A stretch of 64,000 nucleotides of DNA, taken from positions 1,184,001 to 1,248,000 of the forward strand of contig OZ244717.1 of assembly GCA_965218975.1 (NCBI GenBank), in the 5' to 3' direction. Within the stretch, counting starts at the first letter, position 1. Each line of letters starts with the position of its first letter. This document shows positions 1-64,000 of the stretch, piece after piece. This DNA comes from Candidatus Oxydemutatoraceae bacterium (lineage in GTDB: Bacteria > Pseudomonadota > Gammaproteobacteria > Poriferisulfidales > Oxydemutatoraceae). The notes below the pieces were generated by a model. The model saw nothing but the letters and a program-made list of their open reading frames with translations, did no database searches and had not been told where the DNA came from. Both the position numbers and the translations under genes were made by a program.

Positions 1-716
1 TCAATGACCGGTTATGAACCCGTTTTGTAGTTTGTTGGCAGGTTATTAGCACAGTACTTGTCATCCATGACGGGACTTGGTTCTGTTAATCAGCGCCAGC
101 CCCGACGTCCTTGTCGGGTCGTTCGCCGCTGAAAACCGATCGGTTTTCCGGGCGCGTCTCACCCTGCTCGACAACGGCAGCGCGTTTCAAAGGCAGTTTG
201 CCCGGCTCATCCGGGAATCACCTGCGATCGAGCAACGGCCGATCGACCCTAAGTGTCTAAAGATGAACGCGCACGTCGAACGGTTTAACTGTACCGTTCG
301 GCGCACCGTCTTGGAAGATCGGATTGATTATGCAAAAGACCTGCTATTCACCGACACGCAAGTATTCAATGACCGGTTGTGAAACCGTTTTGTGTTTGTT
401 GGCGGGTTATCAGCACAGTACTTGTCATCCATGACGGGACTTGGTTCTGTTAATCAGCGCCAGCCCCGACGTCCTTGTCGGGTCGTTCGCCGCTGAAAAC
501 CGATCGGTTTTCCGGGCGCGTCTCACCCTGCACCGTCCTCATGCCGGCAACGGACAGAAAGCACCGATCCGAATGTTACTGCCGAACGCTTCCCCCGAAG
601 CCCTTCAAAAATCCCATTTAGGGTGGCATCGTACACATCATTCACTGGGGTTGCAATCCCCGATACAATCGCTCCTGACTCACCACCCGAAGTGCCAAAT
701 GTTATGGACCTATACA
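1..716 (+). mobile_element. IS481-family mosaic remnant (locus A, cut by window start): ISa core fragments, 2 R copies, ISa right end, then ISb right end
   Basis: DNGS and KMNAHVERFN integrase-core remnants; ISa right end ...GGGTGGCATCGTACA at 635; ISb right end ...GTTATGGACCTATACA at 716. Confidence 0.85.
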
Positions 717-824
717 TTGGGGTGACACAGAGCGAAATTTATGAAATTATTGCATGTCGCATTGTTAGTGGCTGCTGTGGTTAATTGAATAATTGTCGTA
801 AGGACCGCGTGTGAGTCTGTAATT

Positions 825-1532
825 CTAAAACCACAATTTCAAAATGGCAGCATAGCCTATTGGCGCACCGCCAAATTCGACGAATACATCTTTGAAACAA
901 GACCACAAATAATCAGTCGAAGCGTTATCAAATATAAGATTAAATGCAGGCGTATCCTTGATATCATTTCGAATAATAATCGCATTCATGCGAGCGACCG
1001 ATGTTTGTGCGATGGCACCATTAATAAATTTATTTAGGCGTAAATCCACTCCGCACATTTTTGCGAACATTTCACTTGCATATTTTCCGGTAATAAGAAA
1101 CCAAGCCGATAAATTAAAGCGTGGTACCGAATAACAATTCCTCGGATTACTACGCTGGTATTTTTCATCGAAGCTTGCGCACTGATTTTTTTTGCTGCTA
1201 AGAGCGTTCAGCGCCAGTATTTCCGTATCAGCTAATCTAGCAATTAGCATGCTATTATTTTGTAAATAAGCTCGATTGTTTTGCCGGCCAATCTCTAATC
1301 CCTGCGATTGCCCCCATTGAATAGATTCACGGCCTTTAAAACCCGTTCGAGGTAGAACGGATAGATCAGCTATGCTAAGTTGCTTGGCTTGAGTAACTTC
1401 CTGTCCGACAGTTCGGCCATAATTCTCAACGAGTGCGGCGCCGTTTTGTTCTAGGAAAAGCGCTCCTTCGGCTTGCAATGTTCGATAGTGAGAGCAACGT
1501 GTGATGAAATTTGTTGGTTGTACTCGGAGCAT
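825..1532 (-). CDS. mgdD: N-methylglutamate dehydrogenase subunit D (sarcosine oxidase gamma-like)
   Basis: Last gene of the beta-delta-alpha-gamma cluster; DLSVLPRTGFKG and FAKMCGVDLR motifs. Confidence 0.7.
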   Translation of the reverse strand: MLRVQPTNFITRCSHYRTLQAEGALFLEQNGAALVENYGRTVGQEVTQAKQLSIADLSVLPRTGFKGRESIQWGQSQGLEIGRQNNRAYLQNNSMLIARLADTEILALNALSSKKNQCASFDEKYQRSNPRNCYSVPRFNLSAWFLITGKYASEMFAKMCGVDLRLNKFINGAIAQTSVARMNAIIIRNDIKDTPAFNLIFDNASTDYLWSCFKDVFVEFGGAPIGYAAILKLWF

Positions 1533-1534
1533 AA

Positions 1535-4459
1535 TTATATTTCCTGACGTTTGTTTTTCGGATCATAAAATGGTATCTCAACGACATAGGCAGTGGTAAT
1601 AGTTCCGCAGCTAAGTTTAATATCTATACTCATACCGAGCTCTGTATTTGCCTCGGCATACGCTAGACCGATTATTTTGTTCAGAGTGGGTGAATACGCA
1701 ACCGATGTGATATGTCCGACTATCTTTTCACCATTTAAGATAAGATTAGATTCCTTAGGGATCTTGTTGCGTATTTGTTCAATTGTGAAGCCTACCAGTT
1801 TGCGATCGTATGGATGCTTATCAATGAGCTGCAATGAACGTCCGCCTACAAAGAAAGGTTTCTTTTTAGCGATAGCCCAAGTCATCTGCACTTCTTGCGG
1901 AGTAGTCATGGCATCGGTATCTTGACTGACAATAATGTGACCTTTTTCTAAGCGCAACGATCGTTGCGCTTCGATACCGACCGGTTGAATGTCATGTTTT
2001 TTTCCGGCTTCTAGCAAGATATCCCACAGCGCTTCACCCTGTGAATATGGCACATGGATTTCATAGCCCAATTCTCCGACAAAACCAACGCGTAGTAAGC
2101 GCGCGGGAATATTCGCAACCGTACCGCTTCGAAGCGCTAAATAAGGAAAGCCTTCCGTTGATAAATCAATGTCGTTGCAAACTCTTTTTAGTACTTCGCG
2201 AGCCTTGGGGCCGGCGATATTTACGCCTGCATACGCCGCTGTTACGTTAGTAACGTCTACGTCTAAGCACCATTGAGCGTTCCACCACAGCATAGTACGG
2301 TGCACGTTATCCACGCCGCCTGTCGTTGCAGTGACATAAAAATGTTCATCGCCGAATCGGCAAGCAACGCCATCGTCAATGATAGTTCCCGCTGTATTGG
2401 TCATTAACAAATAACGGACGGTATTAATTTTTTGCTTTGCGTAAGCGAAGGTGTATATACGGTTTAGAAATTCCGCTGCGTCCGGCCCGCGAATTTCAAG
2501 TCCGCCTAAAGTAGAAACGTCAATTAAACCTACGTTGTTGCGGATGGCTAAGTTTTCATCACGTACGCACTGTTCACGGTTTTGTTTTGCGCCATAATAA
2601 GCGGGGCGCCACCAAAGCCCCGCAGGTATCATTTTGGCGCCGGCTTCCAGATGCCGATGATGCATTGCGGTGAAGCGTTCCGGTTCAAAACGGCGACCTG
2701 CAATTACACCTAGTTTTTCCGCACGAAAGGGCGGACGTGCCGTGGTCACACCTATTTCCGCAACAGTGCGCCGCGACTCGTTAGCGACTAAACGTGCCGT
2801 AGCTAATGCAGAGTGACGACCTTGAGAAGGTCCCATACCCACTGTTGAGTAACGTTTTACCAGTTCGAGTTCCGAGTATCCGTCTTTATAAGCGTTGATA
2901 ATATCGGCAAATTGCACATCTTCGTCTAGGTCGACAAATTCCTTACCTTGCGGATGAGCAAAGATAGGCCACGGATGGTTAATATTTGTATATGAAGTGA
3001 TGGAATCAGTTTGTATAGGGATGGTATTTTTTACAGCAAGCCTTAAATGATTGCACACAGTTTGTGCCGCTCGCTTACCGGACTCAAACAATGCGCTTAG
3101 TTCATTGGCACTATCGGCAGCTCCGGCTAGGTGTAGGCATTTTGGCAGCTGCGTAATGGAGAACATGGCAGTTTCATCATCATACGAAATTTTACCGCCG
3201 GCCTGTAGAGCCAGTTGATAAGTAGGGGTAAAACCTACCGAGACGGACAAAAGATCGCAATTATAACGCTTGGATTCATTTGCGCATTGCCCTTGGGCGA
3301 TTATTTTGCGCAGCTCCACTTCATTAATATGATTTTTATCCGCTCGAGGTTTTGCGGCATAGACTGTGTATCCGTGATAAACCGTTATGTTTAAATCACG
3401 TATTTTTTCATATAATAGCAAGTGGGCCGGAGATTCGCGTAAGTCTGCGATGGCTGCGACTTCTACCCCATGTTCTATTAAATCTAATGCGACAGCGTAA
3501 CCATAATCGCCCGCGGTTAGCACTACGGCACGTTTGCCGGGCCGAACGCCGTATAAGCGAATTAAACGCTGTGTGGCAGAACCAAGTAATACACCTGGAA
3601 GATCATTATTATGAAAGATTGCAGGCTGTTCCATGTTTCCGGAAGCAAGAATCATTTGCTTAGCGCGTAACTTGTACATGCGGTTCCCGTTGATTATTGG
3701 CAGCCAATTATCGGCAAACCACCCGTTACATACCGAATTAGTCATTACCTCAATGTTGGGGTGTTTAATAATGGCTTCAATAAAGTCATTGCGCAAAGCG
3801 GGGGCGATTGTCGCTTCGGCATCAAAACGCGCGTAATTTAACGAACCGCCTAAAATTGGTTCTTGTTCTATGAGTACGACTTCCGCGCCTGCTTCGGCTG
3901 TAGTTAGAGCGGATTTCAATCCGGCCGGACCACCGCCTATCACTGCCACATCACAAAACTTGTAGCTTTTATCGTAATATTCATGTGCTGTATTTTGGTT
4001 TACACATCCAAGTCCGGCGCGTTTTCGCACGATCGGTTCCCAGAAGTTTTGCCATATCCCTCTAGGACGAAAGAACGCTTTATAATAAAACCCTACCGGT
4101 AAAAATTTCCCGATAAAATTTATTTTTGTTTCTTTATCGTTTTCTAAACTGCCTGTATAGTTTTGCCCGCTAACTTTTAAGTTCGGAGAAATTTTGCGGC
4201 GGTCTGCCGCCACGTTCGGCTCATTCTCAAGCTGAACCAGTGTATTGGCTTCAAGTCCGGCCATCGACATCACTCCGCGGGGGCGATGGTATTTAAATGA
4301 GCGCGATATTAACCAAACATCATTTGCCGCCAGCGCGCTGGCGATGGTATCTCCTAATAGGCCTGTGTAAGTTTGGCCCTCAAAACTAAAGACAATTGGC
4401 TTATCGTGATCGATAAGTAAACCAGCCGGTTTTTGTAAACGATTGGATATGGTTTCCAT
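1535..4459 (-). CDS. mgdC: N-methylglutamate dehydrogenase subunit C (sarcosine oxidase alpha-like; NAD-binding plus GcvT/THF domain)
   Basis: SRSFKYHRPRG, GGGPAG, GMGPSQG and C-terminal GcvT motifs (DVSTLG, GFVGELGYE); 974 aa. Confidence 0.75.
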   Translation of the reverse strand: METISNRLQKPAGLLIDHDKPIVFSFEGQTYTGLLGDTIASALAANDVWLISRSFKYHRPRGVMSMAGLEANTLVQLENEPNVAADRRKISPNLKVSGQNYTGSLENDKETKINFIGKFLPVGFYYKAFFRPRGIWQNFWEPIVRKRAGLGCVNQNTAHEYYDKSYKFCDVAVIGGGPAGLKSALTTAEAGAEVVLIEQEPILGGSLNYARFDAEATIAPALRNDFIEAIIKHPNIEVMTNSVCNGWFADNWLPIINGNRMYKLRAKQMILASGNMEQPAIFHNNDLPGVLLGSATQRLIRLYGVRPGKRAVVLTAGDYGYAVALDLIEHGVEVAAIADLRESPAHLLLYEKIRDLNITVYHGYTVYAAKPRADKNHINEVELRKIIAQGQCANESKRYNCDLLSVSVGFTPTYQLALQAGGKISYDDETAMFSITQLPKCLHLAGAADSANELSALFESGKRAAQTVCNHLRLAVKNTIPIQTDSITSYTNINHPWPIFAHPQGKEFVDLDEDVQFADIINAYKDGYSELELVKRYSTVGMGPSQGRHSALATARLVANESRRTVAEIGVTTARPPFRAEKLGVIAGRRFEPERFTAMHHRHLEAGAKMIPAGLWWRPAYYGAKQNREQCVRDENLAIRNNVGLIDVSTLGGLEIRGPDAAEFLNRIYTFAYAKQKINTVRYLLMTNTAGTIIDDGVACRFGDEHFYVTATTGGVDNVHRTMLWWNAQWCLDVDVTNVTAAYAGVNIAGPKAREVLKRVCNDIDLSTEGFPYLALRSGTVANIPARLLRVGFVGELGYEIHVPYSQGEALWDILLEAGKKHDIQPVGIEAQRSLRLEKGHIIVSQDTDAMTTPQEVQMTWAIAKKKPFFVGGRSLQLIDKHPYDRKLVGFTIEQIRNKIPKESNLILNGEKIVGHITSVAYSPTLNKIIGLAYAEANTELGMSIDIKLSCGTITTAYVVEIPFYDPKNKRQEI

Positions 4460-4482
4460 GTAAATGTATTTTGAATATTCCG

Positions 4483-4758
4483 CTAGAAATCAATGCGTTT
4501 GGAAAAAATTCTATCGGCAGGATAAGTCTTTAAAATTTCATCGGTCAAGGTATTGCGTTCCGCAATAAACCAATAAGAAGTGGCGACATGACACCACCAT
4601 TCGCGAACAACGCCTGCTGTATTGTTAGACATCCACATAAAATCCGCCCACTGTTCGTCGTTCATGCTTTTCGGATTATGTGTGTCCGCTACTTCGCCGA
4701 AACAGACAAACTCTGAGATATTGCGCGGACCATTTAAAGGGCAATCCATTATTTTCAC
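4483..4758 (-). CDS. mgdB: N-methylglutamate dehydrogenase subunit B (sarcosine oxidase delta-like)
   Basis: CPLNGPRNISEF...VREWW...YWFIAERNT; GTG start at 4758 preceded by AGAGGA. Confidence 0.75.
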   Translation of the reverse strand: MKIMDCPLNGPRNISEFVCFGEVADTHNPKSMNDEQWADFMWMSNNTAGVVREWWCHVATSYWFIAERNTLTDEILKTYPADRIFSKRIDF

Positions 4759-4768
4759 GTCATATCCT

Positions 4769-6010
4769 CTAATGACTAGCGGCCGTCGCACCGGCTTCGT
4801 TCGATAGTTTGAAAGTTTTAAAGCGATTCAATTTAAACGGTTCGATCATTTCTACAGATTTTTCTTGTGCAATGGTTTCTGCCATACATTTTCCGGCAAT
4901 GGGAGTTGCTTTGAACCCCCAAGTTCCCCAACCGGCATCAAGCCAATAATTTTTTATCGGACTTTCACCCATGATGGGGCTGTAATCTGGGGTCATGTCG
5001 GTAATGCCCGTCCATTGGCGTAATAATTTAAGTTGTGCAAAGAAAGGAAATAATTCCAATGTGTGCGCAATAAGGCTTTCTTTAAGATCAAGGGTGGATC
5101 GTGTCGAGTACAATTCATAAGGGTCGGAGCCACCTCCTATCAGAATTTCTCCTCGTGCCGTTTGTGAAATGTAAACATGCAGCCCGGCCGAGCTTACCAA
5201 CGGATCAAGAAACGGTTTAATCGGTTGTGTCACCATAGCTTGCAATGGGTAACTGCGAATAGGTAGTAAAATTCCGGCCATTTTTGCCACGACTGAACTC
5301 ATGCCGGCAACGGCCTGTACCGTATGCCCGCATTGAATAGTGCCTCGATTCGTTTCTACAGCTGTTACTTTGCCGGCATCAATCCGGAAGCCTGTTACTT
5401 CTGTGCGCTGATGAATTTCAACACCTAGTTGCGCAGCACGCAGCGCATAGCCCCACGCAACCGCATCATGTCTTGCGATTCCTCCATCGCGGTGCCATAA
5501 CCCTGCTAAGATGGGGAAACGTGCATTCTTATCCATATTTAAGCATGGTACGAGTTCACGGATTTGTTTTCGATCAATCATTTCCGAACGTACACCCAAG
5601 TGTTTGTTTACTTCTGCACGCAAAGTAAAAGTACGCACGCTGGCGTCATTGTGGGCTAAAGTCAGTTGACCGCGTTGCGAGTACATTTGGTTATAGCCTA
5701 ATTCGTTGGACAAGTTTTTAAATAGGTCTACTGACGCTTTGTAAAATGCAACGGACTCCGGAGAAATGTAATTGGAGCGAATCACTGTGGTATTGCGCGC
5801 AGTATTTCCACCACCGACATAACCTTTATCCAGTACGACAATATTGGCAATGCCGTGATAACGAGCTAAGTGATAAGCGATAGACAGGCCGTGGCCGCCG
5901 GCGCCTATAATAGCTATATCGTATGATTTTTTTAAATCACGAGATGCGGGGATATCGCGGCGCGCGGGATATTTAGAAGCAAAACCGTATTTTAATAAAC
6001 CCCATGGCAT
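4769..6010 (-). CDS. mgdA: N-methylglutamate dehydrogenase subunit A (FAD; sarcosine oxidase beta-like)
   Basis: GAGGHG, GGGNTARNT; MPWGLLKYG start and EAGATAASH end resemble MgdA more than canonical SoxB (from recall). Confidence 0.75.
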   Translation of the reverse strand: MPWGLLKYGFASKYPARRDIPASRDLKKSYDIAIIGAGGHGLSIAYHLARYHGIANIVVLDKGYVGGGNTARNTTVIRSNYISPESVAFYKASVDLFKNLSNELGYNQMYSQRGQLTLAHNDASVRTFTLRAEVNKHLGVRSEMIDRKQIRELVPCLNMDKNARFPILAGLWHRDGGIARHDAVAWGYALRAAQLGVEIHQRTEVTGFRIDAGKVTAVETNRGTIQCGHTVQAVAGMSSVVAKMAGILLPIRSYPLQAMVTQPIKPFLDPLVSSAGLHVYISQTARGEILIGGGSDPYELYSTRSTLDLKESLIAHTLELFPFFAQLKLLRQWTGITDMTPDYSPIMGESPIKNYWLDAGWGTWGFKATPIAGKCMAETIAQEKSVEMIEPFKLNRFKTFKLSNEAGATAASH

Positions 6011-6036
6011 GGATATCTCCTAAATTTCCGCTTTTT

Positions 6037-7710
6037 TTAAAACAACCCTATTATTTCATTATTGGCATCAATATCAATGTTATTAGCTGCAGGCTTTTTG
6101 GGTAAACCAGGCATCGTCATAATGTGCCCGCATAGCACCACTAAGAATTCAGCGCCGGTGGATAAATATACATCTTTAATCGGCACCACATGTCCTGAAG
6201 GAGCACCTAACAGATCGGGGTCCGTTGAAAATGAATATTGTGTTTTGGCTATGCAAACGGGGTAGTGCCCATAACCTTCCTCTTGGTAACGCTTAATCTT
6301 ATTGCGAACTTTTATTTCAGCGATGACATTGCTCGCGCCATAAATTTTGTTTGCCACTTTTGTAATTTTTGTCCATAACGTATCGTTCTCTTCGTAGACA
6401 AAATGCAAATCGGGCGGCACTTGAGCAATTTCATCAATCACGGTTTTAGCCAGATCTTCTGCGCCCGTCCCTCCGTAAGCCCAGTGATTGCATTCGATCG
6501 TTTTTACATTATGGTGCGCCATTTTTTCTTGCAATAGTGAAATTTCAGCATTGGTGTCCGAGGTGAATCTGTTAATCGCTACGACACAAGGTAGGCCAAA
6601 ATGATTACGAATATTATTTATGTGGCGTTCTAAATTTGGAATACCTTTTTCCAACGCGGCAAGATTTTCACGCTCAACGTCTTTTAATTTCACATGGCCA
6701 TGGAACTTTAAAGCGCGAATGGTTGCCACAATCACGACTAAAGATGGTTGCAAGCCTGCTTTCCTGCATTTGATGTCGAGAAATTTTTCCGCTCCGAGGT
6801 CCGCGCCAAAGCCAGCTTCGGTCACCACATAATCAGCGAGTTTTAAAGCAGTTTTGGTGGCAATTACAGAGTTGCAACCATGTGCGATATTGCCAAAGGG
6901 CCCGCCGTGTATAAACGCTAGGTTATTTTCTAGAGTTTGGACTAAATTTGGCTTAATCGCATCTTTTAATAAAGCAGTCATCGCCCCCTGTGCGTTAATA
7001 TCACGTGCATGGATTACATCGCCATTACAGTTATATCCGCAAATGATATTGCCTAGCCGGTTTCGCAAGTCTCGGATAGAAGTTGTAAAACACAAGATCG
7101 CCATAATTTCTGATGCGGTGACTATGTCGTAACCGGTTTCGCGTGGATGACCATTTGCGACGCCGCCGATGCCTACGATGATTTTACGTAAGGCACGGTC
7201 ATTTAAATCTATAACACGTTTCCATGAGATGCGTCGGTCGTCAAAACCTAGCGGATTGCCCTGCTGTAGATGATTGTCGATGAGAGCTGCGAGTAAATTA
7301 TGCGCTAAGCTGATGGCATGAAAATCCCCTGTGAAATGTAAATTGATATCTTCCATGGGAACAACTTGTGCGTAACCCCCTCCCGCAGCTCCGCCTTTCA
7401 TGCCAAAACAAGGCCCTAAAGATGGTTCGCGTATACAAATTAGCGTGTGTTTGCCGATACGGTTGAGTGCATCACCTAACCCGATCGTTGTGGTTGTTTT
7501 GCCTTCACCCGGAGGGGTAGGGCTGATCGCGGTGATTAAAATAAGTTTTCCGTAGTTTCGTTCCTCCAGAGAATGAATGAAATCTAGTGAAAGCTTGGCC
7601 TTATAGTGGCCGTACGGTTCTAAGTGTCGATCTTCTATATTAAGTTTTTTGCCCGCAAGACGAACAATATTTTGCATCTCCGCGTGTTTTGCAATGTCGA
7701 AGTCAGTCAT
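6037..7710 (-). CDS. fhs: Formate--tetrahydrofolate ligase
   Basis: [41 protein letters not shown]. Confidence 0.95.
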
Positions 7711-7969
7711 TTTTATGCTTCTGTTCAAAATTATTTTACTTGTTGAATTTCAGAGCATGTGTTATTACACTTAGCCAGAGTTCAATTCATAGCTTAAAAG
7801 ATAGATTGATCAAATGCAGGGCATCATTCTTTGTACTACCATTATGGTCAATTGCTCGAAGGAAATACTCCTTAATGAGTAACAAAGGAATCGAATAAAT
7901 TCACTATATTATGTACATTATGTACGCGACGTTCTCTTATCTTAATTGTAGGACTAAAATTGAACAAAT

Positions 7970-8854
7970 ATGACAGCGACATTAATTGACGGCAAAAAAA
8001 TTTCTACTCTGATTAAGGCAGAAGTTTCTGAGGAAATAAGCGCCCTAAAATCAAGAGGTATATATCCTTGCCTTGCGGTAATTTTGGTTGGCGATGATCC
8101 TGCTTCATGTACTTATGTGAAGGCAAAACAAAAAGCTTGCGAGCAGGTGGGGATACGTTCAATTCAGCATAGCCTTGCGGACGATATTGATGCAAGTGTA
8201 TTGCTAGATTTAATAGGTAAGTTAAATCAAGATTCGGCGGTGCACGGCATATTGGTGCAGTTGCCTTTGCCTTCGCATATCGATGAAAATAAGGTAATTG
8301 AAGCGGTTGCGGTAACAAAAGACGTAGATGGTTTTCATCCTTTTAACGTTGGTCGGCTATCTATAGGCCTTGACGCATTAATTTCGTGCACTCCCTATGG
8401 TGTGTCTGAATTAATTGCCAGAAGCGGCATTGAAACTAATGGTAAACATGCGGTTATTGTCGGGCGTAGCAATATCGTAGGCAAGCCGCTAATGAATCTA
8501 CTCGTTCGGAAAGCGGAAAATGCGAATGCGACGGTGACGGTGTGTCATTCTAGGACTCGGGATATTAAAAGCTATACTCTTCAAGCGGATATTTTAGTGG
8601 CAGCGATCGGTCAAGCGAATTTTATTACTGCCGATATGGTAAAGCCCGGTGCAGTGGTCATTGATGTTGGTATTAATAGTGTTGAAAAACAAGCGAAGCG
8701 TCATTTAGTGGGTGATGTTGAATTTGACAGTGTAAAAGAAGTCGCTTCTAAAATTACGCCTGTGCCCGGCGGTGTGGGTCCGATGACGGTGGCCATGTTG
8801 ATGCAAAATGTCGCAAAAGCCGCTGCAACGCATACCTGCGGCAAAGTCTTGTAA
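7970..8854 (+). CDS. folD: Methylene-THF dehydrogenase/methenyl-THF cyclohydrolase
   Basis: KDVDGFHP, GRSNIVGKP, TPVPGGVGPMT. Confidence 0.95.
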   Translation: MTATLIDGKKISTLIKAEVSEEISALKSRGIYPCLAVILVGDDPASCTYVKAKQKACEQVGIRSIQHSLADDIDASVLLDLIGKLNQDSAVHGILVQLPLPSHIDENKVIEAVAVTKDVDGFHPFNVGRLSIGLDALISCTPYGVSELIARSGIETNGKHAVIVGRSNIVGKPLMNLLVRKAENANATVTVCHSRTRDIKSYTLQADILVAAIGQANFITADMVKPGAVVIDVGINSVEKQAKRHLVGDVEFDSVKEVASKITPVPGGVGPMTVAMLMQNVAKAAATHTCGKVL

Positions 8855-8866
8855 TGAATTTTTAGA

Positions 8867-9622
8867 TTATTTGCATATCCATCCTATTGCTTGTCGGATA
8901 TCTTGTGCAATACGAACGTCGTTATTACGCAAGCGCGAATCATCGTTACTTCGATATTTTCCGGTTTTAACCAGAATGGCTTGCAGTCCGGCCGCAGTTG
9001 CGCCATTTATATCTGATTCCACATCGTCGCCGATCATTACCACTTGTTCAGGAGTGCAGGCAAATCCCTTGATTGCTTCGAGGAAGAATTCCTTCGACGG
9101 TTTGCCAAGGATGGTGGCTTTTACGCCACTCGCTGTTTCTAACGCTCGTACAAAGGGGCCGGCATCCAAACTGAAGCCGTCTTCTTCTTTGAAATAACGG
9201 TTTGCTCCCATAGCAAACAATGGTGCCCCGGAAAATAAAAGTCGAAAAGCGATATTTAGCTTTTCATAATTGAATTCTTTTCCTGCGTCCCCCAATAAAA
9301 CCGCATTAAATTTAGTATCGGGAAAATCTGAAAATTCCGGCATGAGATTTGAATGAACTAGTAAGTAGGGGGTTAAGCCTTTTTCTTTAATGTATTGTTT
9401 TGCGGCAAGCGGTGCCGTGAATAGCAGGTCCTTGCTGATGTTAAATCGCATAGTCGAGAGTTTTTTTAGTATGTCGGCAGACGTGCTACGCGTTGTATTC
9501 GTGATAAAACGAGCGGGAAGATTATGAGTGTGCAATTGGTCTATGGCTTCTTGCGCGCCGGCGATGGGTTTGCTTCCAATATAAATAACTCCGCTTAGGT
9601 CCAGTAATACACCTTTAATCAT
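8867..9622 (-). CDS. HAD-superfamily subfamily IIA hydrolase (LHPP-like)
   Basis: DLSGV motif I, TNTT, GKPS, MIGDD. Confidence 0.85.
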   Translation of the reverse strand: MIKGVLLDLSGVIYIGSKPIAGAQEAIDQLHTHNLPARFITNTTRSTSADILKKLSTMRFNISKDLLFTAPLAAKQYIKEKGLTPYLLVHSNLMPEFSDFPDTKFNAVLLGDAGKEFNYEKLNIAFRLLFSGAPLFAMGANRYFKEEDGFSLDAGPFVRALETASGVKATILGKPSKEFFLEAIKGFACTPEQVVMIGDDVESDINGATAAGLQAILVKTGKYRSNDDSRLRNNDVRIAQDIRQAIGWICK

Positions 9623-9768
9623 GGCTTGCCCCGATTATGAGGGTAAGGGGGAAGTTAATTTCGGCATAATAGAGCGTTTTATTCTTTTTTGATGCCACAC
9701 TCGCTCGGCTATGTTTCTATTTGCGCCCTTTGCCGCATTTTTTTACGATAGCCCTGTTCCCTATAAGT

Positions 9769-9805
9769 AAAAACCCGCGTTCATCAAATTAATCATAAAC
9801 GCGGG
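9769..9805 (-). terminator. Probable intrinsic terminator downstream of the porin gene
   Basis: CCCGCGTT...AACGCGGG stem followed by TTTTT on the minus strand. Confidence 0.5.
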
Positions 9806-9901
9806 AGGCAATAGCGCATGTAGGAAATTGTGAGATAGCGATATGGAGTTTGGAGTCGGACGTGCGTTGCAATTCTATCGCTTTATATAGCATTATTGAT
9901 T

Positions 9902-10651
9902 TTAAAAGGTGCGTGAAATAGTGAACACGATTCTATCGTCAATCTTAGCGGTGCCTTCGAAGAAATCCACATGATCATCATCCTCTTCAGTATCATGATA
10001 ACGTAAATCAAAATTGAAATCGTGGATGGTTTTAGTCAGTCCGATCTCCCAATGCGCGTATGAGTAGCCATCTGTTGCATCATCACCGTCGACATCCTGA
10101 TAGGCGAGTGCGACATCAAAGCCCCAATCATTACCTAATGAAAGCGCCAGCGTGCCTTTCAAATAAAAAGCGTCACCGTCTTCAAGAGTGAAGTCCGGAG
10201 AATAAGCGCCCATCAAACTGACATACGGTGAGAGCGCAGTGTCAAAGCCATGCCCCAATGTCAACCATAGTTCCACAAAGTCATACTCTGGTTCTCCGGA
10301 ATCTTCCGCACTTGGGAAATTGTAATATATCACCATGACGTCGTAGTCTAGGCCGCCTGCAGAGCTTGCGTAGCCAGCGTAATAGTCTAGCTCAAGTGAA
10401 CTATTAGGTAATTCAATATTAGACCCCCACACACCGGCATACCAATTGTTATAACTCCAGTCAAAGCTGCCTTGTATGGCCGGGTCTTCGCTAGTAAAGG
10501 ATTGGCCTCTGTAAATATAGTCTGTCGTCAAATAAATCGTATTGGAAAAATTTTCTTTTGCAAATGCACCTTCTGCGTACGCAGCGCCACTGCCGCCGCA
10601 TGTAAATAGTACCAACAGAGTCAATGTAGTGCGTGTAAAGTGAGATCGCAT
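9902..10651 (-). CDS. TorF-family putative outer-membrane porin
   Basis: Signal peptide; TTDYIYRGQS, PAIQGSFD, ELDYYAGY; C-terminal Phe; GGAGGG upstream of ATG 10651. Confidence 0.8.
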   Translation of the reverse strand: MRSHFTRTTLTLLVLFTCGGSGAAYAEGAFAKENFSNTIYLTTDYIYRGQSFTSEDPAIQGSFDWSYNNWYAGVWGSNIELPNSSLELDYYAGYASSAGGLDYDVMVIYYNFPSAEDSGEPEYDFVELWLTLGHGFDTALSPYVSLMGAYSPDFTLEDGDAFYLKGTLALSLGNDWGFDVALAYQDVDGDDATDGYSYAHWEIGLTKTIHDFNFDLRYHDTEEDDDHVDFFEGTAKIDDRIVFTISRTF

Positions 10652-10835
10652 GATTTCCCTCCCTTCAAGGATGGTTATAAATACTTTGTAGAATCCGGTT
10701 AAAGAATCATCCGAAAGTCGGGGCAATCAATCAATGCCTTATACGTATTAATACAAACTAGGTAGCATTGATTATTAGGAACTATGTCAGTCCAAATATT
10801 ATTGCGCATATACTTCTATAAAAATTAAAAGATCA

Positions 10836-12968
10836 TTAAGCACATTTATCTTTCTCCAAAAGATCAATACATTCTTGCTCATCTATCATTTTAGAGACGT
10901 TATCTCCTTGGACGTAATCAATATCGGTATTGTTTAGAATACTAAGTTGTTCTTTGCTGTTTACACCTTTTGCAGTTACGCAAATTCCTAGATTGTGTGC
11001 TAACGCTGTAATCGCTCTAATAAATTTTCCTTGATCGTTAACGCAGTCATTTATCAGTGTTTGATCTAAGCGTAGTATATTGACCGGAGTCTTGCGTAAA
11101 ATGCTAAATGAATTTCTTCCGACTCCGAAATTATCCAATAATAGTTGTATATTTTTTTTGGCGATCGGTTTCAGCATACTTGCAACTGCACGTGGAGTGT
11201 TGTTTAAAACATTTTCGGATACGCCAACCACAAGGCTAAATGATGCAGGCTTAACGGATAATAATTGATCATGTAATCTTAAAATAGAATCTGCATCTAA
11301 CAACGTAGCGCCGGATATCTGAATGTTTAAAGTATCGTTTTCTATACCTTTTATCTCGGACCAGGTTTTAATTTGTTGGCTTGCTTGATTCAGCATCCAT
11401 TCCCATAGCGGTGTGATGAGCTGTGTATCTTCCGCATTCGGTATAAAATTTTCGGCATATAACATGCCGTGCCGAGGATGAGGCCAGCATAATCTGGCTT
11501 CGAGCCCGGTCAACTTGTTTTCTTTGAGCGAAATGATAGGCTGCCAATGCACTAACAGCTCATTACTGTCTAGCGCTCGTTCCAGGTCGGCTTCCGTTTG
11601 CGATTGTAAAGCGGCCTTCCCATGCTTTATTATGTCGGAAATTTCGTAACGGGCGCCACCCAACGCTCTGGCACGATTAACCGCGTTTTGGGCATCTGCA
11701 AGCACGTTGCTGATTTCTTTGTACTCCGCATCGCCAAAAACTATACCGATACTTGCCGTAGTAAATATTTCGTTGTCACCCACTGAAACAGGCGCTTGCA
11801 CTAGTTCTTGGATTTTATGGGTCATCGAAGTGACATTTTTGATATTGTAGCCGGATGACTCAACCAAGATACCGAGTTGGTTGTTCTGTAATTGACAGAT
11901 AGAATTTGATGGAGAAATTAGCTCATCAATTCGGTCACTAATTTCTTTTGTGACGTTATTCGCTGTCTGCAGGCCAAGATTTTTTTGTATTTCGTTATAT
12001 TGGTCAATATTGACTAATAATAACGTAAAAGCGTAATTTTCGCGTGCGATGGCCTTTTGTGTCGCATGTTGTAAGCGATCCAGAAATAAAGTTAAGTTCA
12101 ATAGATTTGAATTTTGTGGAGCTCTGATGTCATTGCGTAACACCTCTTGTTCAAATGTACTTTTTTCAAATGCCAGCATTACACCTTCAAACGCCAATAG
12201 CTCTCCTCCGGTAGTGAAGTTGCCTTTACCGCGATTTATTACCCATTGATAATCTCCGTCCGCTTTAACAATCCTATGTACAACCTCATACTTGCGTTTT
12301 TCTTGTAGCATATAGCGGACTGTCTCCCAAATATGGTTTTTATCATCCTGATGAATAAGATCGGTATAAGAGATACTGCGATTTTCCAGAAATTGTTCAG
12401 AATCGTAACCGGTTAATTCCTGACATCCCGAGCTAATAAATTCCATAGTTCTGTTTTGGTCGTTGCGGTAGCGATATAGCACTGCCGGAATACCATTTAC
12501 AAAATTACGCAAGCTTCGATACCTTGCTTCCAATTGTTCTTGCATGTGTGTTTGTTCGGTTACATCGGTTAAAGTGCCGACTATGTGTGGTGTTGAAATT
12601 CCGTTGTTGTCGAATGGCACTGCATTGGCGCGTACTACCAACCAACGAGGCTGACGATTTTTGTTAAGAAATCGAACCGCTACAGAATCTGAAGAAATAT
12701 TATTATTGCGAAACAAAGCTTGTATATACTCTTGTGTAATCGATTGATCCTTTGGGTGAATAAAATCAAGAAAGTGCTTGCCTATGGCTTCTTTTTGTGA
12801 AAAATCTGTCAGTCTTGTCCAACTCGAATTCAGGTATACCCACATACCTGAAGCGTCTAAGGAAAATACTACTTGCTGTAAAGTATTTAATAAATCTACT
12901 TTCTCAATATGAACTTTTCTTCCTATATTAGATTGTTCATGATTGAATTTGGTTTGAGGCTGTGTCAT
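10836..12968 (-). CDS. PAS-PAS-GGDEF-EAL protein with degenerate catalytic motifs
   Basis: Two PAS/PAC domains; GGDEF site reads QNNQL, EAL reads EAR, DDFG reads DNFG. Confidence 0.85.
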   Translation of the reverse strand: MTQPQTKFNHEQSNIGRKVHIEKVDLLNTLQQVVFSLDASGMWVYLNSSWTRLTDFSQKEAIGKHFLDFIHPKDQSITQEYIQALFRNNNISSDSVAVRFLNKNRQPRWLVVRANAVPFDNNGISTPHIVGTLTDVTEQTHMQEQLEARYRSLRNFVNGIPAVLYRYRNDQNRTMEFISSGCQELTGYDSEQFLENRSISYTDLIHQDDKNHIWETVRYMLQEKRKYEVVHRIVKADGDYQWVINRGKGNFTTGGELLAFEGVMLAFEKSTFEQEVLRNDIRAPQNSNLLNLTLFLDRLQHATQKAIARENYAFTLLLVNIDQYNEIQKNLGLQTANNVTKEISDRIDELISPSNSICQLQNNQLGILVESSGYNIKNVTSMTHKIQELVQAPVSVGDNEIFTTASIGIVFGDAEYKEISNVLADAQNAVNRARALGGARYEISDIIKHGKAALQSQTEADLERALDSNELLVHWQPIISLKENKLTGLEARLCWPHPRHGMLYAENFIPNAEDTQLITPLWEWMLNQASQQIKTWSEIKGIENDTLNIQISGATLLDADSILRLHDQLLSVKPASFSLVVGVSENVLNNTPRAVASMLKPIAKKNIQLLLDNFGVGRNSFSILRKTPVNILRLDQTLINDCVNDQGKFIRAITALAHNLGICVTAKGVNSKEQLSILNNTDIDYVQGDNVSKMIDEQECIDLLEKDKCA

Positions 12969-12982
12969 TAATACGTAAAATG

Positions 12983-13666
12983 TTAATCGTTTACGAGGGA
13001 TGTATCACGTTTAATATTGTGATTTAATGCCCAAATAGCTGCTTCCAAACGAGAATGCACATTTATTTTGCGCAACAAGTTTTTCATATGGACTTTAACG
13101 GTCCCATTGCTGATATCAAGCTCCCTTGCAATCAATTTATTGGACATTCCTTCTGCAAGTAACGTAAGAATCTCAAATTCTCTTTTGGTGAGAGATGAGT
13201 TTTCAATACTTGGAGCAGGAGTGATTTGGTCATGCTTTAAGGAATTTGCCAATTTGTCTGCTAGATTTTGATCTAATATAACTTGCCCGTGTATTGTGCT
13301 TTTAATTTTTGAAAGTAGCACTTCGGGTTCCATGTCTTTTAGTAAATATCCGTTTGCACCGTGGCGCAGGGCTGCAACAAGGTCTTCTTCGGCATTGGAA
13401 ACGGTTAGTACGACAATGTGAGCATCTACTTCTGCTTTTCTTAGTTCTATTAAAGTTTCTATTCCCCCCATACCTTTCATATTTAGGTCTAGTAAAACAA
13501 GATCGGGCTCACGTTCTAAACAGAGCTTGATACCTTCTGAGCCGGATTGTGCTTCGCCTGCAAGTACAAGATCTGTTCCCATTTCCTCAATGAGTTGCGC
13601 GACGCCTTTTCTGAATAAAGGGTGGTCGTCTATAATGAGTACTGAAGTTTTTCGCGTGTTAGTCAT
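12983..13666 (-). CDS. NarL/LuxR-family response regulator
   Basis: DDHPLFRKG, LLDLNM receiver domain; LTKREFEIL...GTVKVHMKNLLRK HTH. Confidence 0.9.
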   Translation of the reverse strand: MTNTRKTSVLIIDDHPLFRKGVAQLIEEMGTDLVLAGEAQSGSEGIKLCLEREPDLVLLDLNMKGMGGIETLIELRKAEVDAHIVVLTVSNAEEDLVAALRHGANGYLLKDMEPEVLLSKIKSTIHGQVILDQNLADKLANSLKHDQITPAPSIENSSLTKREFEILTLLAEGMSNKLIARELDISNGTVKVHMKNLLRKINVHSRLEAAIWALNHNIKRDTSLVND

Positions 13667-13670
13667 TTAA

Positions 13671-14849
13671 TTAGACTTTATTTTTAGTCGCAAACATCAC
13701 GCTCGTACGCATTCCGCCGAGCGGGCTTGAATGAACACGAAAACTGCCGTCAAGACTATGTGCTCGTTGTTGCATAATAATCATCCCATGATGTTTATTT
13801 CGAGCAGGTGTTTTTTTTAAACCGATACCATCATCATCAATGTTTAGAATTATTTTATCGGGCGGCAAGGAATAGAGGGTAATTTCTGCACGATTTGCAT
13901 GCGCATGTTTCACGACATTGGTTAATGCCTCACGTACAATCTGCAGTACATGGATTTCTTCATCGGTAGTTAAATCTTCAACGGATAGTCTATTATCTAA
14001 GTGAAATGCTATGCTGCTACGGTTTTTAAATTCTTCGATAGAATCTTCAAGTGCGCCGGCTAAAGAGCCATAATTTATTGTTAACCTGAATGTAGTGATT
14101 AATTCCCGAAGCTCTTTGTAAGTAAGATTAATATTATTTCGCAACTCTTCGACGATTCCATCAATTGCATGGTTGTCTATATTTTGTGTTGCGACATTTT
14201 TTTTTAGTAAGTTTTGTAAGCGTGTGGCTTGAATTTTTATGTAGGATAGCGATTGAGCTAGCGAATCATGAAGTTCTCTGGCAATCAATGCACGTTCTTC
14301 ATGCAAAGCCATTCTCTTTTTTGTATAAGCTTGTTGTGTACTATTAAAAATATTGCCTAATATTTTAGAAAAGTATTCTAATTGCTGAGATGAGAAACTA
14401 CTGACATTAAAACCTTGATTTTTAAATTTTAAGAAAAGCAGTCCTTTGTTGCCTTGTTTTTCATCTAGTAACCTGATTAATATAATTTTATATCCATCTT
14501 TGTAATTGGTTATGCGCGCGATAGTATCAATGGGAATATTGTTTAAAAAATGTGAGAATATATAGGTATCGGATTCATTCGTAGTAGCGTGTAATGAAAA
14601 ACATCCGTTTTCTCTAATTTTGTATATGGCGCTGCCGACGGCGCCACTCGCCATTTCAAATTTTTCCAACAATATTTCAAATGGTCGTGAGGAACCCGGA
14701 TTATCAATAAGTTCTTTCAAAAAATCATTGATTAGCTCGAATTGGGAAAAATAGTTAAGATGCGAAACTTTGTTGTCGGGTGCATGGTTTTTATGTGCAT
14801 CGTTAAAACGCGAATTTAACTCTGAATGTTGAAAAAAGTTTGTCGTCAT
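13671..14849 (-). CDS. NarX/NarQ-like (HisKA_3) histidine kinase, apparently cytoplasmic
   Basis: ERALIARELHDSLAQ, EALTNVVKHA, DDGIG; no hydrophobic TM segment seen. Confidence 0.85.
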   Translation of the reverse strand: MTTNFFQHSELNSRFNDAHKNHAPDNKVSHLNYFSQFELINDFLKELIDNPGSSRPFEILLEKFEMASGAVGSAIYKIRENGCFSLHATTNESDTYIFSHFLNNIPIDTIARITNYKDGYKIILIRLLDEKQGNKGLLFLKFKNQGFNVSSFSSQQLEYFSKILGNIFNSTQQAYTKKRMALHEERALIARELHDSLAQSLSYIKIQATRLQNLLKKNVATQNIDNHAIDGIVEELRNNINLTYKELRELITTFRLTINYGSLAGALEDSIEEFKNRSSIAFHLDNRLSVEDLTTDEEIHVLQIVREALTNVVKHAHANRAEITLYSLPPDKIILNIDDDGIGLKKTPARNKHHGMIIMQQRAHSLDGSFRVHSSPLGGMRTSVMFATKNKV

Positions 14850-15181
14850 TTAATAGTAAGTTATCAAAGGTGGATTGCTGTTAAATCAGTTTCATTGATC
14901 TGTACGAATTCTACCAGTTACGAGCAGTATCGTCATAAATTATTCGTTGGAAAATTCCGCGCGTATTTTTTGTCGGTAACGTCTGAAGGAAACGGGTAAA
15001 TAGGAATACTTATTTCTACTTATAACTTATTTGGTATTTCCGTTAAAGGTAGTCATGCGATAAATTGTAGGCGTACAAATGTTAAATTATTTATTTGTTT
15101 CCACTTGTTCTTTCAACGTACAAGATATTTAATTGATATTAACTTTAATGTAAATCCGATAAAGCAGGTCAGGAAGAAACT

Positions 15182-16288
15182 ATGGCAGTTGTACGACATT
15201 CGGCATTAGAATCTCGTCATCAAGCGTTGGGGTCGCCGCTTGGTGATTGGAATGGAATGGATGTTCCGTGGGAATATGATCAGGATGTGACGGTGGAGCA
15301 TCTTGCGGTTAGAAATGCCGCCGGGTTGTTTGATGTTTCCGGTCTTAAGAAAGTGCACATTGTCGGTCCGGAAGCATTAGCAGTTGCCGATTACGTATGT
15401 ACGCGAGATTTATCTTTGCTTTATCCGGGCAAATCCGTTTATGCCGTTATTTTGAATGAAGAAGGGTACATCACGGATGATTGCATTATGTTTCATATGT
15501 CACCCAATCATGTAATGATGGTGCACGGCGGAGGTACCGCCATGGAGCAATTACAAAAATCCGCCCCAGGGCGCGATGTCAATATTATTTTTGATGATGA
15601 TTTGCATGATATTTCTTTGCAAGGGCCCATTAGTGTGGATTTTTTAAATTTGCATACGTCTGTCGATTTAACCAAGCTGAAATATTTCCATCACCTTCCG
15701 GCTACTTTATTTGATCACCACTGTATGATTTCTCGCACCGGATACTCCGGGGAACGTGGTTATGAAATTTTTGCCAAAGCGAGCAATGTGGTTTCTATAT
15801 GGGATGCTATTTTAGAACATGGAAAATCAAGAGGAATTATTCCATGCTCTTTTAATTGTATAGATGCGATCCGCGTAGAAGCTGCATTGTTATTTTATCC
15901 GTACGATATGAATGAGAAAAATACGCCTTGGGAGGTTAATCTGGGATTTGCAGTGAGTAAAAATAAAAAAGCGGATTATCGAGGCAAGCATGCAGTGATG
16001 CAATCAATCGGCAAAGAAATAATCAAAACGTTTGGAGTTATCGCCGATTGTGAGTCGGCGGTTGATGCGGATGCTGAAGTATTTCATAACGGTAAAAAAG
16101 TTGGTGTTGTCACTGCGCCGGTTTTCTCACCGATAATGCATAAATCTCTTGCCATGGTACAGCTTCAGCCCGAGCTTGCAAAACAGGGTATTCATCTAGA
16201 GATCAAAGGCGGCAATACTTCCTGTTCTGCGATCACTTCTGAAATTCCTTTTTTGGATCCGAGCAAACAGAAGAGATCAGCACTCTAA
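15182..16288 (+). CDS. GcvT-family THF-binding aminomethyltransferase (DmmD-like)
   Basis: GLFDVSGLKKVH, DDDLHDISLQGP, SRTGYSGERGYE. Confidence 0.8.
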   Translation: MAVVRHSALESRHQALGSPLGDWNGMDVPWEYDQDVTVEHLAVRNAAGLFDVSGLKKVHIVGPEALAVADYVCTRDLSLLYPGKSVYAVILNEEGYITDDCIMFHMSPNHVMMVHGGGTAMEQLQKSAPGRDVNIIFDDDLHDISLQGPISVDFLNLHTSVDLTKLKYFHHLPATLFDHHCMISRTGYSGERGYEIFAKASNVVSIWDAILEHGKSRGIIPCSFNCIDAIRVEAALLFYPYDMNEKNTPWEVNLGFAVSKNKKADYRGKHAVMQSIGKEIIKTFGVIADCESAVDADAEVFHNGKKVGVVTAPVFSPIMHKSLAMVQLQPELAKQGIHLEIKGGNTSCSAITSEIPFLDPSKQKRSAL

Positions 16289-16301
16289 AGCAACTTTAGA
16301 A

Positions 16302-17015
16302 TTGAAACCGATATATATATTTAGACACAATGAATATGTAAATGCCGGTTACTTTGCAGAAAAGCTAGAACGGAAAAATTTTGCTTACAAGCTGATCGCT
16401 ATTGATCAGGGCCATACGCTGCCAAACGACGTGGATAGCGCAAGCGGTTTGGCTTTTCTCGGCGGGACAATGAGTGTCAATGATTCATTGCCTTGGGTTA
16501 ATGATGAATTAAAGCTTGTTCAAAAAGCGGCACGGGATAAATTTCCTATTTTTGGGCATTGTTTTGGCGCCCAGTTAATTAGTAAAGCTTTAGGTGGCGA
16601 CGTAATTGCTATGCCTGCGAAAGAGGTCGGTTGGCATACGATTGGCTTTATCGATAATCATATTTCTCAACGCTGGTTTTCTCAATTACCTCGCGACATG
16701 GAAGCCTTATTGTGGCATGAAGACAGCATGACGATTCCCCCGAGTGCGGTGCCGCTTTATTCGACAGCGTTCTCTATACATCAGGCTTTTACCGTTGATA
16801 ACATCATCGCCACAATTCCGCATGTGGAAGTGACGACTTCTATGTTATTACAGTGGTTAAAATTATATTCTGAAGACTTAGTTCCGGTTTCTGAAAGTGT
16901 ACAGAGCGTACAAATGATCACTCAAAACCTTCGTCAGCGCATCAGTCGTATGCGATTGCTGACTGATGCGCTTTATGACAATTGGATCAGTATGGTTATC
17001 CGTTACAATAAATAA
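16302..17015 (+). CDS. Class I glutamine amidotransferase-like protein
   Basis: GGTMSVND, GHCFGAQL nucleophile elbow, PHVE His-x-Glu. Confidence 0.85.
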   Translation: MKPIYIFRHNEYVNAGYFAEKLERKNFAYKLIAIDQGHTLPNDVDSASGLAFLGGTMSVNDSLPWVNDELKLVQKAARDKFPIFGHCFGAQLISKALGGDVIAMPAKEVGWHTIGFIDNHISQRWFSQLPRDMEALLWHEDSMTIPPSAVPLYSTAFSIHQAFTVDNIIATIPHVEVTTSMLLQWLKLYSEDLVPVSESVQSVQMITQNLRQRISRMRLLTDALYDNWISMVIRYNK

Positions 17016-17028
17016 ATATTTATTTACT

Positions 17029-18498
17029 TTACTCTACGGGCATAACCGGGTTTTGAATAGCGGGGTATCTTAGCTTTACTTCTCCGGTCAAATTCATAGC
17101 ATCCGGATTTTTCTCGCCGCGTTTTACATTATACGGATCAGAAAAAACACCATATTCCCCCGGTTCTACTTTATATACAATTTCCCGTTCACCGTACCCA
17201 ACATTGGCCAAGTACTTATGCGGATCATTCCATGATTTTCCGTCTAAGTTGGCAAAGAATTTTATGTCAATCAACACTGCATCGCACAAAGGTGTGACTT
17301 CTTCATAATTTGTAGGCCAACCGGCTGCACCTGTGGTTTTCGGATAGTTACTCCAATCTCCGCCTTTAAGCGGGCAAGCGCCGCCGCCGCCAAATGCGGC
17401 GCGGTTCGGATGGTGCACACCGTATAAAGGCAGGCCTTTTGCTATGGCCGTTCTTCCATTTTGTAAATGAAACCTCGGGTAATAAGTTACTTTTGTTTTT
17501 ACATGCTTGGCTTGGTTTCCTAAAGATTCAAAATATTCCCCATCGGGTCGTACATATTGAAAGTCTTGATTATCCGCATTATCGAATACAGCAGTGATGA
17601 ATAGATAAAGTTCATTAAAGAATGGCCGCTCAACCAAATAAAACTCGGCATTAGTTTTGTTTACATCAATCGCTTGCCAATTAACGTTTTCAGGCTCTTT
17701 ACCACCCGAATTTACCCAGGCGCTTGCATCAGGGAATAGGTCAATACGTAGCACTCTCGTATACAGCTCTTTGACATCAAGACCGGCACGTTCGCCTAAC
17801 GGGCCTACTTGATTTGCAGCAGGTTGCTTGAACGTGTAGTTTATTGCTTTTTGTGCATAAGGGTACCGATTGGCAGACATCGTGCAGTAAAAGTGCGGCA
17901 AGTCAATAGGAACGTGATTAGCATATTTTCCTTTGTACTTAGGATGATTTAAAGGCAAGTCGATAAAATTTAGTCTACCGTTTTCCGAGATGCGTTGATG
18001 AGGATGCTTATATCCGCCCCAACTTTCCTCGGGAATAAAATGGCTATATTGGTATTGATCTGCGATGGTTGCTAAATTTTTCTTAGCAAATAAGTCTACC
18101 CCGTCGGGCAAACCTTCAGCATCTTTTCTACGGTATTCACGTACGGTACCGTTATCTTGCACACGCCAAAGACCATGTTTACCTTCCCCAATCATAGTGA
18201 AGGTCTGTTCTATCACGTTTACGAACCGATAGGTGTAATTGGTATTCATATAGCCTGAATACACGGGAAGATGCGGGACTTTAGAGTGTGTAGTTTTCAC
18301 ACGCCCGGTACCGACTACCTCCTTTTGCTGATTTTCATCATCGATAATTTGGTCGCGCGTATAATAATACGGGTCCCCTCCCATCAAGTCAGTCAGTTTG
18401 CCTTCGATAGGCAGTAAATTTTGATCGTCCGCAGATATAGTAAACGTGCACAGCAGTAATGCTATGCATACTATGCATAGAAAATATAATTTTTGCAT
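17029..18498 (-). CDS. Secreted hypothetical protein (~489 aa)
   Basis: Long ORF; GGAGAG before ATG 18498; signal peptide MQKLYFLCIVCIALLLCTFTISA; no family recognised. Confidence 0.8.
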   Translation of the reverse strand: MQKLYFLCIVCIALLLCTFTISADDQNLLPIEGKLTDLMGGDPYYYTRDQIIDDENQQKEVVGTGRVKTTHSKVPHLPVYSGYMNTNYTYRFVNVIEQTFTMIGEGKHGLWRVQDNGTVREYRRKDAEGLPDGVDLFAKKNLATIADQYQYSHFIPEESWGGYKHPHQRISENGRLNFIDLPLNHPKYKGKYANHVPIDLPHFYCTMSANRYPYAQKAINYTFKQPAANQVGPLGERAGLDVKELYTRVLRIDLFPDASAWVNSGGKEPENVNWQAIDVNKTNAEFYLVERPFFNELYLFITAVFDNADNQDFQYVRPDGEYFESLGNQAKHVKTKVTYYPRFHLQNGRTAIAKGLPLYGVHHPNRAAFGGGGACPLKGGDWSNYPKTTGAAGWPTNYEEVTPLCDAVLIDIKFFANLDGKSWNDPHKYLANVGYGEREIVYKVEPGEYGVFSDPYNVKRGEKNPDAMNLTGEVKLRYPAIQNPVMPVE

Positions 18499-18819
18499 GT
18501 TGTTCTCTCCAAATATTTTATGGTTGTTATTTTTAAATTTTATCGCCATTTTATAATTTGTCCGTAATAAAAATTTAGCCCAGACGAATTGTTTGTGAAG
18601 ACACTTTTATGCCCTTAAAGCACCTAAGTGCAACATTATTACCTCTTACTTGTCTTAATAATATAATATCCATGTAACTTAAACTATAAGTAGTACATAA
18701 TGTATGCGATAATCATCAACGGGTCGCTCAATAGTGTCAATTACTCTAAATTAATACCCTATTAGTAGTAATCAGCAGTTGTTATCTTTGCGCAACGGGG
18801 TAGGTATCAGTACGGCTAT

Positions 18820-18937
18820 AAACTTTGCCGTAGCCATAGTATTCCAACGATGCCCGGTTTCGGCGGACCCGGTAAAGCCCCCGGATTCGATAGCCTATGT
18901 GTTGGATTTGCAAGGCTGCTTCTCCTGTCGGGAGGAG
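18820..18937 (-). mobile_element. Fragment of ISb left region (LQIQHIGYRIRG), truncated by ISa
   Basis: Close match to 20377-20480 in reverse orientation. Confidence 0.8.
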
Positions 18938-20347
18938 TGTACAGTGCCAGATACATGTGGGATTCACGGCACGACTCAAAAAAGTGACCGATATGCAATA
19001 TCAGCACATTGACCACCGCATCAAAGGTTTCTATAACGAGCCAAATTTGCTTCAAAAATAGAAGCTCATGAGTACAACTGCTCAACAGAAACACGATGCT
19101 CTCATTTTGGGAGGGGTGTAACTCCGAACGCATTCAAGGTCGGTCGCAGTACTTTGTACCGCTGGCGCCAGCGTTATCGCCGCACTGGCTTCAGCGCCTT
19201 ACATGATCGCGGCAAAGCGCCACGTAAGAGGCCCAGCGGATTGTCAGCAAAGTGCTTGTCGTCCATGACGAGACTTGGTTCTGTCAATGAGCGCCAGCCC
19301 CGACGTCCTTGTTGGGTCGTTCGCCGCTGAAAACCGATCGGTTTTCCGGGCGCGTCTCACCCTGCGCTAGGCTTATCCGAATCTCGGCAGCAGTAAAATC
19401 TTTGAGCTGATGAAACCGTTTTGTGTTTGTTGCCGTGTTGTCGGCAAAGTGCCTGTCGTCCATGACGAGACTTGGTTCTGTCAATAAGCGCCAGCCCCGA
19501 CGTCCTTGTCGGGTCGTTCGCCGCTGAAAACCGATCGGTTTTCAGCGGCGCGTCTCACCCTGCCCGAGTGTCCGCACGATTGTGTGCCTGATCGCGGATG
19601 CGCCGGATAAGATCTGTTATAAGATGGCGCTGTATTCCGCAGCGTCTGAATGCCAAAGGACAAACAAAACGACTGTTCAAGCGCCGTTGCAGGGCACGCA
19701 AGCCGAAACACTTCAAAGCACAGTATCCGGGGCATTGCATTGCCCTCCTGGATACGATTGTGCGTTATCAGCACGGAGTGCGCCGCTACGTCTTAACGGC
19801 CATTGATGTCTATACCCGTATGGCAACACGGGAATCACCCGTGATTGAGCAGTGGCTGACCTATCCCAAGTGTCCAAAAATGAACGCACACATCGAGCGT
19901 TTCAACCGCACTGTCCAAGAAGATTGTATCGATCATGCAGAAGACCTGCTATTCGCCGATACGGAAGCATTCAATGATTGATTATGAAACCGTTTTGTGT
20001 TTGTTGGCGGATGCTCAGCAAAGTGCCTGTCGTCCATGACGAGACTTGGTTCTGTCAATAAGCGCCAGCCCCGACATCCTTGTCGGGTCGTTCGCCGCTG
20101 AAAATCGATCGGTTTTCCGGGCGCGTCTCACCCTGCTCGTCCATGACGAGACTTGGTTCTGTCAATAAGCGCCAGCCTCGACGTCCTTGTCGGGTCGTTC
20201 GCCGCTGAAAACCGATCGGTTTTCCGGGCGCGTCTCACCCTGCGCCGCCCTCATGCCGGCAACGGACAGAAAGCACCGATCCGAATGTTACTGCCGAACG
20301 CTTCCCCCGAAGCCCTTCAAGAATCCCATTTAGGGTGGCATCGTACA
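18938..20347 (+). mobile_element. Degenerate IS481-family element ISa with both ends, interrupted by 4 R copies
   Basis: Ends TGTACAGTGCCA / TGGCATCGTACA; collinear transposase remnants MQYQHI..YPNLG..CPSVRTI..LDT..KMNAHIERFN..HRPH..SHLGWHRT. Confidence 0.85.
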
Positions 20348-20352
20348 AAATT

Positions 20353-21814
20353 TGCATAAGCTCAGAAACATTTGGCACTCCTGCCGACAGGAGAAGCAGC
20401 CTTGCAAATCCAACACATAGGCTATCGAATCCGGGGGTTTTACCGGGTCGCTAAAATCGGGCATAGTTGGGATACTATGACTTACGATGCAAAACAACGA
20501 CTCAAAATTCTCACCTTCCAGGAAAACCATGGCATGGCCGCTGCCTGCGATGCATTCAAGGTCAGTCGCCGTACCTTGTATCGGTGGCGGCAGACCTTGA
20601 GGGAAGCCGGACACAACGTAGCGGTACTGGTGCCGCGTTCGACCGCACCGCATCGCCGACGGCAGGCGCGGTGCCCATCCGGTTTGGTGCAAGCAATCCG
20701 CCGTCTGCGCGAGCGGTATCCGAACTTAGGTAAACAGCCGGTGCATAAGTTGCTTGAGCCGTGGTGCGAGCGCCACGGCCTGACCACCCCCAGCGTCTCG
20801 ACTATCGGGCGCATCATCGCCGCAGCGCCTTGATGCCCGCGGTCGGCGCCGACCGTACCGCCGGATCAACAGGTAAAGTCTTTGAGCTGATGAAACCGTT
20901 TTGTGTTTGTTGGTGAATGCTCAGCAAAGTGCCTGTCGTCCATGACGAGACTTGGTTCTGTCAATGAGCGCCAGCCCCGACGTCCTTGTCGGGTCGTTCG
21001 CCGCTGAAAACCGATCGGTTTTCCGGGCGCGTCTCACCCTGCTCGTCCATGACGAGACTTGGTTCTGTCAATGAGCGCCAGCCCCGACGTCCTTGTCGGG
21101 TCGTTCGCCGCTGAAAACCGATCGGTTTTCCGGGCGCGTCTCACCCTGCTCGTCCATGACGAGACTTGGTTCTGTCAATGAGCGCCAGCCCCGACGTCCT
21201 TGTCGGGTCGTTCGCCGCTGAAAACCGATCGGTTTTCCGGGCGCGTCTCACCCTGCTCGTTCATGACGAGACTTGGTTCTGTCAATGAACGCCAGCTCCG
21301 ACGTCCTTGTCGGGTCGTTTGCCACTGAAAACCGATCGGTTTTCCGGGCGCGTCTCACCCGCCGCTACGTGTTCACCTTCATTGCCCCGCGCTCGCGCGT
21401 TGCGTTTGCGTGGGCTTCCACTACCCGCAGCAGCCGGCGCAGCGCACACGCCCTGCAGCTGTTGTGTGAACTGGTGCCGAAACCGATCAACTATATTTTG
21501 TCCGACAACGGCTCGGAGTTTATGAAGGACTTCGAGACCGAGTTGAAACAGCGCCGGACCACCCACTGGTGGACTTATCCGAAGTCGCCGAAGATGAACA
21601 GTTGCTGCGAGCGTTTCAATCGCACCTTGCAGGAGTCATTCGCGGACTACCACGAGGATCTTCTGTTCGCCGACGTGGCCTACTTTAACCGGGAATTGGC
21701 CCAATGGCTGGTGTTTTACAACACCCAGCGCCCCATCATTCACTGGGGTTACAATCCCCGATACAATCGCTCTTAACTCACCATCCGGAGTGCCAAATGT
21801 TATGGACTTATACA
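20353..21814 (+). mobile_element. Degenerate IS481-family element ISb with both ends, middle replaced by a 4x R array
   Basis: Ends TGCATAAGCTCAGAAACATTTGGCACTCC / GGAGTGCCAAATGTTATGGACTTATACA; HTH N-terminus 20402-20833; core (SDNGSEF, ERFNRT) 21360-21814. Confidence 0.88.
20934..21360 (+). repeat. Four head-to-tail copies of the 107-bp R element
   Basis: CATGACGAGAC starts at 20941, 21048, 21155 and 21262 (period 107). Confidence 0.95.
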
Positions 21815-21886
21815 CGCGCTTTACCTTACTTATCTTTGCTTATAAAATACGCTTCCGCAAGTAGATAGTAGCAAACTAATTTATTG

Positions 21887-22519
21887 ATGAAATATAGAAA
21901 TTTTGTTTTAACCGCAGTGTTAATAGTGTTAATGCTGACGGTATCTGTGCATGCGGTTGCAGAAAAGAACGGAGAAATATTGGCAAACACCTGTTTGGGT
22001 TGCCACGGCGTGCCAAGCTATACCAATGTATATCCTAGTTATAAAGTACCCAAACTGGCGGGTCAGCATAAAGAATACATAATTTCCGCATTGCAAGCTT
22101 ACCGTAGCGGAAATCGTTCACACCCGACAATGAAAGTGCAATCGATGCGTTTATCCTACAGTGATATAACTGCTATTGCCGCTTATTTTGGTCAAATGAA
22201 ATCAGAGAAAGGGGACCCGAATGCGATGATTCCCGAAAACTTAAAAACGCAGGTTTTGACGTGCGCCGCTTGTCATAGCAATGATGGTAACAGTTTAGTG
22301 CCGACTTTTCCTCGGATTGCCGGGCAGCATGAAAGTTATATTTATCAGAGTCTGACGGATTACAAGAGTGGCAAGCGCAATAATCCGATTATGCTTGGAA
22401 TCGTTTCTACTTTGAGCGACAACGATATGAAAGTTTTAGCAAAGTACTTTGCCTCGCGCAAAGGTTTGGGGACAATCTCACTTTCCGAGACGAGTGAGCA
22501 AACTATTCGCTTCGATTGA
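21887..22519 (+). CDS. Di-heme cytochrome c4/c553
   Basis: Signal peptide; CLGCH and CAACH; PKLAGQ and PRIAGQ. Confidence 0.9.
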   Translation: MKYRNFVLTAVLIVLMLTVSVHAVAEKNGEILANTCLGCHGVPSYTNVYPSYKVPKLAGQHKEYIISALQAYRSGNRSHPTMKVQSMRLSYSDITAIAAYFGQMKSEKGDPNAMIPENLKTQVLTCAACHSNDGNSLVPTFPRIAGQHESYIYQSLTDYKSGKRNNPIMLGIVSTLSDNDMKVLAKYFASRKGLGTISLSETSEQTIRFD

Positions 22520-22532
22520 TTGGCAGGCTTGT

Positions 22533-22775
22533 TTACTCGGCTTGTCGATTGAATTCGGCGATGGTATAAGCATTTATGGATAAAGCATGGAGCGTGCCAT
22601 CTGCAATATATGAATTAACGGCTGCATAAACTGCTTGGTGGCGTTTGATTGGTGTTAGGTCAGAAAAAGTATCGCTGATTACTGTTACTTCAAACTTCCC
22701 GGCTCCTCCTGTAGCCGTCACAGTCGCTCCGTTAATGTGCTGTGCGATTATTTCCTGTAATTGCATGGTGTCCAT
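22533..22775 (-). CDS. BolA/IbaG-family protein
   Basis: IKRHQAVY, LHALSI. Confidence 0.9.
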   Translation of the reverse strand: MDTMQLQEIIAQHINGATVTATGGAGKFEVTVISDTFSDLTPIKRHQAVYAAVNSYIADGTLHALSINAYTIAEFNRQAE

Positions 22776-22836
22776 TTAAGTTTTAAGTGTTTTCCAGCTT
22801 AATTATAATACGGCAATAAATCGGTTGCATAGTGCC

Positions 22837-22971
22837 TGTACGATGCCACCCTAAATGGGATTTTTGAAGAGCTTCGAAGGAAACGTTACTGCTTGAAGAC
22901 AATCGGTGCGTTTAACCGGCAGATGATCGATACAGCTCCTTCATTTGTCCGGAATGTATTGGCATCGTACA
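22837..22971. mobile_element. 135-bp MITE derived from ISa
   Basis: Perfect 12-bp TIR TGTACGATGCCA/TGGCATCGTACA; left part matches the ISa right end. Confidence 0.85.
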
Positions 22972-23041
22972 TAACGCTTGACTTTACTAATGAATTTTCG
23001 TTATGCTGCAGATCTCATCGCAGCTTTTTAGGAGACAAACT

Positions 23042-23644
23042 ATGTCAGATAACTGGAAATTAGAGGGCCACTATTTTGAATCTTGCACGTGTGATCTCGT
23101 CTGTCCGTGCATTTTTCTTGCGCCTCCGAGCAAAGGTTTCTGTGAAGCATTCCTCGGGTGGCACATTGAAAAAGGATATATGGACGATACCGATTTATCA
23201 AGACTGAATGTTGCCGCTTGGTTACATGCGCCCGGTTTATTGACAGACGGCGGCTGGAAGTTTGCGCTATATATTGATGACAAAGCTAGCGAAGACCAGA
23301 AGAATGCTTTACAGAAAATCTACGGTGGAGAGGCCGGCGGACATCCCGCGGTAATCGCCAGTCTAGTCGGTGAAGTGATGGGAGTGCATTCAGCGGCAAT
23401 CACAATTAGCGGCGATGCAAAAAGCAAAACTTTGAAAGTTGATGGTACGGGGGAATTAACTGTCAATGCATTAGAAGGCGAGGATGGGGGACCGGTGGTT
23501 GTACATAACCATCCGTTGGCCGTCGCGCCAGGCAATGACATCATTGTCCACAAATCGGTAAAGGGTGAATACAGCGGCCATGGTAAGCAGTGGCAAATAT
23601 CCGATACTGTATCGCTGGCAGCATCATTCCAGTATCAACCTTAG
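23042..23644 (+). CDS. DUF1326-family putative metal-binding protein
   Basis: WKLEGHYFESCTCDLVCPC; AGGAG RBS. Confidence 0.85.
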   Translation: MSDNWKLEGHYFESCTCDLVCPCIFLAPPSKGFCEAFLGWHIEKGYMDDTDLSRLNVAAWLHAPGLLTDGGWKFALYIDDKASEDQKNALQKIYGGEAGGHPAVIASLVGEVMGVHSAAITISGDAKSKTLKVDGTGELTVNALEGEDGGPVVVHNHPLAVAPGNDIIVHKSVKGEYSGHGKQWQISDTVSLAASFQYQP

Positions 23645-23706
23645 CCGGAAGCATGTTGGCAAATATAGCTCTCACGTCTCACGCGATGGTTTGCCTTGTA
23701 AACTTT

Positions 23707-24105
23707 TCAACCGGACAACTGACGCATCAATTCGTCAACTGAAAACAGACCGTGCACTGATTGAATTTTATTGCCGTTTACGCAAATAAAGTCGCAACCG
23801 GGCAATGCGATTTTACGATGCGTCGCCGCCTGCTCGCCTAGCGGACCGCTGTTAACCCCATGGAAAATCCATGGGGCGGCAATATTACCGGTAGTCGTAA
23901 CTTGATTACAAATTAGTTCCAGCCGCAGGTCGGGAAAAGCATTAAATAACGACTTTGCATAATCAGCAATCGCTTGTCCGCTCAAATCCCCATTGGTCGT
24001 CGGGTCCGAATAAGTCCCTTGCGCTTCAAACAAGTCTAATATCGCTGCGGGATTATGAGCATCCCAAGCATCAAAGTAAATTTGAACAATATCGGTTGCC
24101 TGCAT
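23707..24105 (-). CDS. SnoaL/NTF2-like (ester cyclase-family) protein
   Basis: YFDAWDAHNP, AFPDLRL, WIFHGVNSGP. Confidence 0.8.
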   Translation of the reverse strand: MQATDIVQIYFDAWDAHNPAAILDLFEAQGTYSDPTTNGDLSGQAIADYAKSLFNAFPDLRLELICNQVTTTGNIAAPWIFHGVNSGPLGEQAATHRKIALPGCDFICVNGNKIQSVHGLFSVDELMRQLSG

Positions 24106-24175
24106 AGAACCCCTCAATTTTTAGTGGCATAGTACGCCCAACAGCTATTGTATCTCTTTTCGGATTGAATAAGAA

Positions 24176-25311
24176 TGTACGATGCCACCCTAGATGGGAT
24201 TTTTGAAGGGCTTCGGGGGAAGCGTTCGGCAGTAACATTCGGATCGGTGCTTTCTGTCCGTTGCCGGTATGAGGACGATGCAGGGTGAGACGCGCCGCTG
24301 AAAACCGACCGGTTTTCAGCGGCGAACGACCCGACAAGGACGTCGGGGCTGGGGCTCATTGACAGAACCAAGTCTCGTCATGGACGACAAGCACTTTGCC
24401 AGGTTGCGGCAGTACCGACACTATACACGCCAGGGTCAGGCGCAGGAATGCGGCTATTACAGCGGTTGGTTGCCACTGCTATTGCCATTCGGGTATAGAC
24501 ATCAATGGCCGTTAAGACGTAGCGGCGCACTCCGTGCTGATAACGCACAATCGTATCCAGGGCGATGCAATGCCCCGGGTACTGTGCTTTGAAGTGTTTC
24601 GGCTTGCGTGCCCTGCAACGGCGCTTAAACGGTCGTTTTGTTTGTCCTTTGGCATTCAGCCGCTGCGGAATATAGCGCATTTTATCCGGCGCATTTGCGA
24701 TCAGGCGCGCAATCGTGCGGACACTCGGGCAGGGTGAGATGCGCCCGGAAAACCGATCGGTTTTCAGCGGCGAACGACCCGACAAGGATGTCGGGGCTGG
24801 GGTTCATTCGCAGAACCAAGTTTCATCATGGGTGAGATGCGCCCGGAAAACCAATTGGTTTTCAGCGGTGAACGACCCGACAAGGACGTCGGGGCTGGAG
24901 CTTGTTGACAGAACCCAGTCGCGTCATGGACGACAGGCACTTTGCCGACAATCCGGCACAATCCGCCGACAACACGGCAACAAACACAAAACGGTTTCAT
25001 CAGCTCAAAGATTTTACTGCTGCCGAGATTCGCCAAAGCTGCCGAAATTCTGCCTGGCGCAGGGTGAGACGCGCCCGGAAAACCGATCGGTTTTCAGCGG
25101 CGAACGACTCGACAAGGACGTCGGGGCTGGCGCTCATTGACAGAACCAAGTCTCGTCATGGACGACAAGCACTTTGCTGACAATCCGCCGGCGCCTCTTA
25201 CGCGGCGCTTTGCCGCGATCATGTAAGGCGTGTACGATGCCACCCTAAATGGGATTCTTGAAGGGCTTCTCCTCCTGTGGCAGGAGTGCCAAATGTTTCT
25301 GAGCTTATGCA
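24176..25311 (-). mobile_element. IS481 mosaic locus C: ISa right end, 4 R copies, ISa core and N-terminal pieces, hybrid mini-element
   Basis: TGTACGATGCC at 24176; HCIALDTIVRY remnant; ISb left end ...CTTATGCA at 25311. Confidence 0.85.
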
Positions 25312-25358
25312 TCCAAGAATTTGGTACGTTTCCGGACATATAAATATAATGTAAGTAT

Positions 25359-26165
25359 ATGGCGCCATTTAAATTCTCGATATTGACAACTATGCCTTTG
25401 GTCGCGTTGGATTTTCGCAGCCGTTGGATCGTGTTCTCTTTATTGTTTGCCCTCGCTGGTATCGGCTGGTTTTATTTGGTTTACATGGCTTGGGCAATGC
25501 AGAATATGGAGTTAGTCGAGATGTGGATGCCGCCGGTTGCCGGAACGCGTGTTTGGCAAGCGACCGATTTTCTGATGTTATTTTTGATGTGGGCGCTGAT
25601 GATGGCGGCGATGATGCTACCCTCAACGTTGCCGATGGTAACACTTTTTGCAGTAGTACAGAGGAAGATGAAACAAACGATAGCGATTCCGGTCGCGATT
25701 TTTATCTCGGCATATTTAGTTGCGTGGACTATGTATAGCATTATTGTCACCGTTCTGCAGTGGCAATTGCATGAAAGAGGTTTGCTTGATCCGATGATGG
25801 ATAGCCGCAGTTATTTATGGAGCGGGATTGTTCTATCAGTTGCAGGTTTATATCAGTGGACACCGTTCAAAGAAGCGTGTTTGAATCAGTGTCGCAGCCC
25901 GTTAAGTTTTTTGATAGCGAGTTGGCGCGATGGGTATTGGGGAACATTTTACATGGGGGTACGGCATGGCTTTTATTGTGTCGGTTGTTGCTGGGCACTG
26001 ATGGGAGTTTTATTTGCTGTCGGCGTGATGAATATGCTGTGGATTATCATTTTGTCGATATTTACTTTGCTTGAAAAAATTTTATTGCCACCACTGGTGG
26101 GACGGATAACGGTTGGATTGATCTTACTCGTCTGGGGTATTTGGTGGCTTACATTACACTTTTGA
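25359..26165 (+). CDS. DUF2182-family membrane metal-binding protein
   Basis: MWALMMAAMMLPS, YQWTPFKEACLNQCRSP, YCVGCCWALM. Confidence 0.85.
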   Translation: MAPFKFSILTTMPLVALDFRSRWIVFSLLFALAGIGWFYLVYMAWAMQNMELVEMWMPPVAGTRVWQATDFLMLFLMWALMMAAMMLPSTLPMVTLFAVVQRKMKQTIAIPVAIFISAYLVAWTMYSIIVTVLQWQLHERGLLDPMMDSRSYLWSGIVLSVAGLYQWTPFKEACLNQCRSPLSFLIASWRDGYWGTFYMGVRHGFYCVGCCWALMGVLFAVGVMNMLWIIILSIFTLLEKILLPPLVGRITVGLILLVWGIWWLTLHF

Positions 26166-26181
26166 TAACGACCCATTTGTA

Positions 26182-26856
26182 CTATGCCATTGTGCCTTTC
26201 GTATATACAACTAGCACAAATAAACTTTTATACCATGGTTGATCCAGTTTGTCTTCGCACAGTCTAAGCTGGTTGCGATAACTTATAAAGTTTTTTTGTA
26301 CTTTACGCGCCACTTTTGTCAACCATTTTTTGTTCGCATATGATTTATCGCGGTATCCCTCCCAACCTTCATGGTAGGCGAGATAGAGGTTATATGCGTC
26401 GTCGCGTTTCAGCTTGATGACATTTGCGCTTTTATTATTATACCAGCCGATAAAGTCAGTCGCGTCGGAAAACCGGTTGCGAAAGACGAATTTTCTGCCG
26501 GTTTCCTTTTTGTAGTCTTCCCATGCGGATTTGGTTGCCTGAGCGTAGCCGTATGCCGAGGGTTTCCGCAGCCATGGGATGAAGCCTAAAAAGTTTTTAC
26601 GCGGCGGACGGGCATTGCTTTTGAAACCGGATTCTTGATGTATGAACGCTAAAATGAGCGCCGTCGACACCTGCCACTTTTGTTCTGACGCTTTTGCCGC
26701 ACGATACCAATTCGTGCGCTGTTCAAAAATCCCGCAGGCGTTGTCTGTTTTGCTCAGAGGAGAAGACAACCATGCGCATCCTCCAATCAACCAAACGCTT
26801 ACGGCCATTGCAAATAACAATGTTCCGTTGCGGAATCGGACGAATGGGCTAAACAT
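26182..26856 (-). CDS. Lytic transglycosylase (SLT-like) lipoprotein
   Basis: Lipobox IGGC; FIHQESGF catalytic Glu; SAYGYAQA; YLAYHEG. Confidence 0.8.
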   Translation of the reverse strand: MFSPFVRFRNGTLLFAMAVSVWLIGGCAWLSSPLSKTDNACGIFEQRTNWYRAAKASEQKWQVSTALILAFIHQESGFKSNARPPRKNFLGFIPWLRKPSAYGYAQATKSAWEDYKKETGRKFVFRNRFSDATDFIGWYNNKSANVIKLKRDDAYNLYLAYHEGWEGYRDKSYANKKWLTKVARKVQKNFISYRNQLRLCEDKLDQPWYKSLFVLVVYTKGTMA

Positions 26857-26862
26857 CGGGAC

Positions 26863-27717
26863 TCATCTTCCTACTTTCACCAATAGATAATCCAGCATTT
26901 TATCGCTGAATATTTTTTTCAAAGTCCAAAACAAATGCGCCGGGAAAGTGATGCGGTAGCGTGTTTTAGGATGAGATGTTTCCAATGCTTTAATCAGTTT
27001 TGCCACCACCGCCTCGGCGGAAAGTGTGAAAGGAAGCGGTGCTTCTTCACTGCCGAGCCGTTCATGCATTTTTGCATAGTAATTAGCGTATACAGTGCTT
27101 TGTGCACTTATCAATGGTTGAATAGTGCGTTCAAAAACTCGCCGACTGTTTTCGCGGAATCGGGTCGCAATCGGACCGGGTTCCAATAAAATGACTTGTA
27201 TATTGCTTTCGGCAAGTTCTATACGCAATGTGTCCGCCCATCCTTCCAGAGCATATTTGCTTGCAATATATGCCCCTCGAAACGGCAATGCAACGTAACC
27301 AAGAAGAGAACTATTCAGGATAATACGTCCATGTCCTTGTCGACGCATCAACGGAAGTATTTGTTGAGTCAAATCATGCCAACCAAAAAAGTTTGCTTCA
27401 AATTGATTGATTAAATTGCGCCGCGATAAATCTTCTAAGGCGCCGCCTTGTCCGTAAGCGCCATTGTTGAACAAAGCATCTAATTTGCCATTGCACTGCC
27501 GCTTGATTTCTGTAACGCAGCTGGTAACGCTTTCATGATCACTGAGCTCGAGGCGGATGGCATGGATTTTTTCGTGTTGAAGCGTCTGCAAATCTTCGTC
27601 GCGCCGAGCAGTGGCAAAAACACGATAGCCGCGGCCACGCAATATTAATGCGGCGGATTTCCCGATGCCGCTGGAGCATCCTGTGATTAAAATTGATCGA
27701 GGATGAATTTTCGGCAT
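26863..27717 (-). CDS. Short-chain dehydrogenase/reductase (YbbO-like)
   Basis: TGCSSGIG, NNGAYG, YIASK. Confidence 0.88.
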   Translation of the reverse strand: MPKIHPRSILITGCSSGIGKSAALILRGRGYRVFATARRDEDLQTLQHEKIHAIRLELSDHESVTSCVTEIKRQCNGKLDALFNNGAYGQGGALEDLSRRNLINQFEANFFGWHDLTQQILPLMRRQGHGRIILNSSLLGYVALPFRGAYIASKYALEGWADTLRIELAESNIQVILLEPGPIATRFRENSRRVFERTIQPLISAQSTVYANYYAKMHERLGSEEAPLPFTLSAEAVVAKLIKALETSHPKTRYRITFPAHLFWTLKKIFSDKMLDYLLVKVGR

Positions 27718-27722
27718 ACTTT

Positions 27723-28043
27723 TTACGAGTGCTTGCAGATATAAAATTTGAATATTTGCATGTTTTCTTTGGGTTTACCTAAGGGCACAATGTGGTCGGC
27801 GCCAATCTTGCCGGCAAGATTACGTGCTTCGATCAATAGCATTTCAGTCCGCTTTTCAGGTGTCCGGCGAAAGAAAACTTGCGCTTTGCTTAAAGTAATT
27901 TGACTGTTGGCCAGATGTTTGCATTGCACCGCTTCAATTCCAGGAACGACTTGTACCAAGTTGCCGTCGTAGGACAGCTTGGGGGCACATCCGGTACTAA
28001 GCAAAGTCATCGTAAGTAAAGCAATGTGTCGGAAATAGGTCAC
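27723..28043 (-). CDS. Small lipoprotein (DUF4156-like)
   Basis: Lipobox LSTGC; EARNLAGKIGADHIV...YIC; start uncertain. Confidence 0.6.
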   Translation of the reverse strand: MTYFRHIALLTMTLLSTGCAPKLSYDGNLVQVVPGIEAVQCKHLANSQITLSKAQVFFRRTPEKRTEMLLIEARNLAGKIGADHIVPLGKPKENMQIFKFYICKHS

Positions 28044-29755
28044 GATACTTGCGATTGAATTTGCCGAATTAAATATTCGGCGCATTGCTCACAGGCAAGC
28101 ATTGTCGCTTTACTTTCATTACGCCGTTTTACTTCAATATGGTTTCCCCTTAAACCATGCTTGCTGATGACGACACGATAGGGAATTCCGATTAAATCAG
28201 CATCGGCGAACATTGTGCCGGTGTGCAGATTGCGGTCATCCAACAGCACTTCTATCTGTGCCTGCTCTAATTGTTGATGCAATTCATCGGTTACACGGTG
28301 CACGTTTCCATAGGATTCATATCGTATTGGTGTGATGAGAACCGAGAAAGGTGCCAGCGGCAAAGGCCAGATAATGCCGTCGTCATCATAATTTTGTTCA
28401 ATTGCCGCGGCGACGATGCGTGAGATACCGATGCCGTAACAGCCCATTGTCATAGTTTGCAATTTACCATCTTGGTTCAGCACTTGCGCTTTCATCAATT
28501 CGCTGTATTTGGTGCCTAGTTTGAAAATATGCCCAACTTCAATGCCGCGTTTGATGGTGATCGGGCTTTGGTCGGTTAAAGTGAGTTCGCCCTCTTCCAC
28601 GTTGCGCAAATCGGCAGTATCCGGCTGCGTCGCATCCGTTCCCCAATTCACACCGGTATAGTGCATATCATCCCGGTTCGCTCCGCAAACGAAATCAACC
28701 ATCGCCGCTGCCGCATGGTCAATAATCATCGGCAAATTCAACCGCACCGGCCCTAACGAACCGGGACGGCAACCGGCCAGTGAGACAATTTGCTCTTCGT
28801 TTGCAAACTCTAGCGGTGATGCGACGTCAGGATGTTTCTGTGCTTTGACAGTATTGAGCGTATGATCGCCGCGTATAAATAAAGCAATAATGCCACCGTT
28901 ATTACTCTTAACAAATAACGCTTTTAGACATTGTTGCGAGGTAAAGTTAAACTGTTTGCATAATTCAGCGATCGTTTTAACATTAGGCGTTTTTAATTCT
29001 GCCAGTGTTTGTTGCGCAGCATGTTGTTGCTTAAGCGGTGCACAAGGAACTAGTTCGACATTAGCAGCATACGAACCACTTTTGGAAAAAGCAATGGTAT
29101 CCTCGCCCGAATCCGCCAATACGTGAAACTCATGCGACTCGTTACCGCCGATAGAACCGGTATCGGCAAGTACCGCACGGAAATCAAGCTGTAAGCGTTG
29201 TAGAATCCTGCTATAAGCGTCATACATTTTTTGATAGGTTTCATTCAACGAATTTTGATCTATATGAAAGGAATAGGCATCTTTCATGATAAATTCGCGT
29301 GCTCGCATTACACCGAAACGCGGGCGAATTTCATCGCGAAATTTGGTTTGAATTTGATAGTAGTTAACAGGAAGTTGACGATAACTGGTTAGTTCGGAAC
29401 GTGCGATATCGGTAATAACTTCTTCGTGAGTCGGGCCATACACGAAATCACGCTGGTGTCGGTCGACAATGCGTAATAACTCAGGACCATAATCATTCCA
29501 TCGTTTTGATTCCTGCCACAACACTGCCGGTTGTATCGTCGGCATTAATAATTCAATCGCCCCCGCCGCATTCATTTCTTCGCGTACGATCGTTTCCACT
29601 TTACGTAAACTACGCAGTCCTAGCGGTAACCAGCTGTACAAGCCACCGGAAATTTTACGAATCATGCCGCTACGCAACATCAGGCGATGGCTAGTGATTT
29701 CGGCGTCAGAAGGGACTTCTTTCGTTGTTGAAAGTGGAAGGTCGGAAACACGCAT
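28040..29755 (-). CDS. proS: Proline--tRNA ligase
   Basis: GPTHEE, FRDEIRPRFGVMRAREF, GIEVGHIFKLG, MGCYGIG. Confidence 0.97.
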   Translation of the reverse strand: MRVSDLPLSTTKEVPSDAEITSHRLMLRSGMIRKISGGLYSWLPLGLRSLRKVETIVREEMNAAGAIELLMPTIQPAVLWQESKRWNDYGPELLRIVDRHQRDFVYGPTHEEVITDIARSELTSYRQLPVNYYQIQTKFRDEIRPRFGVMRAREFIMKDAYSFHIDQNSLNETYQKMYDAYSRILQRLQLDFRAVLADTGSIGGNESHEFHVLADSGEDTIAFSKSGSYAANVELVPCAPLKQQHAAQQTLAELKTPNVKTIAELCKQFNFTSQQCLKALFVKSNNGGIIALFIRGDHTLNTVKAQKHPDVASPLEFANEEQIVSLAGCRPGSLGPVRLNLPMIIDHAAAAMVDFVCGANRDDMHYTGVNWGTDATQPDTADLRNVEEGELTLTDQSPITIKRGIEVGHIFKLGTKYSELMKAQVLNQDGKLQTMTMGCYGIGISRIVAAAIEQNYDDDGIIWPLPLAPFSVLITPIRYESYGNVHRVTDELHQQLEQAQIEVLLDDRNLHTGTMFADADLIGIPYRVVISKHGLRGNHIEVKRRNESKATMLACEQCAEYLIRQIQSQVS

Positions 29756-29874
29756 TACCACAAAGAAATTTAAATGGATTTATTTTAGCAGATTTATCGG
29801 TTTCCTTTTAGAATAAGCAAATATGACAGCGCACGGCATTGTGGCGCGTTTTAACGATATATGATAGTAATAAT

Positions 29875-30945
29875 ATGATGTCTTTGTTTGATCGTTGGCG
29901 ACAACAATATCTTGAAAACCCACAAGTTGTATTTCTGGTTTTTTTTCTCGTTTCAGTTTTCAGTTTGATTATTTTTGCCGGGGACATTCTTGCACCGATT
30001 CTTGCAAGTTTAGTTATCGCGTATGTGCTGGACGGCGGAATCACTTTTCTAAAAAGGTATCAAGTACCACGCATAATGGCCTTATTATTGATTTACCTGA
30101 CGTTTATTGCTGCGGGATTTGTTATCGCGATGTTCATTATTCCGTTACTATCGGAGCAGATTGCTCATTTTTTAAGGGATCTGCCGGAGATTATCGCACG
30201 CGGGCGCAATGTGTTGATGCGTTTGCCGAATCACTATCCGGAATTTATCAGTGCCGAATATCTCAACCAGATTATCGCTGGGTTTCGCAATGAGATTACT
30301 GGTCTTGGACAACAAATGCTGAGTATTTCACTGTCGTCGGTTGCAGGCTTTATCAGTTTTTTGATTTATGTGGTTTTGGTGCCGCTGCTAATCTTCTTTT
30401 TTCTAAAAGATAAAGAACAGATCCTTGGTTGGGCAAATACATTATTACCTAAGAAAGAAAGTCAAGCGCTGACACATACGGTTTGGTCGGAAGCGAATGC
30501 GGGGATTGCCAGTTATATTCGCGGTAAGCTGATTGAAATTGTAATTATTTGGGCGGTGAGTTGGATTCTTTTCGCTATACTAGGTTTGAAATACGCGCCG
30601 CTATTATCGTTTCTTGTCGGAATTTCAGTAATTGTTCCGTTTTTAGGCGCGGCAGTTGTCGCCATTCCGGTCGTGATGGTCGCTTACGCGCAATGGGGAA
30701 TGGAGGCACATTTTTTCTATGTGGTCATCGCGTACACTGTTCTGCAGTTTTTGGATGGCAATGTACTGGTACCACTATTGTTTTCCGAAATAGTTAATTT
30801 GCATCCGATTGCAATCATTAGCGCGGTGTTAGTATTCGGCGGTATTTGGGGAATATGGGGTGTCTTTTTTGCTATTCCGTTGGCAACGTTAGTGAACGCC
30901 GTATTGAAAGCTTGGCCGCGCGGACGGCATGCCGTAGTATCATAA
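29875..30945 (+). CDS. AI-2E family transporter (PerM-like)
   Basis: Multiple TM helices; LDGNVLVPLLFSE, LHPIAII, FFAIPLA. Confidence 0.88.
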   Translation: MMSLFDRWRQQYLENPQVVFLVFFLVSVFSLIIFAGDILAPILASLVIAYVLDGGITFLKRYQVPRIMALLLIYLTFIAAGFVIAMFIIPLLSEQIAHFLRDLPEIIARGRNVLMRLPNHYPEFISAEYLNQIIAGFRNEITGLGQQMLSISLSSVAGFISFLIYVVLVPLLIFFFLKDKEQILGWANTLLPKKESQALTHTVWSEANAGIASYIRGKLIEIVIIWAVSWILFAILGLKYAPLLSFLVGISVIVPFLGAAVVAIPVVMVAYAQWGMEAHFFYVVIAYTVLQFLDGNVLVPLLFSEIVNLHPIAIISAVLVFGGIWGIWGVFFAIPLATLVNAVLKAWPRGRHAVVS

Positions 30946-30999
30946 AAGCAGTCTATTTTAAGAGAATTAAAAGTAGCTGCCCGCTTTCATTTGCAAGTC

Positions 31000-31467
31000 T
31001 TACTTTACTACTTCCTTTAGCGCTTGCAGCACTTCTTCCACGTGACCTAAAACTTTCACTTTACGCCATTCCCTGCGTAAAACGCTTTTAGCGTCAAACA
31101 GGAAAGTGCTACGTTCAATGCCGAAATATTTCCGACCGAACATACTTTTCTTTTTTAAGACACCAAATAATTTACACAATTGCTCATCGGTATCTGAGAT
31201 TAGCTCAAATGGAAAATTTTGTTTGGTTTTAAATTTCTCATGCGCAGCAATGCCGTCGCGTGAGACCCCGAATATGTGCGCTTTACTGCGTGAGAAGATG
31301 CTGATTTTATCGCGGAAATCCTGTCCTTCTTTTGTACATCCGGGCGTGTTGTCTTTAGGGTAGAAGTAGAGGATAAGCGGATGGCCTTTATGTGCGGCGG
31401 ATTTAAAGTCTGTTCTTCCTGTTGCAGGAAGAGTGATAGCGGGAAGTTTTTCACCGACTTTAATCAT
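31000..31467 (-). CDS. bcp: Peroxiredoxin BCP/PrxQ
   Basis: YFYPKDNTPGCTKE, ERSTF. Confidence 0.88.
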   Translation of the reverse strand: MIKVGEKLPAITLPATGRTDFKSAAHKGHPLILYFYPKDNTPGCTKEGQDFRDKISIFSRSKAHIFGVSRDGIAAHEKFKTKQNFPFELISDTDEQLCKLFGVLKKKSMFGRKYFGIERSTFLFDAKSVLRREWRKVKVLGHVEEVLQALKEVVK

Positions 31468-31508
31468 GCCATGGATTCTATTGATGGACCCGCGGAATGT
31501 AAAGAGCT

Positions 31509-33484
31509 TGTACGATACCACCCTAAATGAGATTTTTGAAGGGCTTCGGGGGAAGCGTTCGGCAGTAACATTCGGATCGGTGCTTTCTGTCCGTTGCCGG
31601 CATGAGGACGGTGCAGGGTGAGACGCGCCCGGAAAACCGATCGGTTTTCAGCGGCGAACGACCCGACAAGGACGTCGGGGCTGGCGCTCATTGACAGAAC
31701 CCAGTCTCGTCATGGGTGAGACGCGCCCGGAAAACCAATTGGTTTTCAGCGGTGAACGACCCGACAAGGACGTCGGGGCTGGGGCTTGTTGACAGAACCC
31801 AGTCGCGTCATGATGGACGACAGGCACTTTGCCGACAATCCGGCACAATCCGCTGACAACACGGCAACAAACACAAAACGGTTTCATAATCAATCATTGA
31901 ATGCTTCCGTATCGGCGAATAGCAGGTCTTCTGCATGATCGATACAATCTTCTTGGACCGTACGGTTGAAGTGCTCGTTATAAGCATTCATTTTGGGGTA
32001 CCCGGGTAAGTATAGCAGTGGCGGATCTTTCGGTGCCGTCGGTCAATACTTGCTCGATTTTGCCCGGCAAGACCGTTTGCACCAAGGCGACAAACCGAGC
32101 CGCTTGGGTGCTATTGCCGCGAGGCACTGCCGACGAAGGCAAAGCGGCTTGAATGATCCGTTGCGGTCGGAATATAGCGTCGGCTGCCTTCAATAAAACG
32201 GATAATAGTATCGAAAGCAACATAGTGTCCGACATGCTTGGCACCGGCTTTGCGATCTAGACGCGGGCGCGGCGGCTTACGTCGCAACGGTTTAGCTTGA
32301 CCTTTGCGGTCCAAGCGCTGGGTGAGAAACGCATCCGATCCGAGGCATCTGAAATCAAGCGTCCGATCGTCGTCGCACTCGGACACAACAGACCTTGCTT
32401 CCGGCACCACGGCAAGTGCAACACATAAATCTTGTCCCGTCCCTAGTGGGGTATCTTAGGCGCAGACGACGGATTTCCCGGGTCAGAGTTCGCGGCCAGA
32501 CTCAACGTCGGCGTTTACGCGGCGTTCTGCTGCGGTCGTGCAAACTGCTCAACCCTCCCTTTTGTGTTTGTTGGCGGATTGTCGGCAAAGTGCCTGTCGT
32601 CCATGACGAGACTTAGTTCTGTCAATGAGCGCCAGCCCCGACGTCCTTGTCGGGTCGTTCGCCGCTGAAAACCGATCGGTTTTCCGGGCGCGTCTCACCC
32701 TGTCGATAGGCCAGGGCGCCATGCATACAGCATCGAACGACTGATCTTGAACGCGTTCGGGAGTTACAACCATCCCAAAATAATAGAGCATCATATCTCT
32801 GTTGAAGCTTAGAGCGCTCATGAGCCTCCATTTTTGAAGCAAAATTGGCTCATATAGAAACCTTTGATGCGGTGGCCGATATGCTGGTATTACATGTCGG
32901 TCACCTTTTTATTGACGTCCAAGAATCCAGTATGTATCTGGATACGTACAGGGTCAGGCGCAGGAATGCGGCTGCGTTGCGGCTGTTACAGCGGTTGGTT
33001 GCCACTGCTATTGCCATTCGGGTATAGACATTGATGGCCGTTAAGCGTAGCGGCGCACTCCGCTGATAACGCACAATCGTATCCAGGGCGATGCAATGCC
33101 CCGGATACTGTGCTTTGAAGTGTTTCGGCTTGCGTGCCCTGCAACGGCGCTTAAACGGATCAGGTTTTGCGGCCGGGGCCGCCGATGCCTCTTGCGCGGC
33201 GCTTTGCCGCGGTCATGCAAAGCGCTGAGTCCGGTGCGGCGATAACGCCAGCGCCAGCGGTACAAAGTACTGCGACCGACCTTAAATGCGCTCGGGAGTT
33301 ACAACCCTCCCAAAATGAGAGCAGCATATTTCTGTTGAAGTTTAGAGCGCTCATTAGCCTCTATTTTTGAAGTTAAACAGGCTCATATAGAAACCTTTGA
33401 TGCGGTGGCCGATGTGCTTGATATTGCATATCGGTCACCTTATTATTGACACCCAAGAACCCAGTATGTATCTGGACACGTACA
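31509..33484 (-). mobile_element. IS481 mosaic locus D: two ISa-type left ends, one right end, a third-lineage (ISc) fragment, 3 R copies in both orientations
   Basis: TGTACGATACC at 31509; left ends at 32950 and 33484; divergent core VAFDTIIRFIEGSRRY at ~32130-32300. Confidence 0.85.
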
Positions 33485-33499
33485 GAATAGAGGATACAG

Positions 33500-33769
33500 A
33501 TGATAACCGTTCGTGATATTGTTACAAGAGTAGTAGCAGAAAATAAGGATGATATGTCTTTTGCAATTAAAGCTTTAGTTAAGAATGAATCTGATGACAC
33601 AGAAGTGTATGTTGAATTGCAGGGTTTAGATAATGATGGCTTTGAAATATATGACATTGGACTAAGAGGAACAATCCCAATCGGTGCAAGCAAGGTACTG
33701 ACTACCAGAGAAGATTATGTCGATAAAGAGCTATTTGGACAAATTATAGATTGGCAGCAGAAGTATTAG
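33500..33769 (+). CDS. Small acidic hypothetical protein
   Basis: 89-aa ORF with GAGGA RBS; AT-rich. Confidence 0.6.
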   Translation: MITVRDIVTRVVAENKDDMSFAIKALVKNESDDTEVYVELQGLDNDGFEIYDIGLRGTIPIGASKVLTTREDYVDKELFGQIIDWQQKY

Positions 33770-34186
33770 AAAATCATACTATGCACCTTCCCACCCCGCT
33801 GGGGGCTTAAGGTGGCAATTCGGATTCTCTTAATTGCGGGGGTAATTAGATGGTACAAAAAACATGTTTGATGATTGGCTGATGCGGCTGGCGGATTCAA
33901 GACAGTTCATGCAGGTGTTGTGCAGAGATCTTAGCAAGGTGTTGATGTCTAATTCCAATGAAATCGCCGGTTCTAGTAGCAGAGGAATCTGATCCGGCAA
34001 AGTGGTTGTCGAATACATGCAGACCGCTAAGTAATAATGCTTTTACATCATCGATAAACTTCTTCTCGCACGATGCGGTTGGAATCGTTTCACACTACTC
34101 ATTGAAGCAAAAATAGCATCAATGAGTTTGCGCAAAGATCTACGCATCAGGCAACCCGATTATGTACAAACTCATATCCGAAGTGT

Positions 34187-34753
34187 TTATACTCGCTTCC
34201 CCAACGGTCCGATAAAAAGCTTCGCGATCCAATAAAAAGAAACAGCGCCTAAAATGCACAGCAAATATATTCCCAGTTTTTTTTGCTCATCCGCTAAATA
34301 ATAATTGCAAAGACGAACGGGAGATTCAAGATACAACCAAGCCAACACTGCTAACATGCTAACAGTATTTGTCATAACGAATGCTTTTGTGCTGATACCT
34401 AAGCTTCCCCATGAGAGGGCGAGAGGAATTCCTAACAGAAACGGTAATGTAACAAACTTCGCCGCAATATATCCGGCTTGTTCAAGTGAGGCATCCAACA
34501 TTCTGGGGAGCATCCAAAACATCAATGTGAATAAAGCAACCAGAAAAAGCGGCAGCGCAATGTGATAGGGGATATGCAGTTGCCTGCTCTTTGATAGATA
34601 ATTGCCTACCCATACCCCGCATATCGCAAGCAGCGGTATTTGGATTAACACATGGCTGACCATCTCTCGCTCTAATAGGGATCGGGCACCGGGTGTGGCA
34701 AGGCATATAATCAATAGCAGAGCAAGAATCGCTTGATTACGGGAGTCCCTCAT
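34187..34753 (-). CDS. Membrane protein matching the 'orf1' position of norSY-senC-orf1 clusters
   Basis: Multi-TM; HVLIQIPLL, FWMLPRMLD, RLCNYYL; directly follows the SCO gene. Confidence 0.7.
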   Translation of the reverse strand: MRDSRNQAILALLLIICLATPGARSLLEREMVSHVLIQIPLLAICGVWVGNYLSKSRQLHIPYHIALPLFLVALFTLMFWMLPRMLDASLEQAGYIAAKFVTLPFLLGIPLALSWGSLGISTKAFVMTNTVSMLAVLAWLYLESPVRLCNYYLADEQKKLGIYLLCILGAVSFYWIAKLFIGPLGKRV

Positions 34754-34830
34754 TTTTCGTTTCCCCAAATATCTCCTAAGTTGGAAATAGTGCATAGCTC
34801 TGATGCCGATGTCGATTTTACAAAGTGTGA

Positions 34831-35430
34831 TTAAGATTCTTTCAGATGCTGCAAAATTAGCGCCGTTGATTCATAATCATAAATTTTTGCAAGTTGACTT
34901 GCCGCATTCACCAAGTGGACTGCACTGTTATGCTCATACTGTCCGTTCGGTGCAGGAATGACAACAATGCCAAACGCATCTAAAAGATCTTTTAAACGCC
35001 GCTTATTTCTGACAGTGGCAAATCTCCATGCGGATACATCGGCTTTCATTGCTACTGCGTAGCTCTTCAATGCGTTAGGAGTATCTCTATCGGGGTCAAA
35101 ACTGAGCGTAAGAAGCATGGCTCTTCCTTTCATGGAGGAATGCTGTAACTCTTTATACAGCTGTTGAATTTTCCGCGTGTTAATGGAACAAACAGCGGCA
35201 CAATGCGTAAATATGAAATCAACTAAGACAACTTTACCTTTATAATCCTGCATCAGGAATATTTCTTCCTCCGCGTCAATTAATTCAATAACAGGCAAGC
35301 TAATCGGATGGTTCTCAACATTGAGTCTTCTTACCCCTTCTGAAGTAAAAGCCTTGAGCCCGTTGGTAAAGAAGAATAAAAACGCGGCGCCGATGATAAT
35401 AACGAATATTGTGTTTTTAACTGTTTTCAT
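34831..35430 (-). CDS. senC: SCO/SenC copper chaperone
   Basis: FIFTHCAAVC (CxxxC), SFDPDRDTP, HNS. Confidence 0.85.
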   Translation of the reverse strand: MKTVKNTIFVIIIGAAFLFFFTNGLKAFTSEGVRRLNVENHPISLPVIELIDAEEEIFLMQDYKGKVVLVDFIFTHCAAVCSINTRKIQQLYKELQHSSMKGRAMLLTLSFDPDRDTPNALKSYAVAMKADVSAWRFATVRNKRRLKDLLDAFGIVVIPAPNGQYEHNSAVHLVNAASQLAKIYDYESTALILQHLKES

Positions 35431-35500
35431 ACGATGTTGCAAGAACAAAGTTCTCTCAGAAACCTATTTCTAAGTTATTAAAGATTACTTTGCGCAAAGC

Positions 35501-35713
35501 CTATCGCGTGTTTAGAAATGAGTCCATGATCGCGGCTGCAACCGAGATGGTTGGGTGTGCAAGCATGATGGTCCAAATTTTGCCCGAGTCAACCTTATCT
35601 TCGAGCTTGCCGATGTCAATTTTGATACCAGCTTCTAGCTCAGCTTGATTGGCTTTGAGTTCTTGTTGTCGCTGACAGATTGTTTCTAAGGTAACTTCCA
35701 TCGCAATTTTCAT
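35501..35713 (-). CDS. Small hypothetical coiled-coil protein with hydrophobic C-terminus
   Basis: 70-aa ORF; ELKANQAELEAGIKIDIGKLEDKV heptad-like stretch. Confidence 0.45.
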   Translation of the reverse strand: MKIAMEVTLETICQRQQELKANQAELEAGIKIDIGKLEDKVDSGKIWTIMLAHPTISVAAAIMDSFLNTR

Positions 35714-35833
35714 TATAGGTTAATTTAATAAAAAATGGTCCCTAACAGCCCCTGTCCCTACGGAAACATAATCCCGCGTGGCAAGATATTGATACTGAAG
35801 CGCGGTGCAGGGGACGAAAAGCCGTCTTCCGAC

Positions 35834-36614
35834 TGTATAGGTCCATAACATTTGGCACTCCGGGTGGGGAGTCAGGAGCGATTGTATCGGGGATTGCAAC
35901 CCCAGTGAATGATGGGGGCGTTGGGTGTTGTAAAACACCAGCCATTGCGCCAATTCCCGGTTAAAGCAGGGGCCATATCAATGAACAGGAGCTTCTCGCA
36001 AAGAAGCTGCGCGGTAGTCCGTGAATGATTCCTGCAAGGTGCGGTTGAAGGTTCAACGTGCGCGTTCATCTTTGGCGACTTCGGGTAGGTCCACCAGTGG
36101 GTGGTCCGGCGCTGTTTCAACTCGGTCTCGAAGTCCTTCATAAACTCCGAGCCGTTGTCGGACAAGATATAGTTGATCGGTTTCGGCACCAGTTCACATA
36201 ACAGCCGCAGGGCGTGTGCGCTGCGCCGGTTGCTGCGGGTAGTGGAAGCCCCCGCGAACGCAACGCGCGAGCGCGGGTCAATGAAGGTGAACACGTAGCG
36301 GCGGGTGAGATGCGCCCGGAAAACCGATCGGTTTTCAGCGGCGAACGACCCGACAAGGACGTCGGAGCTGGCGCTCATTGACAGAACCAGGTCTCGTCAT
36401 GGACGAGCAGGGTGAGACGCGCCCGGAAAACCAATCGGTTTTCAGCCAGGTCTCGTTATGGACGACAGGCACTTTGCTGAGCATTTACCAACAAACACAA
36501 AACGGTTTCATCCGCTCGAAGACTTTACTGTTGCCGAGGTTCGCCAAAGCTGCCGAGATTCGTCCGGCACAGACGTTTGATTTCACGTTGAATCGGTTGC
36601 GGCTGCATAAGCTC
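35834..36614 (-). mobile_element. IS481 mosaic locus E: ISb right half, 2 R copies (one truncated), ISa N-terminal piece
   Basis: TGTATAGGTCCATAACATTTGGCACTCC at 35834; SDNGSEF remnant. Confidence 0.85.
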
Positions 36615-36825
36615 GCTTGAACATCGCGATGCTGCTTAAATCGAGTACTGAAAAATCGTCAAAAGTCTATGTCATAACTTAAGATGAAAAGTTTTGCGCA
36701 ATAGTAAAAATTGCCGACAACTGCTTAATTAGAATGCCGCTAATATGATTATTCCGACGGCCTAAAAACTATAACCGAAGCATAAGAGCAGAATAAAACG
36801 TTAGGCATTATTAGTATGCACTTGT

Positions 36826-38262
36826 TTATACGGTATTTGATCTTAACCGAGAGATAAACCGCAACGTAAATACACTCGCGCCAAGTATGACAAAGACGGC
36901 GACCACCGTCGCAATATTTGCGTAGCTTTGCCATTCGGGGAAATGCACCGCGAATCTTCTCGCAACTCCTTCCTTGCCTGAAATCAGAAACATAAAAACA
37001 AAGGCGGTTCCGGCAATCGTATATAACCAAAATCCTCCGCGGTCAATCGCGGTATCTGCGCTATTGTTCTTTTCTTTGATGAGATAATACATGAAGCCAA
37101 ACACCATCGCGACCATACCCAAAATCAAATAAAAATGGAAATGGCCCGGTACCCACATCGTGTTGTGCATCACTTGGTTGATCGTAATTGTTCCGTCAAT
37201 AACCGCCGGGATGACTCCGCCGGCCCATCCGAAGATAGAAAGAAATAGCAAGCCGGAAGCTATGTCCCATCGAATACCGGAGCGGTAGACAATGGCCAAA
37301 GTGCCGATAGTCGTGACCAGCAAGACCGGCAATCCGCTGGCATAAGAGATGATTTGCCCCATCGCCAGCATCCAAGTGGGCATTGCAAAGTCCATAAACA
37401 AATGATGCGGGTACACAATCAAAACCATGAAAGTTGATGCCGTCCATGCCGCTAAAAACACTTTGTTGGATTTCCAGGGCCGATGAGTATAACGAGGGAG
37501 TATCTCGTAAACCGCAATGACCGCCATGTAGATCGTCGCATTTATAAAGGTATGTCCGAAAAAGTATATCAAATTTTTGGCAAGCAATGCATCAACCTCG
37601 AAAGAAGGCACGAGTATGTTAATGATCATGATTATTAAAATAGAAGCCCCCGCCACCAATGCCAAAGTATTTACAATAACAACCATCGTGCTCGCGATGA
37701 CTGTGGGCGAAGGCGCATTACCATTATCTCTACCGAACAGCTGAGGCCACCCGAGCGACTTCGCGAAACTGCCGTGCTCTAAAATTAACGCGCGACCGGC
37801 ATCCAAATAAAATAATACGAATCCTATACCGATTACTAATAATCCGGATAAAAACAATATTGCCGCTTCCGGAGACCATGCACCCATGGACTGACCGGGC
37901 AACGGAAACAAAAAAGTCCACGCCGCTCCGAATTTGCCTAAAAAAACGGCGGTTAGAATGCAGACAACACCGACTAAAAACAGCAGCAGATTGGCAATTA
38001 AAATCTCTGTACGCAGTTCAACGTACTGACGCAAAAAATACCACATGATTGCTGCGCCGCCCAAGCCTGCGATACCCACCATGCCAACTCCGTGCGCTGT
38101 CATGAGCTGATAGAATAAAGCTGGTGCAAGTGAAAGCAGACCGCCTTGCGCTGCACGCATAATGAGCCCGATCAACATCATAAGAACAACGACCAGACCG
38201 AAAATAGCCACATAGGTATAAATCGTTCTTTTGCCGCCCGCCGGTATCTGTAAGATATTCAT
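36826..38262 (-). CDS. norY: Heme-copper oxidoreductase subunit I, sNOR-type putative nitric oxide reductase (NorY-like)
   Basis: MTAHG, FFGHTFIN (Asn at the cross-link Tyr position), YPHH, GHFH; RBS before ATG 38262. Confidence 0.75.
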   Translation of the reverse strand: MNILQIPAGGKRTIYTYVAIFGLVVVLMMLIGLIMRAAQGGLLSLAPALFYQLMTAHGVGMVGIAGLGGAAIMWYFLRQYVELRTEILIANLLLFLVGVVCILTAVFLGKFGAAWTFLFPLPGQSMGAWSPEAAILFLSGLLVIGIGFVLFYLDAGRALILEHGSFAKSLGWPQLFGRDNGNAPSPTVIASTMVVIVNTLALVAGASILIIMIINILVPSFEVDALLAKNLIYFFGHTFINATIYMAVIAVYEILPRYTHRPWKSNKVFLAAWTASTFMVLIVYPHHLFMDFAMPTWMLAMGQIISYASGLPVLLVTTIGTLAIVYRSGIRWDIASGLLFLSIFGWAGGVIPAVIDGTITINQVMHNTMWVPGHFHFYLILGMVAMVFGFMYYLIKEKNNSADTAIDRGGFWLYTIAGTAFVFMFLISGKEGVARRFAVHFPEWQSYANIATVVAVFVILGASVFTLRFISRLRSNTV

Positions 38263-38279
38263 ATATCCTTCCTCTTTTT

Positions 38280-38804
38280 TTACTCGGTGACAGTTATTTC
38301 GGAAACCATTGCATGATGCGCAAGACCGCAAAACTCCAAACAAAGAATACGGTACTTTCCCGCCTCCGGATATGAGACGAGGAGATCGTTGGTATATCCC
38401 GGCATGGCTTGTGTTTGCGCAATTATATTCAGGTCCGTGTCATAGACACCAAAGCCATGATTGACGTCTGCAGAAGTCACTTTATATAAAACGGGTTCCT
38501 CGACTTTCGCCGTCAGGTCACTAATCTCCCAATACCATTGATGACCAACGACATGAACTGATTTTGCGGCTTGCGAATAGGATTTTGTCGTAGGATAGGG
38601 CATTTTCGTTAGCGTGTACCCGATAATCGGAACGATAATTAGTAAAACCAGAAAGAATAATTTACCACGTAGATTGCGAACGCTTTCTTGGACGGATGCA
38701 TATTCCGCATTGTTCGCAGGAGCATTTTTTGCAACGGTAAGAAAACAGATTGCAAGTAACGTTACAAGCACAAGAGTAACTACCCACGATATTTCCTGGT
38801 ACAT
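38280..38804 (-). CDS. norS: CuA-containing subunit II (NorS-like)
   Basis: SADVNHGF and CLEFCGLAHHAM CuA motif; 2 TM. Confidence 0.75.
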   Translation of the reverse strand: MYQEISWVVTLVLVTLLAICFLTVAKNAPANNAEYASVQESVRNLRGKLFFLVLLIIVPIIGYTLTKMPYPTTKSYSQAAKSVHVVGHQWYWEISDLTAKVEEPVLYKVTSADVNHGFGVYDTDLNIIAQTQAMPGYTNDLLVSYPEAGKYRILCLEFCGLAHHAMVSEITVTE

Positions 38805-38932
38805 ACTACCCTCCTGTTTACATGTCAAAGGCGGTTAAAATCGAAAAGTTGCCCGATGATTCTCTTTATCGCTCCGACTCGTTTATAACACGAGGTTATT
38901 ATACATAATCAATATCCCTCGTGGATATGGAG

Positions 38933-39662
38933 TGTATAGGTCCATAACATTCGGCACGGCGGCTGTCGACCTAAACCGGCATGTGCGGTCGGTGCATCCC
39001 AGATTGAAAGCGCACGATCGCATGCCGGGCGATGCAATGTCCCGGATACTGCGCTTTGAAGTGTTTCGGCTTGCGTGCCCTGCAACGGTGCTTGAACGGT
39101 CGTTTTGTTTTGCTGCGGAATACAGCGCATTTTATCCGGCGCACAATCGTGCAGGCACTCGGGCCAGGGTGAGACGCGCCCGGAAACCCGACCGGTTTTC
39201 AGCGGCGAACGACCCGACAAGGATGTCAAGGCTGTAGTTCATTCGCAGAACCAAGTCTCGTCAGCTCAAAGACTTTACTGCTGCTGAGATTCGCCAAAGC
39301 TGCTGAAATTCTGCCCGGCGCAGGCGTTTGATTTCACGCTGAATCGGTTATGGCCGGACCCGCCGACGCCGTTTGCGCGGCGCTTTGCCGCGGTCATGCA
39401 AGGCGCTGAGTCCAGTGCGGCGATAACGCCGACGCCAGCGGTACAAAGTACTGCGACCGACCTTGGATGCGTTCGGGAGTTACATCCTCCCAAAATGAGG
39501 GCAGCATATTTCTGTTGAGCCGTTGTGCTCATAAGCCTCCATTTTATTAGTTAACAAAGGCTCATACAGAAACTTTTGATGCGGTGGTTGATGTGCTGAT
39601 ATTGCATATCGGGCACCTTTTTATTGAAAAGTATCTGTCCGGTATGTATCCGGCACTATGTA
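38933..39662 (-). mobile_element. IS481 mosaic locus F: ISb right tip fused to ISa left half, 1 R copy
   Basis: TGTATAGGTCC at 38933; MQYQHI-type start and degenerate left end near 39662. Confidence 0.8.
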
Positions 39663-39678
39663 AGAATCGTACATATAT

Positions 39679-39708
39679 TTGCCTTTTATGTGTGCGAGGC
39701 GGTATAAT
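39679..39708 (+). promoter_or_regulatory. Possible sigma70 promoter of rpoH
   Basis: TTGCCT-N18-TATAAT about 45 bp before the ATG. Confidence 0.4.
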
Positions 39709-39753
39709 TAATCGTTTGATTTAAAACTGTTGTCATTCGTATTGGGGGTGCTA

Positions 39754-40620
39754 ATGCTGGGAAAACTACCGATAGTCGCGCCTGTAGCCGTACCGGCTGC
39801 GGGTAGTCGTGATAGTTTTATTGCCAGAGCATACGACTTCTCGGTGCTTGACGCCAATGAGGAGTATGCTCTTGCTATTCGCTATCATGAGTACAATGAT
39901 CTGGAAGCCGCACAAAAATTAATCGTACACAATATGCGGTTCGTTATTCAAATTGCTCGCGGCTATGGTGGTTATGGTTTGCCTTTATCCGATTTAATCC
40001 AGGAAGGTAGTATTGGTTTGATGAAAGCGGTAAAGAAATTTGATCCTGATATCGGTGTGCGCTTGGTTTCGTTTGCGGTCCACTGGATTCGCGCTGAAAT
40101 TCACGAATTTATTTTACGCAACTGGCGTATCGTCAAAGTTGCCACAACTAAAGCGCAAAGGAAATTATTTTTCAACCTGCGTAGTATGAAGAAACGGATT
40201 GCATGGCTTAATCAAGAAGAGGTTCGGGAAGTTTCCAAACAACTTGGGGTCAAACCCGAGGAAGTCATTGAGATGGAATCTCGACTGAGCGGTAAAGATG
40301 TCTCGTTTGATCCGCTAATAGAAGACTCTGAAAGTGAAGAATCCTATACTGCCCCGGCGGCTTATTTGGCTGACAGCAACGCCGACCCGGCACAATTAGT
40401 TGAAGACGCCGATTGGCGCGATGATTGCCAACGCCGGTTTCAAGTCGCATTACAGAAAATTGATAAAAGGAGCCGGGAGATTTTGAAAGCACGCTGGTTC
40501 AGTGAAAACAAAGCGACATTGCAAGAACTTGCGGAAAAATATCAGGTTTCTGCGGAACGGATTCGCCAGATTGAAACCGAAGCAATCAAGCAGTTACGTA
40601 AGTTAGCTGCCGCCGCTTAG
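39754..40620 (+). CDS. rpoH: RNA polymerase sigma-32 factor
   Basis: DLIQEG; RpoH box QRKLFFNLR; VSAERIRQIE. Confidence 0.95.
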   Translation: MLGKLPIVAPVAVPAAGSRDSFIARAYDFSVLDANEEYALAIRYHEYNDLEAAQKLIVHNMRFVIQIARGYGGYGLPLSDLIQEGSIGLMKAVKKFDPDIGVRLVSFAVHWIRAEIHEFILRNWRIVKVATTKAQRKLFFNLRSMKKRIAWLNQEEVREVSKQLGVKPEEVIEMESRLSGKDVSFDPLIEDSESEESYTAPAAYLADSNADPAQLVEDADWRDDCQRRFQVALQKIDKRSREILKARWFSENKATLQELAEKYQVSAERIRQIETEAIKQLRKLAAAA

Positions 40621-40663
40621 TTTTACTACTTTTCTACTCGTTAAGGGACAGTGAGAAAAGCCT

Positions 40664-41539
40664 CTATACTATACTTACTAGTAATGGGAAGTAGGCATCG
40701 AACATCAAGGCTGCAAATAGAACCAGCAGATATAAAATTGAGTAGGTGAAAGTATTTTGCGCCCACTTTTTTGACCGCGTGATTTTTAGAACGATAGTGT
40801 GATAAATAAATATCGCATTCAGCAGTAATGCTCCGAATAAGTAGATTATCCCTGATAGACCCAGCGCAAAAGGTAGAATCGTTACAATAGTTAGAAGTAA
40901 AGTATAAAACAGCACGTGCGTACGAGTTAAGTCTTCCCCATGGGTTACCGGCAGCATCGGCACTTTAGCGTCCTTATAATCATCCACACGGTATAGCGCC
41001 AGCGCCCAGAAATGAGGCGGAGTCCACACAAAAATAATTGCAAATAAAACCAGCGCCCCAACATCGACACTGCCGGTAACGGCAATCCAACCTAATAGCG
41101 GTGGCGCCGCTCCCGCAGCACCGCCGATAACAATATTTTGCGGAGTAGCATATTTTAGATAGCGAGTGTAAATTACCGCGTATCCGACTAACGAAACTAA
41201 TGTCAGTATTACAGTCAAACCGTTTGTCCAGATACCCAATATTATGCTGCCGAGAATGCCGATAATCAGTGCAAAAAGCAAGACCTGCCTTTTAGTCAGC
41301 TGTCCCGAAGGAAGAGGCCGCGCTTGGGTTCGTTTCATTACTGCATCAATTCGATGATCTGCTGCTTGATTGATTGCGGCAGCGGCGCTTGCAACTAGCC
41401 CGATACCTATTGTACCGGCAAAGATAACACTCCAAGAAATATTCCCGGGGGATGCTATAAACATGCCGACCAATGTGGTAAACAGCATTGTTGCCACAAT
41501 TCTGGGTTTACATACTTCTAAGTAGGTTTTCCAAGCCAC
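40664..41539 (-). CDS. cyoE: Heme o synthase (protoheme IX farnesyltransferase)
   Basis: IDAVMKRTQARPL, WTPPHFWAL. Confidence 0.93.
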   Translation of the reverse strand: MAWKTYLEVCKPRIVATMLFTTLVGMFIASPGNISWSVIFAGTIGIGLVASAAAAINQAADHRIDAVMKRTQARPLPSGQLTKRQVLLFALIIGILGSIILGIWTNGLTVILTLVSLVGYAVIYTRYLKYATPQNIVIGGAAGAAPPLLGWIAVTGSVDVGALVLFAIIFVWTPPHFWALALYRVDDYKDAKVPMLPVTHGEDLTRTHVLFYTLLLTIVTILPFALGLSGIIYLFGALLLNAIFIYHTIVLKITRSKKWAQNTFTYSILYLLVLFAALMFDAYFPLLVSIV

Positions 41540-41617
41540 GGCGCTTATACAGTAATTTTAATTTTCATGATGCGATAACATATTTAGTGATATGAAATAA
41601 TGTCGCGCGTATTTCAA

Positions 41618-42652
41618 TTAGGACCTTATCTCGGGAGTTACACAAGATTTTAAGCGATAAATCATAGTAATCATCGCAAGCAGTAGTAATGCGGCCGTGC
41701 CATTATGCGCGATCGCGACTGCTATCGGTAGTGAGTAAACAACATTGGAAATACCTAATGCAATTTGCGCGATCAATAAGAAAAAACCGGCGCCGGCAGC
41801 CATCTTAACAGAAGCGGGTGGTTTTTTTACGAGCAGGCGTAGTAAAAAACCGATGATAAGGATCGCAATGATCAATGCACCCAGACGATGTAGCCAATGG
41901 ATTGCCGTACGTGCGGGACTTTCCAGAGTGCCAAATTCATGACTGAAGCCTTGGTTGTACCATCCGGAGAATATACTGCCAAAATCGATAGCGTCGGGTA
42001 ACCACTTCTGCTGGCAGGTCGGGAAATCAGTACAGGCAAGCGCCGCATAGTTGGAGCTCGTCCATGCACCGAGAAATATTTGCATGACAAGAATCGCGGT
42101 AACAAAAATTGCCAACTTAAAATCCTTATTAGCACCAGTGAAAGCTTGTGTTGCTTGATTGGGTATTGAAGTTAGAATCAGCCACCATAAAATTGCAAGA
42201 ATTGCCATCCCACCGAGCAGATGCATGGAAACAATGATAGGATTAAGCAGTAAAGTAACGGTCCACATGCCAAGCAATCCTTGGAATATCGTGATTACAA
42301 GAAGCGCCAGCGGCAAAACAAATGGCTGCCGTAAATCGTGGCGGTTCAATCCGGCGACGATTCCAATAAACAGAACCAGAATGCCAAACCCCCCGGCAAG
42401 GTAGCGATGGACCATTTCTTTCCATGCCTTGTCTGTTTCTACCACAGGTTGCGGGTAGAACTCATTTGCCCGGTTGATCTCGTCGGTTGTTACCGGCACG
42501 CCAAGCAGATGCCCATAGCATCCCGGCCAATCGGGACAACCAAGACCGGCATCAGATAGACGAACGTAAGCGCCTAAAATGATGACGCATAAGGCCATAA
42601 CTAATCCTATCCGAATTGAGATGTTAAAGATTTTTAAGTAGAAATCAGCCAA
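41618..42652 (-). CDS. ctaA: Heme A synthase (COX15/CtaA)
   Basis: GLGCPDWPGCYG, EMVHR, ACTDFPTC, HWLHR. Confidence 0.9.
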   Translation of the reverse strand: MADFYLKIFNISIRIGLVMALCVIILGAYVRLSDAGLGCPDWPGCYGHLLGVPVTTDEINRANEFYPQPVVETDKAWKEMVHRYLAGGFGILVLFIGIVAGLNRHDLRQPFVLPLALLVITIFQGLLGMWTVTLLLNPIIVSMHLLGGMAILAILWWLILTSIPNQATQAFTGANKDFKLAIFVTAILVMQIFLGAWTSSNYAALACTDFPTCQQKWLPDAIDFGSIFSGWYNQGFSHEFGTLESPARTAIHWLHRLGALIIAILIIGFLLRLLVKKPPASVKMAAGAGFFLLIAQIALGISNVVYSLPIAVAIAHNGTAALLLLAMITMIYRLKSCVTPEIRS

Positions 42653-43247
42653 TTTTTGATACCCTCAGCAGACTTTTGATGTCCTTGAATATCCCTTTTG
42701 ATGTCGAGTTGTCATTATATTCCAGTATCAAATTTCCGAGAGTATCAATCAGATATATCCTTCCGAAAGTGAAATTTTGCATCTGTTCCGCAATCGGAGA
42801 ATTTACTTTAATTTTTGCAATATGTAATTTCGGATTAAACCGTTTTAATTTTTTCAGAGATGAATCCGACAAGGCATGCGGTGTTAAATACACGGTTTGT
42901 ACGCGGTTCGCTTCTCTTCCCAATGACAAAGGGACTTGCCGCAGTTTAAATAATTCAGCTTCGCAATAGAGATTGCACTCTGCCTCCCCCCAATAAAGCA
43001 AAGTCCATTTACCCTTCAGTAAGCCGGTAACAAGCGGTTGACTGTTTTCATCAAAGCCATCAAGCGGTTTGAGAGTTTGTACTGGGAGAATAAACGTGCC
43101 GTGATTAGTAGTTTTTTGCGGAATGAGCCCGACTACATCGAGATTGAAGTATATCAGCATTGCAATGAATACCGGCCCAAAAAACACTAAAAAAATTCCG
43201 ATGAGGTTGATCTTTGATTGTATGTTGTTAAATTCCTTACCTGACAC
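42645..43247 (-). CDS. Thioredoxin/SCO-like membrane-anchored cox-operon protein
   Basis: N-terminal TM; KWTLLY...CNLYC; position in the cox operon. Confidence 0.7.
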   Translation of the reverse strand: MSGKEFNNIQSKINLIGIFLVFFGPVFIAMLIYFNLDVVGLIPQKTTNHGTFILPVQTLKPLDGFDENSQPLVTGLLKGKWTLLYWGEAECNLYCEAELFKLRQVPLSLGREANRVQTVYLTPHALSDSSLKKLKRFNPKLHIAKIKVNSPIAEQMQNFTFGRIYLIDTLGNLILEYNDNSTSKGIFKDIKSLLRVSKIG

Positions 43248-43251
43248 GGGT

Positions 43252-44004
43252 CTAGCGATGCTTCACTTTCACGTTTAGAACCAGAAAGATAATCAATGCC
43301 GCTAGCGCAAAAGCGAACCACTGTACCGCATAAGCAAGATTTTTATCGGGAGATGTAGCAATCAAAGGCCACTCGCGATAATAGTCTCCCGCTAGTTCCG
43401 GAGACATACGGATTGTAAACGCAGGAAGGTCGGCGCCCAATCTTTCACTCATTTCCGCGTAATTAATATGCGTAACTAATCGTGGCCAACCGGTACTGCC
43501 CTCATCCGATACTCCCACGGCAAAGGGTTTCCCAACGGGTACGTAAACAGTGCCCTCAACTCGCATTGGTTGCGCGTCAATCGACACATCGGGCAGACTG
43601 TCGCGTGAGCTTTTAAGCGCTATCCATCCTCGATCAACTAAAATTAAACTGCTATTAAGACGCTCGAAAGGAGTCATCACATTCAACCCAAGTTTCCCGT
43701 TGCGAATTTGATTATCAAGCAAGAATTGTCGGTCGGCTAAAGGTTTTCCGGTAAAAGAGACTTTTTGATATTGCCATTGTTTAAGGTTTTTGATATCCCC
43801 ATTCGGCAAGGCTAGCATAGGTTGCATCTGTTGCTGTTGATGTTGTCTAAGTAATTCGGCTTTATCATCGGCGCGCTCTAATTGCCATTTGCCCAATCCG
43901 ATAAATAAACTCACACCAAAAACGGTTAGAAATACTGCGAGTAGAGGCGGTTTGAATTGTATCCGTTTGGTTTTCCTGATATTGTTTGGCGGTGTTATAT
44001 CCAT
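43252..44004 (-). CDS. SURF1-family protein
   Basis: LGKWQLERA, LVDRGW, YAVQWF. Confidence 0.9.
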   Translation of the reverse strand: MDITPPNNIRKTKRIQFKPPLLAVFLTVFGVSLFIGLGKWQLERADDKAELLRQHQQQQMQPMLALPNGDIKNLKQWQYQKVSFTGKPLADRQFLLDNQIRNGKLGLNVMTPFERLNSSLILVDRGWIALKSSRDSLPDVSIDAQPMRVEGTVYVPVGKPFAVGVSDEGSTGWPRLVTHINYAEMSERLGADLPAFTIRMSPELAGDYYREWPLIATSPDKNLAYAVQWFAFALAALIIFLVLNVKVKHR

Positions 44005-44023
44005 TGGCTGAAGGATATTTTAT

Positions 44024-44248
44024 ATGTGGTTCAAAGTTGCTGTTGTTATTTTTCTTCTAGTGATTGTATTTAATCTTGCCTCGGCAATGATATACTTACT
44101 CAAAGATAGGAGTTCTACTAAACGTAGCTTAAAGGCATTAACTTGGCGGATTGGCCTATCGGTAACACTATTCATTTTATTATTGATTGGATTTATGAAC
44201 GGATGGATACAACCTCACTCTGCGATTCCTACCCCTATGTACGAGTGA
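44024..44248 (+). CDS. DUF2909/HIG1-like twin-TM small protein
   Basis: ALTWRIGLSV, GWIQPH; divergent within the cox cluster. Confidence 0.8.
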   Translation: MWFKVAVVIFLLVIVFNLASAMIYLLKDRSSTKRSLKALTWRIGLSVTLFILLLIGFMNGWIQPHSAIPTPMYE

Positions 44249-44253
44249 GTGAG

Positions 44254-45129
44254 CTAAATCCAATAAACAAAAACGAATAATCCCAACCACACGACATCAA
44301 CAAAATGCCAGTACCAGGCGGAGGCTTCAAACGCAAAGTGGTGGTCAGGTTTGAAATGTCCTGCAAGGCTACGAAACAGCATCACAGTCAACATTAGTGC
44401 GCCGATCGTCACGTGTAAACCATGAAAGCCGGTTAACATAAAGAAAGTCGAACCATAAATCCCGGAAGTCAAACGCAGATTGAGATCGCTGTACGCATGA
44501 CCATATTCGTATGCTTGTAATCCAACAAAGATAAAGCCTAGAACAACGGTTAGAAGCAAACCTGAATTCAATTGCATTCTATTATTTGATTTTAGTCCGT
44601 GATGCGCCCAAGTTACCGTCACACCGCTGGTTAACAGAATCGCAGTATTGAGTGCTGGAATCCCCCAAGCGCCCATAGGGGTAAACATTCCGCCAATTTC
44701 ACTGGGACCGTTGGCATTGACCGGCCAAATCGCTTCAAAATCAGGCCATAGATAGAAATTAGTCACTGTGCCGGTGCCCTCTCCGCCTAACCAGGGCAGC
44801 GAATAAATTCGCGCATAAAATAACGTACCGAAGAATGCGCCGAAAAACATCACTTCCGAGAAAATAAACCAGAACATTCCCCAGCGGAAAGATACGTCCA
44901 CTTGACTGTTATATGTTCCCGCCTCGCTTTCGCGAATCACCGTGCCAAACCAACCGACAAGCATATATAGAAATACTAAAAGACCGGTCCCCATCAGAAT
45001 CACTCCGGTATCCGAACCGTTGAGCATAGACGCCGCTCCGACCATCAGCAAACTTAGCGCCACCGATCCGAATATCGGCCAAGAACTCGGGTTTGGTATG
45101 TAGTAAGCGGTAGTGTTCCTTTGAGTCAC
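44254..45129 (-). CDS. coxC: Cytochrome c oxidase subunit III
   Basis: WFIFSEVMFF, TGFHGLHV, WYWHFVDVVW. Confidence 0.95.
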   Translation of the reverse strand: MTQRNTTAYYIPNPSSWPIFGSVALSLLMVGAASMLNGSDTGVILMGTGLLVFLYMLVGWFGTVIRESEAGTYNSQVDVSFRWGMFWFIFSEVMFFGAFFGTLFYARIYSLPWLGGEGTGTVTNFYLWPDFEAIWPVNANGPSEIGGMFTPMGAWGIPALNTAILLTSGVTVTWAHHGLKSNNRMQLNSGLLLTVVLGFIFVGLQAYEYGHAYSDLNLRLTSGIYGSTFFMLTGFHGLHVTIGALMLTVMLFRSLAGHFKPDHHFAFEASAWYWHFVDVVWLGLFVFVYWI

Positions 45130-45145
45130 GACTTTATCCTGTTAG

Positions 45146-45676
45146 CTATGTTTTAGGAGTCACATCAAAAAGAGTGTATGAAAGTGATACGGTTTTAACA
45201 TTGTCCGGTAGCGCCGGGTCAACAATAAACCGCATTGTTAAAAGCCGTTTTTCACCGGCAGCGAATGTCTGGCTCTCAAAACAAAAACATTCCACTTTGT
45301 TGAAGTATGCCGCTGCGTTAGCTGGCGACAAACTTGGGACCGCTTGCGCAACGATTGTCCGTTGTGTGTGGTTATGTGCGATATAGTCAATGGTGCGCAT
45401 TTCACCCGTATGGGTCGCCATTTTACGTTGTGCCGGTTCGAAATTCATCGCCAGCGATTGATTCAACGTTGCAAGAAACTCTACATTTATGGTACGCATC
45501 TCATCCATCACAACGTTCTCAGCATCGGACTTTTCCATTACTTGGGTTTTCCCATTCAAACCGGTGATATCACAGACAATATCGTATAGGGGTACCAGCG
45601 CAAAACCGAATGCAAACATCGCAACCGACACGGCAACCAGCTTAAACGCGGTTTTTTTTTGCTTATTGCTTTGCAT
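45146..45676 (-). CDS. ctaG: Cytochrome c oxidase assembly protein CtaG/Cox11
   Basis: VPLYDIVCDITG, KVECFCF. Confidence 0.93.
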   Translation of the reverse strand: MQSNKQKKTAFKLVAVSVAMFAFGFALVPLYDIVCDITGLNGKTQVMEKSDAENVVMDEMRTINVEFLATLNQSLAMNFEPAQRKMATHTGEMRTIDYIAHNHTQRTIVAQAVPSLSPANAAAYFNKVECFCFESQTFAAGEKRLLTMRFIVDPALPDNVKTVSLSYTLFDVTPKT

Positions 45677-45679
45677 CGC

Positions 45680-45784
45680 CTATCTTGCCGCAACCAAAAA
45701 ATAAAAGCCGACGTAAATTGCGGTCGCAGCTAACGCAAGACTTAACGCGGTTATTTTCACGCTGCCGTAATGCTTAATCATCAT
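45680..45784 (-). CDS. 34-aa single-TM small protein between coxA and ctaG (not in the ORF track)
   Basis: MMIKHYGSVKITALSLALAATAIYVGFYFLVAAR*; fills the operon gap. Confidence 0.6.
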   Translation of the reverse strand: MMIKHYGSVKITALSLALAATAIYVGFYFLVAAR

Positions 45785-45818
45785 TTGGAGTCATAATTAT
45801 GTGATGAGTAAGATGCGC

Positions 45819-47390
45819 CTACTTAATTTGCGGCGGTGTCGTAAAACTGTGGTACGGTGGCGGCGAAGGCAGTGTCCACTCCAGTCCTTCGGCATTTTCC
45901 CAAACGCGTGAAGTCGCTTTCTCGCCGCTGCGACAGGTTTGTAGCACTAGATAAAGGAACAGCAATTGAGAAAATCCAAATCCGAACGCGCCAATAGTGG
46001 CAAGGACATTATAGTCGGTAAATTGCATATTATAGTCGGGGATACGACGCGGCATTCCGGCAAGTCCGACGAAATGCATCGGAAAAAAAGTCAAATTGAC
46101 AAAAATTGTCGACAACCAAAAATGCCACTTGCCCAGTGTTTCATTGTACATATACCCGGTCCACTTCGGCAGCCAGTAATAGACTGCCGCAATGATGGCA
46201 AAAATTGATCCTGGCACCAGCACATAGTGGAAGTGCGCAACAACGAAGTAAGTATCATGGTATTGATAGTCCGCAGGAGTAATAGCAAGCATCAAACCGG
46301 AAAACCCGCCTAGAGTGAACATTACTATAAAACTGACGGCAAATAACATCGGGGTTTCAAGCGTTAAGGACCCTCGCCACATAGTTGCTACCCAATTAAA
46401 GACTTTCACGCCGGTGGGAACAGCGATTAGCATTGTTGAGAACATAAAAAACAGTTGGCCTGCTAACGGCATGCCGACTGTGAACATGTGATGCGCCCAA
46501 ACAATAAATGATAAAAATGCAATTGATGCGGTTGCGTAAACCATAGAATTATAACCACAGAGCGGTTTGCGCGAAAAAGTCGGAATGATGCTTGAGATCA
46601 CGCCGAACGACGGCAAGATCAGAATGTAAACTTCCGGATGCCCGAAGAACCAAAAAATATGCTGGAACATGACGGGGTCGCCGCCGCCTGCGGCGTTAAA
46701 GAAACTGGTGCCAAAGAATTTATCCGTCAGTAGCATAGTAACGCCCCCGGCAAGTACCGGCATCACGGCGATTAACAAATAGGCAGTAATCAGCCAAGTC
46801 CAAACAAACAGCGGCATTTGCATTAATGTCATGCCTGGTGCACGCATATTCAAGATAGTGGCAATGACGTTAATCGCCCCCAGGATTGAAGACAGCCCCA
46901 GAAAATGAATGGCAAAGATGACAAACGGAAGAGCGTCGCCGGTTTGCAAAGTTAATGGCGGGTAAAGCGTCCATCCTCCGCTCGGCCCCCCGCCATCCAT
47001 GAACAAAGTTGAAAGTAACATAGTGAAGGCAAATGGCAGAATCCAGAAACTCCAGTTGTTGAGTCTAGGCAATGCCATATCGATGCCGCCAATCATCATC
47101 GGAATCAACCAGTTGGCCAGACCGGTAAATGCCGGCATAATGACACCGAAAATCATTACCAGGGCGTGCATGGTGGTCATCGAATTAAAAAATAGAGGGT
47201 CGACAAACTGCAGTCCGGGTTGAAACAGTTCGGAACGGATAATCAACGCCATAAATCCGCCGATAAAAAACATAATCAAAGCGAAAAACAAATAAAGTGT
47301 TCCGATATCTTTATGATTGGTGGTGAACAGCCATCGCTTAATCCCGCTCGTATGTTCTTCGTGATGGTCATCAACCAAGACTGCACTCAT
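45819..47390 (-). CDS. coxA: Cytochrome c oxidase subunit I, aa3 type A1
   Basis: TNHKDIG, FGHPEVY, WAHH, VAHFH. Confidence 0.97.
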   Translation of the reverse strand: MSAVLVDDHHEEHTSGIKRWLFTTNHKDIGTLYLFFALIMFFIGGFMALIIRSELFQPGLQFVDPLFFNSMTTMHALVMIFGVIMPAFTGLANWLIPMMIGGIDMALPRLNNWSFWILPFAFTMLLSTLFMDGGGPSGGWTLYPPLTLQTGDALPFVIFAIHFLGLSSILGAINVIATILNMRAPGMTLMQMPLFVWTWLITAYLLIAVMPVLAGGVTMLLTDKFFGTSFFNAAGGGDPVMFQHIFWFFGHPEVYILILPSFGVISSIIPTFSRKPLCGYNSMVYATASIAFLSFIVWAHHMFTVGMPLAGQLFFMFSTMLIAVPTGVKVFNWVATMWRGSLTLETPMLFAVSFIVMFTLGGFSGLMLAITPADYQYHDTYFVVAHFHYVLVPGSIFAIIAAVYYWLPKWTGYMYNETLGKWHFWLSTIFVNLTFFPMHFVGLAGMPRRIPDYNMQFTDYNVLATIGAFGFGFSQLLFLYLVLQTCRSGEKATSRVWENAEGLEWTLPSPPPYHSFTTPPQIK

Positions 47391-47428
47391 TATTTTGTCC
47401 TCTCAATGTAAATGTTGACGTTATTAAA

Positions 47429-48229
47429 TTATTCTGCTGCCGCAACCGGTTTCTGCGCTTTCATATCAGCAACCCATTCACGGTATTCATCCTCAGGCAC
47501 GGCACGTACGACGACCGGCATAAAACCGTGATGTCGTCCGCATAGTTCGGCACATTGCCCACGATACGTGCCGGGTTTATCAATCTTCGTCCATGCTTCG
47601 TTGATGTAACCGGGAATTGCATCTTTTTTCACCGCTAATTCAGGCACCCACCATGCGTGTAGTACATCATTGGATGTGATCAGAAACCGCGCTTTTTTAC
47701 CGACCGGCAGGACCAGCTCATTATCCACTTCCAGCAGATAATGTTCACCTTTTTCTTGCTTGTTGTAAATTTCTTCAAAGGGCGTTTTTAATGTGCTAAA
47801 AAATCCAATATCTTCATCTAAATAATCGTACTCCCACATCCATTGATAACCGGTTATTTTGATTGTCAGGTCCGCTTCGCTGGAGTTTTCCATTTTGATT
47901 AACGTCTGTGAGGCGGGCACTGCCATTACAATTAAAATTGCCAACGGTATCAATGTCCAAATCATTTCTACATATATGCTTTCGTGAAATTGAACGGCTT
48001 GATGCCCTCTGGATTTACGATGCATGATCAGCGAGTAGAGCATGACACCGTAAACAACAATACCGATTGCCACACAAATCCAGAAAATCAACATGTGGAG
48101 ATGAAATACTTCATGGCTGACTTCGGTGACACCAACCGGCATGTTGTACGGTTGAAGTTCGGCATTAGCAGAAGTTGTTATTGTCAGTACGGCAATCAAC
48201 CAAGTTGCGTTAAAGATATTTTTCATCAT
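47429..48229 (-). CDS. coxB: Cytochrome c oxidase subunit II
   Basis: DVLHAW, CAELCGRHHGFM. Confidence 0.95.
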   Translation of the reverse strand: MMKNIFNATWLIAVLTITTSANAELQPYNMPVGVTEVSHEVFHLHMLIFWICVAIGIVVYGVMLYSLIMHRKSRGHQAVQFHESIYVEMIWTLIPLAILIVMAVPASQTLIKMENSSEADLTIKITGYQWMWEYDYLDEDIGFFSTLKTPFEEIYNKQEKGEHYLLEVDNELVLPVGKKARFLITSNDVLHAWWVPELAVKKDAIPGYINEAWTKIDKPGTYRGQCAELCGRHHGFMPVVVRAVPEDEYREWVADMKAQKPVAAAE

Positions 48230-48773
48230 TATTTCGTTCGGATTGTTACTTGCTCAGGCAATGTCGACGGCCCTCGAATTCGGTGATCAGTTTAGCTCGT
48301 TTGCAAGCGGATGCTTTTCTTTGGTGCTGATAAGCAGGGCAATTCCAAGCTGCAAACCGTAGACCCCGACTCACGATCGCTTAGGCTAACAACACCTGTT
48401 TCAGAGGAGGCTATTTTCGTCCCTGCACATTGGGAAACACAACTTTTTTCGGATGTATTCATTCTGATTGTCGCAATAATTTCATTATTAGTAATCTCAA
48501 TAAACTTCTTCGCGATTATTCTGTCGCTAATACAGATGAAGCGCAATCATATAACATTTCCGGCCCTCCCATTTCAAAATAATCAACCCGTCATGTCATA
48601 ATGTCGGATATGCATAACAAACTCAGAGAAAGACCCTGCTCCCCGGCCAGTTTATCGAACCGTTGGGTTCAATAACAGAGTTTGTTTGTAAACCCAGCCT
48701 CTTTATCACATCTCAATTCAATTATCACAAGAAGCAGAATTATAATATTTTCCAATAGTTTTAAGCAATAGTG

Positions 48774-49790
48774 TGTATAGGTCCATAACATTTGGCACTC
48801 CGGGTGGGGAGTCAGGAGCGATTGTATCGGGGATTGTAACCCCAGTGAATGATGGGGGCGTTGGGTGTTGTAAAACACCAGCCATTGTGCCAATTCCTGG
48901 TTAAAGCAGGCCACATCAGTGAACAGAAGATCCTCGTGGTAGTCCACGAATGATTCCTGCAAGGTGCGGTTGAAGCGCTCGATGTGCGCGTTCATCTTTG
49001 GCGACTTCGGATAGGTCCACCAGTGGGTGATCCGGCGCTGTTTCAACTCGGTCTCGAAGTCCTTCAGCCGCAGGGCGTGTGCGCTGCGCCGACTGCTGCG
49101 GGTAGTGGAAGCCCACGCGAACGCAACGCGCGAGCGCGGGTCAATGAAGGTGAACACGTAGCGGCGCGTCTCACCCTGCCCAAGTGTCCGCACGATTGCG
49201 CGCCTGATCGCGGATGCGCCAGATAAAATGCGCTGTATTCCACAGCGTCTGAATGCCAAAGGACAAACAAAACGACTGTTCAAGCGCCGATGCAAGGCAC
49301 GCAAGCCGAAACATTTCAAAGCACAGTATCCGGAGCATTGCATCGCCCTGGATACGATTGTGCGTTATCAGCACGGAGTGCGCCGCTACGTCTTAACGGC
49401 CATCGATGTCTATACCCGAATGGCAATAGCAGTGGCAATCAACCGCTGTAACAGCTGCAACGCAGCCGCATTCCTGCGCCTAGCAGAATTTCGGCAGCAG
49501 TAAAGTCTTTGAGCTGATGAAACCGTTTTGTGTTTGTTGCCGGATTGTCGGCAAAGTGCCTGTCGTCCATGACGAGACTTGGTTCTGTCAATGAGCGCCA
49601 GCCCCGACGTCCTTGTCGGGTCGTTCGCCGCTGAAAACCGATCGGTTTTCCGGGCGCGTCTCACCCTGCACCGTCCTCATGCCGGCAACGGACAGAAAGC
49701 ACCGATCCGAATGTTATTGCCGAACGCTTCCTCCGAAGCCCTTCAAAAATCCCATTTAGAGTGGCATCGTACAAAGAGTGGCATCGTACA
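48774..49790. mobile_element. IS481 mosaic locus G: inverted fusion of ISb right half (-) and ISa pieces (+), 1 R copy plus an R stub
   Basis: ISb right end at 48774; ISa right end at 49773, its terminal 16 bp repeated at 49775-49790. Confidence 0.85.
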
Positions 49791-49874
49791 AACTTTTATG
49801 TTACTATGGCATCTTTGATCAAAGCAATAATTAAGAAATACTTAATACCATTAAATATTTGGATCACAATAATC

Positions 49875-50144
49875 ATGGCATTTACCGTCGAACAAAAAGC
49901 GACGATCGTCCAAAAGCATAGTCGTTCGGCTAATGATACCGGTTCGATAGAGGTGCAGACTGCCCTTTTGACCGCGCGTATTAACGCATTAACCGCATAC
50001 TTTTCTAAGCATAAAAAGGACGCTCACTCGCGCCGTGGTTTGCTCAAAATGGTAAGTGTCCGCCGCCGCTTATTGAAGTATATAAAATCTAAGGACGTAG
50101 AGCGATATAAATCATTGGTTGCTGCGTTGGGATTGCGCTCCTAG
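49875..50144 (+). CDS. rpsO: 30S ribosomal protein S15
   Basis: [23 protein letters not shown]; 89 aa. Confidence 0.96.
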
Positions 50145-50159
50145 CAGTAAGTTGGTCTT

Positions 50160-52277
50160 ATGAAAGTTATCCAAAAAGAGTTCCGGTACGGGGAACATAA
50201 AATTGTAATGGAAACCAGGCGTATCGCACGTCAGGCGGATGCGGCGGTGATGGTTACAATGGGCGGTACGGCGGTGTTAGTTAGCATTGTCGGGCGTAAA
50301 GTGGACGAAGGACAAGATTTCTTGCCTTTGACCGTTAATTATCAAGAGAGAACCTATGCCGCAGGAAAGATTCCCGGCGGGTTTTTTAAGCGTGAAAGCC
50401 GTCCGAGTGAGAAGGAAACTTTGGTTTCACGCTTAATTGATCGTCCGCTCAGACCGTTATTTCCCGAAGGTTTCTACAATGAAGTGCAGGTCATTGCGAC
50501 TGTGATGTCGTTAAATCCTGAAGTGGACCCCGATATTCCCGCTATGCTAGGCGCTTTTGCCGCAGTGGAAATTTCCGGGATTCCATTCAACGGTCCGGGG
50601 GCAGGAGCGCGTGTCGGGTTTGTTGAGGGCAATTATGTATTGAATCCTACCGTATCTCAATTAAAAAGTTCCGCGTTGGATTTAGTAGTTGCTGGCTCCA
50701 AGTCAGCCGTGCTAATGGTTGAATCCGAGGCAAATTTGTTGAGTGAAAATCAAATGCTAGGCGCAGTGGTTTACGGACATGAGCAAATGCAAACAGCAAT
50801 TCAGTCTATCAGTGAATTAGCGCAGGAGGCCGGTAAACCTAAATGGGAGTGGCAAGCTGCTCTGTCAAACGCAACGCTTAAGAACACTATTGCCGAAAAA
50901 TTTCAAAGCCTAATTGAAAGTGCTTATACGGTTGGTGATAAAGCGGAGCGCTACGAAAAGTTGGATGAGGTACGTAAACAAGCGGTGAGCGAATTTTCTA
51001 ATGAGGAAACAAGTGAGCACGAAATTAAGCAATATATAAAAGAGATTGAGAGAAAAATTGTACGCCACCGCATTATATCCGGTGAGGGTAGAATTGACGG
51101 GCGCGACACCCGATCGATTAGGCCGATCACTATTGACATCGGTGTTCTACCGCGCACCCATGGCAGTGCCTTATTTACCCGTGGTGAAACCCAAGCGTTA
51201 GTTGTGACAACACTTGGCACGGACCGGGATGCGCAAGTCGTCGACGCAATTGAAGGCGAAAGGCGTGAACGTTTTATGCTGCACTATAACTTTCCACCAT
51301 ACTGTGTCGGAGAGACCGGATTTCTTGGTTCTCCTAAACGGCGTGAAATTGGGCATGGCAAATTAGCGAAACGAGGATTACAAGCTGTAATGCCGGATCA
51401 AACCGAGTTTCCCTACGTGATTCGAGTCGTTTCCGAAATAACTGAGTCCAACGGGTCTAGTTCAATGGCGAGTATTTGCGGGACAAGTTTGTCTTTATTG
51501 GATGCAGGCGTGCCGATCAAAGCGTTGATTGCAGGGATTTCGATGGGTTTAATTCTTGAAAGTGATAAGTTTGCCGTATTGACCGATATTCTCGGTGATG
51601 AAGATCATTTAGGCGATATGGATTTCAAAATTGGCGGTACCCGTGACGGAGTGACCGCATTGCAGATGGACATCAAAGTCGATGGTGTAACTCCCGAGTT
51701 AATGGCGGTTGCGTTAGAACAGGCAAAAGAAGGCAGATTGCATATTCTCGATCAAATGGAGGCAGTGATACGACAACCGAATCCGTTATCCAAATATGCT
51801 CCGCGTTTATTGACGATGACAATCAATCCGGAACGTATCCGTGATGTAATCGGTAAAGGCGGGTCCATGATTCGTTCCATTACGGAAGAAACCGGAACAA
51901 CAATCGACATTGAAGACAGTGGTGTTATCACGATTGCTTCGGTCGATAAGGAAGCGGCTGATCGCGCATGCAAGCGAATTAAAGAGTTAACTGCAAAAGT
52001 TGAGGTCGGAAAAACTTATCTGGGTAAAGTTGCTAAGATTATGGATTTCGGTGCGTTTGTTACAATTTTGCCCGGGCGAGACGGTTTAGTGCATATCTCA
52101 CAAATTGCCAGTGACAAAACCCGGCGAGTCAATAAGGTGAGCGATGAACTCAATGAAGGGGACTCGGTCAATGTTAAAGTGCTTGAAATAGATAAACAAG
52201 GACGAGTTCGTTTAAGTATGCGAGATGTTGCCGGTCACACCGAAGTTGAGGATGCGGAATCTTTCGGTGACAGCTGA
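50160..52277 (+). CDS. pnp: Polyribonucleotide nucleotidyltransferase
   Basis: [34 protein letters not shown] and S1 domains. Confidence 0.97.
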
Positions 52278-52335
52278 TTGTTCGCCGTCCGAATCGGCGC
52301 TCCTACGTTATTTCCCACTAAAATTCTCTGATTTC

Positions 52336-52740
52336 TTGATAAATAAAACCATCAGATCGAAAAAGCAGTGGCGTGAGCGGCTGACTGTTGAACAATTTCA
52401 TATTTGCCGCGAAGGTGGGACGGAAACGCCTTTCAGCGGTCAGTATTGCCATTATTCCACACCTGGTAAATACGTCTGTGTATGTTGCGGGGCATTGTTG
52501 TTTTCTTCCGCAGCAAAGTTTGATTCGGGAAGTGGTTGGCCAAGCTTTTATCAACCTTATGATTCTAAAGACTTAAGGGAAGAACAGGATTTTTCACATG
52601 GCGTGGTAAGAACGGAGGTGCGTTGCGGTCGCTGTGATGCACATTTAGGTCATGTTTTCCCCGATGGCCCTGCGCCGACCGGTTTACGTTATTGTATTAA
52701 TTCCGTCGCACTAAACCTTATTGAGAAGCCCGATTTTTAA
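52336..52740 (+). CDS. msrB: Peptide-methionine (R)-S-oxide reductase
   Basis: [23 protein letters not shown]; start uncertain. Confidence 0.92.
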
Positions 52741-53062
52741 AACCTCTTCGCTCTTTGCCCCCTCGGATCATTTAAGCAATCTTTTTTTTGCGACCGCCGG
52801 TCGGCAAATGGTTTGTGTACTGATGATGTGAAGCATAATGGGTTTATTATTCTCAGTAACTTATACAATAGTTTAAATCGTTGGGTTTGGTGCGAGAGCA
52901 AGGCACTTGCGCTTTTTAGTGAAAGAATTATTATATTAGGCAATGTTGGTTTGGTTGCTTCATTGGAATGGTAGCCACCATAGCTAAATTCATTGATCAA
53001 CAAATGAGTAAATGAGTTGTTGATTTTGATTAATGTCTTCTAACAAAAAAGGGAGTTGAGGG

Positions 53063-54205
53063 ATGGAAAAATTTCTAATCAACATACGTTATCTGATAGC
53101 GCCGCTATTTATTCTGATTGCGATGTATGGTGTATTCATTGGCGGCCCGTGGACATGGACGGGTTTGTTTCTGCTCGGGTTAGGTATATTTTTGGATACC
53201 ATAGCGATGCAAAGAACTCAAGGTGCAGGTTACGATGAGACCGGAGACACATATGGAGTGGTGCCGTTTCATAATGCGATAATGTATGCGATGCTTGGGA
53301 TATTTGTATTATTGCAAATCAATCTGGCATGGCGCATCTATGAATATACCGCAGGTGTTCCTTTAGGAGTCGGTGAAATGTTCGGCATCACGGTTTATCA
53401 AGGGATAACCGGCACTCAATTAGTCGGTGCGGTCATTTCGTCGGCAATTTTTGCCGGCATCGGCATTATCTACGGTCATGAGTTAGCTCACACCAAAGGG
53501 TTTAGTTTTGTGATTGCCCGTTGGATGATGGCGTTGAGCGGTTCGTCGCATTTTTGCTATGCGCATGTGTATAACCATCATTTGGAACTAGGTTGTGAAG
53601 ACGACCCGGCGACGGCGCCGCGCGGCAGAAGTTTGTATATGCACTTTCCGAAATCCTATTTTGGTCAATCGAAGTTTTTGTATGGGATGGAAGAGCAACG
53701 TCTGTCACGTTTAGGCGTTCCGTTTTTGTCGTGGCAAAACCGCTGGTTGCGCGGTTATGCGATGAGTTTACCGAGCATATTTTTGTTTTGGTTGGTAGGC
53801 GGCTGGGTCGGTATGGCTTGTCTGGCGGTAGTATGGATTGTATCCAACTTTGAGTTGGAAGCATTGAACTACCTGGAGCACTACGGATTGATTCGCGAGA
53901 AAGGTCAGCCGATAGACTATCGTCACTCATGGGACAACACGACGATGTTGACGAGTTGGTTTTTTATTGAGATCGGCAGACAAGCGGATCATCATGATCG
54001 AGGCGAGACGCATTTTTGGGAATTAGACGAGGTAGGGGCTCCAAACACGAAACGAGGCTACTTCACCTTATTTGCGGTGGCGTTATTTCCGCTGTTATTC
54101 CATCGTCTGATGAAGCAAGAATTGGCGAAATGGGATGAAGAGGAAGCCTCAGAAGGCGAACGTGCGATTGCCGAAGCAATCAATAAACAAGCCGGTTATG
54201 CCTGA
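53063..54205 (+). CDS. AlkB/XylM-type membrane di-iron monooxygenase
   Basis: HELAH, AHVYNHH, DPATA, NYLEHYG, RQADHH. Confidence 0.85.
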   Translation: MEKFLINIRYLIAPLFILIAMYGVFIGGPWTWTGLFLLGLGIFLDTIAMQRTQGAGYDETGDTYGVVPFHNAIMYAMLGIFVLLQINLAWRIYEYTAGVPLGVGEMFGITVYQGITGTQLVGAVISSAIFAGIGIIYGHELAHTKGFSFVIARWMMALSGSSHFCYAHVYNHHLELGCEDDPATAPRGRSLYMHFPKSYFGQSKFLYGMEEQRLSRLGVPFLSWQNRWLRGYAMSLPSIFLFWLVGGWVGMACLAVVWIVSNFELEALNYLEHYGLIREKGQPIDYRHSWDNTTMLTSWFFIEIGRQADHHDRGETHFWELDEVGAPNTKRGYFTLFAVALFPLLFHRLMKQELAKWDEEEASEGERAIAEAINKQAGYA

Positions 54206-54247
54206 TGGTAAATATAATGGTTAGATAGTAAACTAATATGGATAGAT

Positions 54248-54280
54248 GGGGGTTCAAATTTTATTGTGAACCCCCTTTTA
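54248..54280 (+). terminator. Intrinsic terminator-like hairpin after the monooxygenase
   Basis: GGGGGTTCA-loop-TGAACCCCC followed by TTTTA. Confidence 0.6.
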
Positions 54281-54307
54281 TAGAACTAAACTAAGGTAAA
54301 AAGTAAA

Positions 54308-54487
54308 ATGAGGGTTCAATGGGATGAAACAATTTGTATTCACTCTGGGAAATGTGTCGAATTACTGCCGACTGTATTTAAAGTTGAAGACGGGAAATTC
54401 GTCATAGATGAAAGTGGTGCAAGTGAAGAAGCAGTCCGTAAAACTGTTGCTCTATGCCCTTCCGGTGCCTTGAGCATTGAAGAATGA
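54308..54487 (+). CDS. 59-aa divergent 4Fe-4S mono-cluster (YjdI-like) ferredoxin (not in the ORF track)
   Basis: MRVQWDETICIHSGKCVELLPTVF...CPSGALSIEE*. Confidence 0.8.
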   Translation: MRVQWDETICIHSGKCVELLPTVFKVEDGKFVIDESGASEEAVRKTVALCPSGALSIEE

Positions 54488-54602
54488 AATAATTTCTTCA
54501 GACGAAAGAAAATTGATCCCCATCGCCACTCGAGTGCGGGATTAGCTGTTGTGTGCGGCGTGCGAGAGTGTACTTATGCCTGAAAAATAGGGAGGAACAT
54601 CC

Positions 54603-55253
54603 ATGATAGGCGATAAACTAAGAACCAAGATGCATATTTACGGTAATGCTAATTGCATTAATACCGCAAAATGCCTGCAAACTGCCGCGGAGAAAGGAGT
54701 CAATATTGAAACAGAAGTTATTGACTCTAATAACCTTGATGCGGAGGCTATGAGAGTTTCGCCCTTGAAATTATTTCCTGCATTAAAAGATATCGATTTT
54801 ACTGTTGCCGGGACACTTGGAGTGATGTCCTATCTTGACGACAAAGGCTTCGGCATGTCTTTGGTGCCGAGGAATGGAGTATTGCGCGCGCATATGTATG
54901 GATGGATTATGCTGGCGTTAGAACATCAAGATAAGATCATGCAGGGTGATGTTGCCGGACTTGCGCCGGTTCTGGATGTGCTGGATCAATGGATTGCGAA
55001 TGCTCCTAAAAAGGGGCATTTTATCTGCGGCGAATTTTGTTTGGCGGATATTCATTGGTCTTCGTGCATGAACATGCTTGAGATCAAAGGTCACAGTGAA
55101 GAGATTAGTTCAAGATCAAACTTGAAGGTATGGTACGAGAGAGTGAAAGAACATCCAAGTACGAGCAAAGAAAAGATCATTCCGTTTATGGCTATTCCCA
55201 CTGCGGACGATATCCAAAATAATCAGTTAAGGGATATTTCTATTACCGTCTGA
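54603..55253 (+). CDS. Glutathione S-transferase-family protein
   Basis: SPLKLFPALKD, YLDDK, FICGEFCLADI; GGAGG RBS. Confidence 0.8.
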   Translation: MIGDKLRTKMHIYGNANCINTAKCLQTAAEKGVNIETEVIDSNNLDAEAMRVSPLKLFPALKDIDFTVAGTLGVMSYLDDKGFGMSLVPRNGVLRAHMYGWIMLALEHQDKIMQGDVAGLAPVLDVLDQWIANAPKKGHFICGEFCLADIHWSSCMNMLEIKGHSEEISSRSNLKVWYERVKEHPSTSKEKIIPFMAIPTADDIQNNQLRDISITV

Positions 55254-55371
55254 TAGCCAATCCGGCGGATTTGTCTGAGTTCTGCACTCCGGGAGGGGGG
55301 GCTTAAAGAGTATAATGCCAAGCGTTGCCTGGGCTTCCTTGGGTATGGTAATTAGCTTAGGGTACTGGAGA

Positions 55372-56439
55372 ATGTTTGGGTTTTTTAAGAAGAGAGATTG
55401 GCAGGCAAGGATTAATTCCGAAAAAGAAATTACAGTCAAAGCAAAGAGTAACCTGCTTGCTGCCGGTCTTGATGCGGGATTGGATTGGCCGCATGACTGC
55501 AGAGTAGGAAGTTGCGGAACCTGCCGGTGCCGTTTGAAAAGCGGAAAAATCAAAGCGTTACAAGATTTCGGCTATGTGCTTACTCCGGATGAATTGGCGG
55601 CAGGCATGATCCTTGCATGCCAGACCGCACTGAAAAGCGATGTTGAAGTAGAAGTTGAGCTGGGAGAAGGTGACAAAGCAAATATTGTCGAATTAAAAGG
55701 TGTTTTGTCCTCTATCAAAAAATTAACGCATGACATTGTTGAAATAACTGTTACTTGCGATGAACCATTACCGGAGAAAACATTGGCAGGCCAATATATG
55801 GAGATTTCCTATGAAGGTCTGAGTGCGCCGCGCAATTATTCTTTTGCTAGAGCGCCTAAGGAAGGGGATAAAGAAACAATTTTTTATGTTCGCCATGTGC
55901 CTGGCGGAGAGTTTACTGATTGGCTCTTTGGTGCCGACCGTTCGCAAACACCGGTGGTCATCGTTGGTCCTTATGGCAATTTTTGGTTACGCGATACAGA
56001 TATGCCGATGGTTTGTATTGCCGGAGGCAGTGGAATGAGTGCGTTAAAAGCGGTGTTGGAACATGCTTGCCGCATAAGAGTGGGACGGGATGCATTGTAT
56101 TTGTTTGGCGCACGCGAAGAAAGAGATTTGTATTGCTTGAAAGAAATTGAACAAATCGGCAGGCAATGGAATGAAAATCACCGTTTTGAATTTGTTCCGG
56201 TGTTGTCCGCAGAACTGGAGAATAGTGCATGGAGCGGCGCACGCGGTTATGTGACCGATTATCTTCAAGAGAATTATATTGCCTCAGGCAAATTAGATGT
56301 TAAGCAGTGCGAGGCATATATGTGCGGACCGCCACCGATGATAGATGCCAGTATTCAATTATTGACTGAAGCAGGGCTTTTAGAAAATATATTTTATGAT
56401 AAATTTTTGGATGCCAGTTCAATGCCCGGCGGACGTTAA
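55372..56439 (+). CDS. 2Fe-2S/FAD/NAD(P)H monooxygenase reductase (XylA-like)
   Basis: CRVGSCGTC...LACQ, RNYS, AGGSG, YMCGPPPM. Confidence 0.9.
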   Translation: MFGFFKKRDWQARINSEKEITVKAKSNLLAAGLDAGLDWPHDCRVGSCGTCRCRLKSGKIKALQDFGYVLTPDELAAGMILACQTALKSDVEVEVELGEGDKANIVELKGVLSSIKKLTHDIVEITVTCDEPLPEKTLAGQYMEISYEGLSAPRNYSFARAPKEGDKETIFYVRHVPGGEFTDWLFGADRSQTPVVIVGPYGNFWLRDTDMPMVCIAGGSGMSALKAVLEHACRIRVGRDALYLFGAREERDLYCLKEIEQIGRQWNENHRFEFVPVLSAELENSAWSGARGYVTDYLQENYIASGKLDVKQCEAYMCGPPPMIDASIQLLTEAGLLENIFYDKFLDASSMPGGR

Positions 56440-56475
56440 GCCTAACGTAACTTTATTGATTAATAGGAGAAAAAT

Positions 56476-56694
56476 ATGAGGTCATTTGTCGCGTTTCTTG
56501 CGATGGTAGCATGGTCTGCGGCAGTTGCCGCTATCATGTATCAGATCGGTTTTCAGAGCCATGTTCACGATTTATGGTGGAGCCTCGGTGCTACCCTCGT
56601 GTTGTTTATTGGTTTGATCGGTAATGTGTGGATTTTCTTTTTTATTGCTAAGGAAACTCCTTGGACTTGGTTTAAATCGGAAAATAAGCCGTAG
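56476..56694 (+). CDS. Small 2-TM hypothetical protein
   Basis: 72 aa; AGGAG RBS; two hydrophobic helices. Confidence 0.7.
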   Translation: MRSFVAFLAMVAWSAAVAAIMYQIGFQSHVHDLWWSLGATLVLFIGLIGNVWIFFFIAKETPWTWFKSENKP

Positions 56695-56747
56695 TTAACG
56701 CTACTTTTAAGCCGATGACGGTCCGCGTGCCGTGGATCGGCCATACG

Positions 56748-57395
56748 TTAGCTGCTTCCGATTTGTTTTTCTTGGTACTCCTGCAAAGTTTTACAGTCAA
56801 TACACATTGATGCTGTCGGACGTGCTTTGAGCCGTTCATAACCGATTTCCGCACCACAAAAATTACAGTACCCGTAATCCTTTTTATCTATATACTTTAA
56901 CGAACGGTCAATCTTTTTGATTAGCTTCCTGCCACGGTCGCGCGCCCTTAATTCAAGGCTGAATTCTTCTTCCTGTGTTGCTCGGTCCGTCGGATCGGCA
57001 AAGTTCATAGCGTCCGCTTTCATGTGATCCATTGTTCGATCAACTTCACGCATCAGTTCTTCTTTCCACTGCATTAAAAGAGAACGGAAATAATCCAACT
57101 GTTCGTTGTTCATGTACTGATTATTTTTAGATTTAATTTTTTTAATGGCGGTTTTTTTCGAATTTATCACCATTCGTGCGCCGGAACTTTTTTTTGCCGC
57201 GGTTTTTCGCTCCTTCGACTTCGTAGTTTCTTTGCGTGTGATTACTTTTTTTGCAGGTTTGATTTTTTTAACCGCGCGTTTCTTTACAGTTTTTTTAATA
57301 GCAACTTTTGTTCTCGTCGTATTCTTTACATCTTTCCTTTTAGATATCGTCCGCTTGCGAGCCGGATTCTTTCTTGTCTTCTTTTTAATTGCCAT
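56748..57395 (-). CDS. dksA: RNA polymerase-binding protein DksA with Lys/Arg-rich N-terminal extension
   Basis: ADPTDRATQEEE, CNFC...CIDC zinc finger. Confidence 0.93.
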   Translation of the reverse strand: MAIKKKTRKNPARKRTISKRKDVKNTTRTKVAIKKTVKKRAVKKIKPAKKVITRKETTKSKERKTAAKKSSGARMVINSKKTAIKKIKSKNNQYMNNEQLDYFRSLLMQWKEELMREVDRTMDHMKADAMNFADPTDRATQEEEFSLELRARDRGRKLIKKIDRSLKYIDKKDYGYCNFCGAEIGYERLKARPTASMCIDCKTLQEYQEKQIGSS

Positions 57396-57450
57396 GTTAG
57401 AGCTCCATATATAATGTGAAGTGCGTTTGTATCAATTTATCTCGTGAAAT

Positions 57451-58806
57451 TCAAGTGTTTTTTTTTCGCTCGGTAATATTTCGCACTATCGCCATAATCA
57501 TTCCTTTTTCAACCTGAACTCGAATGGAAGCGCCTGCGTTTATCTGACGCACAGTTCTGATGACCTTTCCATTATCATCGGTGGTGATGGAGTATCCTCG
57601 TTTGAGGGTGGCATAAGGGCTAATAGTGTCTAGTTTGATTTTTTTGCGCTCCAATATATGGACATATCGCATCAGTCGGTTGTGTATAGCAGTATGTAAG
57701 CGTCGGCTTTTTCTCTCGGTATCGAATTGAAGATTTTTGATATTCATCAAAGGAATACAGCACTCATATTTTTGTAATAGTTTGAGCAAGTTGATTTTTC
57801 GAGTATTACAATAATTACGCATTTCGGCAATTAGCTTCCCGGATACTTCGTCAAGACGTTGCATCCTGTGCAAGATTCGCGTCTGCGGATGAAATTGCGC
57901 AAACTGAGCTTTGTATAGCATCATTTTACTGTGATGCGTATGAAGCTGCCGGGTCATATTACGTGTCAGATGTCGTTGTAATGTACCGAATCGGTGCATT
58001 AAAAAGATGCCGTCGGGGTACACATGGACCGCCGCAGCTGTTGGGGTAGGTGTACGCAGATCTGCGGCAAAATCGGTGAGCGTGAAGTCAATATCATGAC
58101 CAATGCCGCTTACTGTCGGAATTTCGGAGTTCGCGATCGAGCGTACGACACGTTCGTCATTAAACACTTGCAAATCTTCAAAGCTTCCGCCGCCTCTTGC
58201 GACGATCAAGACGTCAACTTCTTTGCGCTGATTGATGATACGCAAAGTGTCACAGATAGTGGCGGTCGCGGCTTGTCCTTGCACCGGAGTTGCGTAAATG
58301 ATCGTTTTGCACGGACTAGAACGTTGATGATATATTTTCAAGATATCCGCTAATGCAGCGCTTTTTGCTGCAGTAATGACACCAACGCTTTTAGGAAAAG
58401 CGGGAATCGGGCGTTTGCGTTCGGAATCAAAAAGCCCCTCTTTTGCCAACCTTTTTTTGAGTGCCTCAAACTGCTTTTTCAAATCACCGGTGCCGGACAT
58501 TTCAAGCAAATCAATAATGATCTGGAATTCTCCACGTGCCGCATATAAATCGACTCGTGCGTGCACTAACACTAGCATTCCATTCGACAGATCAAAACTC
58601 AACATGCGGTTCTGGGAGCGGAACATCGCACAGCCGACTTGGGCTTGATCATCTTTGAGTGAAAAGTAGATATGGCCGGAGGGAGGCTTTGCCAAGTTGG
58701 AAACTTCGCCTTGAATCCATAACGGCTTGAAGCGATTGAGTAAAGTTTGTTTGACTTCTCGGTTCAGACGCGATACTGAGAATATATCTCGTTGTTCTGT
58801 TGACAT
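57451..58806 (-). CDS. xseA: Exodeoxyribonuclease VII large subunit
   Basis: SGHIYFSLKD, ARGGGS, SGIGHDIDFT, TPTAAA. Confidence 0.95.
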   Translation of the reverse strand: MSTEQRDIFSVSRLNREVKQTLLNRFKPLWIQGEVSNLAKPPSGHIYFSLKDDQAQVGCAMFRSQNRMLSFDLSNGMLVLVHARVDLYAARGEFQIIIDLLEMSGTGDLKKQFEALKKRLAKEGLFDSERKRPIPAFPKSVGVITAAKSAALADILKIYHQRSSPCKTIIYATPVQGQAATATICDTLRIINQRKEVDVLIVARGGGSFEDLQVFNDERVVRSIANSEIPTVSGIGHDIDFTLTDFAADLRTPTPTAAAVHVYPDGIFLMHRFGTLQRHLTRNMTRQLHTHHSKMMLYKAQFAQFHPQTRILHRMQRLDEVSGKLIAEMRNYCNTRKINLLKLLQKYECCIPLMNIKNLQFDTERKSRRLHTAIHNRLMRYVHILERKKIKLDTISPYATLKRGYSITTDDNGKVIRTVRQINAGASIRVQVEKGMIMAIVRNITERKKNT

Positions 58807-58830
58807 ACTATCTTTCTTAAGATTCACTTA

Positions 58831-59752
58831 TGTATAGTACCAGATACATATGGGACTCACGGCTTAACTCGAAAAGGTGGCCGATATGCAATATCAGCAC
58901 ATCGGCCACCGCATCAAAGGTTTCTATATGAGCCAATTTTGCTTCAAAAATAGAGGCTCATGAACACAACGGCTCAACAGAAACACGATGCCCTGTTATT
59001 TTGGGAGGATTGTAACCCCAAACGCATTTAAGGTCAGTCGCCGTACCTTGTATTGGTGGCGACAGACCTTGAGGGAAGCCGGACACAACGTAGCGGCAAA
59101 GCGCCGCGCAAGAGACGTCGGCGGACCTGGCCGCAACCCGGCAAAGTGCCTGTCGTCCATGACGAGACTTGGTTCTGTCAATGAGCGCCAGCCCCGACGT
59201 CCTTGTCGGGTCGTTCGCCGCTGAAAACCGATCGGTTTTCCGGGCGCGTCTCACCCTGACGAACGGCGGTAGAGTGTCCAAAAATGAACGCGCACATCGA
59301 GCGCTTCAACCGCACCGTCCAAGAAGATTGTATTGATCATGCGGACGACCTGCTATTCGCCGATACGGAAGCATTCAATGACCGGTTATGAAACCGTTTT
59401 GTGTTTGTTGCCGGATTGTGCCGGATTGTCGGCAAAGTGCCTGTCACCCATGACGAGACTTGGTTCTATCAACAAGCCCCAGCCCCGACGTCCTTGTCGG
59501 GTCGTTCACCGCTGAAAACCAATTGGTTTTCCGGGCGCGTCTCACCCATGATGAGACTTGGTTCTGTCAATGAGCGCCAGCCTCGACGTCCTTGTCGGGT
59601 CGTTCGTCGCTGAAAACCGATCGATTTTCCGGGCGCGTCTCACTCTGCACCGCCCTCATGCCGGCAACGGACAGAAAGCACCGATCCGAATGTTACTGCC
59701 GAACGCTTCCCCCGAAGCCCTTCAAAAATCCCATTTAGGGTGGCATCGTACA
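58831..59752 (+). mobile_element. Internally deleted ISa with both ends, 3 R copies and a 5-bp target duplication (locus H)
   Basis: TGTATAGTACCAGATACAT ... GGCATCGTACA; ACTTA at 58826-58830 and 59753-59757. Confidence 0.9.
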
Positions 59753-59811
59753 ACTTATGGCGGTTTGGTCCTATATTATGCTATACTGCCGTGACACACA
59801 GTTGAAAAATC

Positions 59812-61272
59812 ATGGAAAAACTGCGGGAAGCGCTCACTTTTGATGATGTCCTAATCGTCCCTGCCTATTCTGAAGTTTTGCCGGCGAATGTTGATCTAAA
59901 GACGAATTTTACCCGTGAAATTGCACTGAATGCACCACTAGCATCGTCCGCAATGGATACGGTGACTGAATTTAATCTTGCGATTGCGCTTGCTCAGGAA
60001 GGCGGTATCGGAGTGATTCATAAGAATATGCCGATAGAGGAACAAGCCGGGCAAGTGCGTCGCGTCAAGAAATATGAAAGCGGTGTTATAGCAGATCCGA
60101 TTACCGTTACCCCGAGCACATCTATCAAAGAAGTAATTAGTCTGACTAAAAAGCACAAGATATCCGGTGTGCCGGTGGTTGATAAGCAAGGATTGGTGGG
60201 GATTGTGACGCATCGTGATTTGCGGTTTGAAACGCGTTTTGACGAAAAAGTATCCGCGGTAATGACTCCGAAAGAGAGACTCGTCACAGTACAAGAAGGT
60301 GCGAGCAAAGACGAAGTGCAGTGGTTATTGCATCGACATCGCATTGAGAAGGTTTTGGTTGTCAATGATACGTTTGAGTTACGCGGCATGATCACGGTGA
60401 AAGACTTTCAGAAGTCTAGCGATTATCCTGATGCGAGTAAGGATACGTTGGGTCGCTTGCGTGTCGGAGCGGCCGTTGGGATTGGTGACAAAGAATTGGA
60501 GCGTATCTCTGCGTTAGTTGACAGCCAAGTTGATGTGGTAGTGATTGATACGGCGCACGGGCATTCAAAAGCAGTGATGGATATGATTCGGGTAACAAAA
60601 AAGCGCTATCCGGATTTGCAAGTGATAGCGGGCAATGTGGTTTCCGGTGAAGCGGCAATTGCGTTGGCAGAGTGTGGCGTTGATGCGATCAAAGTCGGTA
60701 TTGGCCCCGGTTCAATTTGTACGACACGTATCATTTCGGGTGTTGGTGTACCGCAAATTACCGCGATTAACCATGTTGCTAAAGCGCTGGATAAGATAGG
60801 TATTCCGATTATTGCGGACGGCGGCGTGCGTTTCTCCGGCGACATTGCCAAAGCGATCGCTGCAGGTGCGCATGTGGCAATGATCGGAAGTTTGTTTGCC
60901 GGAACCGCTGAAGCGCCCGGCGAAGTTGAACTTTATCAAGGGCGAGCATACAAGTCGTATCGTGGTATGGGAACATCCGCCGCAATGCAAAAAGGTGCGA
61001 ACGATCGCTATTTCCAACAAGGCGTCAACGAAGGGAAATTTGTTCCTGAAGGAATTGAGGGGCGTGTTCCGTACCGTGGCAGTGTGGTGGATGTGGTGTT
61101 TCAATTGCTTGGCGGTGTTCGGGCGAGCATGGGTTACACCGGCTGCAGAACGCTTGACGAGATGCGTGCCAAGTCGGTATTTATTCGAGTAACTCAAGCG
61201 GGGATGAAAGAAAGCCATGCGCATAATATTTCCATCACCAAAGAAGCGCCTAACTATCAAACTGATGATTGA
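59812..61272 (+). CDS. guaB: IMP dehydrogenase
   Basis: [23 protein letters not shown] pair. Confidence 0.97.
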
Positions 61273-61275
61273 TAT

Positions 61276-62841
61276 ATGGCATTGAATGATCCGGTTTCTG
61301 CAGAAAAAGCTTTAATTGTAGATTTTGGTTCGCAATATACACAATTGATCGCACGTCGAGTGCGTGAGTTGAATGTTTATAGCGAGATTCATGCATGGCA
61401 GGATATCAATCGATATTTTCTAAACAATTTTTATCCTCGTTGCATCATTCTATCCGGCGGTCCCGAGTCAATCCTTGATGCTGCATCGCCGATAGCGCAC
61501 CCGGATATTTTTGCTTTTGGGGCCCCCGTGCTCGGGATTTGTTACGGTATGCAATTGATGGCATCGCAGTTGGGCGGCGATGTTGAAAAGTCCTTGAAGC
61601 GAGAGTTTGGGCGTACCGAAGTGCGCTTACTCAAAACTTGCCGTCTGTTTCAAGGATTGGGGGAATGCTTGGATGTTTGGATGTCGCACGGAGATAGAGT
61701 AGTAGTAGCCCCCGCAGGTTTTGAATCTGTAGCAGTGAGCGCAAACTCGGATATCAGTGTGATGGCGAATGAGCAACGCCGGTTATATGGTCTGCAATTT
61801 CATCCCGAGGTTACTCATACCCCCCAAGGGATGAAGATATTACATAATTTTGTTGTTGAAATTGCTGCATGCGGGCAACAATGGAAATCCGATCGTATTG
61901 CCGATGCTATGGTTGCTCGGATTCGTGAGCAAGTGGGTGCGGATGAAGGAGTCGTGTTGGGATTATCAGGCGGGGTTGATTCGTCGGTAGTGGCGATGCT
62001 CCTTCATCGCGCATTGGGAGATCGCTTGCATTGCATATTTATTGATACCGGTTTGTTGAGATTAGGCGAAGCCGAGCAGATTGTCGATACTTTTCAGCGT
62101 CAATTCGGTATTGACTTGATATTTATTTCTGCAAGCGAGAGATTTTTTCGCGCACTGCGCGGTATTGACGATCCGGAAAAGAAGCGTCTTACGATTGGAA
62201 ATCTATTTGTGGAGATTTTTGAGGAGCAAGCGAAGCATTTGAACAATATTCAATGGTTGGCGCAAGGGACAATTTATCCCGATGTGATTGAGTCTGCATC
62301 GGTAACGATCGGTGGTGCGCAGTTGATTAAATCGCATCATAATGTCGGCGGATTACCCGAATGTATGTATCTGCAGCTGCTTGAACCGCTGACAAGTTTA
62401 TTCAAAGATGAAGTTCGTTGTCTGGGACGAGTTTTAGGATTATCCGAAGAATTGCTGTTGCGTCATCCATTTCCGGGCCCGGGACTTGCCGTACGCGTCT
62501 TGGGTGAAGTCAGACCAGCTTATGTCGCAATTCTGAAACAAGCCGATGACATTTTTATTGGAGAATTAAAACGTCAGGGATTTTACGATAGAGTCGGGCA
62601 AGCATTTGCCGTGTTTTTGCCGGTCAAGTCCGTCGGTGTGATGGGAGATGGCCGCAATTACAATTATATTGTGGTGTTGCGTGCAGTTGAGACGACCGAC
62701 TTTATGACGGCGGCTCGTGCACGTTTTCCCGATCAATTTCTTGACTTTGTGGCCGGTCGCATTATCAACGAAGTTGAAGGTGTGTCGCGTGTTTGTTATG
62801 ACATCAGTAGTAAACCACCGGCTACTATTGAGTGGGAATAG
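61276..62841 (+). CDS. guaA: GMP synthase
   Basis: DFGSQY, GICYGMQ, SGGVDS, IKSHHN, KPPATIEWE. Confidence 0.97.
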   Translation: MALNDPVSAEKALIVDFGSQYTQLIARRVRELNVYSEIHAWQDINRYFLNNFYPRCIILSGGPESILDAASPIAHPDIFAFGAPVLGICYGMQLMASQLGGDVEKSLKREFGRTEVRLLKTCRLFQGLGECLDVWMSHGDRVVVAPAGFESVAVSANSDISVMANEQRRLYGLQFHPEVTHTPQGMKILHNFVVEIAACGQQWKSDRIADAMVARIREQVGADEGVVLGLSGGVDSSVVAMLLHRALGDRLHCIFIDTGLLRLGEAEQIVDTFQRQFGIDLIFISASERFFRALRGIDDPEKKRLTIGNLFVEIFEEQAKHLNNIQWLAQGTIYPDVIESASVTIGGAQLIKSHHNVGGLPECMYLQLLEPLTSLFKDEVRCLGRVLGLSEELLLRHPFPGPGLAVRVLGEVRPAYVAILKQADDIFIGELKRQGFYDRVGQAFAVFLPVKSVGVMGDGRNYNYIVVLRAVETTDFMTAARARFPDQFLDFVAGRIINEVEGVSRVCYDISSKPPATIEWE

Positions 62842-62845
62842 AGGC

Positions 62846-63313
62846 ATGCCGAATAATGCTTTTTTCATGCATTGTGCGCTTGAACAGGCGCAGCGCGCAT
62901 TGTTTGCGGGGGAAGTTCCTGTCGGTGCGGTTGCGGTAAAGGATAGGATGATTATCGCACGCAATTACAACGCGCCGATTATGTACCATGACCCGACAGC
63001 CCATGCGGAAATTCGTGTTTTACGTGAGGCGGCGCAACGTTTGGGAAACTATCGCCTAAATGACATTGATTTATATGTGACGCTTGAGCCTTGTGCAATG
63101 TGTTACGGTGCAATGATTCATGCACGGATCGCACGGCTTTTTTTCGGTGCGAATGACCCTAAAAGCGGCGTGCTTTGTGGCGCTACGTCATTGGTTGACA
63201 TGCCAATGTTTAATCATCATATTCAAGTAGTCGGCGGCATTTTATCCGACGAATGCGCGGCTGTGCTAAAGAGTTTTTTTAGCGCCAAGCGCAAACTAGG
63301 TTTGGTTGGATAG
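62846..63313 (+). CDS. tadA: tRNA adenosine(34) deaminase
   Basis: EVPVGAV, DPTAHAE, TLEPCAMC. Confidence 0.93.
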   Translation: MPNNAFFMHCALEQAQRALFAGEVPVGAVAVKDRMIIARNYNAPIMYHDPTAHAEIRVLREAAQRLGNYRLNDIDLYVTLEPCAMCYGAMIHARIARLFFGANDPKSGVLCGATSLVDMPMFNHHIQVVGGILSDECAAVLKSFFSAKRKLGLVG

Positions 63314-63567
63314 ATGCAGGATAATACCGGCGTCAAACGGCAAGTTTGCTGTTGACCCGTAAGAACTACTTGCTAAATCTCATTTTTATATTACTAATGG
63401 TATATTTTACCACTTGCTTTTATATGAAGTCTTGTGTTTAATAGAATGCAAAACATTACCACTATACCTATTCTGCTATAGTCAGGACGAATTAATCTGC
63501 GCTCTTTGTGTTTGCGTCACGCGGATTAGGGAAAAAAGTTTACGATTACAAATGAACTAAATAATGA

Positions 63568-64000
63568 ATGAATACAATTCCTAAATTACTAGTGCATCAA
63601 GCGCAGGTGCATGCTGACGCAGTTGCCATTCGTTCAAAGCAATTGGGTATTTGGCGCGCATTTACCTGGCAGCAGGTATTGGCCGAGGTTGAAACAATTG
63701 CATGTGGCTTTGCCGATCTCGGCGTTAATAAAAGCGATGCAATTGCGATCATGGGTAGCAATAATCCGCATATTTTTAATTCAATCACTGCTTGCCAAGC
63801 GGTCGGTGCGATTCCAGTACCGATATACGGCAATTCGGTCGGTGAAGAATTGGCATATATGCTTAATATATCAGGTGCACAATTTGCGGTTGCGCAGGAT
63901 CAGCAACAAGTGGATGCGCTGCTGGCACTACCAGGGCATGCGCTGCAGCAGATTATCTATATTTCCCAGCGCGGTTTATCCGTTTATCCTCATTCAAATA
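63568..64000 (+). CDS. Long-chain acyl-CoA synthetase/AMP-binding protein (runs off the window)
   Basis: MNTIPKLL...KQLGIWRAFTW...GAIPVPIY...AQDQQQVD open to the window end. Confidence 0.75.
   Translation, partial: MNTIPKLLVHQAQVHADAVAIRSKQLGIWRAFTWQQVLAEVETIACGFADLGVNKSDAIAIMGSNNPHIFNSITACQAVGAIPVPIYGNSVGEELAYMLNISGAQFAVAQDQQQVDALLALPGHALQQIIYISQRGLSVYPHSN

Follow-up and report, generated by a model that had tools for sequence, protein, structure and literature searches.

IS481 remnants in the window

Remnants of two IS481 lineages lie side by side in the window, the whole stretch of 64,000 nt that was analysed (Table 1). ISa has inverted TGTACA...TGTACA ends and is collinear with IS481 transposases, as the first-pass annotation of this DNA had claimed. 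Its transposase frame is disrupted by segments of a repeat, R, as well as by a frameshift and an internal deletion. The three sites that had been given for R in ISa are reproduced. R stands after GKAPRKR (site 1), between KPFC and CPSV (site 2) and between FND and HRPH (site 3). ISb is diverged from ISa, and the stretch with its first catalytic Asp is replaced. Copies 2 and 3 of the R array in ISb are the same and copy 1 matches both over its shorter 103 nt. ISb sequence restarts after the array at GCCGCTACGTG (RRYVF). The flank ahead of the array is ISa-derived, so the array came from ISa-type DNA. The inverted copy of the left part of ISb that adjoins ISa has its partner arm at 20376-20449 (97% complementary).

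Table 1. IS481-derived features of the window and the R copies they hold
Feature	Position	Strand	Content
Inverted copy of ISb left part	18866..18939	-	adjoins ISa left end
ISa	18938..20347	+	degraded IS481-family element that keeps both ends, TGTACAGTGCC... / ...GGCATCGTACA
Site 1 R copy	19259..19361	+	after GKAPRKR; short leader GGATTGTCAGCAAAGTGCTTGTCGT ahead
Site 2 leader	19424..19459	+	non-native, after KPFC (TGTTTGTTGCCGTGTTGTCGGCAAAGTGCCTGTCGT); constant companion of R
Site 2 R copy	19456..19559	+	KPFC/CPSV; perfected 30-nt palindrome GCCGCTGAAAACCGATCGGTTTTCAGCGGC
Site 3 left junction	19985..20033	+	FND, then the site-2 flank again, ATGAAACCGTTTTG, and leader
Site 3 R copies	20030..20239	+	two in tandem (period 107), then CTGCGCCGCCCTCATGCC (HRPH)
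ISb	20353..21814	+	second, diverged IS481 lineage; N-terminal HTH part and C-terminal rve part
ISa-derived flank within ISb	20874..20939	+	TAAAGTCTTTGAGCTGATGAAACCGTTTTG and leader
R array in ISb	20936..21359	+	four tandem copies (period 107)
IS481 remnant	1..716	+	2 R copies (61-163, 425-527)
IS481 remnant	24176..25311	-	4 R copies (24284-24387, 24733-24831, 24831-24933, 25063-25165)
IS481 remnants	31509..33484	mixed	R at 31617-31715 (-), 31715-31812 (-), 32597-32699 (+)
ISb-type remnant	35834..36614	-	R at 36304-36410 and a 36-nt partial copy
IS481 remnant	38933..39662	-	one diverged R (39168-39263, 90% identity)
IS481 remnant	48774..49790	+	R at 49563-49665
Non-autonomous element	58831..59752	+	complete, 922 bp, both ISa ends, 3 R copies

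The remnant at 24176 includes an R dimer with a period of 98 nt, and the locus at 31509 is the only one of 96 with R on both strands. Near 49180 an inverted ISb/ISa junction keeps just the last 17 nt of R. The complete element at 58831 is bordered by a perfect 5-bp target duplication, ACTTA.

Distribution of R

The palindrome GAAAACCGATCGGTTTTC, allowing up to 2 mismatches, is matched 24 times in the window and never in 100 shuffles. The first-pass annotation had claimed 24 R copies, and its counts per locus (2, 8, 4, 3, 2, 1, 1 and 3) are reproduced exactly. With blastn 23 of them are at least 60 nt long, and the 24th is a 36-nt partial copy at 36411-36446. The tandem periods in the window are 107 nt (2.0 copies in ISa and 4.0 in ISb) and 98 nt (three arrays). 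Genome-wide, 96 loci hold 317 R copies of 60 nt or more, which make up 1.55% of the 2.08 Mb genome. Arrays contain 1-12 units, with periods of 98 and 106/107 nt; the leader is constant and the tails fall into a few classes. Adjacent copies within a locus are on the same strand in 220 of 221 pairs.

It had also been claimed that R never lies outside IS481 sequence and that every transposase-bearing locus contains it. This is correct for the window, where no R lies away from the 9 clusters of IS481 coding similarity and each cluster has R at 600 bp or less, but across the genome neither half stands as an absolute. There detectable IS481 coding similarity is at most 100 bp away from 74 of the 96 R loci (random placement gives 6%), and 16 of 93 IS481 clusters have no R within 500 bp. 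We inspected 18 loci that are distant from coding similarity, 16 of them by more than 2 kb and two by 823 and 1687 bp. All but a few have IS-derived leader or end sequence. That R is confined to IS481-derived DNA holds.

None of 40 relatives has R (0/40), and the genus of this bacterium is represented by this genome only. Exact-pattern scans for two different R motifs in the genome and metagenome collections, and for one in the viral collection, gave 0 matches, although records of this bacterium or its near relatives were possibly excluded there. A blastn search with leader and R against plasmids and phages also gave 0 matches.

R and the native transposase gene

The claim that R is foreign to the IS481 gene is borne out, because R-free versions of each site persist and R has no significant similarity to the native IS. 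We read 21 site 2 junctions: one is native (KPFC-HRHQLL-CPSV), 18 have a full R, one has a 17-nt remnant of R and one is rearranged. R-free copies of site 3 read AFNDRL-WEYLxWYN-LHRPH, and native copies of site 1 were found too. At sites 2 and 3 R substitutes for 18 or 24 nt, which is not a simple insertion.

Three other readings of the repeat were considered and rejected. Derivation from the native IS fails because local alignments of R to ISa score 16 and 21, when shuffled R scores 19.1 on average and 27 at most. R does not look coding, as its periods are not multiples of 3 and there are stops in most frames. A CRISPR-like array does not work either. Some arrays have a period of 197 nt, and in these the 94-nt "spacers" all consist of the same ISa segment, AYPNLG..KPFC with the leader; the other arrays have no spacer.

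A dead IS family

NF033577 has 128 matches across the genome. All are fragments, and the best of them scores 90.1 bits against a cut-off of 224. The rve matches are in open frames of 246 aa or less, except for a weak 18.6-bit match in a 666-aa frame. A search of the whole genome, which is one contig and 99.4% complete, found no intact IS481 transposase and no autonomous partner. The IS481 copies are remnants of the family and not intact members. Among 5.8 billion sequences the closest intact ISa-type proteins are just 33-44% identical.

IS ends starting with TGTAC number 81 of the left type and 90 of the right type, and the terminal inverted repeats have the form TGT...ACA. Both ends are present in 37 elements (378-2012 bp), 36 of which have 1-12 R copies; one of 618 bp has none. 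Perfect 5-bp target duplications flank 5 of these 37 elements, compared with 1 of 1332 mismatched-pair controls. Just two pairs of short elements are collinear at separate loci (80% and 86% identity), because array lengths differ. In their ends, duplications and shared architecture the R-bearing elements fit MITEs, that is non-autonomous IS derivatives.

One can imagine a scenario where R is a host-beneficial cassette that was repeatedly pasted or gene-converted into IS481 copies to inactivate them. All of the copies are dead, R is upstream of 80 of the 95 ISa right ends, and ISa-type R segments reached ISb copies by two or more different left junctions. However, many lesions in the IS copies are independent of R (R-free microhomology deletions, stops and frameshifts), and the 16 of 93 clusters that have no R nearby are broken anyway. 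No genes associated with such a cassette were found, and the junction classes described below are common to loci by descent. We consider this scenario very improbable.

Junctions and the leader

The left side of R is nearly constant. There are 184 arrays with a complete 5' end; 172 of them have a 17-nt leader (up to 4 mismatches), the other 12 have degenerate forms of it, and there are 0 cases of an unrelated left flank. R copies at site 3 and in ISb bring the site-2 flank ATGAAACCGTTTTG or AAAGTCTTTGAGCTG with them. At sites 1 and 4 there is just a leader of 17-25 nt, so the left boundary of the copied segment varies by site. A GGATTGT motif in the leader resembles native site-1 sequence, and the primary site would be either 1 or 2.

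The right side falls into classes, each found at many loci: CTGCACCG (41), CTGACGGAC (21), CTGCGCC[AG].. (about 36) and CTGCCCGAG (13). About 25 more right junctions are singletons starting with CGG, CAG, CAT, CGT or CTT. A single identical R|HRPH junction is common to 48 of 95 ISa right ends. The 3' boundary of R is very sharp, always ...GTCTCACC C, and CTG comes next in most classes. A site-specific process would also yield this pattern of a sharp boundary and partners that start with CTG. The right junctions are at microhomologies of 2-7 nt, mostly CCTG. CCTG or CCTGC is found at the 106/107 tandem junction and at sites 1R, 3 and 4. R|CTGCAAGAA has CCCTGC, and a junction of R-internal sequence with ISb has CGCCGCT (7 nt). 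A deletion between sites 1 and 2 has ATGAAA.

Adjacent tandem R copies have a median identity of 0.939 and 9 of 120 pairs are identical, against 0.909 and 0.4% for random pairs. Identity is 94% for R, 95% for the right tail and 90% for the leader or left parts, which on a crude look gives no clear conversion gradient.

The sharp 3' boundary with CTG next to it in most classes is what a small mobile element might leave behind. Leader plus R would then be, or have been, an independent element that prefers IS481 genes and has since lost its enzyme. Its two hairpins look subterminal, and it is found at several gene positions in two IS lineages. RUP, a 107-bp repeat unit of pneumococcus, offers a precedent (PMC3049150). 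The candidates are the relic of a hairpin-ended single-strand transposon with a CCTG-like target, or a RUP-like MITE. An element of this kind should not have a left boundary that depends on the site, nor should it carry an extra site-2 flank into site 3 and ISb. None of the 184 arrays, whether with one of the 172 clear leaders or one of the 12 degenerate ones, has an unrelated left flank. R itself is not flanked by a target duplication, and it takes the place of 18 or 24 nt at sites 2 and 3. The roughly 25 singleton right junctions do not fit, and the strand bias of the loci is only 60:36 (p = 0.018), similar to the ordinary bias in gene orientation. There is no Y1/HUH, IS110 or reverse transcriptase gene to move it. 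We regard an independent element as unlikely.

The inference preferred in the first-pass annotation was either a parasite that targets IS481 or a repeatedly pasted host cassette. It finds no support in junctions whose left flank is never unrelated and where ISa flank is dragged along. The copied boundaries that vary by site, the microhomologies and the lack of a candidate mobilising gene are further arguments against targeting. The evidence favours the mundane alternative it had named, in which recombination spread one ancestral insertion.

It is also worth considering whether misassembly of a repeat-rich genome could have produced the mosaics and arrays. There is one contig, from one source, and repeats of 98-107 nt are hard for short reads. 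However, identical junction classes occur at dozens of loci with unique flanks, and target duplications flank five elements. R, leader and IS junction sequence is also present in Logan contigs from runs of three studies, and one of these contigs (run X6) covers 19829-20066 with the FND|leader|R junctions. The Logan contigs, from 4 runs, are short and multi-mapping, and none spans an array or the whole stretch. An artefact on this scale is hardly credible.

Structure of R and searches for a partner

Two hairpins are retained in nearly all R copies. One copy with its leader (141 nt) has folding z scores of -5.4 (+ strand) and -6.0 (- strand). At the centre of the palindrome 55 of 245 distinct copies have compensatory double changes from G-C to A-T. 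These changes could reflect selection for a hairpin or a symmetric site, and not only quasipalindrome correction. One could argue from this that R is a selected functional module, such as a structured RNA or a DNA palindrome that binds protein or resembles a terminator. However, the 107-nt unit alone has z scores of only -1.7 and -2.1. RNAalifold on the 245 distinct copies keeps one 5-bp hairpin and no other, and the closing helix and 5' hairpin are disrupted in 60-120 of them. Double changes are essentially limited to the two central bases of the palindrome, which would be the loop if R formed an RNA hairpin. The two sets of variants are linked subfamilies. Terminator-like sites number 5 versus 3.8 in shuffles and promoter-like sites 2 versus 1.9, and the copy number per locus ranges from 1 to 12. 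Rfam over the window gives nothing at the gathering score. A permissive Rfam scan of 19200-19620 gives only matches at chance level to the palindrome, led by a plant miRNA model with 27 bits versus 93. Selection for a function of R is improbable.

Genome-wide there are 0 matches to Y1/HUH (PF01797; positive-control genomes, 6/14). The IS110 DEDD transposase and reverse transcriptase (RVT_1) also have 0 matches in the whole genome, with positive controls. The lack of a Y1 HUH gene speaks against an IS200/IS605-type PATE or a REP/RAYT system. The lack of IS110 transposase and reverse transcriptase genes likewise speaks against an IS110 bridge RNA or a retroelement-associated RNA.

Origin and spread of R

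We argue that R is probably a passenger module that entered once, spread with defective IS481 descendants and was multiplied by slippage, rather than an independent agent. In this scenario foreign DNA rich in hairpins, about 115-140 nt made up of a leader that ends in GGCAAAGTGCCTGTCGT and an R core of about 99 nt, would have entered the ISa transposase gene a single time and broken its reading frame. Defective elements that carried R and kept both IS ends would then have reached roughly 90 loci, most likely moved in trans by a since-lost transposase. The two strong hairpins and the short direct repeats (CCTG is in the leader and at the 3' end of R) may have promoted slippage, unequal exchange and microhomology-mediated template switching. 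These processes would explain the tandem arrays, with their periods of 98 and 106/107 nt and leader-plus-R units of 150-220 nt. They would also explain the nested deletions from the 3' end of R into downstream IS sequence, leader plus R elsewhere in the gene and the chimeras with ISb. The IS481 family would now be extinct, and the R arrays would be neutral or selfish minisatellites and hot spots of recombination.

This adds something to the reading of one ancestral insertion, namely that R-bearing defective elements most likely spread by transposition. Gene conversion of the shared junctions is the alternative. It must be noted that target duplications are kept by just 5 of 37 elements, which we count against our explanation. 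There is also a bolder version, which we would not bet on. Leader plus R would be the relic of an undescribed small hairpin element, a "hyperparasite" of an insertion sequence. Through its own recombinogenic ends it would have entered IS481 genes, crossed two diverged IS lineages by CCTG-guided template switching or conversion and helped extinguish IS481 here.

Under the passenger scenario the R-bearing copies are a clean natural record of how an insertion sequence family dies. A foreign hairpin segment disrupts the transposase, defective copies multiply faster than the master, and hairpins with repeats of 4-7 nt make mosaics and minisatellites. R looks like junk DNA rather than machinery for hunting or silencing transposons. 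It is a warning that a repeat can be limited to IS DNA by descent, without any targeting.

Known repeats of similar architecture

The R arrays fit a modular repeat of the BOX or BrickBuilt type, and these are the closest known kinds. The boxB module is about 45 nt, and the R module is 98-107 nt. According to PMC3049150, BOX of Streptococcus pneumoniae is a modular, high-copy, non-coding boxA-(boxB)n-boxC repeat with stem-loops, regarded as a parasite whose IS-like ends allow mobilisation in trans. R arrays share with it the fixed head and tail and the variable tandem internal module. They differ in that the head and tail can still be recognised as what is left of an IS481 transposase gene, true ends included, and no intact mobilising IS is left in the genome. 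BrickBuilt of Porphyromonas gingivalis is a spacerless minisatellite in a non-autonomous element with inverted repeats (PMC4596501). It too has "leader" and "tail" subunits, many copies and a narrow host range. The BrickBuilt unit is 23 nt and BrickBuilt has 19 copies, whereas R has two hairpins in 98-107 nt and 317 units at 96 loci. BrickBuilt is always intergenic and has promoter activity, and in R promoter-like sites are at the level of shuffles.

The R-bearing elements can also be compared with internally deleted IS derivatives and MITEs that are mobilised in trans, of which Nezha/ISNpu3 is an example (PMC3049150). Both parental ends, no transposase, duplications at 5 of 37 and sizes down to 378 bp are all in line with this class. 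Unlike it, many copies are 1-2 kb with long gene remnants, the autonomous partner is absent and the interior is scrambled by microhomology events.

RUP reportedly has its own inverted ends, which resemble those of IS630-Spn1, and is said to insert as a unit at TA. R has neither inverted ends nor a target duplication of its own and is never found without the ISa leader. R does not fit a RUP-like MITE, given a left flank that is always ISa leader, a left boundary that depends on the site, 18-24 nt replaced and no duplication.

R arrays are likely length-variable markers for strain typing of this uncultured bacterium, and likely hot spots of genome rearrangement. Spurious ORFs of 90-140 aa traverse the arrays and mislead annotation.

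R is foreign to the transposase gene

Translation and tblastn identify window 18938-20347 (ISa) and 20353-21814 (ISb) as two diverged elements of IS481 type. ISa holds R, a hairpin-rich repeat of about 100 nt, where the first-pass annotation had placed it: after GKAPRKR (site 1), between KPFC and CPSV (site 2) and between FND and HRPH (site 3). That annotation also held R to be foreign to the gene, which is borne out, and proposed a search for an intact R-free IS481 to define the empty sites. R-free copies of sites 1-3 were found, within fragmentary elements. The CPSV-side sequence of site 2 occurs in 21 copies. 18 follow a full R ending ...GTCTCACCCTGC, 1 follows the last 17 nt of R, 1 has a rearranged junction and 1 is native. 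The native copy (genome ~211209, minus strand) reads ...ATGAAACCGTTTTG CCATCGCCACCAGCTGCT CTGCCCAAGTGTCC, or KPFC-HRHQLL-CPSV, so R and its leader (the short constant sequence directly 5' of it) replaced 18 nt here. For site 3, 15 ISa right ends lack R, and ten of these were inspected. In six, FN[DE]R is followed by native-like sequence, which in four cases is clearly AFNDRL-WEYLxWYN-LHRPH; 24 native nt are replaced in R-bearing copies. Native R-free copies of site 1 exist too. R is no more similar to native ISa DNA than shuffles are: it scores 16 and 21, where the shuffled controls average 19.1 and reach 27.

Leader and left limits

The 5' end of R is complete in 184 of 192 arrays. The leader GGCAAAGTGCCTGTCGT precedes 172 of these with at most 4 mismatches, degenerate versions precede the other 12, and an unrelated left flank was never seen among the 184. 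The copied segment takes in the native site-2 flank ATGAAACCGTTTTG at site 3 and in ISb, where it also holds AAAGTCTTTGAGCTG; at sites 1 and 4 (a further position in the gene) it is the leader only, 17-25 nt. Going by these sequences, left limits that differ by site fit segments copied from one ancestral locus. They are at odds with a transposon with fixed ends. ISb was rightly named as a second lineage with R, and its array has an ISa-type flank. ISb retains its own EPWC...PSVSTI region upstream of the array, an R-free ISb copy reveals the stretch displaced, and there are at least 2 different ISb/ISa left junctions.

There is a second, smaller minisatellite inside the leader, whose 10-11-nt unit GGATTGT(C/G)(C/G)G(C/G) is present once to about 8 times. 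The unit is similar to native site-1 sequence (CGGCGGATCTGGCC), from which it may be derived.

Right junctions and microhomology

Right junctions fall into few classes, each at many loci; about 25 further ones are singletons. Of the 95 ISa right ends, 48 have one and the same R/HRPH junction, and 80 have R upstream on the same strand. Comparing junctions with native sequences gave the microhomologies in the table. Deletions without R are also seen, at CCGCAACC and CGGAT. In about 10 copies of R the quasi-palindrome GCCGCTGAAAACC..GGTTTTCCGGGCGC is perfected to a 30-nt palindrome ...GGTTTTCAGCGGC. Perfection of this kind is a classic sign that a polymerase has switched templates. Template switching, together with replication slippage, would explain the junctions and the perfected palindromes.

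One ISa derivative of 618 bp retains its two ends and lacks R. An internal deletion has brought IWPQP next to VKYILTDGGSEF, with the octamer CCGCAACC shared at the join. This implies that microhomology deletions happen in the ISa family without R.

Features and junctions (G000:C1, whole-genome contig)
Feature	Position or sequence	Count or extent
Right junction class	CTGCACCG	41
Right junction class	CTGACGGAC	21
Right junction class	CTGCGCC..	about 36
Right junction class	CTGCCCGAG	13
Right junction class	CGGCAACGG	8
R 3' end to native site 3	...CACCCTGC to AACCTGCACC	5 nt shared
R 3' end to site 4	...CACCCTGC to ATCCTGACGG	4 nt shared
R 3' end to site 1, right side	...CACCCTGC to CGCCTGCGCC	5 nt shared
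R 3' end to right tail	...CACCCTGC to GCCCTGCAAG	6 nt shared
R 3' end to leader, founding 106/107-nt tandem junction	...CACCCTGC to GTGCCTGTCGT	4 nt shared
R-internal to ISb	CGCCGCT to CGCCGCTACG	7 nt shared
Deletion between sites 1 and 2	ATGAAA	6 nt shared
Perfected palindrome	window 19510-19545, 24293-24317; about 8 sites elsewhere in G000	22-25-nt opposite-strand blastn hits
Leader minisatellite	G000:C1:364850-364997; 153060 upstream; 390190-390337; window leader 19424-19459	
R-free ISa derivative	G000:C1:1500778-1501395	618 bp
Element with target duplication	window 58831-59752	ACTTA
Duplicated elements	G000:C1:841276-842098; 879555-880374	823 and 820 bp
Inverted arms	window 18866-18939; 20376-20449	74 nt
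Composite repeat	G000:C1:1034860-1035700	three ~302-bp units
Open frames through R	window 77-382, 441-725, 24715-25140, others	90-141 aa

Probable spread as whole elements

Both ISa-type ends are present in 37 elements (378-2012 bp). All carry 1-12 copies of R except the 618-bp derivative. A perfect 5-bp target duplication flanks five, one of them in the window, against 1 of 1332 mismatched-pair controls, and two pairs of short elements are collinear across different loci (86% and 80% identity). Taken with the common junction classes, this sequence evidence indicates that already R-bearing, non-autonomous elements multiplied. They would presumably have been mobilised in trans by a since-lost master. 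Gene conversion among IS copies may also have contributed to the spread.

One pair of R-bearing elements (823 and 820 bp) is 95% identical, and the 10 nt flanking each side are identical too. The pair lies inside a larger segmental duplication and does not represent independent insertions.

The IS481 model NF033577 has 128 matches in the genome, all fragments, the best at 90 bits against a cut-off of 224. The open frames with rve matches do not exceed 246 aa, except for a 666-aa frame whose match is weak (18.6 bits). The carrier IS481 family is extinct in this genome. Fifteen of 40 relatives have IS481 matches at E <=1e-20, many full-length with open frames of ~350 aa; the curated cut-off is exceeded in only one of the 40 (G013). 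In a search of 5.8 billion sequences, the intact proteins that came nearest to an ISa fragment had 33-44% identity.

Inverted 74-nt arms, 97% complementary, lie on either side of ISa. One of the arms belongs to the 5' part of ISb. ISa is thus flanked by inverted copies of ISb sequence, which implies an inversion, or a nested insertion then rearrangement.

Distribution of R

The 24 copies of R reported in the window, and their counts per locus, were recovered: an 18-nt core palindrome matches 24 times, against none in 100 shuffles. By Tandem Repeats Finder, the period is 107 nt in both ISa (2.0 copies) and ISb (4.0 copies), and three other window loci have a period of 98 nt. The window is bases 1184001-1248000 of the genome (2,081,000 bp, one contig, 99.4% complete). 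Genome-wide, a blastn search that used a single 107-nt unit as query recovers 317 copies of 60 nt or longer at 96 loci, which is 32.2 kb or 1.55% of the genome. The most frequent spacings are 98 (50 times), 102/103 (39), 197 (15) and 107 (14). The strand count is 158:159 overall; within loci, neighbouring copies lie on one strand in 220 of 221 pairs.

R was said to lie only in IS481 DNA. In the window this stands, with every R at one of 9 coding clusters. Genome-wide, 74 of 96 loci are within 100 bp of IS481 coding similarity (6% by random placement) and 16 are more than 2 kb away. We inspected these sixteen and two more at 823 and 1687 bp, and nearly all 18 have IS-derived DNA at their borders, in the form of an ISa right end (...GGGTGGCATCGTACA) or of the leader together with an IS left end. 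The converse, that every IS481 locus has R, holds for 9 of 9 window clusters but not for the genome, where 16 of 93 clusters lack R within 500 bp.

The R(+) sense is on the leading strand at 60 of 96 loci (binomial p 0.018, uncorrected). The leading strand was assigned from the cumulative GC skew, which is lowest near 270 kb and highest near 1.5 Mb. The excess probably just mirrors gene-orientation bias.

Interpretation and known systems

The first-pass annotation favored a transposon-targeting or silencing system. The constant leader, the site-specific left limits and the lack of a partner gene count against this. The annotation also proposed a search for a mobilising gene next to R, and no Y1/HUH, IS110 or RVT_1 domain was found in the whole genome. 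Its alternative, one ancestral insertion spread by recombination, matches the constant leader, the common junction classes and the copied ISa flanks. On the best reading of the sequence, R is probably a hairpin minisatellite specific to this lineage, carried by dead IS481 derivatives whose structure it scrambles. R is found in 0 of 40 relatives, scans of the genome, metagenome and viral collections gave no hit for its motifs, and plasmids and phages gave no match. Sequencing-run contigs from three studies hold R, leader and junction sequence, and these contigs are short relative to the arrays.

The boxA-(boxB)n-boxC architecture of BOX works like R-bearing elements (PMC3049150), and the BrickBuilt MITE likewise combines minisatellite, leader and tail (PMC4596501). 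RUP has been proposed to insert near IS elements, limiting functional transposases, and is a published precedent for the IS-targeting idea (PMC3049150). R itself fails the tests for a RUP-type element.

Array units and fold

Adjacent tandem units have a median identity of 0.939 (9 of 120 pairs identical), against 0.909 (0.4% identical) for random pairs. Adjacent units are thus somewhat more alike than random ones, which points to arrays that mix recent local amplification with inherited multimers, for example a two-subtype dimer that recurs in 12 arrays. R variants fall into linked subfamilies. Hardly any variation affects two of the hairpins, CCCGAC/GTCGGG and the long palindrome. Compensatory double changes are essentially limited to the palindrome's two central bases (G-C to A-T, 55 of 245 distinct copies), and the closing helix and 5' hairpin are broken in 60-120 of the 245. 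Folding z is -5.4 and -6.0 for the unit with leader; without the leader, the 107-nt unit reaches -1.7 and -2.1. Rfam has no family matching R.

One locus has tandem units with R positions 30-107 only, joined to unrelated AT-rich sequence; an ISa right end closes the last unit. The locus represents a separate composite repeat with a captured R fragment. The open frames through R arrays are repeat by-products that would be mis-called genes.
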